A stretch of 64,000 nucleotides of DNA from Octopus vulgaris (taxonomy: Eukaryota). The stretch is taken from contig OX597822.1 of assembly GCA_951406725.2 (NCBI GenBank), positions 21,204,001 to 21,268,000 on the forward strand, read 5' to 3'. How positions within the stretch are numbered: position 1 is the first letter of the stretch; each line of letters starts with the position of its first letter. Both the position numbers and the translations under genes were made by a program. Below the pieces are notes generated by a model, which worked only from the letters and a program-made list of their open reading frames with translations, searched no databases and had not been told where the DNA came from. Positions 1 to 64,000 of this stretch are shown one piece after another.

Positions 1-128
1 CCACTTTTTTTTTTCTTTTTGTGATATTTTCTAGGAGTAGTTAAATTCTTCTGAAAATTATTAAAGAAAACGAGAACTTAAACAGTGAAATTAGGTTGGA
101 TCTTAGAAAGATGAAATGCAGATTTAAT

Positions 129-362
129 CTTATTTCTTTATTGCCCACAAGAGGCTAAACATAGAGGGGACAAACAAGGACAGACAAACAGATGAAGTTG
201 ATTCCATCGACCCCAGTGCATAACTGGTACTTAATTTATTGACCCCAAAAGATGAAAGGCAAAGTCGACCTCGGTGGAATTTGAACTCAGAACGTAATGG
301 CAGAAGAAATACCGCTAAGCATTACACTCGACATGCTAACGTTTCTGCCAGCTCGCCACCTT
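129..362 (-). mobile_element. SINE family A (tRNA-like head, Meta/MESC-like core GCCTTTCATCCTT..GGGGTCGATAAA)
   Basis: Reverse complement matches the + copy at 19724-19955 (ggcgagctggcagaaacgttagca...gagttcaaattcc...gactttgcctttcatc), including the tail gtctgtccttgtttgtcccctct. Confidence 0.8.
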
Positions 363-1503
363 AATTAATGCAGAGTTAATCTTGGCAGGATTGGAACTTA
401 GAAGGTAAACAATTGTAACAAGATACAGCAAAGCAATACTTGGCTACAACTGATTTTCCATCAGTTACAATTGATGGTCACTGATTCTATCATCCACTGC
501 CCTTCACTGATGTTTTTAGATGTTCTATTACATGACATGCAATTCATGGTGACTAAAATAAAAAAAAAAAAAATGATGAAGCCAAATGTAGAATGCTATT
601 TGTAAATAGTGATGACTATAGCAAGCCACAAACTACTGTCTGCATCTATCAGCAGACTTGAATGTTCATTATGCTAGGATTTATTTATTATTCCCCACCT
701 CCTCCATTATTTTTTTTTCACTGCTATACAGTTGAAATATATTGTCCATTTTCCTTAATGTACTTAATGTCAGTCATTATTTCTGAGCTGCACTTTAATG
801 GCAAAAGTTAGAATAAAAAAATCCAAAACAAAATAGGAAACAAAATCCATTATTTGATAGCAAAGACCAGCCAGTTGCTTCCATCTACACTATTTGTATT
901 TTTAGCCTTCTGTAGGATTCTGGAAATAGTTTTTATACATATATTACTTATTTGAATTTGTTTGTCTGTCTGCTTTTTGCATATACATACACCATGCATA
1001 TATATGCAGATATACATCCATATCAAACCATATACAACAGGATTTATTGATTTGTAACATAGGTACAAGGTGTCAATTTTGGTGGGTGAGTAGATGATTA
1101 GATTGATGCTTATGTTTGTTCTTCATTGGTATTTATTTTCTTGTGCCTTTTCCTTACAAAGTTAAATTAAAGTGGGATTTGAATTTAGAAATATTACTCT
1201 TTTACTCTTTTACTTGTTTCAGTCATTTGACTGCGGCCATGCTGGAGCACCACCTTTAATCGAGCAACTCGACCCCGGGACTTATTCTTTGTAAGCCCAG
1301 TACTTATTCTATCGGTCTCTTTTGCCGAACCGCTAAGTGACGGGGACATAAACACACCAGCATCAGTTGTCAAGCGATGTTGGGGGAACAAACACAGACA
1401 TGCAAACATACACGCACACATATATATATACATATATATACGACGGACTTCTTTCAGTTTCCGTCTACCAAATCCACTCTCAAGGCTTTGGTCGGCCTGA
1501 GGC

Positions 1504-1962
<459 letters not shown>

Positions 1963-1999
1963 GTATATATCATACATACACACACGTTCATATGCACAC

Positions 2000-2425
2000 A
2001 TGAGTGGGTGTTGAAAAGTACCTGGTTTGGGTAAAAGAAAATATAGGACGATCAGATAATTTTGATTTTATTCAACATATTCCCCTCTCAGATTCACACA
2101 CTTATTGCCGCAGTCCTTCAGTTTTTCTAAGCCTTGTAAAAGAACTCAGAAGGTTGAGCTTCCAGCTAGACCCTTTGCAATAACCCTTGAAGTGAGGGAA
2201 CTTTTCAGGCCTGCTTTGTGTGTGTGTGTAATAAATATATATATGTATATGTATATATGTATATATGTATATATATATATATATATGTATATGTATGTAT
2301 ATGTATATATGTATGTATATATATATATGTATATGTATATGTATGTATATATGTATATGTATGTATATATGTATATGTATGTATATATATATGTATATAT
2401 ATATATGTGTATATGTACATGTATG

Positions 2426-2458
<33 letters not shown>

Positions 2459-2730
2459 GTATGTGTATATATATATATATATCAGTGGCACGTAAAATGC
2501 ACCAATCCGACCGTGGCCGATGCCAGCCTTGCCTGGCACCTGTGCAGGTGGCACGTAAAAAGCACCCACTACACTCACGGAGTGGTTGGCGTTAGGAAGG
2601 GCATCCAGCTGTAGAAACATTGCCAGATAAGACTGGAGCCTGGTGCAGCCTTCTGGCTTCCCAGATCCTCGGTCGAACCGTCCAACCCATGCTAGCATGG
2701 AGAACGGACGTTAAACGATGATGATGATGA

Positions 2731-2764
<34 letters not shown>

Positions 2765-2902
2765 ATTTGTGTTTGTGCTTGCGAGTTTGTTAATTTTATT
2801 CATTATACATTTAGGATGAACAACTTGAAGAAGAACATGCAATACATGGAAAGTTTATTTATTCAAAACTGGAGTTATCCTGGCACTTTTCAACTACTAC
2901 AT
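2000..2902 (-). mobile_element. Internally deleted mariner relic interrupted by microsatellite and SINE
   Basis: Minus-strand C-terminal transposase remnant KCVNLRGEYVE* at ~2070-2105; TIR-like ends (gttgaaaagtacctgg near 2010, ccaggcacttttcaac-like at ~2880-2895). Confidence 0.55.
2483..2733 (+). mobile_element. SINE family C 3' part with (GAT)n tail
   Basis: ggttggcgttaggaagggcatccagctgtagaaac...ggacgttaaacgatgatgatg is shared with 41480-41655 and 29035-29270 (-). Confidence 0.85.
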
Positions 2903-3266
2903 GTGTATATGTGTGTGTGAGAGGGGAAAAGAAACCATGTACTTGTAACACGTAGGTACTTTAAGATATTTCTGTGAGTCCTGCATTCATTATGAAGGTC
3001 TAAAATATGAATAGCTTTTGTGAATCTGAAGTGAGATTTATGTTAACATATTCTCACTGTCAATCTATCCAAAATTCCTTATTCTAAGTGTGAAGGGAAG
3101 GAAAATATATAGATTTTCCATTGCTTGTTGCAGTAAATTATGTACAAGTAGGAAATAATATATATTTTCAGCTCTCCTCACTGCATTGAAAGTATAACGT
3201 AATCCTAATAATAAATTCTTCTACCACACATAGTGATTACATATACATACATACATACATACATAT

Positions 3267-3335
<69 letters not shown>

Positions 3336-4024
3336 TATATACACACACACATATATATACACACACACATACACACACACACATATATATATATATATGT
3401 CTGTGCTTATGCTTCTGCATGTATAAATGCACTGTGAATATGAAAATTATCCTGGAAAGCATGCATCAGTGTGAAGAAATGTATGTACACAGAGATATAT
3501 GAATGCATAAATATGTGCAAAGTGGTTGTATGCACATCTAACTTTTTACATTTGTATGTATATTCTATAAATACCTCTGTATCATTCATATATCATCATC
3601 AACATATTCTTCTGCAAGGATTACACTTAAAAATATCAACTTAAGTATTTGTGCATGTTTCCTATATTTATGTTATTAAGGAAACCAAACGATATGTTTA
3701 TGAACAAAATTGTTCTATTCGTTATTTGTCAAACAGCTTATTATATGAATAAATAACAGAATTGTTATATCTCCCACTCTTTTTTCATTCTGGTGTTATC
3801 ATTGTTCTTATGAGTCTTGTTTTTCTGAATCATATAATGATCACATGCTTTATTGAATAAGATGATGTTATCTAAGAAGTTAAAGACAATCATGGTCATA
3901 GTTCCAAGTTTGATTCCTTCTTTTTAGCTTTTACACATGTATTGCAGCACACTGTATTTGACAATAGGTATATATAGCTGTGCATAGCATGTATTTTATA
4001 TAAATATATATATATAGAGATGTG

Positions 4025-4057
<33 letters not shown>

Positions 4058-4066
4058 ATATATATA

Positions 4067-4101
<35 letters not shown>

Positions 4102-4132
4102 GTGTATCATCATCATCATCGTTTAACGTCCG

Positions 4133-4176
<44 letters not shown>

Positions 4177-4252
4177 ATATATATGTAGGTCCCGGATTGA
4201 GTCGGGGTTAACCACAGTAAATAAGGTACTCAATACATAGCAGAGTAAATTA

Positions 4253-4378
4253 ATTTATTTTATAGAAGGAGTTTCTACAGGACTAGAGCTGTTTCATTCA
4301 AAAGAAATCATCAGGAAGCTTCCTGATGATTTCTTTTGAATGAAACAGTTCTAGTCCTGTAGAAGCTCCTTCTATAGA

Positions 4379-4384
<6 letters not shown>
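4253..4384. repeat. Spacerless 132-bp palindrome centred on AAGCTT (4316-4321)
   Basis: 66-bp arms with about 3 mismatches. Confidence 0.95.
4317..4367 (+). ncRNA. Type I hammerhead ribozyme (mirror copy on - strand at ~4270-4320)
   Basis: agcttc-CTGATGA-t ttc tttt gaa t-GAAA-cag..ctg-TA-gaagct; 6-bp stem I, GUA site (cut after 4361); U-U instead of G-C at 10.1/11.1. Confidence 0.75.
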
Positions 4385-4445
<61 letters not shown>

Positions 4446-4446
4446 C

Positions 4447-4477
<31 letters not shown>

Positions 4478-4478
4478 C

Positions 4479-4509
<31 letters not shown>

Positions 4510-4565
4510 CATATATATACATATATATACATATACTTCGTTCGTTTTCCGTCCTCGTGTTGTAT

Positions 4566-4712
4566 ACATTCGAAGCTTTCTTCCAGGGGATCTAATGCGC
4601 ATGGCTTAGATTTCCCTTGGCGGGCTGCCCATATCGGAGCAATCTCAAGATTAATCAGCCGAAATTGCTAAGATGATCTGGTTCTTGACTGATGACTGAG
4701 GGCTTCGAATGT
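4566..4712 (+). ncRNA. Rearranged (non-circularly permuted) hammerhead ribozyme, copy 1
   Basis: P1 4566-4580/4698-4712; P2 4583-4620; II ggctg 4623-27/cagcc 4656-60; III agcaa 4638-42/ttgct 4665-69; AUC cut after 4644; I tcaaga 4645-50/tcttga 4683-88; GAAA 4661-64; CTGATGA 4689-95. Confidence 0.7.
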
Positions 4713-4790
4713 CCCGTCCTGTGGTTCTTGTGTCGTCTCTGTGGTGTTTCATGTTCTTGTCCATGTCTGTAATTATTTTTACCGTTTACC

Positions 4791-8452
<3,662 letters not shown>

Positions 8453-8751
8453 TGGTTTCTGGCATATATTTATAGGAAATAAAGGATGTGAAAAAATATC
8501 AACAATAACATTACATTTATCAACGCTTCTTTATTTTCCAAGTGCCACCAGCCACCAGTAAACAAACTTTCCCTGTCAAAATAGTACTGAAATTCAAAGT
8601 TGTTAAACATGTGTTTTTACAAAGATTGTGAATACAGGTTGAACAGTAGGCTGCTATACATACATTGAAAATAACAAACATGCAGGTGCAGTTATTGAGG
8701 CATGGAAAAGCAAGTTCCATTTCTAGCATTAATGAAAATTCATTTTATATA

Positions 8752-9910
8752 TTGGGTTGGCAACTAAGTTCCTGCCGTTTTTTTTATAATTTAAATTTTT
8801 AAAAGGTTTTAATAAAAAATAACAACTAATTAATCAATAACGTATTCACCCATTTTGTTTACAACTTCTTCCCAATGTTCAACAAGATATTCAATACCTC
8901 GGTAGAAATCACCCTATTTCGAATTGAAAAATTGATCCACCCAAGGTCTCAATTCTGCATTAGTATTGAACAAAACTCTGCATATAGCATTTGATAGAGA
9001 TCGAAAGAGGTGGAAATCCATTGTTGCCAAATCAGGAGAGTATGGCGGGTGTGGCAGCGCTTCCCAACCATGCGTTTAAATGGCTTCCTTGGTCATATTG
9101 GCGATATGAGGGCAGGTGTTGTTGTGCAGCAGCAGAACTCCATGCTAGCGATTAGGTCTTTTCTCTTGAATAGCCATGTTGAGTCGTTCCATCTGTTGAA
9201 CATAGTTCCGTATTGACCGTTTGGTTCTTTTCTGGCAATTTGTAATGGATAATCCCTTCCCAGTCCCACCATACACACATCATCATTTTACATGGATGAA
9301 GATCTTGTTTTATGTGCGGTGTCGCTTGTTTACTGGGGCTAAGCCATTCCTTACACTGCTTCATATTGATGTACAGGCACCATTTTTTGTCGCTAGTAAC
9401 GATTTGGTAAAGAAATTGCTGCTTATTTCCATGAGTTGAGCAGTGACAAGCAAGCAATCCAGTGGAAATTGTGGCTTGTTGATTTTTGTTGTCACTTAAA
9501 CCATGCGAAACCCATGCTCCATACTTCTGAACCTTTCCCATTAAGTGAAAATGCTTCTCTGTAGCTTGTGGGAACATTCCAGTTTCTCTGCCAGTTCCCC
9601 TGTCGTTTGATGAGTATTTTTGTGCAAAAGTTGGTTTAATTGCTCTTCATCGAACTCAACTGGACGGCCAGAATGAGGTGTGTCTTTGAGGTCAAAATTT
9701 CCCTTTTTGAACTTGGCATACCAATCATGAGCAGTTCTTTCAGCTATGGCACCCTCTCCATACACAGCACAAATGCTGCTAGTAGCTTTTGCGGCTTTAG
9801 AACCTTGATTAAAAGCAAAAAGGAGGTGTCGAAAATGCTCGTTTTTCTTAACTTGACATTCCATTTTAATGATATGAAAATAAACAAAAATTAACTAAAA
9901 TTAACTAGAA
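8752..9910 (-). mobile_element. Mariner DNA transposon relic, only one TIR visible
   Basis: TA followed by ttgggttggcaactaagtt TIR at 8752; frameshifted transposase. Confidence 0.85.
8831..9864 (-). pseudogene. Mariner transposase pseudogene (Hsmar1/mellifera-like)
   Basis: HSGRPVEFD, WVSHGL, IVTSDKKWCLY, MMCVWWDWEGIIHY, DLATMDFHLFRSL motifs spread over several frames. Confidence 0.9.
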
Positions 9911-9927
9911 AAAAACAAAAACAAAAT

Positions 9928-12900
9928 AGGATGGGAAGCTTCAGATGTCAGCTTCACTGCCTTTTCAACACTTTGAGAATGTGAAAGAAAATCAGGCAGC
10001 TCCAACTTGTGGCCATTCAGTAATGCCTTTTAAAGTTCCTGGTCAGAAAAGTCTTCTGTGAGAGCACATTCACAGATCCCACTTTGAGAAAGGTTGACTA
10101 ATGCTGACCAGTGTGTCACGTCAATCTTGATGTCTGCGATCCTCTTCAGCCTCTTCGCTGGCTTCTCACTTCCGAAAGAATTATAATAAAGTTAGTTTTT
10201 TATTTCACTATAAAATTGGAGCTCTCCATGGCCAAGTGGATAAGGTGTTGGATTTCCATGCCTTGGTCTTGGGCTTGGTCCCCAATGAGGGTGGACACAA
10301 AATAAAAATTTAGGTGCAGGTAGAGAGCACTTGTTTGATGGGCGGGGCACTGAGACTTGCCCATGTACAAGGTGCTCTGTACCCAACATACATATCACAG
10401 CCACTATCTTCCTTCTCTCATGTCTTCATACTCACAGTACATTAAGCTTCCATCTCTTGGATCCCAGCTGAGAGGTTTCAATCCACTACTCCCCCAATGC
10501 AGATGGGTAGCTTTCCCTTCAGCAACAGAAGGGTTCCCTTGGTTGGCAGCAAAAACATACGTGATTTCTCCTGTCCCTTCAGTCTTAGGTTAAGTAAAAG
10601 TCTGATGGACCCTGAAGGGTGAAAAGTGGCTCTTAACCTAACCTAACCTAACCACACTTTAAAATTTAATCCCTATTAGTGTCAAGATTTCTTATTTAAA
10701 TTAAACTTTAATTATAATAACAGTTCGATAAATGCTTATAACCAAAAATTTAATCATTTTAAAATTTATAAATGCTTATCTGATGGAAATAATTTTCTTG
10801 AGAGCAGATTCTCTCACTTCCAAGTCATCAGACTTCATCATCGAGCACAGCACACTCTTGGGTAACAAGGCAAATGCGTTGTACTTCAGGTTCCTGGAAG
10901 CAACATCTTGGATTTCTTGAGCCTGCTGCTTGGTCCTCTTTATCATGTTGAAGATGTACAGCTGCTAATGGTGGAACTTGCTGTCCCTTTTGTCTCAAAC
11001 CAACTGGCTGCATACACTTCCACAATGTACTTGATGGCTAAGTAAAGCTTATCATGCAGTTCTGAGGCTAGACACCTGTGGTCCATAAACACATCAATCT
11101 CACATGGTTTAATGGTCCAATTTTTCAGGCAGCAAACTTTGGGTTGATAGTATCCCAGGAAATTCATAACACATACTCATCTGCTCACTGAGATCATTCA
11201 GTATCACCTCATCAAATTCCATGTCATCCAGGGGCCACTGAGTCTGGTGAATTCTACTTGTAGCTGATCTTGGTGATCAATTTTAGAGTTTTCCCAGTGG
11301 GCCACTAAAAGAAGTGGGAGATTTGATACTGCCATGAAGATGCTTAAAAACAACTCCAATAGGAAGTTCATTCTGATGGAGCGAACATCCAATGGTGTGC
11401 ACGTTACAAGGCCTCCCTCCCAGCCTGTGTTTGTGTTGTGAAGAAGAACAGATTTCAAGGTATGAACATTGTTAAACTCTTCCAAGACATTAACAACTTT
11501 ATCACCAAGTATAGCACCAGTCGCACCTTTAATCGGGATAACTCTGTGAGATATGTTCCACTTTCAGTTCCTGCTTCCTTTGTGAAAGTCAAATGGTGCT
11601 CTTGTTCCATTCCTTTCTTCAGCTTCATCTCTCCATTTTCATCCTTAACTTCCCAGTACACCAAAGTTTCCTGGTCAGCTTTCCCCTCAACTCCAATACA
11701 GACTGACTTTCCCAGCCTCTCTTTGTGTTTTTCATTGCTCTTCACTTTCATTCTGTCTTTTTCTCTGTCCAACTTCAATTTGTCAACTATTATCTGTTTC
11801 ATACCAAGGCCAGGCTTCAGCAGATCCATAGCTTGTAAGTCAAGGAGGAGGGCATTAGCAAGACATGCCTCAAGACTGGAAGAAGCATCACCTCTGATCA
11901 ATTTCATGGCATATCGGGGGGAGGGGGTCAAAAAGTTGTAAGCTTCACTTGTGTGCTTCCTTGACTTGAACTTGTCATCTCCTGAGCTGGATGCCAAGGA
12001 AATATCTTGTGAGGATGTAGAGGCTAGTGAGGCCAAATCCACTTCCTGCTGCTGTTGAATCTGTTTCTGTAATCTTTCTGCCTTAGCTACAACTCTCTGG
12101 TTTCTCTTCACAGCAGCATTATCCACAGACCCGAACTGGAAAGAGCCCTTGGGTCCTATTTTGGCCCTCTGATCTCTTAAGTATTCCCTCTCCTCTACTA
12201 GAACCTTAAATATTAAAGTATATTGAACTGGAGTTAAGAGATAAAATCCTGAAAAAAATTAATGATCAATTTTTTATACCAAAGTGGCAAAGGTAGATTA
12301 CAGGAGGGAAATGCATATATTTTCCTATTACATCCATGGGATTTTCTTCTATTTAAAAGGCAATTAATCGAGCTAAATAAGTTTAGTTAAAAGTTTAAAA
12401 AAATAGCTTTACTTTCTTACTGGGAGGACACATGCAGATTATGTGCTGAGCTTGATTTAGCTACAACTCTTTCTTGCACTTCACAGCATTGTCATCACAA
12501 GGATGAACATTTAGCTTACAGATGCAAACAGAAATGTCAAAACTTTTATCCAGCTTTTCCTCCATATTCTGTTCCTTCACTGTGGAAAGAGATTTGCAGT
12601 TTATCTCTTTTGCTTTCTTGAAGCACACTTCATTCACCAATGTCATTACATGATATTCCTCATACAGGGACAGCCATGGGTTCACTACCTACCAGATCCC
12701 AATTACATCCTTTGCTATTATTTTAGCTATATCCATTGTCTTTCAAGTCTGGATGTGTGTTTTGGAGGAAATAACTGTATTGAATAACTTGGTGGAGTGT
12801 AGGAGGCTCTTTTGAGAAGGCTGACCACCAAATTTTTTGGCACTGTGGCTGATCTTGGTAATCATTTTCACAGAGTTTTCCTAGCGGGCCACTGAAAGTA

Positions 12901-13363
12901 GTGGGAGTTTTGATACTGCCATCAAGAGGTTTAAAATGATGGAGTGAACATCCAATGGTGGGCATTTTCCACTGAATTTTATGTTCTAAACATGTTACAA
13001 AATACTGCAGATTTCCTTTTTCTACCCATTTTTGTAAAGTATCTGAAAATAATTTAATAAGTATTTGATAGGCAAATATCATTAGAGAGTACAAAATAAA
13101 ACATCAATAAACATCTATAAAGCATTTAAACAAGTTCCAAGCATTGTTTTGTTGAAAATGACAAATTTTAATTGGTTATTTTGATTAAATTAGATTCAAT
13201 GGTTGGCCTTTTATGTATAAAGTTATACAATTTTACAACTTAAAAATAGCTGAGAATCCTCAAATCATTTTCATAAATAAGAGTTAATGCAATGTTTTCT
13301 ATATATTAATACCTTTGTATCTAGACTAGTCCAAGATTACAGTTCCAAAATTGACCTACCCTA
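9928..13363 (-). mobile_element. hAT-like (hATm / Cc8K15.2-type) DNA transposon relic with fragmented, apparently intron-containing transposase
   Basis: IGCSLHQNELP (CxxH), SFSGPLGK, GPLNH, HSQSVEKAVKLTSEAS motifs; terminus reads TAGGGTAGGTCAATTTTGGAAC on - at 13363; GTAAG donor near 12420; subfamily assignment is from memory. Confidence 0.65.
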
Positions 13364-14137
13364 ATGTTTTACAACTGTTGAAATGGGGATCAGTAATTAT
13401 GTTCTCATTCAGTGTAACAAGTATTGTTATCAAAACAGCTGAAAGGGTGAGTGGCTAATAGCTTATTTAGGTCTTTTATCCTTAGGTCACAAGTATTTTG
13501 AGGTTATCTGAAAGCATGAGATTGGACAGCTACCAGCCAACAGATGTCTGATGATCTCATAAAACTGGAGAAAAAATATAAGAACATTATTTGTGTGTAA
13601 GAATCACTAGATACTTAGCTACACTTTATGTAGCCTAATATGAGTGTGTATATTTATGTTTGTGTATACAATACATACACAGTAACACACACAAGTTTGG
13701 ATTACATAACTACAAATGTATGTATACTCATCGAATCAATGAAAGAACCTCTCCATGTTTGTTCAAACAGTTAGAAATAGCAGTCAGTCTTTTAGAAAAG
13801 GCATGTTGGTCTTGGGTTCCTTTCTCATAGGTAAAAGTTGGGATGGTCATGCATGAAGTGCCATTTATCATGGGCCTGTCTTACCAGGGCTGGTTTGAGA
13901 GAAACAATATCACACACACCCAATTTTACATTCACTTTCCTTGCTGGCTTGGATGTTTCAACAAAGTCTTACAGATCAAAAGCCCACATCTTGCTTAGTG
14001 TCCAACATGTGCTTTGGCAGGGTTCTAATAAATGATGCCCTTAATGCCAACCATTCTACAGAGTGTAGTGAATGTTTTTCATGGTACAAACACTAGAGAT
14101 GAATGTTCCCTATACATACTCTGAGAGAGGAATAGTT

Positions 14138-15698
14138 TGTGCTTGTTTCTTGTATGTCTATCTCTAATTCCGAAATTTGTTGTATTCGGAATTCACTTAG
14201 ATATTCCTTTGCCTGTTTTGTTACTGAGTATGATGCTTTCTTGTTTTCATGTTTTGAGACAAGTTTTAACATCCAGTCCTCAGACTTTTTCAGGTAGGTG
14301 TCTAGGCCAATTGTAACAATCTTCATTGTTATTGCTAGTTGCAAAAGACCACGGCCTCCCTCTTTTCTTGGCAGATAAAGTCGTTCTGTATCTGCCTTAG
14401 GGTGGTGCATTCTATGCATTGTTAACAGTTTTCTTATTTTTCTGTTGAGCTGACATATTTCAGTAACTGACCAGTTAACGATATTGAAACTGTAAGTCAC
14501 GACTGGTATGGCTAATGCATTGATCGCTTCGATCCTGTTTCTTGCATTCAGCTCTGTCTTGAGTATTGCTCTCACTCTTCGATAGCATTCTCTTCTGATT
14601 CTTTCCTTCATCTCTGAATGCCTTATTCCATTCTCTTCAATTACCCCTAGGTACTTGTAGCTCTCCGCTGGGTCTAGTTCTTTTATGACATTCTGCTGGT
14701 CAAGGTTAACGTTAGATGTTTCTGTCATTTTTCCTTTGATAAAGGTAGCTTTTGCACATTTATCGAGGCCGAATTGCATTCTGATGTCGTCACTGAATTG
14801 TTTGACTATCGCTAGTAAGCCCTTGAGTTTTTGGTCATTTTTTGCAAAAAGCTTTAAATCATCCATGTAAATGAGATGATTTATATTTTTATCAAACATT
14901 TTATACCCGTACTGCGCGTCATTGAGCAGTTTTGAGAGAGGTATTAAGGCTAAACAAAAGAGGAGTGGTGACAGTGAGTCACCCTGGAAAATGCCACACG
15001 AAATTTTTACATCACCAGCATTTAGGGATTCATTGTCACTGTTCAGAGTTAGTGTGGTTCTCCATGATCTCATACTTACAGTCAAAAAGTTTCGCAGAGT
15101 AGGTGCTATCTTATACATTTCCAGGCATTTCCTAATCCAGCTATGTGGTAGGCTATCAAAAGCCTTTTTATAGTCTATCCAGGCTATTGATAAGTTTTTG
15201 TGTCATTTGTGACAATCTTCTAAGATCATCTTATTGATGAGTAGTTGATCTTTACAGCCATAGGATCCACGTTTACATCCCTTCTGTTCATTAGGGAATA
15301 TGCTGCTGTCTGTTAAAAAACTATAAGTATATTCCGTCAGGACAGATGTTAGCGTTTTGTACATAGTTGTTAAGTAGGTTATGGGTCTATAGTTTTTTGG
15401 TTCATTTGTTTCTTCACTTTTTGGAAGCAGGAATGTTAACCAATTAACTAGCCAAGGAGGCATCCTACTAGGGTGTTGCAAAACATCATTGTACAGTTCT
15501 GTTAGCAGTTCATGGCTCTCTGGGAAGGCATTCAGCCAGAAGTTAGGAATTTTATCCTTTCCTGGAGACTTCCATTTGCTTGACCTCCTGAGAGCAGATC
15601 TTATATCTTCTACCTTGACACCCTCCCACTTTTGCTCTTCTAAAGGGTCCAGTTCTGTAGATATTCTGTCAATCCAGGGGGCCTTTTTGTTGTGTGTT
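14138..15698 (-). pseudogene. R4/Dong-type non-LTR retrotransposon reverse transcriptase fragment
   Basis: KSPGKDKIPNFW, NYRPIT, GIFQGDSLSPLLF, HLIYMDDLKLF, FGLDKCA, RLYLPRKEGGRGL; stop near 15203; truncated at both ends. Confidence 0.9.
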
Positions 15699-15711
15699 TT
15701 TTCTTCTTCTT

Positions 15712-15771
<60 letters not shown>

Positions 15772-15801
15772 TATTTTTTTTTTTTATTATAATTATTATT
15801 A

Positions 15802-16032
15802 TTCAGGTTCGAGTCCAAGCAGTGACCTGAATAAAAATAATAATAATAATAATAACAACATCGAAAAATACCTTAGGAATGAGAACCCAGGTTTGAAATT
15901 TCCCCTAGACACCTGATGAAGGCTGGATGATATATCAGCCAGAACGTTGTGTTAACAATGAACAAGATGAGGACAAATATCCATCAAATGTAAATAATGT
16001 ACATAATTCCTCATCTCCTAAATATAGAACTG
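15802..16032 (+). mobile_element. tRNA B-box fragment + (TAA)n + hammerhead-bearing unit (family H)
   Basis: ggttcgagtcc; body matches 41778-41951 (+), 40722-40875 (-) and 34045-34150 (-, partial). Confidence 0.75.
15908..15953 (+). ncRNA. Minimal hammerhead ribozyme, degenerate (GAAA reads AGAA)
   Basis: gacac-CTGATGA-a-ggctg..cagcc-agaa-cgtt-gtgtt; family consensus GAAACGTT has an AACGTT palindrome. Confidence 0.6.
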
Positions 16033-16460
16033 TATTCTCTCATCTTACTTCTAATTTAGCAATTATCCCTTGCAGTGTGGGAGTGTCAGATATATTTCAG
16101 CAGAATGGATTAAATACTATACATTGGCATGAATCTTTGGAACATTATCACTGAAGAAGATGACATACTTGTAATTTGTATTCTGTTGAGTTTAGTATCT
16201 TCTGCAAACATCTGACACAATTTCCACAAACTGATGTGATGCTTTTCAACTAATCACTGTTGTTTGTCTTCCCTGTTAATCCTTTCTGTAAATATAGTGC
16301 TTCACATGTCCATAAAGCTAAAGCTTAAATTGTAAAGGATAAAAGAAAAACGGAGATGCGCATGCACACACACACACACACGCACACACACACACACAGT
16401 TGCTTACAAGCCTAGTTCTTTTGCTGTCACTTTAGAATTCATCCGAAATATTGTCTTCTA

Positions 16461-17665
16461 AAAGGGTTGGCTGAAAAGGTCATAGGCTGTCTAAGATACT
16501 CTCATGGATTGTGACCAAATGAGGTTTATTTTCCAACATAGTCCCCCTTGCTGTTCACACAGTTCTTCCATTGGTGTTGCAGTGCTTGGATTCCATGGGT
16601 GAAGAAGCTTTCATTCTGCTGGTTAAAAATTCATCTACAGCAGGCATGACATCATCACCACTGCAATGTTGGTTCCTAGGCAAGTGTTTTTATCCGTTTT
16701 GGGGGAACAGATGAGAGTCAGATGGAGCAAATCAGGAGAATAGGAAATGTGATCAACCAGTTCAAACTACAATTATGCACAGTAGCCATTGAAAGCCAGG
16801 ACTTCTGTGCTGGAGCATTTTCCTGATGAAACAAAACCTCTTTCATCAGTTTTCATGGGTGTTTAGCACCTTTTGTACCTACCTCAGTACTCTCCATTGA
16901 TGGTGTGGCCTTTTTTTGCATCCCCCAAAAAACTGAGGCCATCGCCTTCCTTGCAGATGAAATGACCATGACATTCTTTGAAGCAGGTGAGGAGAGGTGT
17001 TTCCACTGCATGGATTATCATTTTGCCTCTGGCACAATGTGATGAATCCAACACTCATCCTGGCTGAGGAAACATTCATGGTAACCAGCTGGATCTGCCT
17101 GAAACAATATCAGCTTTTCCAGTGGTATGACCAGCCTGGTGCACTCTTGATCAGGTGTTAGAATACATGGCACCCATTGACTAGAAACCTTTGTCAGCTC
17201 AAGTTCATTGTGCAGAATACTCTCAACTCTCTCACGGGTTATTCTAATAGTACTAGCTACTTAATGAATAGTCCACTGCCTATCGTCCATCAGCATGTTT
17301 TCCTTGGTGGTGGCAGTTGCAGGATGTCCAGACCTTGGGTCATCTTCAAGACTGTCCCTTCTCCTTCTAAAGTTTGCATTGTTGATAAAACTGGAGCACC
17401 ATCCCGTAATCTAGTAACCATGTCACCATGAATGTACTTGTGGGCTAAACCACTTTTTTCTGTTGGTAGTTAATAATACCAGGATGCCAAATTTTGTCAG
17501 TTTTCAAGAGAAGTCACTACTAGTTAATTTTGGAGTATTCTTTGAGTAGTCAGATGATAGTTTACCTGTAAAAAAAACAATGTAGTTATTAATCAGAAGG
17601 GTTAGAATTAATGTATCCAAAATTAATTCACAGCTCTGGCCTTTGAACTTCTCAACCTACCCTTA
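16461..17665 (-). mobile_element. Old mariner relic (irritans/Hsmar2-like)
   Basis: Degenerate TIRs aagggttggctgaaaag / cttctcaacctaccctt; remnants GDYVGK*, KVMATVFWD-like; ~1.2 kb. Confidence 0.7.
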
Positions 17666-17710
17666 TACATTATTATATTGTTCTGTAAATTTAGTAGAAT
17701 AAGAAACAAC

Positions 17711-18118
17711 AGGTGCTGGAGTGGCTGTGTGGTAAGAAGCTTGCTTCACAATCACATGGTTCCAAGATCAGTCCCACTGCATGGCACCTTGGGCAAGTGT
17801 CTTCTACTAAAGCCATGGGCCGATCAAAGCCTTATGAGTGGATTTGGTAGATGGAAACTGAAAGAAGCCTGTTGAATATATATATATATATATATACATA
17901 CATACATACATACATGTATGTATTTGTGTGTGTCCCCCAGCACCACTTGACAACCTATGTTGGTGTGTTTACATCCCCATAACTTAGTGGTTTTGCAAAA
18001 AGACCAATAGAATAAGTTCTAGGCTTACAATAAATAAGTCCTGGGGTTGATTTGTTTGAATAAAGGCAGTGATCCAGCATGGCTGCAGCCAAATGACTGA
18101 AACAAGTAAAAGAATAAA
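17711..18118 (+). mobile_element. tRNA-derived SINE family B
   Basis: A-box tggctgtgtgg, B-box-like motif, shared body and tail. Confidence 0.85.
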
Positions 18119-19723
18119 AAAAATTTGAAAAACACATGTCAAATGTAAAATTTCCCTCTGTACATTCCAGTTAACTTATTAAAACCAAAAATTATATCTT
18201 CTGTTTGATTATCACAATTTCTACATGATTCCTTGCTGTGCCACTATGTCATAATTTAATTTCAACTATTCATAACAACCAAAGCAGTAGTATATATATG
18301 AATGATTCTTCTGTGTCACCCAATCACAATATATTCCCAATAAATTTAAGCAACCAAAGCAGTTGCATGGTTTTGTTGCTATCTGCTCTTCCTTCTGTGA
18401 ACTTTTTTGTGCCAGCTGTCACCCATGAGCAAAGATGGCTTGGTCTCACATACCATTCTTTTGCTAATTGATTTAGGTGCTTAAGTAGTTGTGAGTAGAT
18501 CACGACATCCACTAGGCTCTCCTATTCTTTGGCCCAGTGGCTCATCTAGGATGCATCTGCTGTCTTGCATCTGAATAGTCTGGAGCAATGTGAAATGAGA
18601 TAGCTTTCTCAAGGACTCAATGTATTGCCCAGTCTAGGAACTGAAACCATGATATATGATTGTAAGCTGAACACCCTAACCATTAGGCTATATTCTATCA
18701 TTTTCATGATCTTTTATGCACAAATATAAACACACAAAAACAAAAGGCATTAAAAAACATTCTGTGATACGTCCATGAAATGAATATTTAGGAAATTGTA
18801 TAGACATAGATACTGGAGAAACATTAGAAAAATGTATTAAAAGATTTATTGTTTCAATTAGTTTTTGTAAGATAAGTACCTGAGAGGAATGTGTCATTTT
18901 CGGATTTTACATTGTCAAAAACAGTTGAGAATATCTACCACTAACAAGACACTACTAACATTTTAAAATAATATCTCTTATATTGTCTAGTTAAAAACAA
19001 AAAAGCCATTCCTATAACAGATAATTTCTTCACACATTTGTCTCATGATACTAATAAATATTTCAGCCAGAATTTCCAGTTTATAGTTATCTCTCAGATG
19101 TTTTTATATTTTATTAACAATTTCTGTAGGTCAATATGAATGTCTTGACAATTTGCTCCTCTGTGCTTTTATTAATCTGGTATTGGACATTGATTCAGTA
19201 GGTCAAACTACTGAGGATTTTAACTGAAAGTTATGAACTCACCAAAACATTCTAGTTACTCTATCAACTTGCTTTTTCATAGATCAACAGTTAAACTCAG
19301 TCTGGTTGAGGTGGAATGTGAACTTAAGATTGGTACGATGTGAAAATACTAATTCCAGGACTTTTCTGTTTCTATCAACGTTGTTAATTATTGCTTTATT
19401 AACAGTGTAAATTCATTTTTAATTATTTTCTAATTTGCAATCTTACCTGTTTAATAATTAGAATACCCATAACTTAATATATCATTGCACAATGAATTTA
19501 AAATAACTGTAAATGGCTGTCAACATAGTTTTAGCTATTATCACTATAAATTGAACCATTATAGACTAATCTCTTATTGGTAATGGGTATGACTAACATT
19601 TCAGTCTATTAATGGGATTCATATAATTTATACATTTATTCATTTTCTGGCTTTAGTCATTGAACTGTGGTCATGCTGGAGCACCACCTCCGAGGATTTT
19701 AATTGATTATATTGATATCAAAG

Positions 19724-19955
19724 GAAGGCGGCGAGTTGGCAGAAACGTTAGCACACCGGGCGAAATGTGTAGCTGCATTTCCTCTGTCGCTATGTTCTGA
19801 GTTCAAATTCCGCCGAGGTCAACTTTGCCTTTCATCCTTTCCGGGTCGATAAATTAAGTACCAGTTATGCACTGGGGTTGATATAATCGACTTGATCCAT
19901 TTGTCTGTCCTTGTTTTTCCCCTCTGTGTTTAGCCCCTTGTGGGTAGTAAAAAAA
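19724..19955 (+). mobile_element. SINE family A
   Basis: Matches 129-362 (-); nested in a family B tail fragment (19640-19710). Confidence 0.85.
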
Positions 19956-21949
19956 TATATATTGATATCAAAACTTGGTTTGGTACCTAATTTGTTTATT
20001 TTCGAAGGAAGAAAGGCAAAATCAATCTGAATAAATAAAGTATGTTGCTGGAACATAAAGAGGCATGACCAAATGCTGTTTTTGCAGAATGCTCTACTGA
20101 TTGTGCATTCTCCCACAACTATATATTAAATCAACAAAGAAGATAATGAAAGACTCAATTTCTTGATCACTTGACTGGTTAAGAATATCAGCTAAATTTT
20201 CATCAAATCACACCTCATCATCTCAGAAAAGGACTCATTATTAGACAGTCTAGTCTTAGGCTCCCATGTTTATAGGAAAGAGATGAAATAGTCATAGCTG
20301 AAATGCCTTTTATCACTATCTGGTTGATCAAGGCTGAACTTGGGCTACATAACAGCAACACCCCCCCCACACACACACACACGACGGGATTCCACACATT
20401 TTCCACCCACTATACTTTACTCTTAAGGCTTTGATGGACAGGAGACTATGGGAAAATTTACTTGACCAAGAAGCTGTACAACATAAATTAGTATCCTCTA
20501 GCTGGACAATTATCCTGTACTGATGAAGTGAAGTAACCCAGAAATCACAATACACAGATATTGTTTTAAGTTGGGTGGGGGTACTAGATACCCTTGTTTG
20601 AAAATATAAGGACACAGATCGTGTTGTATAGCCACCTGGAGATGATGTCTTCTGGAGCTAAATTACAGTAACATTTGTCCTAAACCAGGACAGCCATGTA
20701 TGTTGGCAAACAATCTTTACTCTAAAATACTGTTGCCGAATATCTGCCAAATCTTGGGTGTACTACCTCCTGCTTTCTCATTTTAAGAAGTTTAAATCCT
20801 GATATTTATCTCCCTTGTCTTTCTTGACATTAATGAATAATAGCTAATGATTTTTATTGTGGATGTACTTTTTATAGAAAACATTTTTTGTTTACTGCAT
20901 TTCATACACTAATCCTATCTTGACTGGTATGTTTTATCTAACATCATATTAGGTTTATCATATTTGGTTGATTCTCTCTGTTTTCCCAAATCAACACTAT
21001 ATTCTGTAGTAGGATGTTTATAAGGTGTATAGATACTTTTGCTTTCCATATTAACAACCCACAAGTTATTATTTTCTTTTCTTATACTGTTTTCTCACTT
21101 TAGTGAAGTTTACTGTTTCAGAATCAGTCATATTAGTCATACTTCTTTGATAGAAGTTAAAATGAATTTCATGTTTCTTTGTAAAGGTAGTTTATTTCTT
21201 TTTCTAACTCTTGCTTTTAAGATGTTGTCGTTGTTGTTGTTGTCCAATTTTCTACAGAAAGATGTCCTCAAGCAACTTCTGTTTGATTAGTTATAATATT
21301 TGTTTTCTTTAACATAAGTTAGATTTATTGTGTTTATTTTATTATCATATCGAAGAGGAGAGTTGAGTTGTAATATTACCTCACCATTTAGAGGGAAAAA
21401 TACTGTAAATTGCTATTTCTTATTTATTTATCTATTTTATTTTATTTTATTTCTGCCTTCACAGCAGAAACTCTTTGCAATGCAGTTATTGGTTGACAGG
21501 AATTCAAATAGGAATATTTTGAGTATTCAGTACAATTGTCCAAATAATAGTAACATTTACAAGGACAAAAATTATAATACTTATAATAAAAACGTTACCA
21601 ATAATGAGGACATATGTGATAAAGAAAACATCTATACTATTACTTGTTCTACTAAAAATAGCAGCCAAATTTCTCTCAAATCACATCCTATCATCTTAAA
21701 AATAAAAGCACATATAACAGAATGTAGTCATAGTTATACAAACAATGAAGGGATGGTCATGAGTGGAATGACTTAGCCAGGGCTATCATGATAGAAAGTT
21801 CACAGGGGAAAGATATTTCATGCTGTATCTGCATGTAACAATGAATTGGAAAATTGAAAGAGTGGCAACTATAGAAAAACATGATAGGTGAGCCATCCTG
21901 GAAAGAAATGCTATGTAAATAGGAAAAATAAGAAAAATATTCAGGTAGA

Positions 21950-23350
21950 CCTCATGAATGTTGTGTAGCTTCAAATAAACTCTGTGGTTCCACTGACACC
22001 ATTGCTCATTTCTAGTTTGAAGTGTTTGAACTTTAATGGATTTTTTTTTATATCTCTGTTGCAGTAATGTAATGGTTGAATATCAGAAGGCTGAGTACAT
22101 TTTTGACTTCTTTCATTACAATATTTGAGTGATTCACTCTGATTTCCCAATCAGTCGATATGAGCATAGCCATGTTATTGCCTCATACTAGCATTGAAGC
22201 TTGCTTGTACTATTTGTTTTCAATTGTAACTATTGCCCAAAGAATATACCTACTTACTCAGTTTGCTGAGTAAATTATCTTCATGAAGACTGGAAAGTCG
22301 ATCTAAGTCTTTTGTTCCAGTATTTTATTTTGGTAGCTCTATGTTGTTTGCCATTCATGTTTTTGTAGATAAAATCAAAATCTTCCATTTCTGTGTTTTA
22401 GTCCAGAGCTTTTAAGCCATCATTGGCTTCCATAATGGATCACTTCTTATCTGTCAAATCTTGCAGAATATACTGACCCTAAGCAGGATCTTCTTTCCTT
22501 CTTGTTCATTAGTTTTATTTATTTATGTATTTTTGAGTTTTGGTTTAAATTTATCTTTTTTATTTCTTCTGTTACATTCCCCGGTCGTTTTGTCTTTATC
22601 TAAATCTATTCTGTTGAGGTATTAAGCTTCTAATGTGTATCATACTGTTAATATATATATATAGATATATATATATGCAAAGAGAGAGGATATCTTTTGT
22701 AGTATTTTGAGTTTAATTAATTTGTCTTTTTTTATGGTAGCTTTGAGACACATTTGTTGTATGTTGAGTCTAAATCTGATATTCATTTTGAAATTACTGC
22801 TGAATTCATTCCCCATTAATTGTGGTTTCTCTTCTATTTTTGAAATCACAAGAACATGATTTATAGTTTGTCTGCAGCATTTGTAACCATTGATGGTTTG
22901 GTGTAGTAAATATGTTTATTCAGTGCTAGACAACAATGTAATGAAGACTAATTTCTTCTTCTTACAAGGATAGGGCTACTTTATCTTCTGTTATCATAAA
23001 TTGTTAATGATATTTTCCATTTTACCATGACATTGTTGATATGCTGTTACTGTACCAGGGTTGTTTTGTTGATGTACAATGTCTCCACTTCTTAGTAGTG
23101 AGACTATTCAGATAATGGTTTCTCAATCCATGCCATGCTTAGATTTTTGTTTCTGAATTAGTTGTTTTCAATAACTGCTCAGTTTTAGCAAAAATTCTTT
23201 TTGATTCCATGTTTTATCAGCAACACTCTTTCAGCTCTTCTGACAAGATACTCTCATCCGCGAAGTTATACATATCAAGATTTTGTGTATTGTTGGTTAA
23301 CAAGTTACTTGTCAGCACTTTAGAAGATGACTGATGTTTTTGATTTTGTT
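21950..23350 (-). pseudogene. Highly decayed reverse transcriptase relic, probably Penelope-like
   Basis: ITEDKSSPILV (ADK-type motif, ~22965-22995) and YKQ..GNNMA (~22170-22215) in the expected order; many stops. Confidence 0.4.
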
Positions 23351-25447
23351 AATTCAATATTTTCGTTTCTAGATGCTATTTTTGTTTGCTTCACAAGTTC
23401 ATGGTTTGGGGTTTGATCCCACTGTGCTGAATCTTGAACAAAAGTCTTCTAATAAAGTAGTGAGTTGTGAATGAAATTTGACAGATGGAAATTGCATGGA
23501 AGTCTGTCAACTACTCATCTTCATCTGAGGAAGACTTAATTCATTGCCTAATACAACACCAGCACCTGTCCTTTTGGTGTCCTTAACCATGACTCACTGT
23601 CAACCAGTTTCTACATCATCACCTGTCTTTTAGGTGTCATTAGCATTTCACTGTTAGAAAACATAATTTTTTCCTTTCCTCCCACCAGTTTCAGTAATCA
23701 TAGACACTGCCCTTCTTCCTCTGAGACATTAAAAAAATAAACCAATAAAAATCTAACTAAACTAGTGTCATGCACCTTCAAATCTCAGATAACAATCCCA
23801 GTAAGCACAACATCCTAACCAGTTCATGCACCTTCTACTTCTAAAATACTACTGGACTGAATAGCATAATGTCTTCTTAATGTATTTTATTTCACATTGC
23901 TCCTCCAATCTTTTCTCTTTAAAATAAATACCAGCCCAAGTGCTGATGCTTCAGCTATCACATCCTGGATATTCTATTGGCACAAGTATGGGAGGACTAC
24001 ATAAGTGCTGAAAACAATTTTCAATGCTACAAAATCATGCTTGTGTTTGACACCCATGTCACTATTCAGTAACTTTTACTCAGACCTTGTCAAACAATTT
24101 CATTAACCATTGTTCTTTCATCATTGTTGTATTTTTCTCTACAGTATCAATGTTTAGTCATTGTCTCCAACGTTTAGCAGTCGTATTTTTCTAGTATTAA
24201 TATTTTGTGAATGTTTTGGCTTGTTCAGATATTAGAATTTTAGAATAGTTGTTATAAGGTGCTTAATGTGAAATTTCACCTTTAGCAGATTAAAACTCAT
24301 TAGTTGTTTAAAAAATTCAAGTACCATTAATATATCATTTCAGTTTATTCATCCACATACACACACACATGCAGCAGATGAGTAAAGCTATGTGAGACTT
24401 TTCTCAGGTTTAAAATGTGATATTGTTTTTGTTATCTATATTCCAAAGATGCAGCTTTATATCTTTGTTAGAAACCAGCTCCTTCTTCAGAGGAAGAATT
24501 TAAATAATTAAATACAGAAGAGACATACATACATATGTGTGTGTGTGTATATATATATCACTAAAACAGGGCTTAAACCAAGATAAGAGAAATCTAGTTA
24601 TCAATTCTCATTAACTATTTATCTCTTCTACAAATAAATAAAATTCATTTTGATTTCAATGTTGATGACTCATATTTATGATTGTTCATTTTCTGGGTTT
24701 GAATCACTTTGTGGATTTACCTTTCATCCTTTTAGTGTTGTTTCAATAAGAACCAATGTGGGGGTATTTACGCAATTGCCTAACATGCCAGAAATAGCAG
24801 CCATCTTAAATAAGGAAAGTACACATTAGATAATGTAGTCCTAGGCATAGTATAAAAAAGATAGTACATTCGCAACTGGAGTATCTTTAATCATAGGTCT
24901 GCATAACCAGTCATGACTAGTGGCTAAACAAAATTTAGCATCAAGAAGGGTATCTGATCATATAGTGCCTTCCAAACCATACCCAAAGAGAAAAGCAGAT
25001 GTAAAAATGACGATGTGTACCTGCATCTGTATGAGCATCATTTTCCATCTACTTTCCATCTTGGTGTTTATTGTGCAGATCGCCACAATCCAAGTCAAAT
25101 TCATATTTCGTCTGTTTAACCACTTAGTTGGGCTGTTGGACCACATGTCACTTGTACACTTCATTTTTAGTTTAGCTTCTACAGCTGGATACCCGGCCTA
25201 TGATTAACCATCTGGTGTTTATTTAGTGCATTTTGTTGTGGCACTATCATTAGAAAGGTTTTCATATCCTTCACAAAACTAAAGGATGGCAGGAGGGATT
25301 TGGTTTAAGTTAGTTCAGAAGAATCCCTTGTTACATGGCATAGGGCAGTGAGAAAAAAAAAAGGTGAGTGATGGAGAGATAAGGAATCAAACTGATGAGG
25401 GAAGCAGCAGCAAATGTAACATTGTCTACGTATGTGTGGGTGTGTAT

Positions 25448-25781
25448 GCTGAGATCCCCTTCGGTCATGACTGACCGTGGGAATGCACCTAGAAAGTTAC
25501 CTTCCCAGGTACAAGTCCAGGCAAGGTTATTTATGGAAGACCAGCAGTCGCCCATGCATACAGGCCTCCCCTCACCATGCCACCAGTGTTATCTAACGGA
25601 AAGGCAATTGCCAATACAGCTTGGCACCTGTGACGTCGCAACTCATTTCTACAGCTGAGTGAACTGGAGCAACGTGAAATAAAGTGTCTTGCTCAAGAAC
25701 ACAACATGCAGCCCGGTCCAGGATTCAAACTCACAACTTCACGATTGTAAGCTCGATATTCTAACCACTGAGCCATGCACC
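25448..25781 (-). mobile_element. tRNA-derived SINE family D
   Basis: On -: tggctcagtggttagaa (A box), gagtttgaatcc (B box), ttgtgttcttgagcaagacacttt core; related decayed copies at ~18570-18690 and 54520-54650. Confidence 0.8.
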
Positions 25782-26028
25782 TTCACACAAACATATATAT
25801 ATATATATACAAATTGAGATAGGGGTTGTAAATGCAACCCTCCATGGGATAACATATATCCAATATACTGCTAGTGAAGTACCCAACAAAGTTAATACAT
25901 AAATGTATATGTATATTTATATGTATAGGAGTATGAGTATATGCACTCATATATATATGTATATGTTTTATTATGGGTATGTACCCACACCTATATAAGT
26001 ATGTATGTAATCTGATTTGTATCACATA

Positions 26029-26155
26029 ATCTCCGAAGAGGCCTTAGGATATTTTTGTAAATGTCTCATTTATAACTACATATTGACCTACCATAAATGG
26101 CTAATATAAGTAAAATGAGACATACTTATCTACATGGCCGAAACAGCTGTAAGAT
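26029..26155 (+). ncRNA. Type I hammerhead variant (CCGAAGA core) with extended stem II
   Basis: atct-CCGAAGA-ggcc...atgtctcattt..aaatgagacat...ggcc-GAAA-CAGCTG-TA-agat; GUA cut after 26151; ACAGCTGT palindrome. Confidence 0.75.
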
Positions 26156-26391
26156 GTAGTCTATATTTATATTTATGTGTACTTATATTTATTTTCTCTT
26201 ATACATATTCTACTTATTGTATAACATTACTCTTTTATGTACACTCCTTCATGTACACTGTTTTGCCCTACATTATTATGTTTAACTTTATAGTTTCTTA
26301 TGTGGTGGTTTAATAAAGTATGTGATTGAGTATTATCTGGTAATTGATATTTGATTTCGATGTATTTCTCCATTTTCTTATTTTGTATATA

Positions 26392-26423
<32 letters not shown>

Positions 26424-26914
26424 GATGATAATGACGATGATGATGATATATACATAAATATTCTTTTATTCTTCCTTTTTCACTTATTTCAGTCATTTGA
26501 CTGGCCAGGCTGGGACACTGCGTTTAATTAAACAAATCAACCCATGGGCTTATTATTTGTAAGACTATTACTTGTTCTATCAGTCTATTTTGCACTGGTG
26601 TCGAAGTAATCGAGTGAAACCCTTTGTCTGTCCTTGTTTGTCCCCTCTACGTTTAGCCCCCTGTGGGCAATAAAGAAATAAATATGAGGTTCTTGAGAAG
26701 ACCTGCTCACATCAGTGAAACTGAGTTCTAAAAGCACTGTGTCCCCCCACACTTAACAGGAAATCTTCTCACACCCTACTACAACAAACCAAACTACATC
26801 TCTTCCACATATTTCCACTTTGTACAGGTGCCATTTAAAAAGCATCCAGTCCACACTGTAAAGTGGGTGGCATTTGGAAGGGCATCCAGCTGTAAAAACC
26901 TTGTATATAGCCTT

Positions 26915-27561
26915 TAAGCAACTGACCCTGAGTGGGAAGATCTGCAAACAGATCTCTGACTTGTTTTGGAGAATTTGTTGCAATTGCTTCCTCCAGAGTC
27001 AGTATCCCAATGATGATCAAATTCGTTGCAAAAAATCATGCATAAAAATTTGTTGCGAAAAGTCATGTAAAAAAATCGCTGAAAACAATCATTGTAATGA
27101 AAAATTGGGAATCCAAAATTTCAGGATTGTGGGCCTGGGTTCAACCCGAAATGTTTTTAATCTACTCACAGAGTCAGCCTGATTCCAGAATAGTATTATA
27201 TTATATGTAGAGCTATGGCCGCTAGGGGTAAAGTTGAAAAAGTGTGACACACTGACACATACTATATCATATTAAATTATCATATTATATTAAGGCAGTG
27301 AGCTGGCAAAATTGCTAACATGCCTGGTGAAATGCTTAGTGGTATTTCATCTGCCGTTAGCTTTTGAGTTTGATTTCTGCTGAAGTCAACTTTTCCTTTC
27401 ATCCTTTCGGGGTCAATAAAATTAGTACCAGTTACATACAGGGTTCGATGTAATTGACTTAATCCTTTTCCCCAAAATTTGAGGCCTTGTGTTTCCAGTA
27501 GAAAAGATTTATTAAAGTTGAAAAAGTATGACACACTAACATCCACATTTATTATATTAGA
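26915..27561 (-). mobile_element. Helitron-like relic (second 5'-type end at ~28010)
   Basis: HWD..TLEEAIATNSPKQVRDLFA resembles a RepHel segment; - strand starts TCTAATATAATAAATGTG at 27561 and 28010. Confidence 0.55.
27292..27510 (+). mobile_element. SINE family A inserted in the Helitron relic
   Basis: Family A consensus; flanked by a ~30-bp duplication taaagttgaaaaagtrtgacacact (27230, 27513). Confidence 0.8.
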
Positions 27562-28009
27562 AATGTTTAATTTTGGGGAAACTTTATTTCAATGAAAGCG
27601 TATTTTATATGTGTGTGTGTGTGTTTGTACTAAAGAAAGCAAAAATAAAACAAAAATGATAGTGTTCAGTATGTTGATGACAGGAATTTCTGTCAGAGAC
27701 TTGGTAAAACAAGATTGTACATCATCTCCCTCTTTCTTTCACATACCCACTCTTTCTCTCTCTTTAATTATTACTCCCACTGCCACCATCAACACTACTA
27801 CTTTTAGTAAAACATCATCAACTCTCCCTAAATTTCTTTGTCTCTCTTTCTCTCCCTCTTTTTTCTTTCTCTCTCTGTCTTCACCACTGCCCTCACTGTC
27901 TCTATACCTACTATTACTCGCACCCCATCATGATGAATAGTAGGAATGTCAATGAATAGTGAGGAAGGGGGTCTAAGTGTGACATTAGTTTTCACATTTA
28001 TTATATTAG

Positions 28010-28094
<85 letters not shown>

Positions 28095-28101
<7 letters not shown>

Positions 28102-29002
28102 ACAATTTAATAAATAAAATATATGCATACATACATACATATATGCATGTAACTACATCTATATGTATATATACATGGATATGACTGAGCGCCTCGCGTC
28201 ATTTCGTTTCTTATCCTCCAAGTAAGTTTTTATATATAATTATGACGCGCACTCTCTAACCCTTTACTTGACCTTTCCTTCCTTCCTGTCTGTCTTCCTC
28301 TCTACCTGTCTCTCTCCTTATTTTTCACCCTTTCTGGTTTCCTTTCCTCTCTATCTCTCTCTCTCCCACTCCCTCCTCTCTCTCACTGCTGAGTGGACTA
28401 CTAACTTTCTTTTGCTCATAGCTTTCAACAAGTCAACATTGACTTTTTCTGTCTCTGGCAAGTCGATTCTGAATTGCGCTCCAACGAATTTTTCCACCGT
28501 CTAGGCTTAAAAAAGCCCTCAATGTTGGTTTCATTGTCCTGTTTTTATTCTTTATGTGTACTGTATTTTCATTCGTATTGCTTTTACGTCCTGTTCTTGT
28601 CACTTTTTTTTCCTTGTTTTACCCCTCTGCAAAGGAATTTTATTTAATTCATTTTGCAGGAAGGATTGCTTTGGCCGGATCATGTTCTGCCCTTACCTTC
28701 GAAACACGCATTGAGTCGAACCAGGGGCAGCTGATGAAGGGGAATATTCCTTGTATTGTTTGTCTTGTACTCTGTTTTTTCGTTGTTAAAAAAAGTCCGT
28801 TTCCTTGTTAGTTTTTATGTTTTCGTTTCTCATTGTGTTCTACATTTATTAGTGGTGTCCTGTAATTATATATATATATGCATGTATATATACATATAGA
28901 TGTAGGTACGTACATATATGTATGTATGCATATATCTTATTTATTAAATTGTTATTATATGACTGAGCGCCTCGTGTCATTTCGTTTCTTATCCTCCAAG
29001 TA

Positions 29003-29007
<5 letters not shown>
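28095..29007 (+). mobile_element. Non-autonomous Penelope-like/retrozyme-type element: 5' inverted segment plus terminal direct repeat
   Basis: ~48-bp direct repeat at 28181-28228 and 28959-29007; 28095-28177 is an inverted copy of 28880-28959; in (TA)n; carries an HHR. Confidence 0.7.
28622..28742 (+). ncRNA. Rearranged hammerhead ribozyme, copy 2
   Basis: P1 cccct 28622-26/agggg 28738-42; P2 28627-28659; II gaagg 28660-64/ccttc 28696-700; III catg/cacg (one mismatch, CpG-type); GUU cut after 28686; I ctgccctt/aggggcag; GAAA 28701-04; CTGATGA 28731-37. Confidence 0.7.
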
Positions 29008-29034
<27 letters not shown>

Positions 29035-29037
<3 letters not shown>

Positions 29038-29350
29038 TCATTTAATGTTTATCTTCTATGCTGGCATGGGTTGGACAGTTCGACTGGAGCTGGCCAATGG
29101 GGTGCTGTCCAGACTCCAGTTGTCTGTTGTGGCATGGTTTTTAAGGCTGGATACCCTTCCTAACACCAGCCACTTTACAGAGTGTGCTGAGTACCTATCA
29201 CATGCCACCAGTATGGGTGTGTTTATGCAGCACTGGCATCAATGTGCATTTTATGTGGTACCAGCACGTTAAAGGACAAGCCAGTATGCATGATAAGTGA
29301 TTTTACTTAGCTTGATGTGTCTTCTCAAGTACAGCAAATTGCTTCAACTC
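29035..29350 (-). mobile_element. SINE family C, diverged
   Basis: catcatttaatgt..catgggttggac..ggctggatacccttcctaacacc. Confidence 0.7.
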
Positions 29351-32300
29351 CCAGTCCCTAACTATATATATTACCGTGTATGTGGGTTGGACCAAGGCTA
29401 AGAATGTTTATTAGAAGTGTATATGTGTCCATATATAAATGAATATATGTAGGTATATTCTATTTTACTCATATGTCTGTATATTATATTGTCTTTCATT
29501 TTATTTAACTTTATCATATTGTATTATTTATTTCTGTTTTTATAAACAGTTAGAAAGTGTATATATGTGTGTATACAAATAGATATATGCATGTATCTTT
29601 ATTTTAGCTTACTTTCTCTTATTTATATCTTTAGAAATGGTATGTGTGCATATATAAATAGACATATGTATATGTTTTTTCATTTTGCTTTATTATACTA
29701 TTTCTTTCCTGGCTTATAATAGTAAGAATGTAAGAAATATATAAATAGTCATATAAAGGTGGATACATGTGTGTATTGTTTTTTTTTATATGTGCGCATG
29801 TATGTGTATATACATATGTGGATATATGGAAATATACGTATTACACTGCATGTGGGTTAGACTTTCAACTCAACATATATTGCTATTGATACAGACTGTG
29901 AAAATAGAAAGAATATTAGTAAAAAGCATACATGTGTGTATATACATATATATATGTGTGTGTGTGTATATAAGTGAATATATGGAAGGATATATATATA
30001 TATATATATATGGTGGGGAGGGTTAAAGATATCTATCATTTTTTTTTTTTTTTGTTTCAGAAAAGCATATAAAAATTAGACTGTCATAAATCAACTTTAG
30101 ACTGATTTGAGGGTAGAATGAAGTCAGTTGCTTTGTTGCAAAAGACAGAGGGTAATTTAGATCATCCCTCCCCCCATAAAAAATAGAAGCAGTTGACAAG
30201 TACTGAAATGGTCAGTCATCATCACTTTATCCCTTTATATCTCTAAATACTTAAATTAATTCTTCATTTTATTCTTTATTTTGTTTAGGACTTATTTATA
30301 ACCTGACCATTAAGACTAAATTGTAATTTATAGTCAACCTGACCATTTTTTTGTCTACTTCTTTATTTTTGTATTTTGTCTGTCACTATATCTATCAGTT
30401 TAGTTTCGTCTGTAAACTACTGAAAATGGCACATCACTTTGGGTATGCATTATCAAATCGAGTTAAATGATCTAATGGACTTATTTAAACAATCAGCTGA
30501 GGAGGCACATTTTACACCTTGGGTGGATGATAATGATTACATATCTCATCAATGTACTACAAGTATAAAAATGTATCGAAACATTTTTAAATAAAGATCA
30601 TTGTACATTCAGTTTTCTATCATGTATCTATTTATATAAATTCTGTGGATACTATGGAATTCCTGATTTCTATCCAGTAGCAGGAGCATTTCCACTTTAT
30701 GATATTAGGTGGCCAATAAATGTGGACAAGCTTTGCATAGCATTTTACAAGGTTTTTAACCTAAATCTTATTTAACTAAAAGATATAAAGATATCATCAT
30801 CATCATATATTCGTGTGTGTGTCTGTGTGTATAATTACATTGTATGCTTATATGAAGTTTTTCTTTATTAATTGTATTATATTTCTACATTTAATAAAAT
30901 AATATGTAGTTTTGATATTTTGGTATATATGTATATGTCTCTCTCTACTCTGTCTGTCTGTCTCTCTCTATATATAACTTCCCTCCATCTCTCTCTCTCC
31001 CTTTTCAAACTTTCTCCTCTGTTTTATTTCTTCTATTGCTTGCTAGACAGTTAAATATCTGGTACATAGCGATGCTGGAGAGCAGCTTCTGTTGCTGACT
31101 GTTTATTCATTATAAAATTATTGAAGATAGCTTGTAATGAAGACCACCTTTTGATTTGTTTATGATAATAGCATTGGAGGGACACCAACTACAGTGATGA
31201 ACATTGCGTATTTTCTTTGTATTGCCGTGGAAAATTTATTGAAATGGAAAGTACAAGTTTTAAAAAAATGATTATGCGTTACGTATTTAAGACATTGAAG
31301 TTAGCTAAAAATAATAAAAGCAAAAAAAAAATATATAAATAGTTATCTCAGTGTATTATATTATAGACTGGAGCTATATACATTGCCCTGCTGTCAAGGG
31401 TCTTAATCAGTTCTTTCAACCTCATTATGTAGTATGGTACACATTTTCTTGATTTATATCTTCTTTTATGGCTGCTTTAACTGATTTAAATCTGAGTGTT
31501 ACCTCATTTGTACGATTTTAATTACAATAAGGCATTGGTATTGCTTTACACAAACATACATGATGGGTTTCCTGTACAATTTCCACCTACCAAATTTCCA
31601 GTTAATCTATTGGTCAAGTCAAGGGTTCATATGAGAGACAATTGTCCTATGTATTGCCACAACATAGGATTGAACCCCAAACCACACAGTTGCCAAGCAG
31701 ACCTCTTAACCACACAAACATGTCTGTGCCCATATTCAAGATTGTCAAAAGTTTTATACCCATATGATTTGTACATTAAAATTTTTTCATACAGTTGTAA
31801 ACTTTGTAGTGCTAGCTCTGGATGCTAACACTTGGCTCTACCTACCTACCCAACCATCTTCGATTCTCTGTCCATATTCTCATTCCGTTCACTTTCTTGT
31901 GCCTTGAAAGTACTCTCTGGTACCTCATCTTTATCATCCTCTATTTCTTTCCTACTGGAGTAGCCATATATCTCCTCTACAGCAAGACATCTGTTCCTTT
32001 CTCTCTATCCTACTTTAGCTTTCCTACACCTAGCACAAAGCCACCTCCCTTAATACTGTCTAAGGGCCCTGTTTTAGTGTGTTATTTGGTGAACTCCCTA
32101 ATACTGATGCCACGGGAGAAGGCACCTAGTACATTCTGTAAAGTAGTTGGTATTGGGAAGGACATCCAGGCACAAAAACCTTGTCAAAGAAGACATTGGA
32201 AACCAATGAAGCCTTCAGGTCTGTTGGATCCTGTCAAACCACTCACTCTATCAGCACAAAATGTGGACTTGAAATGATAATGACAACTTCATAAATACTG

Positions 32301-33164
32301 TGACAAGTGTTGTGAAAGATGTAATTAGCTTCTTGACTTTTTGGACACTGTGTATCTAAGACTACATACATTTTATGTTCCTTTTTAAAGGATTGTAGTT
32401 AAAAATTTGATGTAAATTCCATCACCGTTTCCAGTATGTTGAGTGACCCTGCAGAAGATTCCTCAATGGCTCATTGTAAACAGATTTGTAATTGTTCAGC
32501 TGTTTGCTCTTACTAAGCAAACCTATGATGTAAGGCTTTCTATCTGTGACCAGCCTGTCTTTTAGGGGTATTATCTATGATTGTATTATCCAATGTGCTG
32601 GTGTTGTTACTTTTAGAAGGTTGAATAAACACTGAGGTTTGCTTGTTGTTTCTAAATTTTAATCACCCCAAAAAAGAGTTTTTGCCTACAAATTACTTTG
32701 ATAATCCTATTTAAGTTTTTCAATTCACTGTATTACATATTGATCTTTTGCCATACTTGTTAAAACTCTATCACTAGTCTGCTAGCTGATCCACAAGCTC
32801 AATATAAGTATTCTGTATAATATAAATTCTTAACTGAATATAAAGCTTTGAATTTTTATTCTTTATTCTGATGTCAAAAAGGATGCTATAAGGAAATGTT
32901 AACACAATATGGATATTTTTTTTACCTTCTCTTGTATATTTCTGAGTACAATTCTGTAGTATCCTAAACTTACTTTCATGCATGGGTTTGTTGCCTTCGG
33001 GCTTTGACTTCAATGAACATCAACAACATCAAACTAACAAATGTGATAAGGAGACAAAAATTCTATGCAATGAAATTTTGTGTCTTGCATTTAAAATTTA
33101 AATAGTAAAACCAAACAAGAAAATAAAAAAAAAAACGACATATAAAGCAATGACAATATCTTAT

Positions 33165-33583
33165 GTTACTCTTTTACTCTTTTCAGTCATTTGACTGTGG
33201 CCATGCTGGAGCAACACCTTTAGTTGAGGAAATCGACCCCCAAGACTTATTCTTTGTAAGCCTAGTACTTATTCTATCGGTCTCTTTTGCCGAACCACTA
33301 AGTTACGGGGACATAAACACACCAGCATCGGTTGTCAAGCGATGTTGGCGGGACAAACACAGATACACAAACACACACAGACACCCAAACACACACACAC
33401 ATATATATATACATATATACAACGAGCTTCTTTCAGTTTCTGTCTACCAAATCCACTCACAAGGCTTTATTCGGCCCGAGGCTATAGTAGAAGACACTTG
33501 CCCAAGGTGCTACACAGTGGGACTGAACCCGGAACCATGTGGTTGGTAAACAAGCTACTTACCACACAGCCACTCCTGTGCCT
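33165..33583 (-). mobile_element. tRNA-derived SINE family B, full length
   Basis: Complete head to tail; further copies at ~31555-31730, 34700-35020, 35955-36322, 42610-42935, 48433-48600, 50290-50460 and 57445-57842. Confidence 0.9.
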
Positions 33584-33644
33584 ATGTTGTATATAAATAT
33601 ACTAAATATATGTATATTGTAAAAATATAGTAAGCATATAGTAT

Positions 33645-33689
<45 letters not shown>

Positions 33690-33690
<1 letters not shown>

Positions 33691-33900
33691 TTTCCACTAT
33701 AGGCACAAGACCTGACATTTTGGGGGAGGGGGACTAGTTGATTACATCGACTCCAGTGTGTAATTGGTACTTAATTTATCAACCCCGAAAGGATGAAAGG
33801 CAAAGTCGACCCTGGTGTCATTTGATCTCAGAATGTAAAGACAGACAAAATAGCACTAAGCTTTTCGCCCGGTGTACTAACGACTTTGCCAGCTTGCTAT
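33690..33900 (-). mobile_element. SINE family A
   Basis: aaggatgaaaggcaaagtcgacc core. Confidence 0.8.
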
Positions 33901-35954
33901 CTTATATATTTATATATATATCATGAAAGCTGTCATCAATTTTGTAATAGACTGATAAGATTTTAGTGAACTTGTATTATTCTGATTTGGGAGCCACTTA
34001 TGTTAATGTGAGAAATGTCCTTATGAAAAACATGATAAACAATTCAGTTCTATATTTAAGAGATGAGTAATTAAGTACATTATTTACATTATTTACATTT
34101 GACGGATATTTGTCCTCATCTTGTTTGTTGTTAATACAATGTTTCTGCTGTTTGGTACATAACTGGGGCCTCTTGACACGCATTACCATCCAAGGCCAGA
34201 ACAGACCTGAAATTAGTGGTGTGAAGAGTAACACTAAATTCTCTAAAACTTCTGAATTCTTGAGCTGGAGCCTCACCAGAGGATACAGTTTAATGTGTTG
34301 CCCATGTGAAGTAGGGAACAAAATTGAAGATGTAATTGAAATTTTTAACATAATTGATCAATGTTTTGAAAATTTATAAATTTATACATCAAACAGAAAT
34401 AAGAGTATTTATATAATATGGGATATCCTTGAGTTCCTCTGGTGCATTCTTGTTTCTACTTCGCAACTAAAATCTGAGCTTTTATTCATATAAAAACAAG
34501 AGGTAATATTTTTCATAGACTCACCCCGTTTGAGTTGGATAACACAAACATAATTAAAGCATTGTTAAATGATATTTAATAAAAATTGATATAAAACAAT
34601 GTCTAAAATCTTGAAGTTTTTTAGGCAAACTTTATCTCAATACAAACATATCTTTTAAACTTATAAATGCTAATTATCTCCGGATCACAAGGATGCATTA
34701 GGATGTTGTCTATGTTTTGGGTTCAGTCCACTATGTGATATGTTAGGTAAATGTCTTTTACTTCAGTCACAGGCTGACCAATGCCCTGTGAGTTTGAAAC
34801 TGTTGAAAGGCTATTGCGAATGTGTTCACAAATGCCTGTGTGAGCATGTTTGTGCTTGTCCCTCACTGCTTGAAAAACAGTGTAGAAATCTACATGTTCT
34901 TATATCTTACTAGTTTGGCAAAACAGAGACCATTAAACTTAGTACAAAACTTTGAACAAGTACTGGGGTTGATTTGATTGGCTGAAGTACTTCAAGGTAG
35001 CGCTCTAACATGATTGCGGTCCAGCAACACAGGAATCTGCTAAAAACATTCAAGGTCAGGTAGTGGTGTTCAACAAGACAAGTAGATTAAGTCAAGTACC
35101 CAAAGCAAAGAACAGTTACTCTGATGGGCTTTCACACAGATTTTGTTTACCAAATTTCACTGACCATGTTTTGGTGGACCAGAGACAGAGAATGCACTTA
35201 CCCAGGGTGCTGTAGTCCTAGGGCTCTGAATATGCAGACCCAGGACCTTTTTGTCATTATGCACAAAATACACACTGTGTCTCTGACTATCATTATATTA
35301 TGCTAGTTCCTTTCTTTAGATGGTAGAATATAATTTGAAGCAGGTTTGGCTGTTATTTCTAGCATCTCAAGGGACTCCACAATAATATCTTCATCGACTT
35401 ATTGTAAGCATAAAATTGTTGTTCAGCAGCTACTTATCATTAAAAGTATTTCAGCTGTGTTAATCCCAGATGCATTAAAGTTTTTTCAGCCATGGCCATT
35501 CTATCATTTTCACAGTTGCAGTGTATCTAAGACTATATTGTCTGATGTTTGGTCTTCTCCTTTTCAGAGATGGTAGATTTGATTTGTGATAAGAGGTAGA
35601 TTTGACTGTTATGTCCAGCAGGTTTAATAAACCCATAGAAGCTTTAATAAAACCCATAGAAGACTTAATAAACCCATAGAATCATAAAACTGTTGTTTAG
35701 CTCAAGTTAGCTTTGATTGAGCAAAACTATGATGAAAGACATTCCAATCATGATTAACCTATCTTTTTAAAAGTATGTCTTAGGTGAGCAAACAATATGG
35801 CAACTTAAATATTAGGGTAAACAAAGTATTTTATGAATTAAAGTATAAAATTACATGGAAAATACTCAGAAAATATGAAGTCACTTAAAACTAGTAGTTA
35901 TGTTGTTAAAATGACATAATTACAATTTTTAAAGGAATTAAGTAGATTATCATT

Positions 35955-36322
35955 TATCTTTCATCTTTTACTTGTTTCAGTCATGCTGGGGGAGAGCCTT
36001 GAAGAACTTTTAGTTGAATGAATCGACCCCCAGTACTTTTTTTTTAATCCTTGTATTTATTTTGTTGGTCTCTTTTGTTGAACTGCTAAGTTTCTGGGAT
36101 GTAAATACACCAACACCAGCTGTCAAGTAGTGCAGATGGACACACACACACATGTTTATACACACACATATATACGATGGGCTTAGTTCAATTTCCATCT
36201 AACAAATCCACTCGTAAGGCTACAGTGGAAGACACCTGCCCAAGGTTCCACTCAGTGGATCTGAATCCAGAACCATGTGGTTGGGATGCTAGTTTCTTAC
36301 CATGCAGCCATGCCTGCACCTA
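35955..36322 (-). mobile_element. SINE family B, diverged
   Basis: Same body as 33165-33583. Confidence 0.8.
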
Positions 36323-36732
36323 CAATGAATACACATAACTGTAAATATTTTGTTGTTACCCTTAATAGTTGTGATGTTTGTCAAATGTTGTACCAACTCA
36401 GTCTCTTTAAAAGAAGCAAAATCTCTTGAATAACCATACACTTTTAACTTAATTTTTCTCATCCATGGAATGTTTGCTAGATTCTAATACTATCATTGTA
36501 TGAATATTACTGCCTTTCCCTGGAATAAATCCATATTTTTAAGTGAGTATGTGGCAGGTTCAGCATATTGATTCACTTCAGCACATATAAACTCCAATAT
36601 ATTACCCTAATATATTAGTTCAGAATATTGCTGCTTCTAATACAATTGACTTCAGAAGGATAAAAGATAAATTTGAACTCTCTGAAAAGTATGATGACAC
36701 AACCCATATACCGCACAGTGTGATTCCACTCA

Positions 36733-36770
<38 letters not shown>

Positions 36771-39122
36771 CACCCTAAAACAGATTACGGAGACACACTT
36801 TTAGATCTTATTACACTAACACAGATATAGGATTTATATTCGAAATTGTAATCATTGATACATGTAGGACATCTGGGGATTTTATTTCTCCTATCCAATT
36901 ACCCAAATGGAAGGTATAAGTGGTGTGTATTCTCTGTTAGATTAATGCTCCTTTTTTACATACATGCAAGCATATACATACATACACGTGTGTATGTGCA
37001 TGCATACATATGCACACACATATACATATACACACACATATACATATACACACACATATACATACACACATACATATACATACACACATATATATATATA
37101 CATACACACACATATATATATATACACACACACACAAACATATACATAAATACACAAACATATATGTGTGTGTATGTAATATTGTGTCAGCAGCCTTGAA
37201 TTTTATTGTAATTAAATGGTGTTGAAGTTGATAATGGAGGTGATGACTTAAGGAAAATTATGCCAACTGTAGGAAATATCTGTAATTACCAAATTTCATG
37301 GTAGCACAGTAAGAGAAAATGTTTTTAAACAGTTTGAAGGAAACATCTGAAATGGTGGAAAACAATTCTGTTGATTAAGGGCAGTCTGCTGCAAAGTTCA
37401 TGGCAAGTTTGAAGCTGGGGAAGAATTCCTATTAGATAGTGAATGACATGCTGATTGCATGCCAAAATGAGATGTACTGCAAGAAAAGTAATGTGTTGAA
37501 AAGAGATGGAATAAAACAAGTAGTGAGATATATTTAGCAGCTCAAACATGGTGTGTGAATGTGTGTGAGGCAGGGTATGGGTGAATGTGTGTGAGACAGG
37601 GCATGAGAAAGAAAGGGGGGAAAAAGCAGTGTGTTTAGCATTGACACCGGGTGCAGAAGCTTCCTAAATGTGATAATCAGTGAACATGTGAAGCATGAAA
37701 TGTTCAGAAGTTGAAAAGACTCTTTACAATAAGAACAAATCAGGATGCCGCTAGGGAAAAAGTGTCTATATATCTGTGCACTGTTTTTGATGTTTAGGTC
37801 TGAGTCATCTCTACATTTTATCTTCCTCATTTATCAGTTCACCTGTTATTGCATTGCTGACAGATTTATATCTTCATTTCCATTAAAACATCAATAATAA
37901 AGTTCATCCTCTCACCTCAATTCAATAGAAGTGCAACAATTGCTTCTCAATTACAAAGTGTATCTCTGCTGAATGTGGACTGATAATATAAGAAACACTA
38001 TTTTCTGAATCACTGCTTTTTGTTTCTTTCTCTCTGTTTCTGCCATAATATTTCAGTGATATCTTCAATAGATGATTCACATCAGTCAATATCAATTGTT
38101 GATATGGAATATCATAAATGTATGTGGAATTGTTATTACAAGGAAATTATAAATTAATAAATACAAATCTATAATAAATATGTCTATAAATAACAAATGT
38201 AAAATAAGAGACATCTTTCTAGTGAACTATATTTGTGACCTTGTTTTGCTTTCTAGTTGTTGATATAGTTTCAACAAGTGCAGCCGTGGCTGTGTGGTTA
38301 GGGACTTTGCTTCTCAAACAATCTAATTTCAGAGTCAACCCCACTGTACAATGCCTTTGTCATATGTCTTCTACCATATGATGAACCTACCTCATTTCAC
38401 CTTTCTGATGTCATCTGCCTCAATGATTCAATGTTACAATTCATCTTGGCTCTTACATTCCACTTAAACCAACACTGCTAGTACAGAAGTTGAAATTTGT
38501 CAGTTCTTGTCTTTGTAATAGTTAGTTTTTATTATCCATATATATATATATATATATATATATCTGGTCAACATACTGAAACTTCAAAACACTTTTGATT
38601 TCTTTCTCTGTTTAATTATTACTCCTTACAATACATTCAGATGACATAACACTCCCAATCTCTGAACACTATGGATACTTCAGGATACCCAAGGCAACTG
38701 GTGCTTTGTCTCTAGCCTGTTGAAGACATCTAAGCAATAACTGAAATCATTTTCTCAGGCATGTCTCTCCACACCTCTCACACAACTTCACTTCTATTGT
38801 ATGTGGCAGAACAAGGGATTAGCATTAACTGAGGCACAAAAAAATGAGAGTCAGACCACTGAATCCATCAGTATTCTTTCCATTACCTTCAGACAGAGCA
38901 CCAAGAGCTAGAGCCTATTCTTGATCTATCCTGATCCTCTTACACATGTTACAGTCTATCCCATCTCAAGAAATGCACCCTTACTGATCCTGTGAGCAAT
39001 CAAATAACTGCTCCTATTTCTTGCACCACAAAAGTGTTGAAATCAGTTGTTAACAACCTTCTCCTACACTTTTCTTTTTGGTTACCACCGACTAGCTGCA
39101 GTAGAACCAAATCTACTGTTGT

Positions 39123-39420
39123 GGAGGCACATGGCCTAGTAGTTAGAGCAGAGGACTCACGGTCGTGGGATCGTGGGTTCGAATCTCAGACCAGGTGATG
39201 TGTGAGTCTATGAGCAAAACACCTAAGCTCCATGCAGCTCTGGCAGAAGGTAATGGCGAACTTCTGCTGACTCTTTCACCACAACTTTCTCTCAGTCTTT
39301 CCTCCTGCATCTTGCAGCTCACCTGCAACGAACCGGCATCCCGTCCAGGTGGGGAACCTATACGCCAAGGAAACCAGGAAACCGGCCCTTATGAGCCAGG
39401 TGTGGCTTGAGAAGGAACAA
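39123..39420 (+). mobile_element. tRNA-derived SINE family E
   Basis: A box tggcctagtagttagagc, B box gggttcgaatc, aaca tail; inserted in a decayed LINE-like tract. Confidence 0.8.
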
Positions 39421-40721
39421 ACAAAACTCAACTGTTCATCTCATGCATTGCAATATTATATTCACTAATGGTATTCTATTCAACTAATATTCCATTAACT
39501 TTACTGTGTCCAAGGCTGGTTATCTGGATCACTCCTTGTATCCTGCGTACTAATAACCTATTCACTCTCATCCCTATTAATGTTTACTCCTTTGCATATT
39601 CTATTACTCTCCATTAATCTTCATAATGCAGCATCCACATGCTATTTAGACACATCACACCAAAACTTTCACTGCTTGCATGTTGCAGAGACCTCAAAAC
39701 CATTCTCTAATGAGAAATTGACAACATTTCCAACTTTAACAGCACCAAAACTCATTTGCTGCTGCACCTAACAAGAAATATTGTACCTCACTCTCACTTG
39801 TCTTGTACAATACTCAGTTAAAAACCTTTCAAGTTGCTATAGATTTTAGGCTTCACAATCACTGATTAATGATATCTTCTGGCAACCACCCTGCCTTAAC
39901 TGAACAAAAATTGGCCTTCATCTTTAGGATCAAAACACTTCCGGAATGTTTAAGTGCTAAGTGTCTTCAAAGCTCAGACAAGATTTTGGTGGAATACTTC
40001 TCTTACATCTGCTTCCACAGATGATATCGACCATAGCTAAAGGAATATCTGCCACTCAGCAGATTGGCAAAGATTAGCTCATTAATACTCTGCAACTTCT
40101 ACCCACTGACAATGGTTTCTATTTATATGAATTAGGTAGTTGTGTACTGTCTCCATAAAACCTCAACTCTCAGGAATTCCCTTCTCTAATTTTTATACAG
40201 CTGTTAACATGTCATTTAAATTGGATATTGACAGCAATGTTGGATAGCCAGTGAAGCTCATGAGAGTAGTATATTTTACACAGAATGAAAACCATGATGA
40301 AATTTTTAAAAAATAATAATCAATCATTTAAAATTGCAAATATAACTGAACATTTTCTAGTTTCTGTTAGGAAGTGCAATATATATACATACAGGGTATT
40401 AGATGAAACATTCTATGCCAGGTTTATGTATCTGCAGCTGTTATGATTTTAGCTTAGTAAACCAATCTAACTCACTGACAAAAGCATGAAACATGAATGA
40501 AAGACACTTATTTAATGTTCTGGAGAGTTGACATTGTTTGGACTGCTGGGTCTCTAGAGGCTCATTCATTAATTATTCAAGGGCATACATATAATGATGA
40601 TAGGGAAAGGAGTGAAATATATGTTAAGTACAAGATGTGTGTTGGTATGTATGTGTACGTATATGGACAAATATACTTTATTAAGATAATTAGGGGGGAA
40701 ATAGTAATTGGAGTTTAGGAT

Positions 40722-40875
40722 ATCATTTACATTATTTACATTTGATGGATATTTGTCCTCATCTTGTTTGTTGTTAACACAATGTTTCAGCTGATATACC
40801 CTCCAGCCTTCATCAGGTGTCTTGGGGGAAAATTCAAACCTGGGTTCTCATTCCTAAGGTATTTTTCGATGTTGT
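40722..40875 (-). mobile_element. Family H hammerhead-bearing unit (minimal HHR at 40776-40821)
   Basis: On -: gacac-CTGATGA-a-ggctg..cagct-GAAA-catt-gtgtt. Confidence 0.75.
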
Positions 40876-40903
40876 CATTGTTATTATTATTATTATTATT
40901 ATT

Positions 40904-41655
40904 GTGAAGCCATATCCCGTGGCCCCTACCTGGGACGTAGTCAGTCCACCTGTGCATACCTTCCTTATTGTGACACTTGAGAAGACCTGTTGAGGCAAGT
41001 GAAAATCAAAATCAAAACCAAATCAAAATAGATGTACATCAATGGAATTTGTATCCTATTTGTATCCTTTTATGGTACCAGTGCCGGTGGCACATAAGAA
41101 AACCATCTGAACGTGACCGTAGCCAGTACCGCATCAACTGGCCTCCGTGCTGAGGGCACATAACAAACACCATCCGAGCGTGGCCGTTCGCCAGCCTCGT
41201 CTGGCACCTGTGCCGGTGACACATAAGAAAACACCATCCGAGCGTGGCCGTCTGCCAGCCTCGTCTGGCACCTGTGTCGGTGGCACATAAAAAAACACCA
41301 TCCGAGTGTGGCCGTCTGCCAGTCTCATCTGGCACCTGTGTCGGTGGCACATAAAAAACACCATCCGAGCGTGGCCGTCTGCCAGCCTCGTCTGGCACCT
41401 GTGTCGGTGGCACATAAAAAACACCATCCGAGCGTGGCCGTCTGCCAGCCTCGTCTGGCATCTGTGCCGGTGGCACATAAAATCACCCACTACACTCTCG
41501 GAGTGGTTGGCGTTAGGAAGGGCATCCAGCTGTAGAAACACTGCCAGATCTGACTGGCCTGGTGCAGCCTTCGGGCTTGCCAGACCCCAGTTGACCCGTC
41601 CAACCCATGCTAGCATGGAAAGCGGACGTTAAACGATGATGATGATGATGATGAT
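40904..41655 (+). mobile_element. Long SINE family C copy with internal ~63-bp tandem repeats
   Basis: (GAT)n tail; repeated unit gtgycggtggcacataaaaaacaccatccgagcgtggccgtctgccagcctcgtctggcacct. Confidence 0.85.
41155..41480. repeat. ~63-bp minisatellite, about 5 copies
   Basis: Units start near 41210, 41274, 41338, 41401 and 41464, with diverged units upstream. Confidence 0.9.
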
Positions 41656-41673
41656 TATTATTATCATTATTAT

Positions 41674-41748
41674 TCAGGTCACTGCCTGGAATCAAACTTA
41701 GAATCTTGGGGTTAGTAGCCCACGCTCTTAACTACTACACCATATGCC
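41674..41748 (-). mobile_element. tRNA-like SINE head between (TTA)n and (TAA)n
   Basis: On -: gggcatatggtgtagtagttaagagcg...agtttgattccaggcagtgacctga; 3' part matches 15802-15830. Confidence 0.7.
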
Positions 41749-41777
41749 CTGAATAATAATAATAATAATAATCACAA

Positions 41778-41951
41778 TATCGAAAAATACCTTAGGAATG
41801 AAAACCCAGGTTCGAAATTTCACCAAGACACCTGATGAAGGCTGGAGGGTATATCAGTCAAAATGTTGTGTTAACAACAAACAAGATAAAGACAAATATC
41901 CATCAAATGTAAATAATGTACATAATTCCTCATCTCTTAAACATAGAACTG
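41778..41951 (+). mobile_element. Family H hammerhead-bearing unit (degenerate HHR at 41827-41872)
   Basis: Matches 15858-16032. Confidence 0.75.
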
Positions 41952-43706
41952 AAGTTTAGGATGTTGAAAAGGGTTTGTGAAAATAGATACTGCAGAAATA
42001 AGTGCATGCTTATGGAAAACAAGGTGTAATGTGTGTATGTGTTTGTTTGTGGACCCAAGGGTCATTCAGAATAGTGATTAAATGTCTCAGATGAGTTTTT
42101 GTGAATACAATTTTAAATTTTATTTTATTTATTTTTTGGACTAGCCATGTCTTTTGAGATACTAAACATCTTGATAACGTTTCAGATTATGTACTCCGTA
42201 CCTCATGGGAAATGAAATGGTTGGCACTCTTTGCCTTCACTTTTAAGTAACCCTGTGTGTTGTTCAAAGAAATTATAATTTTGAAAAATTTTTTTAGAAG
42301 AACTTTAATTTCTTTACATTTTAGATCCCTTACTTCCAAATTATTTCCCTTCCCCATAATGTAGAGATAATAAACACAATGTCAGCACATTTTTATATAC
42401 ACACTGTTACAGTTGGTTTGATTCCTGTCATCTGGTGTCTTATTTCTGGAATCTGTATCTTTAGGTTTGAACTGGGAACATTTATATGTAATCTACTCTG
42501 AATTAGTTTGTTAGACTGGGGAAAGGAGGATACAAACAGTTCATAAAGAGCATGAATTTGTTTGCCATGAGAAAGGAGAAGGGCTTAATATTTTAGACTT
42601 AAACCTTAGATGCAGGCATAACTGTGAGGTGAAGAAGTTCAATTCAGAACCATGAGATTTTAGGTTCACTGCATAGTATGCCTTCCTCAACAACCTCAAA
42701 CTGACTGATTTCTAGTGAGTCAACTTGGTGGACAGAAAAAGCTGTGTAAAAATCCATAATATATATATATTGTATGTGTGTGTGTGACTGGTGTTAGTTT
42801 GTTTTCATCCCTGTACTTTAGTGGAACAACAAAATGAGACTGATAGAATAAGTACAGGATTTAATAATTACAAGATTGACTAAATGCTTCAAGGTAGTGT
42901 CTCAGTATGGCCACATCCAATAGCTGAAGCAATTAAGATATTTGCTTCATATCCTATTGTTTACTGAGAACTTAAGGTACTTACTGAAATACTGCAGTTG
43001 GTCCATTCACCATGTCTATAATCATGTAAAGGCACCAACTGTTAAATGGCATTCTGGTTGTTATCTTACAGCTGCATTGCATCATGCACATTTTAACTGA
43101 GTCCCTTACTATAATCTGCAATTCTACTTTCCTTAGTGGTGTCCACAGATTGTTATTGGCACTAGATGCTAAGAAACACTTGGTCAAAGAGCCGTGTTAG
43201 TTTTCCAGTCTAGATTGTATTTCAACTTAGTCACTGAGCAAGAAATAAACTAATTTACAATCAAGTGTAGACTATTCAAGTTAAGGTTTGCATGACTAAA
43301 CATTTTTTATTTTAATTTTCTTTTTTAAGAAATGTGATATGTAACTTACCAGTCAGACAAACTAAGTCAGCAAAAATATCAATCAATATAGTTACAAGCT
43401 GGACATTTCTTTCCCATATGTAAAATAAATGAATAAAATGGTGAACATTTAAATTCCTTACAGTGACATGATTAATATTATATAAGTCATGTCAGGAAAG
43501 AAAAACTCTTTTTTGCTTTCACTTTCTCTTTATTTAGTTTTTGTATAATTTTTTTATGGTTCCTATATTTGTTGTTCCATGATAAGAAATTCAGGTGTTT
43601 CCATGAATTATTGGCAAAAGTATTTTATGTCAGCTGCTTGCTATAATATTTTATGCATTTTTTAATGCAGGCAACTGCTGTTAATTAATAACCATATTAC
43701 GATATT

Positions 43707-43744
<38 letters not shown>

Positions 43745-43860
43745 CAATGTCATTCACAGTGAGAACTTCTGTCAATGCTAAAGGCAAAAATCCAACATCA
43801 CTTTCATGCTTTGAACTTGTGATCTTTTGAAGTCAATAATTGAATAACCAATCAGCTATT

Positions 43861-47962
<4,102 letters not shown>

Positions 47963-50900
47963 ATGATATAATACGTAGTGTGTGATGTGTGAGTCTTAGC
48001 TAAATATTTTGCATTATCAGCATCTAGAGGTTTAGAGGTGATATAATAATGATAATAATAATAATATTCTGTGACCAGCCGGGCAATCTGTTTTAGATTA
48101 AATAGTTAGTACAATTAATCTTACTATATTATTGATTCATATGTTATTAACCTTTGATGAGTGAAAAATTACATTGGCTCCTATCAGAAATAATGATAGC
48201 TTTGAAGAATATAAGAATTATTGCTTTCCTATTCATGGCATGTAATTTTTAACCAGTTGTGTCTCAGTTTCTCACCTTATTACAGAGAAACTGAATTTGG
48301 GAAGCATAACTGTTTTGGATTTAAAATCTGTTGAATTTCTACAAGTAGGATGTGAAGGTTTAAAGGTACCCTATATAGAGGTATCATTAAGTGTCTAAGT
48401 ATATTTACTATCATTTGTTTCATATCCATAATAGGTACAGGTTTGACTGTGGTTAAACTTCCTTCTTACTCATTTAGTTTTGGGTTCAGTTCCACTGCAT
48501 GATGCTTTGGTCTTCTACTATAACACCAGGCCAACCAAAGTCACGCGAGTGGATTTGGTAGACAGAAACTGAAAGAAGCTCATTGTGTGTGTGTGTGTGT
48601 GTGTGTGTGTGATTTTCTTGAATCACGTGATGGTTTGTAAATGTGTGTAGCCATCATACAAGCAATGTTGTCCATTTCTAGTCTTCTGGAGAAAGCATGT
48701 CTGCCCATAGTAAATATTACTAAGTTTGAAAACAGACAAGGGTTTGCAACAGAGATAGCTGCGGAAAATTTGCCTCAGTAAATTTCATCTTACTCATGCA
48801 AGCTCAGTAAAATAATTATTGAATTACAATGACGATCCACCACACTAAGTGATTATAATTTCTTAGATAGCAACTATGCCAATGATTAAAAATATAGTTC
48901 ATTGAATCAACTACCTGACATATGACTGATATTTAACCATTCCGAAAAGTATCATCAAAACAGTGGACTCTCTAGAAATCACAGCTAATTTTCCCCAAAA
49001 TACACCCATCTATTTCAAAGAAAGTAGAAACATTGGATAAAAATTTATGGTCATACCTTTTAAATGCTTTTGAGCATTTATTTGCTGAATCAGGGCTAAC
49101 CTGGTGTTAATCAGCTGCAATCATGGGTATTTATTTGGTTTTAGAAAGATGAAATCTAAAGGTGAACAGAGATGTTATTTATAAACGCAAAATATAAATG
49201 GATATAAGAATTAACTTATCATGGTCCCATATTGGTTACATCAGCATTACTGTTGGTGTTGCTTTATCTTCATTTTCCATGCTGATAAGGTTTGCTGCTC
49301 TCTTAGACAGCCTGGAGATCCACGTCTCACCTGTAAGCTGTATTTCTGGCTTGGTTTCCACTGATGAATATCCTTTCTAATCCTAATCACTTTACAGAGT
49401 TTATTGGGTGCACTATTTTGCTACCAGTATGAGAGAGTTTGGCAAATCTTTGGCAAATCTAAAGGTACCTTTTGACACCACATTTAACAGTGCACAAGAT
49501 GCATTTAGCATTGCAGCAGAAGTAGTGTTGGTGCATTTCAGGAAGCATGGAAATTTTGAGAGAATTTTAGAGAGGAAAGAAGTGAGAGCTTGATGGATGG
49601 CATGAACTGGATAAATGGGGAGAGTGAATGAAGGATGTGGAATAATAATAATAATAATAATAATGATCGCTGTCCACATAATAATTCTGAGAAACTACAT
49701 TACTTAGCAGAAGCAATCATAGAAGTTAGCTGGGTTTATAATCAGATTAGAATCATTAAGAAAAATTCTTCATTTGTAATTTGTTCCACTGAAATCCAAC
49801 ATAATTGCTTCTGTAAAGCCCTCATTAGTTTACTTAGCAGAGTCTTAGCTTCTTTCCAGAGAATAACAACATTAGAATTTGCAAATTTTTGAACAATCTC
49901 TGAAAGCAATTTTGATTGAAGATGTATTCTGTTCTTTTGTGATATAAGACAAGAAACTCTTGATTTATGTTTGATCTGTGAAATCATGAATAACTATATA
50001 TAACTACATGTAATAGCCTGAGACAGTATACTGTGTAAGGTATTTAGAAGGATATCCATTATAAAGTTCTCTTTACAGTTACATACATGCAATATACAAT
50101 TAATTATCATACTTAATCACACATAATCTGCAATTAATGTAACAGCTGTGATTGGATAAATTTGTTTAATCCATAACATAATTTAGAAACAAAAAGCCAC
50201 CATTTTATGAATTAATGGTGGTTTTGATATATTCTCACAAATCTTAACACACCTACATGTTACCTCCCTAGGTATTAGATAATATGTGGAGTATACAACA
50301 TAGCAGAATGGCTAGAAAGTTTACATTGCTATCATGAGGATCTGGGTTCAATCCCACTGCGTGGCATCTTGGGCGTTGATTTTTTTTTTTACTAGTGTCT
50401 TGAGCTGATCCAAACCTTGTGAGTAAAATTAACTGGATGGAAACTGTGAGGAAGCCTGTCAGATGGATTGTGTCTGTAATTCAGATGTACAACCTTGTCA
50501 CATACTGTGTCAAGCTGATTTTACCCGAGGTTTATGCTGTTGGTATTTGTGTCTGTAGAATGTTCAGTAACTTACATGTTAATTTAATGAGCAGGTTATT
50601 TAGTTGATCAAATGATTGAAACTCATAGAGAATCATTTATTTTCTCCTTTAAGTAATATTTGGAAGAAAGTGATAGTATCTGAGCTTGAATTGGGCAATG
50701 AATATTGGATATTTAACTAATCAAACATAGAAACATTTCTAACTATAAATTGAAACTGGCCCCTTTGTTCTCAGAACAAAACTTAAGACAATATTCTACT
50801 GCAGCTGCCACTATTAACTCTTAATGAACATTTTGTCTTGTAATGAGGAGGTGCCAGAAGAACTTGGCAAAAGATGAGACAACATCCTGCAAGGCTCTTG

Positions 50901-52127
50901 AACTTGTCTGAACCATGAAATAATGAAGAAAGTTATAATGTTGATTGTGATGTTGATAATATTGATTATTTTATTGATTGCAGTTATAGTGAGAGTGATG
51001 ACAATGTGGGTGATGATAATGATGATGGCAGCATTGATAATGAAGAGAAGAAGATGTGGAGGATTATAGTTATTAGAGTAATGTTGAAAATGATGATATT
51101 AGTGGTAGTGATAAAGGAGTGATGAAATCGATAATAATTTTGTTGACAATTATGATAATGGTGGCAGTGGTGGGTATATTGATGAAGTGAACTTAAATGT
51201 ATAGAATTCTGAAAGCTTTTCAAATAACCTGAAAAGCAGTTGTTAATGTCAGCTTGCTAAATACATTTTTGAGGTTTAGATGTTTATGTAAATCATATCT
51301 GAAGATTAATAGTGGTGAGCTGTAGTAATAGTAGTGATGGAGGAGTTGACCAGATACAACATATGGTTGGCAAGTTTCTTTTTATTACAGTTATTTATTT
51401 GGTACTGGCTTCAAGTTAAACAACACAAACACTACAATACCATCACAAAGATTCTATCCTTCCCACTCATTTAAGACAATCAGAGTAGGAAATAGAGAAA
51501 ATAGCAGCTGTCACATCAATAACCAACTGAGCCCAGGAGAACAGTAATGTTGCTGCTAACATAGTTTACTTCTATTGTGGTCATTACCAGAGGCTACAAT
51601 AGCAGACTGGACTGAAGGGAAAATGCAGTATTTGCAGTCATGCCATATTGCTCCCCCACACAATAAACCACTGCATGTCAATGTCCTTAACTAGGCAGAA
51701 ATACAGTGTATCTTAAGTGTTGGATATGTAGATTATAGCCAGTTAGCTAACGAGATTAGGGTCTGCTAGATCAATGTGGAATGGTTCTACCCAACAACCA
51801 CAGCTCTTCTAAAGTCAATGACAGAACATCTGTACAGACACTTGGTCAGCTAGAAATAGTAGCCAAATCTCTCAAATCATACCATATTGTCTTAAGGAAC
51901 CTTATATATATATTAGACAATGTATTTCCAGGTCATGTTCACATGGCATAAAATGAATGAATGAAGGAACTTAAAAAAAAAAAATGGGACTGTCACACTT
52001 TCAAAGGCTTTGATCATTGGCTTACTTGATCAATACTGACCTGGGGTTAAACAATAACATCAGCTCTCTTCTCATATAAAACCTATCATCAAATTAACTT
52101 ATACTTAGTAAGTTTAAACAGTGTTTA

Positions 52128-53418
52128 CGAGGGGCGTTCAATAAGTAATGCCCCTGACCCACTTCCCATAGCAGTAGAGCAACGAAACTTGGCACAGTTA
52201 TTAGTCTTTTTCTACATAGGAACCACCCAGAGTTACGCATTTCTCCCATTGCTTGATGCAGCTCTGGAGACCGTTTTTGTAGAAAACCCCAGCTTGGTCC
52301 TCCAACCTGAACGTGACTTCAGAAATCAAGGCTGCATCATCTGGGAAACGCTTTCCTTTCAAAAACAACTTCATGACTGGGAAGAGGTGAAAATCAGAGG
52401 GTGCAAGGTCAGGAAAGTAGGGGGGATGGGGGAGGAGTTCATAGCCATACGCCTGTGCTTCTGATCTGGTGACAAGCGAGTTGTGGACCGGAGCGTTGTC
52501 CTGCAGGAGGAGGATGCCTTTGCTGATCTTGCCCCGCCTCTTGATTTTGATAACTTCTCTTAATTTCCTCAAAAGTGAAGCATAATAGGCTCCTGCAATT
52601 GTGGTACTCTTTGCCAGGAAATCTGTCATCACTACTCCGTCCTGGTCCCAGAAGACTGTGAGCATGACCTTGCCAGCGGAGGGCTGCACCCTTGCCTTCT
52701 TTGGAGGGGGTGAGTCACGGTGCTTCCACTGCATTGACTGGGCTTTGGTCTCTGGATCATCGTGATGGACCCAGGTTTCATCCTGTGTAATCAGTCTTTT
52801 GAAAAATTTTGACTCATCTTCTTGGCACATCTCCAAATTCACCCTCGAGCACTCGACGCGTTCTTGCTTCTGGAAAGGCGTGAGCAACCTGGGAATCCAT
52901 CTGGCAGACACCTTTTGCATATGCAAATGGTCATGAATGATAGTTTCCACAGACCCGGTACTAATCTTGACCTCATGGGCTATTTGACAAATAATTATGC
53001 GTCGATCTTCCAAAATGGCAGCCTCAACTTGACGGACAGATGCCTCATCAATGGCAGAAGGGGCGACCAGATCTGGGAGCTGTTTCCACAGAGTTCCGAC
53101 CATGTTTGAATTCACGATGCCAGCGTTTTACAAGGTCATATGATGGGGCATCATCACCATAAGTTACTTTCATTTCATCAAAAGTTTCCCGTGGTGTGCG
53201 TCCTTTCAAATACAAAAACCGGATCACTGCTCGACACTCAACAGGCTCCATTTCACACTTGACTCTGTTCAAACATCTGTAAATCAGAAACCACAATTAA
53301 TTCAGAGCTGTAATTTACCACTTACTCTGTAGAGATATAAATGATTGCACATGCAAAATTTTAGCTAGATCAAACAACTGCAAGTGGGTCAGAGGCATTA
53401 CTTATTGAACATCCCTCG
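52128..53418 (-). mobile_element. Full-length mariner transposon, 1291 bp
   Basis: 37-bp TIRs (cgaggggcgttcaataagtaatgcccctgacccactt, 3 mismatches), TA duplication on both sides. Confidence 0.97.
52201..53251 (-). pseudogene. DD34D mariner transposase (irritans-like), single frameshift near 53062
   Basis: WIPRLL, ITQDETW, LQDNAPVH, YFPDLAPSD with 34-residue D-D spacing; N-terminal HTH (MEPVEC..RSGRP) in another frame. Confidence 0.93.
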
Positions 53419-54828
53419 TATAGTGGTCACTCAACAATATCATCATCATAACCATTATCAAATTTCTCATTATAATTGAAGGAATCAAATTTGTCCCCTC
53501 AGTTTTGACTCTTTAGTTAGAGTTGGAGGCACTTTTCTTATTTGATGTCATTAGCAAATCATAAAAATCCTTGAAACCCCATCTCAATTTCCTGATGACC
53601 ACCTTACTTTCTGTCCTCTTGGGCTCAGTAACATTAAGATCCCACATTAAAATTAGTGGACTGGTCAATAGAAAAGCTAAGCAGAAACCCATCTGCTGGG
53701 AGTATAAATTTTTTTTTATCAAACTAGAGGACCCTTGACATGTTTCTATCTTATTCTAACATCCACATTTTTAACTGTACTTGACAAAGTTATTGTGTTG
53801 GGAATCTATTTATTATTGTGAGAAAACAGAATCGTTTTGAGATGAGATAATTCAATTACCATCTGAATGAAAAACAGTAATTAAGTTAATGTTAACAAAT
53901 CCAATAGAGAAAACATCAAAAACAAATATAAACTATGGATATTTATTATGTTTGTTCTTATTGCTGTCTAATCCATATATTAAAGTTAAATACTTTGCTA
54001 CAGAGTTTGTCTTTGTTTACATTTGTCTAGTGTTAAATATATTCAAAAAAGAATCTGTAATATATTTGTATTAATACTATTTTCTGTTGTGCTAGAAAAT
54101 TTTATTGTTGTTGTTGTAGGTAATATTATTAAAAAGTCTAAGGCGTTGAGCTGGCAGCATCGTTTGTACACTGGGCTAAATGCTTAGTGGCATTTTCTCT
54201 GTTCTTACATTCTGAGTTCAGATGTCACCAAGGTCATCTTTGCTTTTAACCCTTTGGGGGTCGATAAAATAAGTACCAGTTGGGCACTGGGGTCAAGGTA
54301 ATTGACTTATCCCCTCCCCTGAAACTGCTGGATTGAAAAGTCTTTAAAATAGGGTTTACCCATCACTCACAAGTGAGAAAGTTTTTGATAAATATTTTTT
54401 GGTGCCTATGTAGTCTAGAGAAAATATAGTCACACTCTCAGGCTTACCACACTTGAGGTAACAGAACAAGGATGTGACAACTGGAGGGAGAGAAAGCTGC
54501 GCCATTATTGGGACAGGTACTCATTTACAACTGAGCAGACTGGGCAATGTGCAATGATATGCCTTGCCAAAGAACACAAAATGTCACTCAGCCCAAGAAG
54601 CAAACCCAAAACTTTTGTTCAACATTTTAACTACTAGACCATGTGCCGTCACTAGTGATATCATTATTATAATTATTATATTATAAGGCACTGAGCTGGT
54701 AGAATTGTTAGCATGAACAAAACACTTACTGGCATTCTGTCCATCTTTAGATTTCAGTATAACCAACAACCCCTCTCTCCTAAAATTTCAGTTTTTGTGC
54801 CTATAGTAGAAAGGATTATTATTATTAT

Positions 54829-55288
54829 TCAGTAGTATATTTTTTATAGCGTGCTTTCACTTCACTACCGAGCGCAGCTCTGTGTGCCTTGGGTATGTGC
54901 TGTGATTTGTTGTGATGCTCTAATGGTTACTGTATGGTAAGGGTTCTGCGTAGGATGTGGGCAGTGCCTAGTGGTGCAATTTTCTGTGTTATATGTGTTT
55001 GTAAGTCCTGGTGTTTTTGTTATGTATTTGTCTGAATATTTTTTTTATCATGCCTAATGCACCTATTACGATAGGAATTGTTTCTGTTTTTAGATTCCAC
55101 ATTCTGATTACCTCTATTTCCAGGTCTTTGTATTTTGAAAGTTTCTCCATTTCTTTTAGAGACACGTTGTCATCTGCTGGTATTGATACATCAATTAGAA
55201 AGCATTTTTTTTCTTCATGATCTCTGACAACTATATCTGGTCTGTTGGCCTTAATTTCTCTATCTGTGTGTATTGGCATATCCCAGTA
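54829..55288 (-). mobile_element. R4/Dong-type LINE 3' end (restriction-like endonuclease + 3' UTR)
   Basis: NRPDIVV..FLIDVSIP..EKLSKYKDL PD-(D/E)xK-type motif; 3' end runs into (TAA)n. Confidence 0.88.
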
Positions 55289-55337
55289 TTCTTCTTCTTC
55301 TCTTTCTTCTTCTTCTTCTTCTTCTTATTATTATTAT

Positions 55338-55551
55338 CAAGGTGATGAGCTGACAGAATTGTTAGTGCACTGGACGAAATGCTTAGTGGTATTTCGCCTG
55401 TTACTATGTTCTCTGTTCAAATTCTGCTGAAGTCAATTTTGTCTCTCATCCTTTCAAAATCGATAAATTAAGTATTAGTGAAATACTGGGGTCAATGTAA
55501 TCGACTTATCAACTATCTCAAAATTGCTGTCCTTGTGGCAAAATTTAAAAC

Positions 55552-55584
<33 letters not shown>

Positions 55585-57350
55585 AGCATTGAGCTGGCAG
55601 AACTGTTATCATGCTGGGCAAAATGCGTAATTGCATTTCATCCATCCTTATGTTCTGAGTTCAAATTCCACCCAAGGTTGACTTTGCCTTTCATCCTTTT
55701 GGGACCAATGAAATAAGTACCAGTTATGCACTGGGGTTGATGTGGTCAACTAGCCCCTCCCACCAATGATTTCAGGCCTTGTGTCTATAGTAGAAAGGAT
55801 TATTATTATTATTACTGTTATTATTTTTATTTGCTCATCACTATGTTGTGGGTTCAAATTTTGCTCAGGTTTACCTTGCCTTTGATCTTTTTGGGGTTGA
55901 TAAGTTAAGTACCAGTGAAACACTGGGATTGATATAATTGACTACTCTCTTCCCTATAAAATTTCAGGCCTTGTACCTTCAATTGAAAGGATTATTATTA
56001 TTATATATGAAGCAACAGGCTGGCAGAATCATTAGCACACTAGACAAAATGCCACTAAGCATTTTGTCTGTCTTTACATTCTGAGTTCAAATTCCACTGA
56101 AGTTGACTTTGCCTTTCATCCTTTCAGGGTCAATAAATTAAGTGCCAGTGAAACATTGGGGTCGATGTAATGGACCAGTCCTCTTCCACCAAATTTCAGA
56201 CCTTGTACCTTTAGGAGAAAGGCTCATTATTATAATAATAATTCTTCTTCTTCTTCTTCTTCTTCTTCTTCTTCTTCTTCTTCTTCTTCTTCTTTAAGGT
56301 GGTGAACTGACAAAATCATTAATACACTTGGCAAAATGCTTAGTAGCATTTTGTCCATCTTTACATTTTGAATTTTGCCAAGGTTGACTTTGCCTTTCAT
56401 CCTTTTGGCATCGATAAACCAAGTAGTAGCTGAAAACTAAAGTTGGTGTAATCAAATTAGCCCCTCACCTGAATTTGCTGGCCTCATCCCAAAATTTGAA
56501 ATCATTATCATCATCATTATTATTTTTAAGGTGGTGAGTATGCTGGGCAAAATGCTTAGCAGTATTTTGTCTGTTGCTATGTTCTGAGTTCAAATTCCAC
56601 TGAGGTCGACTTTGCCTTTCATCCATTCGGGGTTGATAAATTAAGTACCAGCCAAGTACTGGGTTCAGTGGGATCAATTGTCCTCCTCCCCACAAAAATC
56701 AAAGCGTTGTGCCTATAGTAGAAAGGATTATTATTATTTTTATATCAGTTGTCATGATAAATCATTAGTCACTACACACATTTTTTTTCTCTCTCCTTGT
56801 TTTTTCTGTGTCCCTTTCTGTAGAAGAGCGTAGGCTCGAAACGTAAAAGACTTTTTCTGTTCCTGAGCGTTATACTAATACATCTGTTTGTTTTGCACAC
56901 CACCTCTCTTCGTCTTTTGTTTCTTTCATAAACTCTCCTTATTATTATCATAGTTTCATATAAGGTGGTGAGCTTGCAGAGTCATTTGCATGCCGGATAA
57001 AATGCTTAGCAATGTTTTGTACATATTTACATTCTGAGTTCAAATGCCGCTGGGGTTAACTTTGCCATTTATCCTTTTGGGTTTGATAAAATAAGCACCA
57101 ATTGAACACTGAGTTATCCCCTTCCCCAAAATTACTGGCGTTGTGTCAAAATTTGAAATCCTTACTAATTATAAAAGAAAGAAAGCAGAGGACAAAATGC
57201 CATGCAATATTTAGTTACAGCTTATGTTATGAGTTTAAATCCTTCTATGTTCAACTTTTTCTTTTATCATTTGAGGTCCAACAAAATCAAATACCAATCA
57301 AATACTGAGATCAATTCGATCTGCTGACTCCTGCTCACAAAATTGTTGCC
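55338..57350 (+). repeat. Head-to-tail cluster of about 8 SINE family A copies separated mostly by (TTA)n/(TTC)n
   Basis: Copies start at ~55338, 55582, 55840, 56010, 56295, 56527, 56961 and 57180; also 54140 and 54685. Confidence 0.85.
56814..56849 (+). ncRNA. Minimal hammerhead variant (CTGTAGAA core) in a short pLTR-like element (56765-56938)
   Basis: cttt-CTGTAGAA-gagc gtag gctc-GAAA-CG-TA-aaag; ACGT palindrome; A6 replaced by U. Confidence 0.55.
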
Positions 57351-57444
57351 CTGTTCATATATTCTTAATGATACTCTTGTTATTGTCACTGTTACTATAA
57401 AATGTAGTAAAAATGGTAGTGTCACAAAATAAATTTCTTCTTTT

Positions 57445-57842
57445 ATCATTTACTTGCTTCACTCATTAATTAGACTGGGGCCATGCTAAGGTACCACCTT
57501 GAAGAATTTTAGTCGAACAAATCAATCCCAATATTTATTTCTTTTTCATTATTCAAACCTGATATTAATTCTATCAGTCTCTTTTACCAGGCTGCTAAGT
57601 TACGGGGACATAAACACATCAACGTCGTTGCCAAACAGTGATGGAGGAAAACACGCACACACACACACACACACACACTCACATGGAAGGCTTCTTTTAG
57701 TTTCCATCTACCAAATCCACTCACAAGGCTTTGGTCAGCCCCAGGCTTTTGCAAAAGATAGCAAGGTGCTATGCAGTGGAACTGAACCTGGAACCATAAG
57801 GATGGAAAGCAAACTTTTTACCACACAGCCATGCTTGTGCCT
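57445..57842 (-). mobile_element. SINE family B
   Basis: Family consensus. Confidence 0.8.
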
Positions 57843-58299
57843 CATAATAACTAGTTATGTTTCTTTAACATAGTAAGCTCAGAACCTGTCAATGCTGGGG
57901 TCAATATTTCATGATTTTGAGTTCATTATAAATAATTATCAATGATATACTGGTAGCTGATTTAATTCATCGTTATCATTGTCATTTTACATTTGCTTTC
58001 CATGCTGGCATAGGGTTAGACAGGTCATCGTAGTCCAAATAATTTCTTATTGGAAACATAATAACTGGCTTTCGTACATATTATTTGGTTTGGTTTCTAC
58101 AGTTTGGTGCCCTTTTTATTGCTAACTGCTTTACTGTATGGTATGCATTTTCTTGTGACATCAAAACCACAGTACTCAGTAACTTAAGTTATGTAGATCA
58201 AGAAAGAGACTTGAAGAAGCAATGAAAGCAGAAACACCAGGAATAGGCTGTTGAGAGGGGAAGTAATAATTAAATATTTCTGGTTTTTGTTGTAAATAT

Positions 58300-58502
58300 C
58301 AGTTTCAAATTTTGGCATTAGGCCAGTAATTTTGAGAGAGGGAGTAAGTTGATTACATCATCCCCAGTGTGCAGCTCTTATATTATTGACCCCCAAGGGG
58401 ATGACAAGCAAGGTTGACCTCAGTGGTATTTGAACTCAGACTGAAGAAATGCTACTAAGCATTTTGCCCAACATGCTAACGATTCTGCCAGCCCACTACC
58501 TT
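58300..58502 (-). mobile_element. SINE family A
   Basis: Family consensus, diverged. Confidence 0.75.
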
Positions 58503-59418
58503 ATTTTTGATATAGCAGCTTCAATGCCAAGCAGTGATGAGGAATAAATGAACTTTAGGGTAGTTAGAACATGTTTCTGATGCATTTTAACTTCCAAAGG
58601 CAAACTCATTGCAGCTACACCTCGGCGAAAAAATTCTTTCTTAAGGTATAAAGTGTAAAATGCCATAACTACCTAGTGCTTCCTTCTAACAGATTTCCAG
58701 ATGCATGTTTCTAGCTTTTTAGCCTTCTTCAATGGGAAATACCAAAGAAAAATAATGTGTTGTTGTAAATATTATTACTGCAATATAATTGTTGATGTTC
58801 TTATAATTTTTCTTATCTTTTTTCTTTTCATAAATGCTGCTGTTTTGTCTGGCTGTCAACCGTGTGTCTCAGGTATGTACTATTCTAAATTCTCTAGTAG
58901 CTATTACTTGCTGTAGGTAACTTTCTAGATAAAATATTCCAAGTTACTAAGATGTAAAACAATATTTGATGCTGGGCTTCCAAAATTTCTGGTTGGTTGG
59001 ATTGTATATGGGGTAAAGTATAGATAACTATGTTTTCTTAAATGCTGGATATTCAATGTCCCTCAGAGATATATGTAATTAGTTGGATTTCAAAAATGTT
59101 TGTCTCATGTTTGTATTTTAATTTTAATACAATTTGTCACTTATTTCCAATTTGAAGTAGTGAAATGTTATTATTATTTTGAAAGAAATGATTTATTTAG
59201 TATATATATATATATATATATATATATTAACGTTTGTTTTTATGTCAATATTTATAAAAAGATTTAACATTAAACTGAAGGATTACTCACTTTTTAATAG
59301 AGTACTTATTTATTAACTTTTACAAAAAAAAAAGGTGATATTGACTTTGGGGTGTTTGCTTGCTTGGCTTCTGCAGTTTGTTGATTACTTTTGGTTCTTT
59401 TTGGTCCATAAATCTTTA

Positions 59419-59472
<54 letters not shown>

Positions 59473-59833
59473 ACACACACACGAGCACACACACAATGAT
59501 TATTTTAAAACATGTTTGTTGTTTATTATATCAATGGAGAACAATGGAATGGTAGAAACATAAACAAAGTGGACTAAATATATGAAAAATAATTACATTT
59601 CTCCAGCTACATTCTTGATTGAAGATTGATTTTTACGTTTACCCTTTGGTATGATGACTTTTGAAAGACATAAATAACAATTCTGACTGATGCTGTATTA
59701 ACAGCAATTTACAATCAACTGTCAAATTGTAAAACACTGCCATCACAAGACTTATATGTACATGTGTAGGAATTACAACCGTGTTTCATGGTCTGCTACC
59801 ACAACAGCTCCTTTATAGGATCCAGTTAGCTCT

Positions 59834-59920
59834 AGACATCATCAGGAGGAACCACGTCCGGTTTCGGCCCCTACACCTCTACCGTTTTGACGTGGCGGGT
59901 GCCCCCTTTTGGAGGTGTCT
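59834..59920 (-). ncRNA. Rearranged hammerhead ribozyme, copy 3, in a GC-rich element (~59765-60310)
   Basis: On -: agaca(P1) cc tcc aaaa ggg(P2) ggcaccc(II) g ccacgtc aaaa cgg(III') TA gagg(I) tgta ggggcc(II') GAAA ccg gacgtgg(III) tt cctc(I') CTGATGA tgtct(P1'); GUA cut between 59880 and 59879. Confidence 0.7.
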
Positions 59921-62717
59921 TCAGCTCTGGTGCTGGGTGCATGTCTTCTTTCTTCTGTTCCCTGGCCTCTTCGATGTATCATCAGTGAGTGTCAGTCGGT
60001 GACTGACTGACTTGTCAAATTTTTCCCGTTAAATACCCGCTGCTAGGCTCCAGCAGGCAGCCCCAGCAAGTTGTCACATGACACTGTCTCACCTTAACTG
60101 ACTAGTGAAGGCGTGTAGTTTTAGCCCATGCTTTTTCTAAATGACCGTCACCTGTCAGCCAGCGAAGCTGATTCAGTCAGCTTGTCTCACCTAATAATGT
60201 TATTTCCCGTTGGCATGTTTATGACTTTCAAGCCATTTTCGGTCTTCCCGCTTCAGCTATATATAGAAGTTGGCTTTTTCAACCGCCTCCTGTACTCTCC
60301 TTATTAGTTTATGCAGCTCAGGGCTAGAAAAAACAAATCTTATGTGTGTGTGTGTGCTTGGTGCAGGTATGTGGCTTAGTGACTACAGTTTGGAGCTCAT
60401 GTTCATTAGATTTTGGGTTCAATTCTCAGCTTAGGAAGCACATTGTATCCTTGAACATGGCACATTTTCATGTTGTCTAAGTCCTCTCAAGTGAAAATTA
60501 GTACCAGTGGGTACTTGTAAGCAACTCTGTGACAAACTAGTATCCCATTCAGAGGATGGTCCTGTATACTCTGTTGCCTAAAGGTCTTTGAATTCTGGAT
60601 AGGATTAGCCCACTTGAGCCTTTATGCTTGAAGCAAAGTTTAACAAACAGTCTGTGTGTGCATGTGTGTGTGTGCGTGTGTGTATGTGTGTGTGTGAACT
60701 GTTTGAACTTATTTCACTGAACCAGTAAGCTCTTCTATCATTTTACATATTCATACTTTATGTAGTTGTTAAATATGTGTATGTCTATGAGCAATTTGTT
60801 AACTGTATGTTTGTATATGAAATGTACACATATTTGGAATATATATAGGTGTGTGTGTGTGTAGTGAAAAAGTTTGTGTGTGAATTTAATACTCATACAT
60901 TTAGCTCCACTGTTTGCATAGATTATATGATTAAATCTTGGGGTTCTTTCTGCAGATGAACAACTTGACTAGTTTTCTCTGGCTGCAATAATTCTTTAGC
61001 TTGATCTTCTGGGAAGGCATTGTCATTAAACCATAGTGTTTATTTGCACAACAAAGCTGATTGTTTGAGTGTGTGTGTGTGTGGGGGGGGTAAAATGAAC
61101 ATGAAATCAAATGAACAAATATATAATGAAATTTTGATACAGAATTTTATTATTTGCAATCTTGTATATATATTAGAACAAACATAATATCCTATGGTCA
61201 GTGGTTCGATTTTTTTTTTTTTATGACAAAAAATATTAGTGTTATGCTAAATATCTTGAATGTAGTTTCTCCCCATCAAAGTTAACTTTGGCTTTCAGTC
61301 ATACTATGACAAGAACCAGTCTTGTATTGGATCATTTCAATTTGTGATACCTTGTTACATAGGTTTGTGACCTTCAGTCAGAATTAGATCTTGCTTGGAC
61401 TTTGTAGCAAATGTAATTCCTCTCGTGTTGCATATTGGAAATTGAGAAATTTGCAAATTGCAATTGCTGAAATTTTATCCTGTGCCTTTATTTGTAGTAA
61501 TGGTTTGTGTATTCTATCAAATGACTGCAAAGTAGTAGTTAGGTTTTTTTAAATTGGCAGTAATCTCTGTAGGCTACTCTGAATCCTTTTGAGATTGGTT
61601 TCTTATCCTTAATGTTTTAGAAAACTTCAGCGGGGTGAAAGTCATCATTCTTGGCTATTTCTTAAGCTGTTTTATAGGCAATGATTGTAGAAATGTCACT
61701 TGCATTTAATATGGCTAATTAGTAGAGCCTGAAATGAGATTACAAAATTATGGTTAAATCAGAAGGGTTCCTCTATAATTATTACACAACAAGAAAACAT
61801 ATTTGATCCAGTATTATAAGAAACATTAACATGTATTGGAAACAAAAAGATGCTTATTCTCTGCTAATATTTTGAGTACTGTATTTTCTGGCATTCAAAC
61901 TGACATAGCTTATAGTGTAAATACTCAAATATCATCACTATCTTTTCAAATTCTGCTGTATTTCACTTGGAATTTTTGGTCCTCCAAAGTCATCATGATG
62001 TGTAAGTCAACATACCTGTTTTAACTGTAAATTTTAGTCTGAAAACTTTGACTCAGAAATATGGTATATGTCTTGTACCACTTTTATAGCCACCATCATA
62101 TATAAGGAAGTATATGTGTGAACACATATTGCGTTCTATTGTTTGTGTAACTGATTAAGTTTCACATACATATTATACAAGATAACACTGGAAAACTGAC
62201 TCCACCTACTTGAACAATTTTGGACTCACCAAACAGAACTTACAAGGAAATATTCAAACTACCAAATCAATGTAAAAAGTGGCAACAAACAGTGGCATAT
62301 AATTTTTTAATGATTGAATATGTTAGATAATCAGAATGGTAGCTGACACTTGGAATATTCTACAACATTTTAGATACACTTTATTGATTTTAAGAGGCTT
62401 CTGGTGATTATTAATATTTTCAAAAGAAAATTTTCATAAACATTTGCTCTATTGAATATATTTTAAACATTCCTAATTAATTTCTTATTTTAATTTAGAT
62501 AATTTAATACAGTTAAATAAATATATAAAGCGTGCAATACTGTTTGTTTCAAAAATTTTTCCCCTAAAGATTTCCTAGTAATTTTTAATAATTTTACTGA
62601 TTAAATTTGGATATAAAATTGTTCATTTAAATCTGCCTCTAGTTCTTGTTCGATCAGGAAATATTTTGCAACTATTGCAGCAGATTATGCTGCAAAATAC
62701 TGTCTCTTTCTCTTTTG

Positions 62718-62764
<47 letters not shown>

Positions 62765-62772
62765 GGTTCAGA

Positions 62773-63295
62773 TGTGCAGAAAAGAAAAGACAAAGGCAGG
62801 TGAGGGAGCAAGAAGCAGGTGTATTAGTTTGATGCTTGGGAAGAATGGAAAAGTCTTTGACATTTAGAGCCTACACTCTTTGAAAGAAAGGATGAGAGGA
62901 AATAAACAGAGCGAGAAAAATTGTGTCAGGATTAACGGTTTAACATGGCGAAATGACTTGAAGAAAGAGGTCAAGTGAAGGAGAGATAACAGTGTCCTAG
63001 CTGAACTGGGGTGTAGCATGTATGTGTGTGTATGTGAGAATGGTGTCTGAGTTTGTGTGGGGGCGAGTGCATGTGTATGTATGTGCGGACATTACATCAT
63101 GTTGAACCATTAATCCATACACACTTTTTCTCTCAACTTTTTTTTCATTCTCTCTCCACCTTTTTTTTTGTCCTCTGTCCTTTCTATCTATGAGCATAGG
63201 CTTGAAATGTCAAAGACTTTCCCATTCTTCCCAAGTGTCAAACTAATACACCCGCTTGTTGTTCTTTCCCTTGTTTTCTCCTTTGTTTTCTGCAA
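62773..63295. mobile_element. Inverted pair of decayed pLTR-like units of the 56765-56938 family
   Basis: 62773-62927 (-) and ~63120-63295 (+) are diverged inverted copies, each with a decayed minimal HHR (e.g. 63180-63215). Confidence 0.6.
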
Positions 63296-64000
63296 ATTTG
63301 AACAAAACACAAACACACACAAAGAGGATGGGTAGTTGATTTTGAGTGTGTTCTATGAGGGTGAAGTTTCAGCATCATGTCTGTTCTATAAAGTTGCTGT
63401 GTTTCACTGCAATTAGTTTTAAAGATTACTCAGATGTATTACTGGCATTCTATGTTTTTGTTGCTCTTACGGATTTGGAGATGCTGTAAAATTACTTGAT
63501 TTACATTCAAAATTCATTAGGTAGTCATATTCCTTAATTGTTAAACCTTTTCAGTGGAGATGAATGGAGGTGCTAATTTTCTTTATTATTTTTGAATGTT
63601 AGTAATTGTTTACCTTTTCACAATGTCCATTTCTTACATCAAGCACCTGAAGAGAAATAGGAAATTCACAAAAGTTAAATTGCTCAGTATAATATAAACA
63701 TACACCTAAAGCAGCAATGACTTGAATAATTACTCTGCTCTCTGTACAACTGCAACAACTAATCAGAAAGTTTCTACATAGTTAACCTACCTATCAAAAT
63801 ATAAGTAAAGTCTTCCTCAAATATCTTATTTTTTAAAAAATGAAAATGAAGTTAAGGAGCAGTGTAGTCCTAAGATGTGATGGTCATGGCTAGACTACTT
63901 TTCATCACAGGTTTGCTCAAAATTATCTGAAATTAAACAACAATAGTTATTACTGTTTTATGAATACTCTCAGATCACTACACATGGCGTGGACTAAAAG

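Follow-up and report, generated by a model that had tools for sequence, protein, structure and literature searches.

A Candidate Hammerhead Ribozyme with a Displaced Stem II in Probable Noncoding Penelope-Like Retroelements of Octopus vulgaris

The locus and the noncoding repeat that carries the motif

The window analyzed here, a 64,000-nucleotide stretch of the 2.8-Gb genome of Octopus vulgaris (contig OX597822.1, positions 21,204,001 to 21,268,000), is AT-rich animal DNA that is dense in (TA)n runs. On its forward strand, positions 4566–4712 hold the parts of a hammerhead core, namely an AUC cut site at 4642–4644 (C17 = 4644), GAAA at 4661–4664 and CUGAUGA at 4689–4695, so that the catalytic sequence elements of the class (CUGAnGA, GAAA, an NUH site and the A15.1–U16.1 pair) are all present. 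These blocks stand in the order cut site, GAAA, CUGAnGA (S-G-C), which can be obtained by no circular permutation and hence is not the order of type I, II or III hammerheads. The features of the locus are as follows:

4186–4384, forward strand: unrelated palindromic element, 199 bp long, that contains a minimal type I hammerhead at 4317–4367 (a neighbor only)
4534–4792, forward strand: copy of a repeat termed family A, 5′-truncated (monomer positions 516–772 of a 772-nt noncoding repeat), in (TA)n
4566–4580, forward strand: P1 5′ strand (pair probability 0.96)
4583–4620, forward strand: P2 hairpin (pair probability 0.81)
4623–4627, forward strand: 5′ strand of stem II, with G10.1 at 4623; shifted to a place upstream of the cut-site block, it covaries across families
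4629–4644, forward strand: 5′ strand of the stem III extension, GA strand of a predicted kink-turn, and stem III (partly by eye); U16.1 = 4643, C17 = 4644, predicted cut after 4644
4645–4650, forward strand: stem I 5′ strand; 4645 is where the predicted 3′ product would begin and where the 5′ ends of truncated copies accumulate
4656–4664, forward strand: stem II 3′ strand (C11.1 = 4660) and GAAA
4664–4681, forward strand: stem III 3′ strand; a bulge of 3 nt plus GA, predicted to form a kink-turn; and distal stem III (by eye)
4683–4695, forward strand: stem I 3′ strand and CUGAUGA core
4698–4712, forward strand: P1 3′ strand, starting two bases past A9 (pair probability 0.96)

Read 5′ to 3′, the first half of the motif consists of P1a, hairpin P2, the stem II 5′ strand, stem III, the cut site and stem I, and the second half of the stem II 3′ strand, GAAA, stem III, stem I, CUGAUGA and P1b. 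A sequence-only reading of this DNA had proposed a rearranged hammerhead with an AUC site and an enclosing P1 of 15 bp, and these parts are indeed present where it placed them: P1 (4566–4580/4698–4712) has 15 bp, two of them G-U, and encloses the motif; stem I (4645–4650/4683–4688) has 6 bp; and stem III (4639–4643/4664–4668) has 5 bp including A15.1–U16.1, or 6 bp counting U4669–A4638, in addition to a distal helix. Its description of stems I, II and III as perfectly paired holds for I and III, and for stem II only by way of the upstream strand, as GGCUG 4623–4627 with CAGCC 4656–4660; the canonical position directly after CUGAUGA offers 0, 0 and 1 bp with 0, 1 and 2 extra bases. When the upstream flank of the window copy was shuffled with dinucleotides preserved, the combined score of P1, P2 and stem II was equaled in 0 of 200 shuffles, and the fold of the motif has z = −2.4. 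The nested-fold pair probabilities are high for P1 and P2 (listed above) and are 0.09, 0.24 and 0.19 for stems I, II and III, the method being one that cannot score pseudoknots. An Rfam scan of the window returned only microRNA-like chance matches and no hammerhead match at the motif.

The window copy corresponds to the 3′ third of the family A monomer. A 236-nt query yielded 2,382 first-look candidates across the genome, the best 40 of which match at 99–100%, and one family A 25-mer has 787 exact genome matches (control, 0). Among 86 arrays taken from the first 100 matches (three second matches of one array were dropped), the 3′ boundary lies in (TA)n in 79 and the 3′ end is common to within 3 nt in 82, 5′ ends vary, and 14 are tandem arrays of 2–3 units; each tandem unit carries one split hammerhead, and the type I hammerhead is absent from family A units. 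Of 65 copies that span the motif among the arrays examined, 40 are identical to the window copy in helices and core, and most of the others represent an older subfamily that differs by a single change in the bulge of stem III. The family has no open reading frame (ORF) beyond 68 aa (an ATG frame of that length, on the other strand, is the monomer's longest), and the ORF of a Naiad Penelope-like element (PLE), with GIY-YIG at its N terminus and reverse transcriptase (RT) at its C terminus, is not present in the monomer. Family A is thus a young repeat with the anatomy of a nonautonomous PLE. A second, weaker cluster of 5′ ends occurs around a small GC hairpin at monomer positions 385–430 (locus L005). 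Elsewhere in the window, broken LINE reverse transcriptase frames lie at 14093–15739 (reverse strand), and a further long foldback element flanked by TA runs lies at 5347–5955.

Placement of stem II across families

The upstream 5′ strand of stem II was found by comparing families. Because this partner strand lies at 4623–4627, P1 and P2 sit between A9 and G10.1. Helix sequences differ in families A2 (L048), B (L032), C (L066) and E (L059) while the pairing holds; all four have an upstream stem II of 5–6 bp and junction gaps of 0/0/0, and family A is looser, with 2 nt on each of the three strands (2/2/2). In 200 shuffles of the upstream flank, the score was reached 0 times for A, A2 and E, once for B and twice for C, such that five of nine representatives pass, having stems I, II and III around the core and covariation among them; the four that fail (G2, 11; G, 32; F, 118; D, 200 of 200) are single worn copies, and all nine representatives were picked by hand. 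A stem II directly after CUGAUGA is rejected on the 0–1 bp available there together with the P1 probability of 0.96.

The catalytic bases are all kept in every family examined. In loci that were chosen for these families, the core was matched 81 times, versus 0 in each of five shuffled runs (5/5). Additionally, 400 kb of random stretches were scanned with a loose list, which gave four family copies among six matches, and with a strict descriptor, which gave one split match, 0 in three shuffled runs and 1 in a reversed control. A bulge followed by tandem G-A pairs in stem III can be discerned by eye in A, A2 and G (3-nt bulge) and in C (4-nt bulge); this kink-turn-like pattern is partial in B, D and F and absent from E.

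Two of these families have further copies in the window. Family B (28190–28865, forward strand; motif at about 28625–28743) is noncoding, inserted in (TA)n and represented by 2,063 first-look candidates, and has the same split fold with a different sequence. In family E (59800–59960, reverse strand; also L056), an R2-like LINE of the restriction-endonuclease type bears the fold in its 3′ UTR; the family is not TA-targeted and has 1,410 candidates, and downstream of its motif, a second GAAA and a hairpin resemble, by eye, a decayed half of a type I hammerhead.

Copy ends and competing explanations

The 5′ ends of family A copies bear on whether the motif is cut. Copies beginning at the base after the predicted cut were counted genome-wide with a pattern in which the 24-mer beginning at 4645 comes no more than 2 nt after (TA)4. 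On the reverse strand 54 such starts were found (107 on the forward strand, partly double-counted), compared with 8 and 6 reverse-strand starts for control positions 11 nt upstream, where microhomology is better, and 20 nt downstream. Among the first 100 matches listed there are 75 distinct cut+1 sites, 69 without and 6 with C17, and in 26 of the 69 the first U cannot be derived from the TA register. The truncation hazard likewise peaks in the 20 nt past the cut (14 ends; 19 bins over 72 single-unit arrays); the 20-nt bin and the pattern controls were fixed beforehand, and the interval 623–646 was chosen after the data had been seen. Among these 72 arrays, three copies begin exactly at cut+1 and two keep C17. 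A second cluster of 5′ ends lies 6–9 nt beyond the site at a TA-like patch, and the majority of copies read through the site.

A template RNA with its 5′ end at U4645 is the best account of the pile-up, which would constitute an indirect genomic footprint of cleavage; the cut after 4644 that had been predicted for the rearranged hammerhead gains support from this distribution of ends. Since many truncated copies begin exactly at the predicted cut, the motif likely cuts itself, and since most copies cross the site, uncut or religated RNA would be the main template, with a religated circular RNA as a possible form of it.

The sequence-only reading had also pointed to a type I hammerhead about 200 nt upstream across a (TA)n spacer, which does exist as a sequence (stem I 4317–4322/4362–4367, cut after A4361; partly by eye) and is of the minimal type I kind described from PLEs (Cervera and de la Pena 2014, PMC4209133). 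Its further suggestion was that the two architectures may serve one element, possibly with release of an RNA between 4361 and 4644 (283 nt). Both motifs are on the forward strand and about 200 nt apart, which speaks for that idea; however, each belongs to a separate high-copy family, and we regard a single element as extremely improbable and the released RNA as not supported. The 199-bp element is of fixed length (1,088 first-look candidates), carries one minimal type I hammerhead per strand, and occurs always in (TA)n in copies that are 97–98% alike, its hammerhead being buried in a near-perfect 132-nt palindrome (−117.7 kcal/mol for the whole element). Co-occurrence of the two segments is not borne out in other genomic copies, as the element lies within 1.5 kb of only 1 of 24 other family A sites (about 1.1 kb away, on the opposite strand) and family A is nearby in 0 of 13 other copies of the element. 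Insertion of both elements into (TA)n accounts for the neighborhood. Separately, the window has three copies of a family of canonical minimal type I PLE hammerheads (15913 and 41832, forward strand; 40816, reverse strand; by eye).

Two other explanations concern the motif itself. It could be a plain type-SGC hammerhead whose stem II is formed by bases after CUGAUGA, with P1 and P2 as mere flanking structure, which would fit the published block rule (PMC10085705). Family A can indeed pair CUGA 4696–4699 with UCAG 4655–4658, or GGCU 4701–4704 with AGCC 4657–4660, and families B and F allow four mostly G-U pairs at the canonical place, but A2, C and E have neither alternative pairing (0–2 bp at the canonical place), these pairings require either a bulge of 2 nt ahead of GAAA or an insert of 5 nt past A9, and P1 holds the bases concerned with a probability of 0.96, the CUGA/UCAG pairing having a probability of 0.0; we consider this explanation very unlikely. 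Also unlikely is that the motif is a hammerhead-derived protein-recognition or RT stop signal with little or no cutting activity, at least in family A. The loose junction of family A, the copies that cross the site, the often slow cleavage of PLE hammerheads (PMC4209133) and the dispensability of hammerhead cleavage for insertion of one canonical PLE in vitro (PMC11167929) are all in keeping with such a signal, whereas the retention of the catalytic bases in every family examined and the pile-up of 5′ ends at the exact base after C17 argue against it; moreover, the partner strands of stems I–III would already have been copied at the cut, so a block by structure is not expected there.

Relation to Naiad elements and to known hammerheads

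Naiad PLEs have been described as targeting (TA)n and lacking canonical hammerheads, and some, including Naiad_Ovul, as holding only core halves 35–50 nt apart (Craig et al. 2021, PMC8557442). The Naiad 3′ end in this genome agrees by eye with the published Octopus consensi, and the split fold closes, by eye, nine consensus ends in File S5 of that study (two Octopus, three Acropora, two Morbakka, one Clytia and one crustacean, the last four ends being named from the order in the file); File S5 was read around CUGAnGA matches, and the nine are not a census of its 54 consensi. Six nematode Naiad ends (File S5, parts 13–16) appear by eye as unsplit CSG, in which a long helix clasps stems I and II; only two natural CSG sequences are published in the parts of the literature consulted. 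In the File S5 portions examined, the Omin Naiad end lacks the split fold by eye, several ends gave no definite reading and no bivalve Naiad end was found. Two ends in the spider part and some crustacean ends have other variants (by eye).

The Octopus Naiad motif has 244 pattern matches in the genome (control, 0). A decayed Naiad RT end lies upstream of the motif at L158, an RT remnant being found on the related family G only, and no intact Naiad ORF adjoins the motif in the 19 of 20 stretches scored, among which only L158 has an RT remnant (L142 was dropped from ORF scoring, the motif being absent from the expected place); Pfam gave nothing in the two frames tested. Family A and the Octopus Naiad 3′ end have the fold in common with no clear sequence likeness. 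Like Naiads as described in PMC8557442, family A has (TA)n targets, partial tandems (pseudo-LTRs) and 5′ truncation, as well as a 3′-end RNA fold (in nine Naiad consensi, by eye); unlike them it has no ORF, and the annotations seen in that paper are only "HHR_core" and "HHR_half_core". Family A is likely a nonautonomous Naiad-type PLE; given the want of a clear sequence match, and given that the fold of family E is borne by an R2-like LINE, we infer this partner.

The closest known relatives of the motif are the type-SGC and type-CSG hammerheads (Eckert et al. 2023, PMC10085705), which have in common with it a noncircular strand order, a full catalytic core and a short linker that connects stem I with stem II. 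There, known hammerheads carry at most 1–2 inserted bases at A9/G10.1 and block C is treated as unbreakable, whereas here P1 and P2 split it at that step. In type SGC, stem II has a strand no more than 2 nt from A9, where family A has 0–1 bp; by that definition the motif falls outside type SGC and is a variant of the hammerhead class. Type SGC also has a helix that links stems I and II at their distal sides; here P1 closes the molecule but joins other strands. The SGC examples published there are almost all metatranscriptomic and none is from the genome of a known organism, in contrast to a motif that resides in animal retroelements.

Family A also resembles the non-LTR retrozymes (Li et al. 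2026, 10.64898/2026.07.22.740005), which are noncoding tandem monomers with one hammerhead per unit, derive from PLEs and span 51–972 nt, a range that includes 772 nt; since they are defined and searched for by type I hammerheads, the split wiring would be missed. The minimal type I PLE hammerheads lie in pseudo-LTRs and tolerate a single base left unpaired at stem II's 5′ end, the same step that is opened in our motif (PMC4209133). They are circularly permuted, with a weak stem III and dependence on dimers, whereas the motif has a long stem III and would be expected to fold as a monomer. The literature searched contains no split or permuted hammerhead in PLEs; PMC4509812, cited for additional helices, may bear on this.

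We propose that P1 and P2 stack on each other, with the nick between them turned toward the A9/G10.1 step, where a four-way junction would rebuild the core, while the predicted kink-turn in stem III would fold the chain back and allow the 1-nt linker at 4682 to reach stem I. Cleaved RNA would then give 146-nt copies starting at the site, uncut or religated (possibly circular) RNA would give the longer and tandem copies, and a Naiad protein would mobilize family A in trans. It is highly probable that the window motif is an S-G-C hammerhead core whose CUGAUGA strand is separated from stem II and reconnected by way of P1 and P2, and that it self-cleaves after C4644. We also think it probable, as one joint reading, that Naiads, their noncoding passengers and an R2-like LINE family carry an active hammerhead in a previously undescribed four-block order, in which a four-way junction and a kink-turn close the catalytic strand where it is opened, at A9/G10.1; that the unsplit CSG of nematode Naiads lets one clade show the origin of noncircular permutations; and that cleavage, with religation to circles, shapes the inserted copies.

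If true, this would explain the reported absence of hammerheads in Naiads and would place noncircularly permuted ribozymes, formerly found almost only in metatranscriptomes, in animal genomes in many copies. It would also break the assumption that the CUGAnGA–stem II block tolerates no interruption, and the genomic footprint of cleavage would bear on the role of PLE hammerheads.

Follow-up and report, generated by a model that had tools for sequence, protein, structure and literature searches.

The window, a stretch of 64,000 nucleotides from Octopus vulgaris (contig OX597822.1), consists of AT- and microsatellite-rich DNA in a genome of 2.8 Gb, and a repeated element was found within 28065–29035. 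It contains a direct repeat of 51 bp, whose two copies are identical at 50 of 51 positions and lie 778 bp apart, and (TA)n tracts flank the element on both sides (Table 1). The first repeat copy, which ends in GTAAGTTT, contains the sequence GTAAGT, a putative splice donor, and on the 5′ side lies an inverted copy of sequence from near the 3′ end of the unit. No coding ORF was found in the element, the longest stop-to-stop frame (112 aa, 28473–28811) having no Pfam match. These data bear out the initial annotation of the locus, which had described a terminal direct repeat with a GTAAGT motif, a period of about 780 bp, a 5′ inverted segment, (TA)n flanks and the absence of an ORF. In the Rfam searches, nothing in the window reached the gathering score, and 28000–29100 yielded no hammerhead at E ≤ 10.

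The search for repeats in the whole window was dominated by (TA)n, two tracts of which, at 5956–8453 and 43863–47970, extend over 2.5 and 4.1 kb. Elsewhere in the window, a 63-bp minisatellite of 5.2 copies (41155–41482), two mariner-type transposase fragments (PF01359; 9152–9646 and 52201–53127, both on the minus strand) and an RT fragment (PF00078; 14093–15202, minus strand) were observed.

Table 1. Features of the element and of the ribozyme motif predicted within it (window coordinates)
Feature	Positions	Strand	Remarks
Left (TA)n target microsatellite	28065–28098	.	
Inverted 5′-truncated piece, PLE-type 5′ inversion	28094–28182	-	Reverse complement of 28876–28960, 89.9% identity over 89 columns
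Monomer start: first copy of 51-bp tail/pseudo-LTR segment	28179–28229	+	GTAAGT at 28222–28227
Pyrimidine-rich non-coding body, intron-like	28230–28621	+	Lost in many copies by 5′ truncation
Extra helix PX, 5′ strand	28622–28626	+	CCCCT; pairs with 28738–28742
Extra hairpin PY	28627–28659	+	Directly 5′ of G10.1; 5/7 pairs with double changes
Stem II, 5′ strand	28660–28664	+	G10.1 = 28660; pairs with 28696–28700; detached from CUGAUGA
I-II helix, 5′ strand	28666–28675	+	Joins distal ends of stems I and II; pairs with 28715–28724
Block S	28681–28692	+	Stem III 3′ strand 28681–28685; U17 = 28686; stem I 5′ strand 28687–28692
Linker TTA; stem II, 3′ strand	28693–28695; 28696–28700	+	
GAAA; stem III, 5′ strand	28701–28704; 28704–28708	+	
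I-II helix, 3′ strand; stem I, 3′ strand	28715–28724; 28725–28730	+	
CUGAUGA core; PX, 3′ strand	28731–28737; 28738–28742	+	
U-rich 3′ region and TA-rich terminal segment	28743–28960	+	Commonest family 3′ end at about 28960
Optional 3′ tail: second copy of 51-bp segment	28957–29007	+	
Right (TA)n target microsatellite	29007–29035	.	

Within the element, the conserved blocks of a hammerhead ribozyme run in the order S-G-C (cleavage site, GAAA, CUGAUGA), with a predicted cut between 28686 and 28687, which agrees with the rearranged hammerhead and the cleavage site proposed before. Throughout the genome, GAAAC placed before CTGATGAAG gave 2973 matches compared to 67 for the reversed control, and a second pattern, GAAAC before CUGAnGA, gave 3286 compared to 318. 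Of 207 distinct G..C hits, 141 (11 clusters) had an S block that closes a stem I of 6 bp and a stem III of 5 bp, against 15/182 when the upstream parts were swapped between clusters; the filters imposed the core, U16.1, a non-G at 17 and a G at 10.1, and the clusters are related, so these counts are not independent results. The 66 of 207 hits lacking an S block were excluded from the helix counts, and by inspection many of them are truncated copies, canonical hammerheads or chance matches. The core CUGAnGA, the GAAA, the UH site and the G10.1:C11.1 and A15.1:U16.1 pairs are all present, in part imposed by the filters.

The lesion that had been noted at A28682 is indeed private to the window copy, the position being G in 28 of 30 aligned copies, and stems I–III together with the core are exactly intact in only 7/30. 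The change probably impairs the window copy, and because of this mismatch in stem III the locus is not the best one for an assay, contrary to what had been suggested.

Other hammerhead-like sequences occur in the window, where a descriptor that assumed a contiguous block C missed two of three motifs. Another family (cluster 3) is represented by a second split-core S-G-C motif at 4578–4702 on the plus strand; this motif has a predicted cut after 4644, GAAA at 4661 and the core at 4689–4695, and is probably copy 1 of the initial annotation. A third, at about 59830–59925, closely resembles the motif of Naiad_Plae and belongs to a non-coding family of about 575 bp (59768–60341, minus strand) with 1879 first-look candidates. 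Decayed copies of a repeat with a canonical-order minimal type I hammerhead, bearing an extra A after CUGAUGA, were found at 15913 (+), 41832 (+) and about 40816 (-), and a near-perfect palindrome of about 110 bp at about 4260–4375 carries CTGATGA on both strands, a similar one being present in locus L082.

The motif begins at 28622, 60 nt further upstream than the cleavage block, and it is in this upstream part that the 5′ strand of stem II is predicted: in the window copy, GAAGG (28660–28664) pairs with CCTTC (28696–28700). In cluster-balanced copies, the upstream stem II was paired at 5/5 positions in 18/24, compared to 92/514 for swapped combinations, and the I-II helix passed in 19/23 compared to 105/492. 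Stem II, PX and PY jointly passed in 7/24 against 3/514 swapped; PX and PY alone gave a weaker signal (10/24 against 74/514) and passed a strict test in 2/21 Naiad-UTR copies and 1/10 family-C copies. These cluster-balanced tests used more loci and a mismatch-tolerant score, unlike an earlier strict test that gave 7/14 against 15/182 for the upstream stem II and 3/14 against 11/182 for PX and PY.

Stems I and III showed three to five pair types at most positions over the 11 clusters, stem I covarying over 6 bp, and PY fills the gap between PX and G10.1 without an unpaired base. The distance from stem I to G12 is 8 nt in 91/141 copies, which corresponds to a linker of 3 nt followed by a stem II of 5 bp, so the earlier view of a P1-P2-II junction devoid of unpaired linker bases does not hold. 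In an independent MAFFT alignment of 15 copies thinned to <90% identity, the upstream stem II was 98.7% paired, with double changes at 3/5 pairs, compared to 74.7% and 72.0% paired for the two downstream registers, and 22/38 pairs in the alignment had double changes, a count reached in 0/500 shuffles; kinship inflates these scores, and the structure was derived from the same families. A subfamily double change, GAACG/CGTTC, is one event counted many times, with 34 family-like among 41 listed matches against 9 discordant among 27 listed (classed by eye). Covariation is seen for stem I, the upstream-strand stem II, stem III, the I-II helix and PY, and PX is supported in some clusters only. Together, our data strongly suggest that the motif folds as a split-core hammerhead.

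The same architecture is present in Naiad retrotransposons. The 3′UTR of the octopus Naiad in the supplement of PMC8557442 has both the architecture and the stem I sequence of the window family, and the octopus Naiad motif gave 937 matches in genome G000 compared to 0 for the control. Read by eye, at least 7 of 54 Naiad records (Naiad_Amil, Aacu, Anas, Plae, EuTe, Obim and Ovul) hold the split form, their hosts being corals, an acanthocephalan, a clam shrimp and octopus, and at least 8 records in the nematode part of the supplement hold unsplit CSG hammerheads; the two core words were sought at the first 60 of 81 and 58 of 62 places, and line breaks hide matches. Craig 2021 (PMC8557442) describes Naiads as lacking canonical hammerheads, with only the labels 'HHR_core' or 'HHR_half_core' given, and Naiad_Ovul is among the records labelled 'HHR_half_core'.

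Could this conserved fold have lost its catalytic function and serve instead as a hammerhead-derived binding signal or 3′-end signal for the PLE protein? We consider this unlikely, even though the core is interrupted at A9/G10.1. Minimum-energy folds of the monomer do not yield the ribozyme, alternative folds being predicted as more stable: the nested part of the model reaches -24.8 compared to -43.9 kcal/mol, before the two pseudoknot helices are counted, and an alternative fold hides the core in the window copy. Moreover, hammerhead cleavage was dispensable for insertion by an anole PLE in vitro (PMC11167929). Against this, the seven Naiad records found by one core word also hold the other, and they have a UH site at the analogous place, with A, C or U at H17. 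Furthermore, stem I, with its 6 bp, and the short linker between stems I and II match those of cleaving SGC ribozymes, and nematode Naiads hold unsplit CSG forms at the same 3′ position. These observations argue for a self-cleaving split-core hammerhead, and that intact copies cleave is the outcome we would predict with fair confidence.

How the element spreads can be read from its copies. A 301-bp query returned 2931 first-look candidates, of which 40 were scored and proved 92–95% identical. Among 29 other loci, 5′ truncation occurs at differing points, an inverted piece abuts the copy in at least 7 and a head-to-tail partial copy lies upstream in 4, so the non-coding unit is multi-copy and partially tandem, as first described. 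The 3′ ends of the family cluster at about 28960, some copies continuing into a tail of about 47 nt from the 51-bp segment, and (TA)5 is found on the 3′ side in 30/32 pieces. Insertion into (TA)n is a preference of Naiads, not unique to them. Thus 5′ truncation, a partial tandem pLTR, an inverted 5′ copy and an optional 3′ tail are all present. Partial tandems, inverted 5′ copies, optional tails and AT-rich targets are given for PLEs in section 6 of PMC8557442 and in PMC11167929, and from this match we take the terminal repeat to be the PLE tail, slightly longer than the 30–40 bp described for PLEs. The element therefore has the usual PLE insertion pattern and is not a tandem retrozyme array.

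The initial annotation had proposed a retrozyme-like or circular RNA intermediate; read in this way, the element would be a non-LTR retrozyme that amplifies through a circle of RNA, about 780 nt long, generated by the ribozyme. The element is indeed non-coding, ribozyme-bearing and multi-copy, and a locus of the sister subfamily (L200:1327–2861) holds two head-to-tail units with a period of 897 that are 98.6% identical and each contain the ribozyme motif; in addition, retrozymes themselves have been argued to be non-autonomous PLEs (10.64898/2026.07.22.740005), so the two readings overlap. However, the search for tandem copies that had been proposed uncovered only the partial head-to-tail copies (4/29) and no long array (0/29), the copies are 5′-truncated, show inversions and share a fixed 3′ end to which an optional tail is added, their ends do not coincide with the predicted cut, and the ribozyme does not belong to type I. 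We regard amplification through circular RNA as improbable.

In four sequencing runs that we guessed to be RNA, contigs covered the family, and neither a splice or back-splice joint nor a contig end at the predicted cut was seen in them, an uninformative outcome. GTAAGT is kept in the window family and absent from the sister family. As a splice acceptor we considered position 28659 (TTTTGCAG before G) and rejected it, since this sequence forms the 3′ arm of PY and is GCGG in related families.

The remaining alternative, that of an ordinary type-SGC ribozyme whose stem II would use the bases directly following CUGAUGA, the upstream helices being an inactive alternative state, is highly improbable: although a 4-bp G-C/G-U/G-U/G-C helix is possible in the downstream register of the window family and PLE hammerheads are found with an extra base after A9, 5/5 pairing was found in only 1/24 cluster-balanced copies (4/141 overall) and at most one double change compared to three for the upstream strand, and neither cluster 4 (the CCCC-tailed family) nor the Acropora Naiads can form such a helix, so covariation contradicts the plain SGC fold assumed at first.

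To identify the parent of the family, PLE coding sequences in the genome were compared with the positions of the motif. Upstream of one copy of the octopus Naiad motif there is an RT frame. Of the 30 loci most closely related to this RT, 6 have the motif or a variant downstream within 1.5 kb on the same strand as the RT, and 5 of 20 RT loci at a greater distance also have it downstream on that strand. One related locus encodes the CxC/GTKY segment of published octopus Naiads. No N-terminal EN was detected in 23 RT loci, and all Naiad-type RT copies examined were broken. The CxC/GTKY and RT remnants accompany the sister motif only; the window family looks somewhat younger, with a pairwise identity of 89–94% compared to 85%. 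No ORF-bearing parent of the window family was found, nor any significant DNA match between this family and the octopus Naiad 3′UTR outside the ribozyme, so its assignment as Naiad-type rests on the ribozyme and the target. From the absence of an ORF the element would be non-autonomous.

Two multi-copy PLE families with a long open frame for RT plus GIY-YIG at the C terminus (781 and 753 aa) were observed at L120:2745–5087 and L247–L251. As candidate parents, these young C-terminal-EN families were rejected: their 3′ regions lack the motif, the motif copies near them look like separate insertions, and no canonical or permuted hammerhead was found near their 3′ ends with the patterns used. The RT fragments beside L022, L174 and L128 were other or spurious matches. 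The element is likely a non-autonomous dependent of Naiad retrotransposons, and the mobilising enzyme may be another PLE.

Based on these data, we propose, with a probability of about two in three, that the locus holds a high-copy 778-bp element, likely a non-autonomous PLE of Naiad type, which carries a non-circularly permuted split-core hammerhead that would likely cleave after U28686 if intact. In this ribozyme, PX and PY, which meet without a gap, might stack on each other and so keep A9 one step away from G10.1, replacing the A9–G10.1 backbone link as a four-way junction; with the link so replaced, A9 could still stack on G10.1:C11.1. Single-base insertions at the A9/G10.1 step occur in PLE hammerheads and also in a viroid hammerhead. 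Stem III is connected to the I-II helix by linkers of 0 and 4 nt in cluster 1 and, on one side, of 1 nt in Acropora, and linkers as short as these, which seem hard to close in one molecule, suggest that two transcript copies might swap strands and cut as a dimer. PLE hammerheads reportedly cut as dimers, and we put forward dimer cleavage by strand swapping tentatively, at somewhat under even odds. The RNA would be copied in trans into (TA)n by a PLE RT/GIY-YIG protein.

As to its origin, the split-core form may have arisen from the CSG type of nematode Naiads via tandem duplication and re-opening of the chain: a CSG ribozyme whose 3′ end is joined to its 5′ end and which is re-opened after A9 would have exactly this order, and a tandem element could produce such a rearrangement. 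A wider and more doubtful extension is that Naiads across many animal phyla carry active permuted hammerheads, which would be split, with a four-way junction and dimer cleavage, in cnidarians, acanthocephalans, crustaceans and cephalopods.

If the proposal is true, the reported absence of hammerheads in Naiads is settled, since a scrambled order that likely still cuts itself, unmatched by standard descriptors, would explain it. Non-circular permutations would move from orphan metatranscriptome contigs to an animal mobile-element context, and the assumption that CUGAnGA and stem II are contiguous would be broken. The core would also offer a natural four-way-junction insertion point, useful for ribozyme structure and switch design.

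Among known ribozymes, those closest to the window motif are the non-circularly permuted type-SGC (HRIMA-1) and type-CSG hammerheads of Eckert 2023 (PMC10085705). Common to the SGC type and the window motif are the S-G-C order of site, GAAA and CUGAnGA, a stem I 5′ strand about 3 nt from the stem II 3′ strand, and an extra helix ('I') that connects stems I and II on their other sides. Unlike in the Eckert SGC ribozymes, the 5′ strand of stem II lies about 75 nt upstream here, and PX and PY are inserted between A9 and G10.1. According to the same paper, SGC forms came from metatranscriptomes and CSG forms from metagenomes, with none in genomes of known organisms, and block C is assumed not to be splittable; the window motif, in contrast, is present in thousands of animal genomic copies. 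In the literature searched, which left most subscription papers outside, we found no permuted hammerheads in PLEs, no split block C and no natural hammerhead in which A9 and G10.1 are separated by helices; PMC3088659 lists only small core insertions.

With minimal type I PLE hammerheads (Hydra, Penelope/Poseidon), the window motif shares a position near the 3′ end and the tolerance of an extra base after A9, but these have the canonical order and a hairpin stem II. Like the animal non-LTR retrozymes of 10.64898/2026.07.22.740005, the family consists of non-coding, hammerhead-bearing, PLE-dependent repeats; unlike these, which are tandem units with a type I ribozyme each, and for which type I descriptors were used, it is dispersed, PLE-shaped and split-core. 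With Naiads, as described in PMC8557442, the element shares the (TA)n target, 5′ truncation, partial tandems, an inverted 5′ copy and an optional tail, as well as the ribozyme architecture of seven consensus 3′UTRs, stem I being identical in the octopus ones; different from Naiads, whose ORF encodes an N-terminal GIY-YIG, CxC, DKA/DKG and RT, it has no ORF and measures 778 bp compared to 3.4–4.4 kb. The split-core motif is thus a novel form of a known ribozyme class, carried by a likely non-autonomous PLE.

Follow-up and report, generated by a model that had tools for sequence, protein, structure and literature searches.

Retrozymes are non-coding and 150-400 nt long, and animal non-LTR retrozymes were reportedly treated by Cervera in 2020. 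The hammerheads closest to the motif considered here are those of type SGC, related examples of which cleave at 0.007-0.19 per min and whose block C was assumed to be uninterruptible (Eckert 2023, PMC10085705; here and below, what is said of a cited paper refers to the accessible part of its text). Among Penelope-like elements, the Naiad 'half core' cases, in which the second half lies 35-50 nt away, were left unexplained (Craig 2021, PMC8557442), and in a Penelope element hammerhead cleavage was dispensable, unprocessed RNA being the main template in vitro (PMC11167929). A HERO clade has also been described (PMC7650587).

Here we describe a motif on the minus strand of a 64,000-nt stretch of Octopus vulgaris DNA (assembly GCA_951406725.2, contig OX597822.1, positions 21,204,001 to 21,268,000), hereafter the window, in whose numbering all coordinates are given. 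A search of the openly accessible literature returned no description of the split wiring reported below or of a hammerhead in a HERO element.

Anatomy and host of the window copy

Reading the minus strand letter by letter, we found the motif described in an earlier note on this DNA to be present throughout. Its 87-nt core is enclosed, as read directly from the sequence, by P1 (59920-59916/59838-59834), and the linkers of 1, 4 and 2 nt, the stem III of 3 bp, AAAA and 7 bp, and the extension of P1 to 59930/59822 were likewise borne out on this strand; stem III additionally counts the pair A15.1-U16.1. That note overlooked both the LINE host and the split between CUGAUGA and stem II. The parts of the locus are as follows.

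60341-59767, minus: 5'-truncated family A LINE copy with broken last ORF codons, 3' UTR, ribozyme motif and tail, from alignment to a long copy
59916..59930, minus: P1 5' strand and extension (P1 proper, 59920-59916)
59904..59915, minus: P2 hairpin, weakened (loop AAAA, G run shortened)
59897..59903, minus: stem II 5' strand, upstream of the cleaved strand, mutated (3 bp, A.G, 2 bp)
59889..59895, minus: distal stem III 3' strand, 7 bp
59885..59888, minus: A4 bulge on the cleaved strand, likely hinge
59880..59884, minus: proximal stem III 3' strand (CGG, 59884-59882) and U16.1-A17 (UA, 59881-59880)
59876..59879, minus: stem I 5' strand, 4 bp here
59852..59871, minus: block G, comprising the II 3' strand (59871-59866), GAAA (59865-59862) and the III 5' strand (59861-59852)
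59839..59849, minus: stem I 3' strand (59849-59846) and CUGAUGA (59845-59839), followed by P1 and not by stem II
59822..59838, minus: P1 3' strand and extension
59767..59821, minus: tail, from family comparison

The 1-nt linker lies between the stem II 5' strand (59903-59897) and the stem III 3' strand (59895-59889) on the minus strand, the 4-nt linker between the stem I 5' strand (59879-59876) and the stem II 3' strand (59871-59866), and the 2-nt linker between the III 5' strand (59861-59852) and the I 3' strand (59849-59846). By analogy with the hammerhead core, the RNA is predicted to be cut after 59880 (GUA) on the minus strand. The first CUGAAGA (59924-59918) was considered as the catalytic strand and rejected, as it lies inside P1 and has no stem I ahead of it. 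Within the tail, 59793-59779 (minus strand) is a near-copy of the stem III 3' strand, which could pair with the III 5' strand after the 5' product leaves and is possibly a switch or priming signal.

The copy had been called the most compact of three, and its distance from the start of II to A9 is indeed 65 nt, compared with 73 and 78 in the window's other two copies; for family A this distance is 64 nt, the shortest among 35 motifs when one mis-picked row (L165, 62) is set aside. By itself, the window copy is weak evidence, because its nested fold reached a z of only -2.28 (4 of 200 shuffles) and an Rfam scan of the whole window at E<=1 gave no hammerhead match, returning only microsatellite-driven miRNA matches. 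Its family and relatives put the motif far beyond chance.

A DNA search of the octopus's own genome (2.8 Gb) yielded 2386 first-look candidates, of which 40 were scored; apart from the window itself, these are at 90-94% identity. These family A copies have a common 3' end and variable 5' truncation points, and the longer ones carry an upstream ORF with an RT (RVT_1, E 8e-22), a zinc knuckle and a PD..LELTVPWEEN nuclease stretch. The best PDB matches of the protein were R2 proteins, with the nuclease stretch aligned only weakly. One ORF encoding an RT, a zinc knuckle and, at its C terminus, a PD..D/E nuclease, the motifs being read from sequence, places the element, 3.7-3.9 kb in its coding form, in the R2 superfamily (RLE). 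The stretch in the window is the decayed 3' end of such an RT and restriction-like-endonuclease LINE, with nearly all of the ORF lost. We provisionally take this host to be HERO-like; HERO elements are not known to have target-sequence specificity, and the flanks of insertions, unrelated in 30 + 30 loci, match that property. A scan of viral contigs with the element protein gave no match. The same genome holds a second family, B, in which the strands of stem II are swapped, the linkers are 1/3/1 and an 11-bp stem III surrounds a 6-nt bulge. Family B is young, several of its copies (L084-L093) having open full-length ORFs with a divergence of <0.5%, and was likely active recently.

Intact family A has a 6-bp stem II, a 5-bp stem I, linkers of 1, 3 and 1 nt and a P2 loop that is mostly GAAA. 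Private to the window copy are a 4-bp stem I, a stem II of 3 bp, an A.G mismatch and 2 bp, and linkers of 4 and 2 nt, which are decay. Because of these private changes in stems I and II and the linkers, the window copy fails our motif scan, which the other two motifs of the window (4689 and 28731) pass, with 0 hits in 10 shuffles. Among 152 copies perfect from distal III to P1, 24 are perfect from the II 5' strand to P1; this strand is by far the most damaged part, mainly through C losses and longer G runs. The G/C run between P2 and stem III (59906-59897 in the window) is hypermutable, the head and tail of one insertion (L034) differing there, and family B also shows growth of the G run at this place; RT slippage at the junction, or assembly error, is a possible source. 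The window copy had been put forward as the best structural target, a choice that the family comparison does not support, since it is a decayed copy with damage in stems I and II, and the genome contains 24 copies whose core is intact. A relative with a kink-turn, or the young family B, is easier to fold, and structural work is better done on an intact copy of family A or B with a kink-turn relative alongside. The window copy is likely slow or dead, and from its sequence we would put detectable cutting at a little under an even chance.

Self-BLAST and a repeat search revealed no second family A copy in the window, and the other two motifs belong to unrelated families. An unrelated short repeat at 4614-4702 (+) has the same split wiring; its stem III contains a kink-turn, and a 2-nt link replaces P2. 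A third family with the same wiring, a long P2 and a kink-turn-like stem III is represented at 28620-28745 (+), within a direct repeat at 28200 and 28978; it gave 2952 first-look candidates and no convincing ORF within 1.5 kb in 20 loci. At 41832-41870 (+), CUGAUGA with a short stem II stands in canonical order, presumably an ordinary Penelope-type type I hammerhead. A SINE-like repeat forms a cluster at 54100-58500 of the window, with no fewer than eight decayed copies, one of them inverted. Long inverted repeats at 1579-1747, 5636-5820 and 52126-53420 comprise a pair of hairpin elements and a 1.3-kb element bounded by terminal inverted repeats of 39 nt; these are likely the remains of DNA transposons.

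Conservation of the wiring and of the probable stem III hinge

Relatives came from metagenome loci encoding related proteins, the best 80 of 302 being used; of these 80, 37 cover the ORF end and a further 250 nt. The wiring was present in the sense 3' UTR of 27 of these 37. Over all of the best 80 of the 302 loci, the motif scan, which itself required CUGANGA, GAAA and NUH, gave 34 sense and 0 antisense motifs, with 0 in 20 shuffles of 268,768 bases. The strict scan did not detect ten of the 37 (again within the best 80 of 302 loci). L120, L123 and L160 have variant cores with C3U, L144 and L118 fall just below threshold or are ambiguous, and L163 has an insertion; L135, L138, L139 and L190 showed no motif by eye in the 3' stretch inspected, L138 and L139 having one elsewhere in the contig. 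C3U occurs in three to four relatives (L119, L120, L123, L160), two of them also with G8A.

A sequence-only MAFFT alignment of 30 rows (28 metagenome motifs, the window copy and family B) had 97.0% of cells paired in stems I and proximal III, and 7 of 8 pairs there changed on both sides. For a subset of 14 rows sharing a single length class, also aligned by sequence only, 94.5% of cells were paired, compared with 29-43% in slid controls, and two-sided changes occurred at 22 of 30 pairs, including II, distal III and P2; the rows of these alignments are kin, so the figures are not probabilities. In the script tallies, stems I, II and proximal III were selected for pairing, and counts drawn from the automatic picks of P2 and the II 5' strand, which were wrong in several rows, are approximate. 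The three crossing stems proposed earlier thus find support, as every stem covaries in relatives, and the fold is almost certainly real.

CUGANGA, GAAA and NUH are all present, as in hammerheads. N7 of CUGANGA is free (U 18, C 9, A 7 and G 1 in 35 motifs), and the cut triplets of these motifs are GUC (15), GUU (11), GUA (7), AUA (1) and AUC (1), with no G at H. G10.1-C11.1 with the upstream II strand is kept in 34 of the 35. The ordinary SGC pairing, with II directly after CUGANGA, was tried and set aside, its first pair failing in 33 of the 35. P1 is variable in its first letter among motifs, and the core letters and the C3-G8 pair are conserved between elements whose proteins are ~40% identical. 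In well-resolved rows P1, P2 and II abut without a spacer; with the core they would form a four-way junction without unpaired letters, leaving II in its usual place.

All 35 motifs, inspected by eye, show an interrupted stem III. A sequence rule that asks for a 3-nt bulge and, next to it, tandem G.A/A.G pairs identified a kink-turn in this stem in 22 of 35 distinct motifs, with the bulge on the GAAA strand. In five others (families A and B, L191, L132, L186) it is the cleaved strand that bulges, and the remainder have other loops. Of 58 family A copies, 49 have precisely AAAA as the bulge, and a kink-turn was looked for in the P1 and stem III of this family and found in neither. A bend in stem III looks required, because 22 of the 35 have a kink-turn there and family A has its A4 bulge at the same place. 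Kink-turn and bulge appear to be interchangeable as hinges, because L191, with a 4-nt bulge, is sister to the kink-turn relative L166 with support 100; the starred branches of this tree (a quick IQ-TREE of 31 rows from tblastn pieces, with L146 and L178 left out and L186 on a long branch) force at least two hinge changes. The A4 bulge is likely a replacement hinge that does the bending job of the kink-turn, and not an accident.

In a number of relatives (L122, L130, L131, L144, L146, L150, L152, L154, L155, L164, L165, L171, L172, L178, L189 and L193) the P2 loop is a palindrome. Loops such as UGAUCA, UGGCCA and UGUACA, with paired changes, lie 33-36 nt before the cut, and they look like kissing-dimer signals.

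Folding, copying and rival explanations

Closure of the fold was examined in a rigid A-form model with known phosphate values and the sign set by groove widths, which covers the II-to-III link only and assumes II to be stacked on the core. In this model a straight stem III leaves a gap of 55 A for the 1-nt linker. For family A with all pairs formed, the gap is 31-34 A at any bend, compared with a reach of ~11 A, and the link closes only near 100 degrees with about three end pairs frayed; a kink-turn geometry closes it at 140-160 degrees with one frayed pair. The earlier note had suggested either a cage-like closure at a second distal junction or assembly between molecules. The closed second junction finds support, and the sharp bend that it calls for stands, favoured by the 22 kink-turns and by the gap left when stem III is straight, but a fully paired cage is unlikely as drawn, because the family A gap stays at 31-34 A until end pairs fray. 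Assembly between molecules remains a serious rival to a bent and frayed monomer, whose closure is strained in the model; on balance we hold a monomer to be somewhat more likely than a swapped dimer.

Full copies of the element start with a piece of their own 3' end. Family A gave 21 such tail-head junctions. Of the 17 that are independent, 14 begin 44-512 nt before the cut and 3 after it, and none begins at the cut. Where at least 1.3 kb of body is present, 8 of 10 junction copies pass the predicted cut. In family B, 7 of 25 loci pass it, and in one of these the read-through extends over 1555 nt, with 99.8% identity to that locus's tail; among the loci that do not pass it, one starts at +26 and the rest further in, none at the cut. 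The head and tail of L097 share 11 variants, 4 of which are absent from all other of 22 tails. For L033 its own tail is the nearest of 28, for L034 it only ties for nearest to the head, and five young copies are without shared variants by which head and tail could be matched. Most copies end ~111 nt past the predicted cut, just enough to keep P1, and this point is likely an internal start of reverse transcription. Starts exactly at the cut comprise 3 true truncations and 2 deletions ending there, versus 1 at a control position, a weak pile-up of 5' ends. In L071 and L073, internal deletions fuse the P2 region directly with the nucleotide that follows the predicted cut. Short tandem duplications covering the ribozyme, with a unit of ~90 nt (L060, L081/L082), possibly arose from a mini-circle or template switching. 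L198, L202, L204 and L045 have their 5' ends within the P1 5' strand, 44-48 nt before the cut, a pattern that would suit RT stalling at that point. Read-through of the cut would fit a circular or a tandem template, and a circular one seems probable to us.

The explanation we prefer, to which we give slightly better than an even chance as a whole, is that the split-core hammerhead cuts after GUA as a monomer, that A4 bends stem III and that an RNA circle templates new copies. It builds on direct observations, namely the anatomy, the host element, the covariation of I, II, III and P2, the core letters and the head repeats that run through the cut. The nested rod of P1, P2 and III would form first, and its apical loop would dock into its own internal loop to give stems I and II, which in family A would need a bend of ~100 degrees and about three frayed end pairs. 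A transcript with head and tail repeats would be cut twice, after GUA, and the unit-length RNA ligated into a circle by the ribozyme or a host ligase; with reverse transcription then starting ~111 nt beyond the cut, every new copy would retain the whole ribozyme. Judging by their sequences, intact members very probably cleave. Against the explanation as a whole, only 24 of the 152 otherwise perfect copies keep the II 5' strand.

The same core and cut could also arise in a strand-swapped dimer of two head-to-tail rods, in which one rod inserts its apical loop (I 5', II 3') into its partner's internal loop (II 5', I 3', CUGAUGA). A transcript with head and tail repeats could supply that partner as its second repeat, and in lineages having palindromic P2 loops, kissing would hold the pair together. 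Monomer closure is strained in the three bulge-type geometries modelled, and Penelope-associated minimal hammerheads reportedly cleave as dimers, a finding ascribed to Lunse in 2017. The hexamer of the P2 loop is self-complementary in 13 of the 14 subset rows, its middle two letters co-varying (AU 6, GC 6, UA 1); a palindromic hexamer stands at 16 of 33 hairpin tips (shuffled mean 4.0, maximum 10), and only 1 of 18 such hexamers recurs within 400 nt. However, the palindrome rows are related, palindromes at 4 of the 16 tips span the closing stem, and the P2 loop of family A is GAAA, which is not a palindrome. Straight rods need no bend, yet stem III is interrupted in 35 of 35 motifs and kinked in 22, and unit-length RNA has only one set of parts. 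We therefore place the dimer on the unlikely side, as a rival to be taken seriously.

There are two further accounts. The ribozyme may be real but slow or off, the template being either an uncut transcript, longer than one unit and primed internally, or a cut linear RNA across whose ends the RT jumps. No copy that reaches the cut stops there, and the RT of R2 jumps between templates end to end, both of which count for such a template. The Penelope element offers a precedent for the uncut transcript (PMC11167929). Head repeats from a linear tandem, however, could only shrink over generations, the head and tail of L097 were made from one template, and the core letters and C3-G8 are kept across the diverged elements described above; we hold this account to be unlikely. 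That the motif no longer cleaves, serving as a protein-binding or priming signal for the RT, or resembles a hammerhead by chance, we consider very improbable. It does lie where LINE proteins bind their RNA, and block C is broken at a site not known to be open in natural hammerheads, but a CUGANGA with free N7, GAAA, NUH without G and G10.1-C11.1 are all kept, of which the first three were required by the scan. Monomeric cutting and copying from a circle thus stay our preferred explanation. More tentatively still, and with considerable doubt, a LINE lineage in many metagenome-sampled hosts may replicate through self-cut, re-closed RNA circles made by a hammerhead whose catalytic strand opens into a four-way junction, with interchangeable hinges and with P2 palindromes that couple cutting to ring closure. 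If so, the palindromic P2 loops would pair two ribozymes, either those of a head and a tail repeat or those of two RNAs, and an R2-superfamily LINE would be copying from a circle and not from a linear message.

Comparison with known hammerheads and ribozyme-bearing elements

The motif has stems I, II and III, which covary in the relatives, as in hammerheads, stem II being damaged in the window copy. Its block order, S-G-C, separates it from types I, II and III (nested CGS, GSC and SCG). That order is the one of type SGC, but block C is not unbroken, since the partner of II lies upstream of block S, and in families A and B the linkers of 1-3 nt leave no room for the extra distal helix between I and II. 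On its sequence the motif is best seen as a variant hammerhead that would work like type SGC, yet outside that type. What is new is that two extra helices, P1 and P2, separate the CUGAUGA block from stem II. If this is true, hammerhead wiring extends beyond the six permutations counted in the accessible text of Eckert 2023 (PMC10085705), which would account for the failure of descriptor and Rfam searches to find ribozymes in these elements. The natural pair of kink-turn and bulge would also make the closure of a second junction in non-circular hammerheads directly testable with RNAs of 65-120 nt.

With type SGC (HRIMA-1) and CSG hammerheads (PMC10085705), the motif has in common the cyclic S-G-C order and crossing stems, a link of ~3 nt from I to II and a 5-bp stem I, and it poses the same puzzle of how distal III reaches the end of I and II. 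In those, block C is intact, by assumption and in the data, the chain ends lie outside the core and there is an extra I-II helix, whereas here each of the three distal links is closed, P1 and P2 open the chain between A9 and G10.1, and stem III carries a kink-turn or bulge. Their hosts, in the part of that paper accessible, are metatranscriptome and metagenome sequences; here the host is an animal LINE.

Penelope-like elements with type I hammerheads (PMC8557442, PMC11167929) resemble the present element in that the ribozyme lies near the 3' end, in having partial tandem terminal repeats and in starting reverse transcription internally. Their hammerheads are in canonical order and their proteins of the GIY-YIG kind, unlike the R2-like RT and C-terminal restriction-like nuclease found here. 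For animal non-LTR retrozymes, hammerhead-cut RNA is thought to circularise and reinsert, but these are non-coding and carry a type I ribozyme (bioRxiv 10.64898/2026.07.22.740005), in contrast to a coding element of several kilobases. R2 with its 5' HDV-like ribozyme is also an RLE-type LINE that defines its unit by self-cleaving RNA, the RNA being cut at the 5' junction with rRNA (PMC3774820); in the element described here, copies instead run through the cut and the hammerhead is kept whole at the 3' end.
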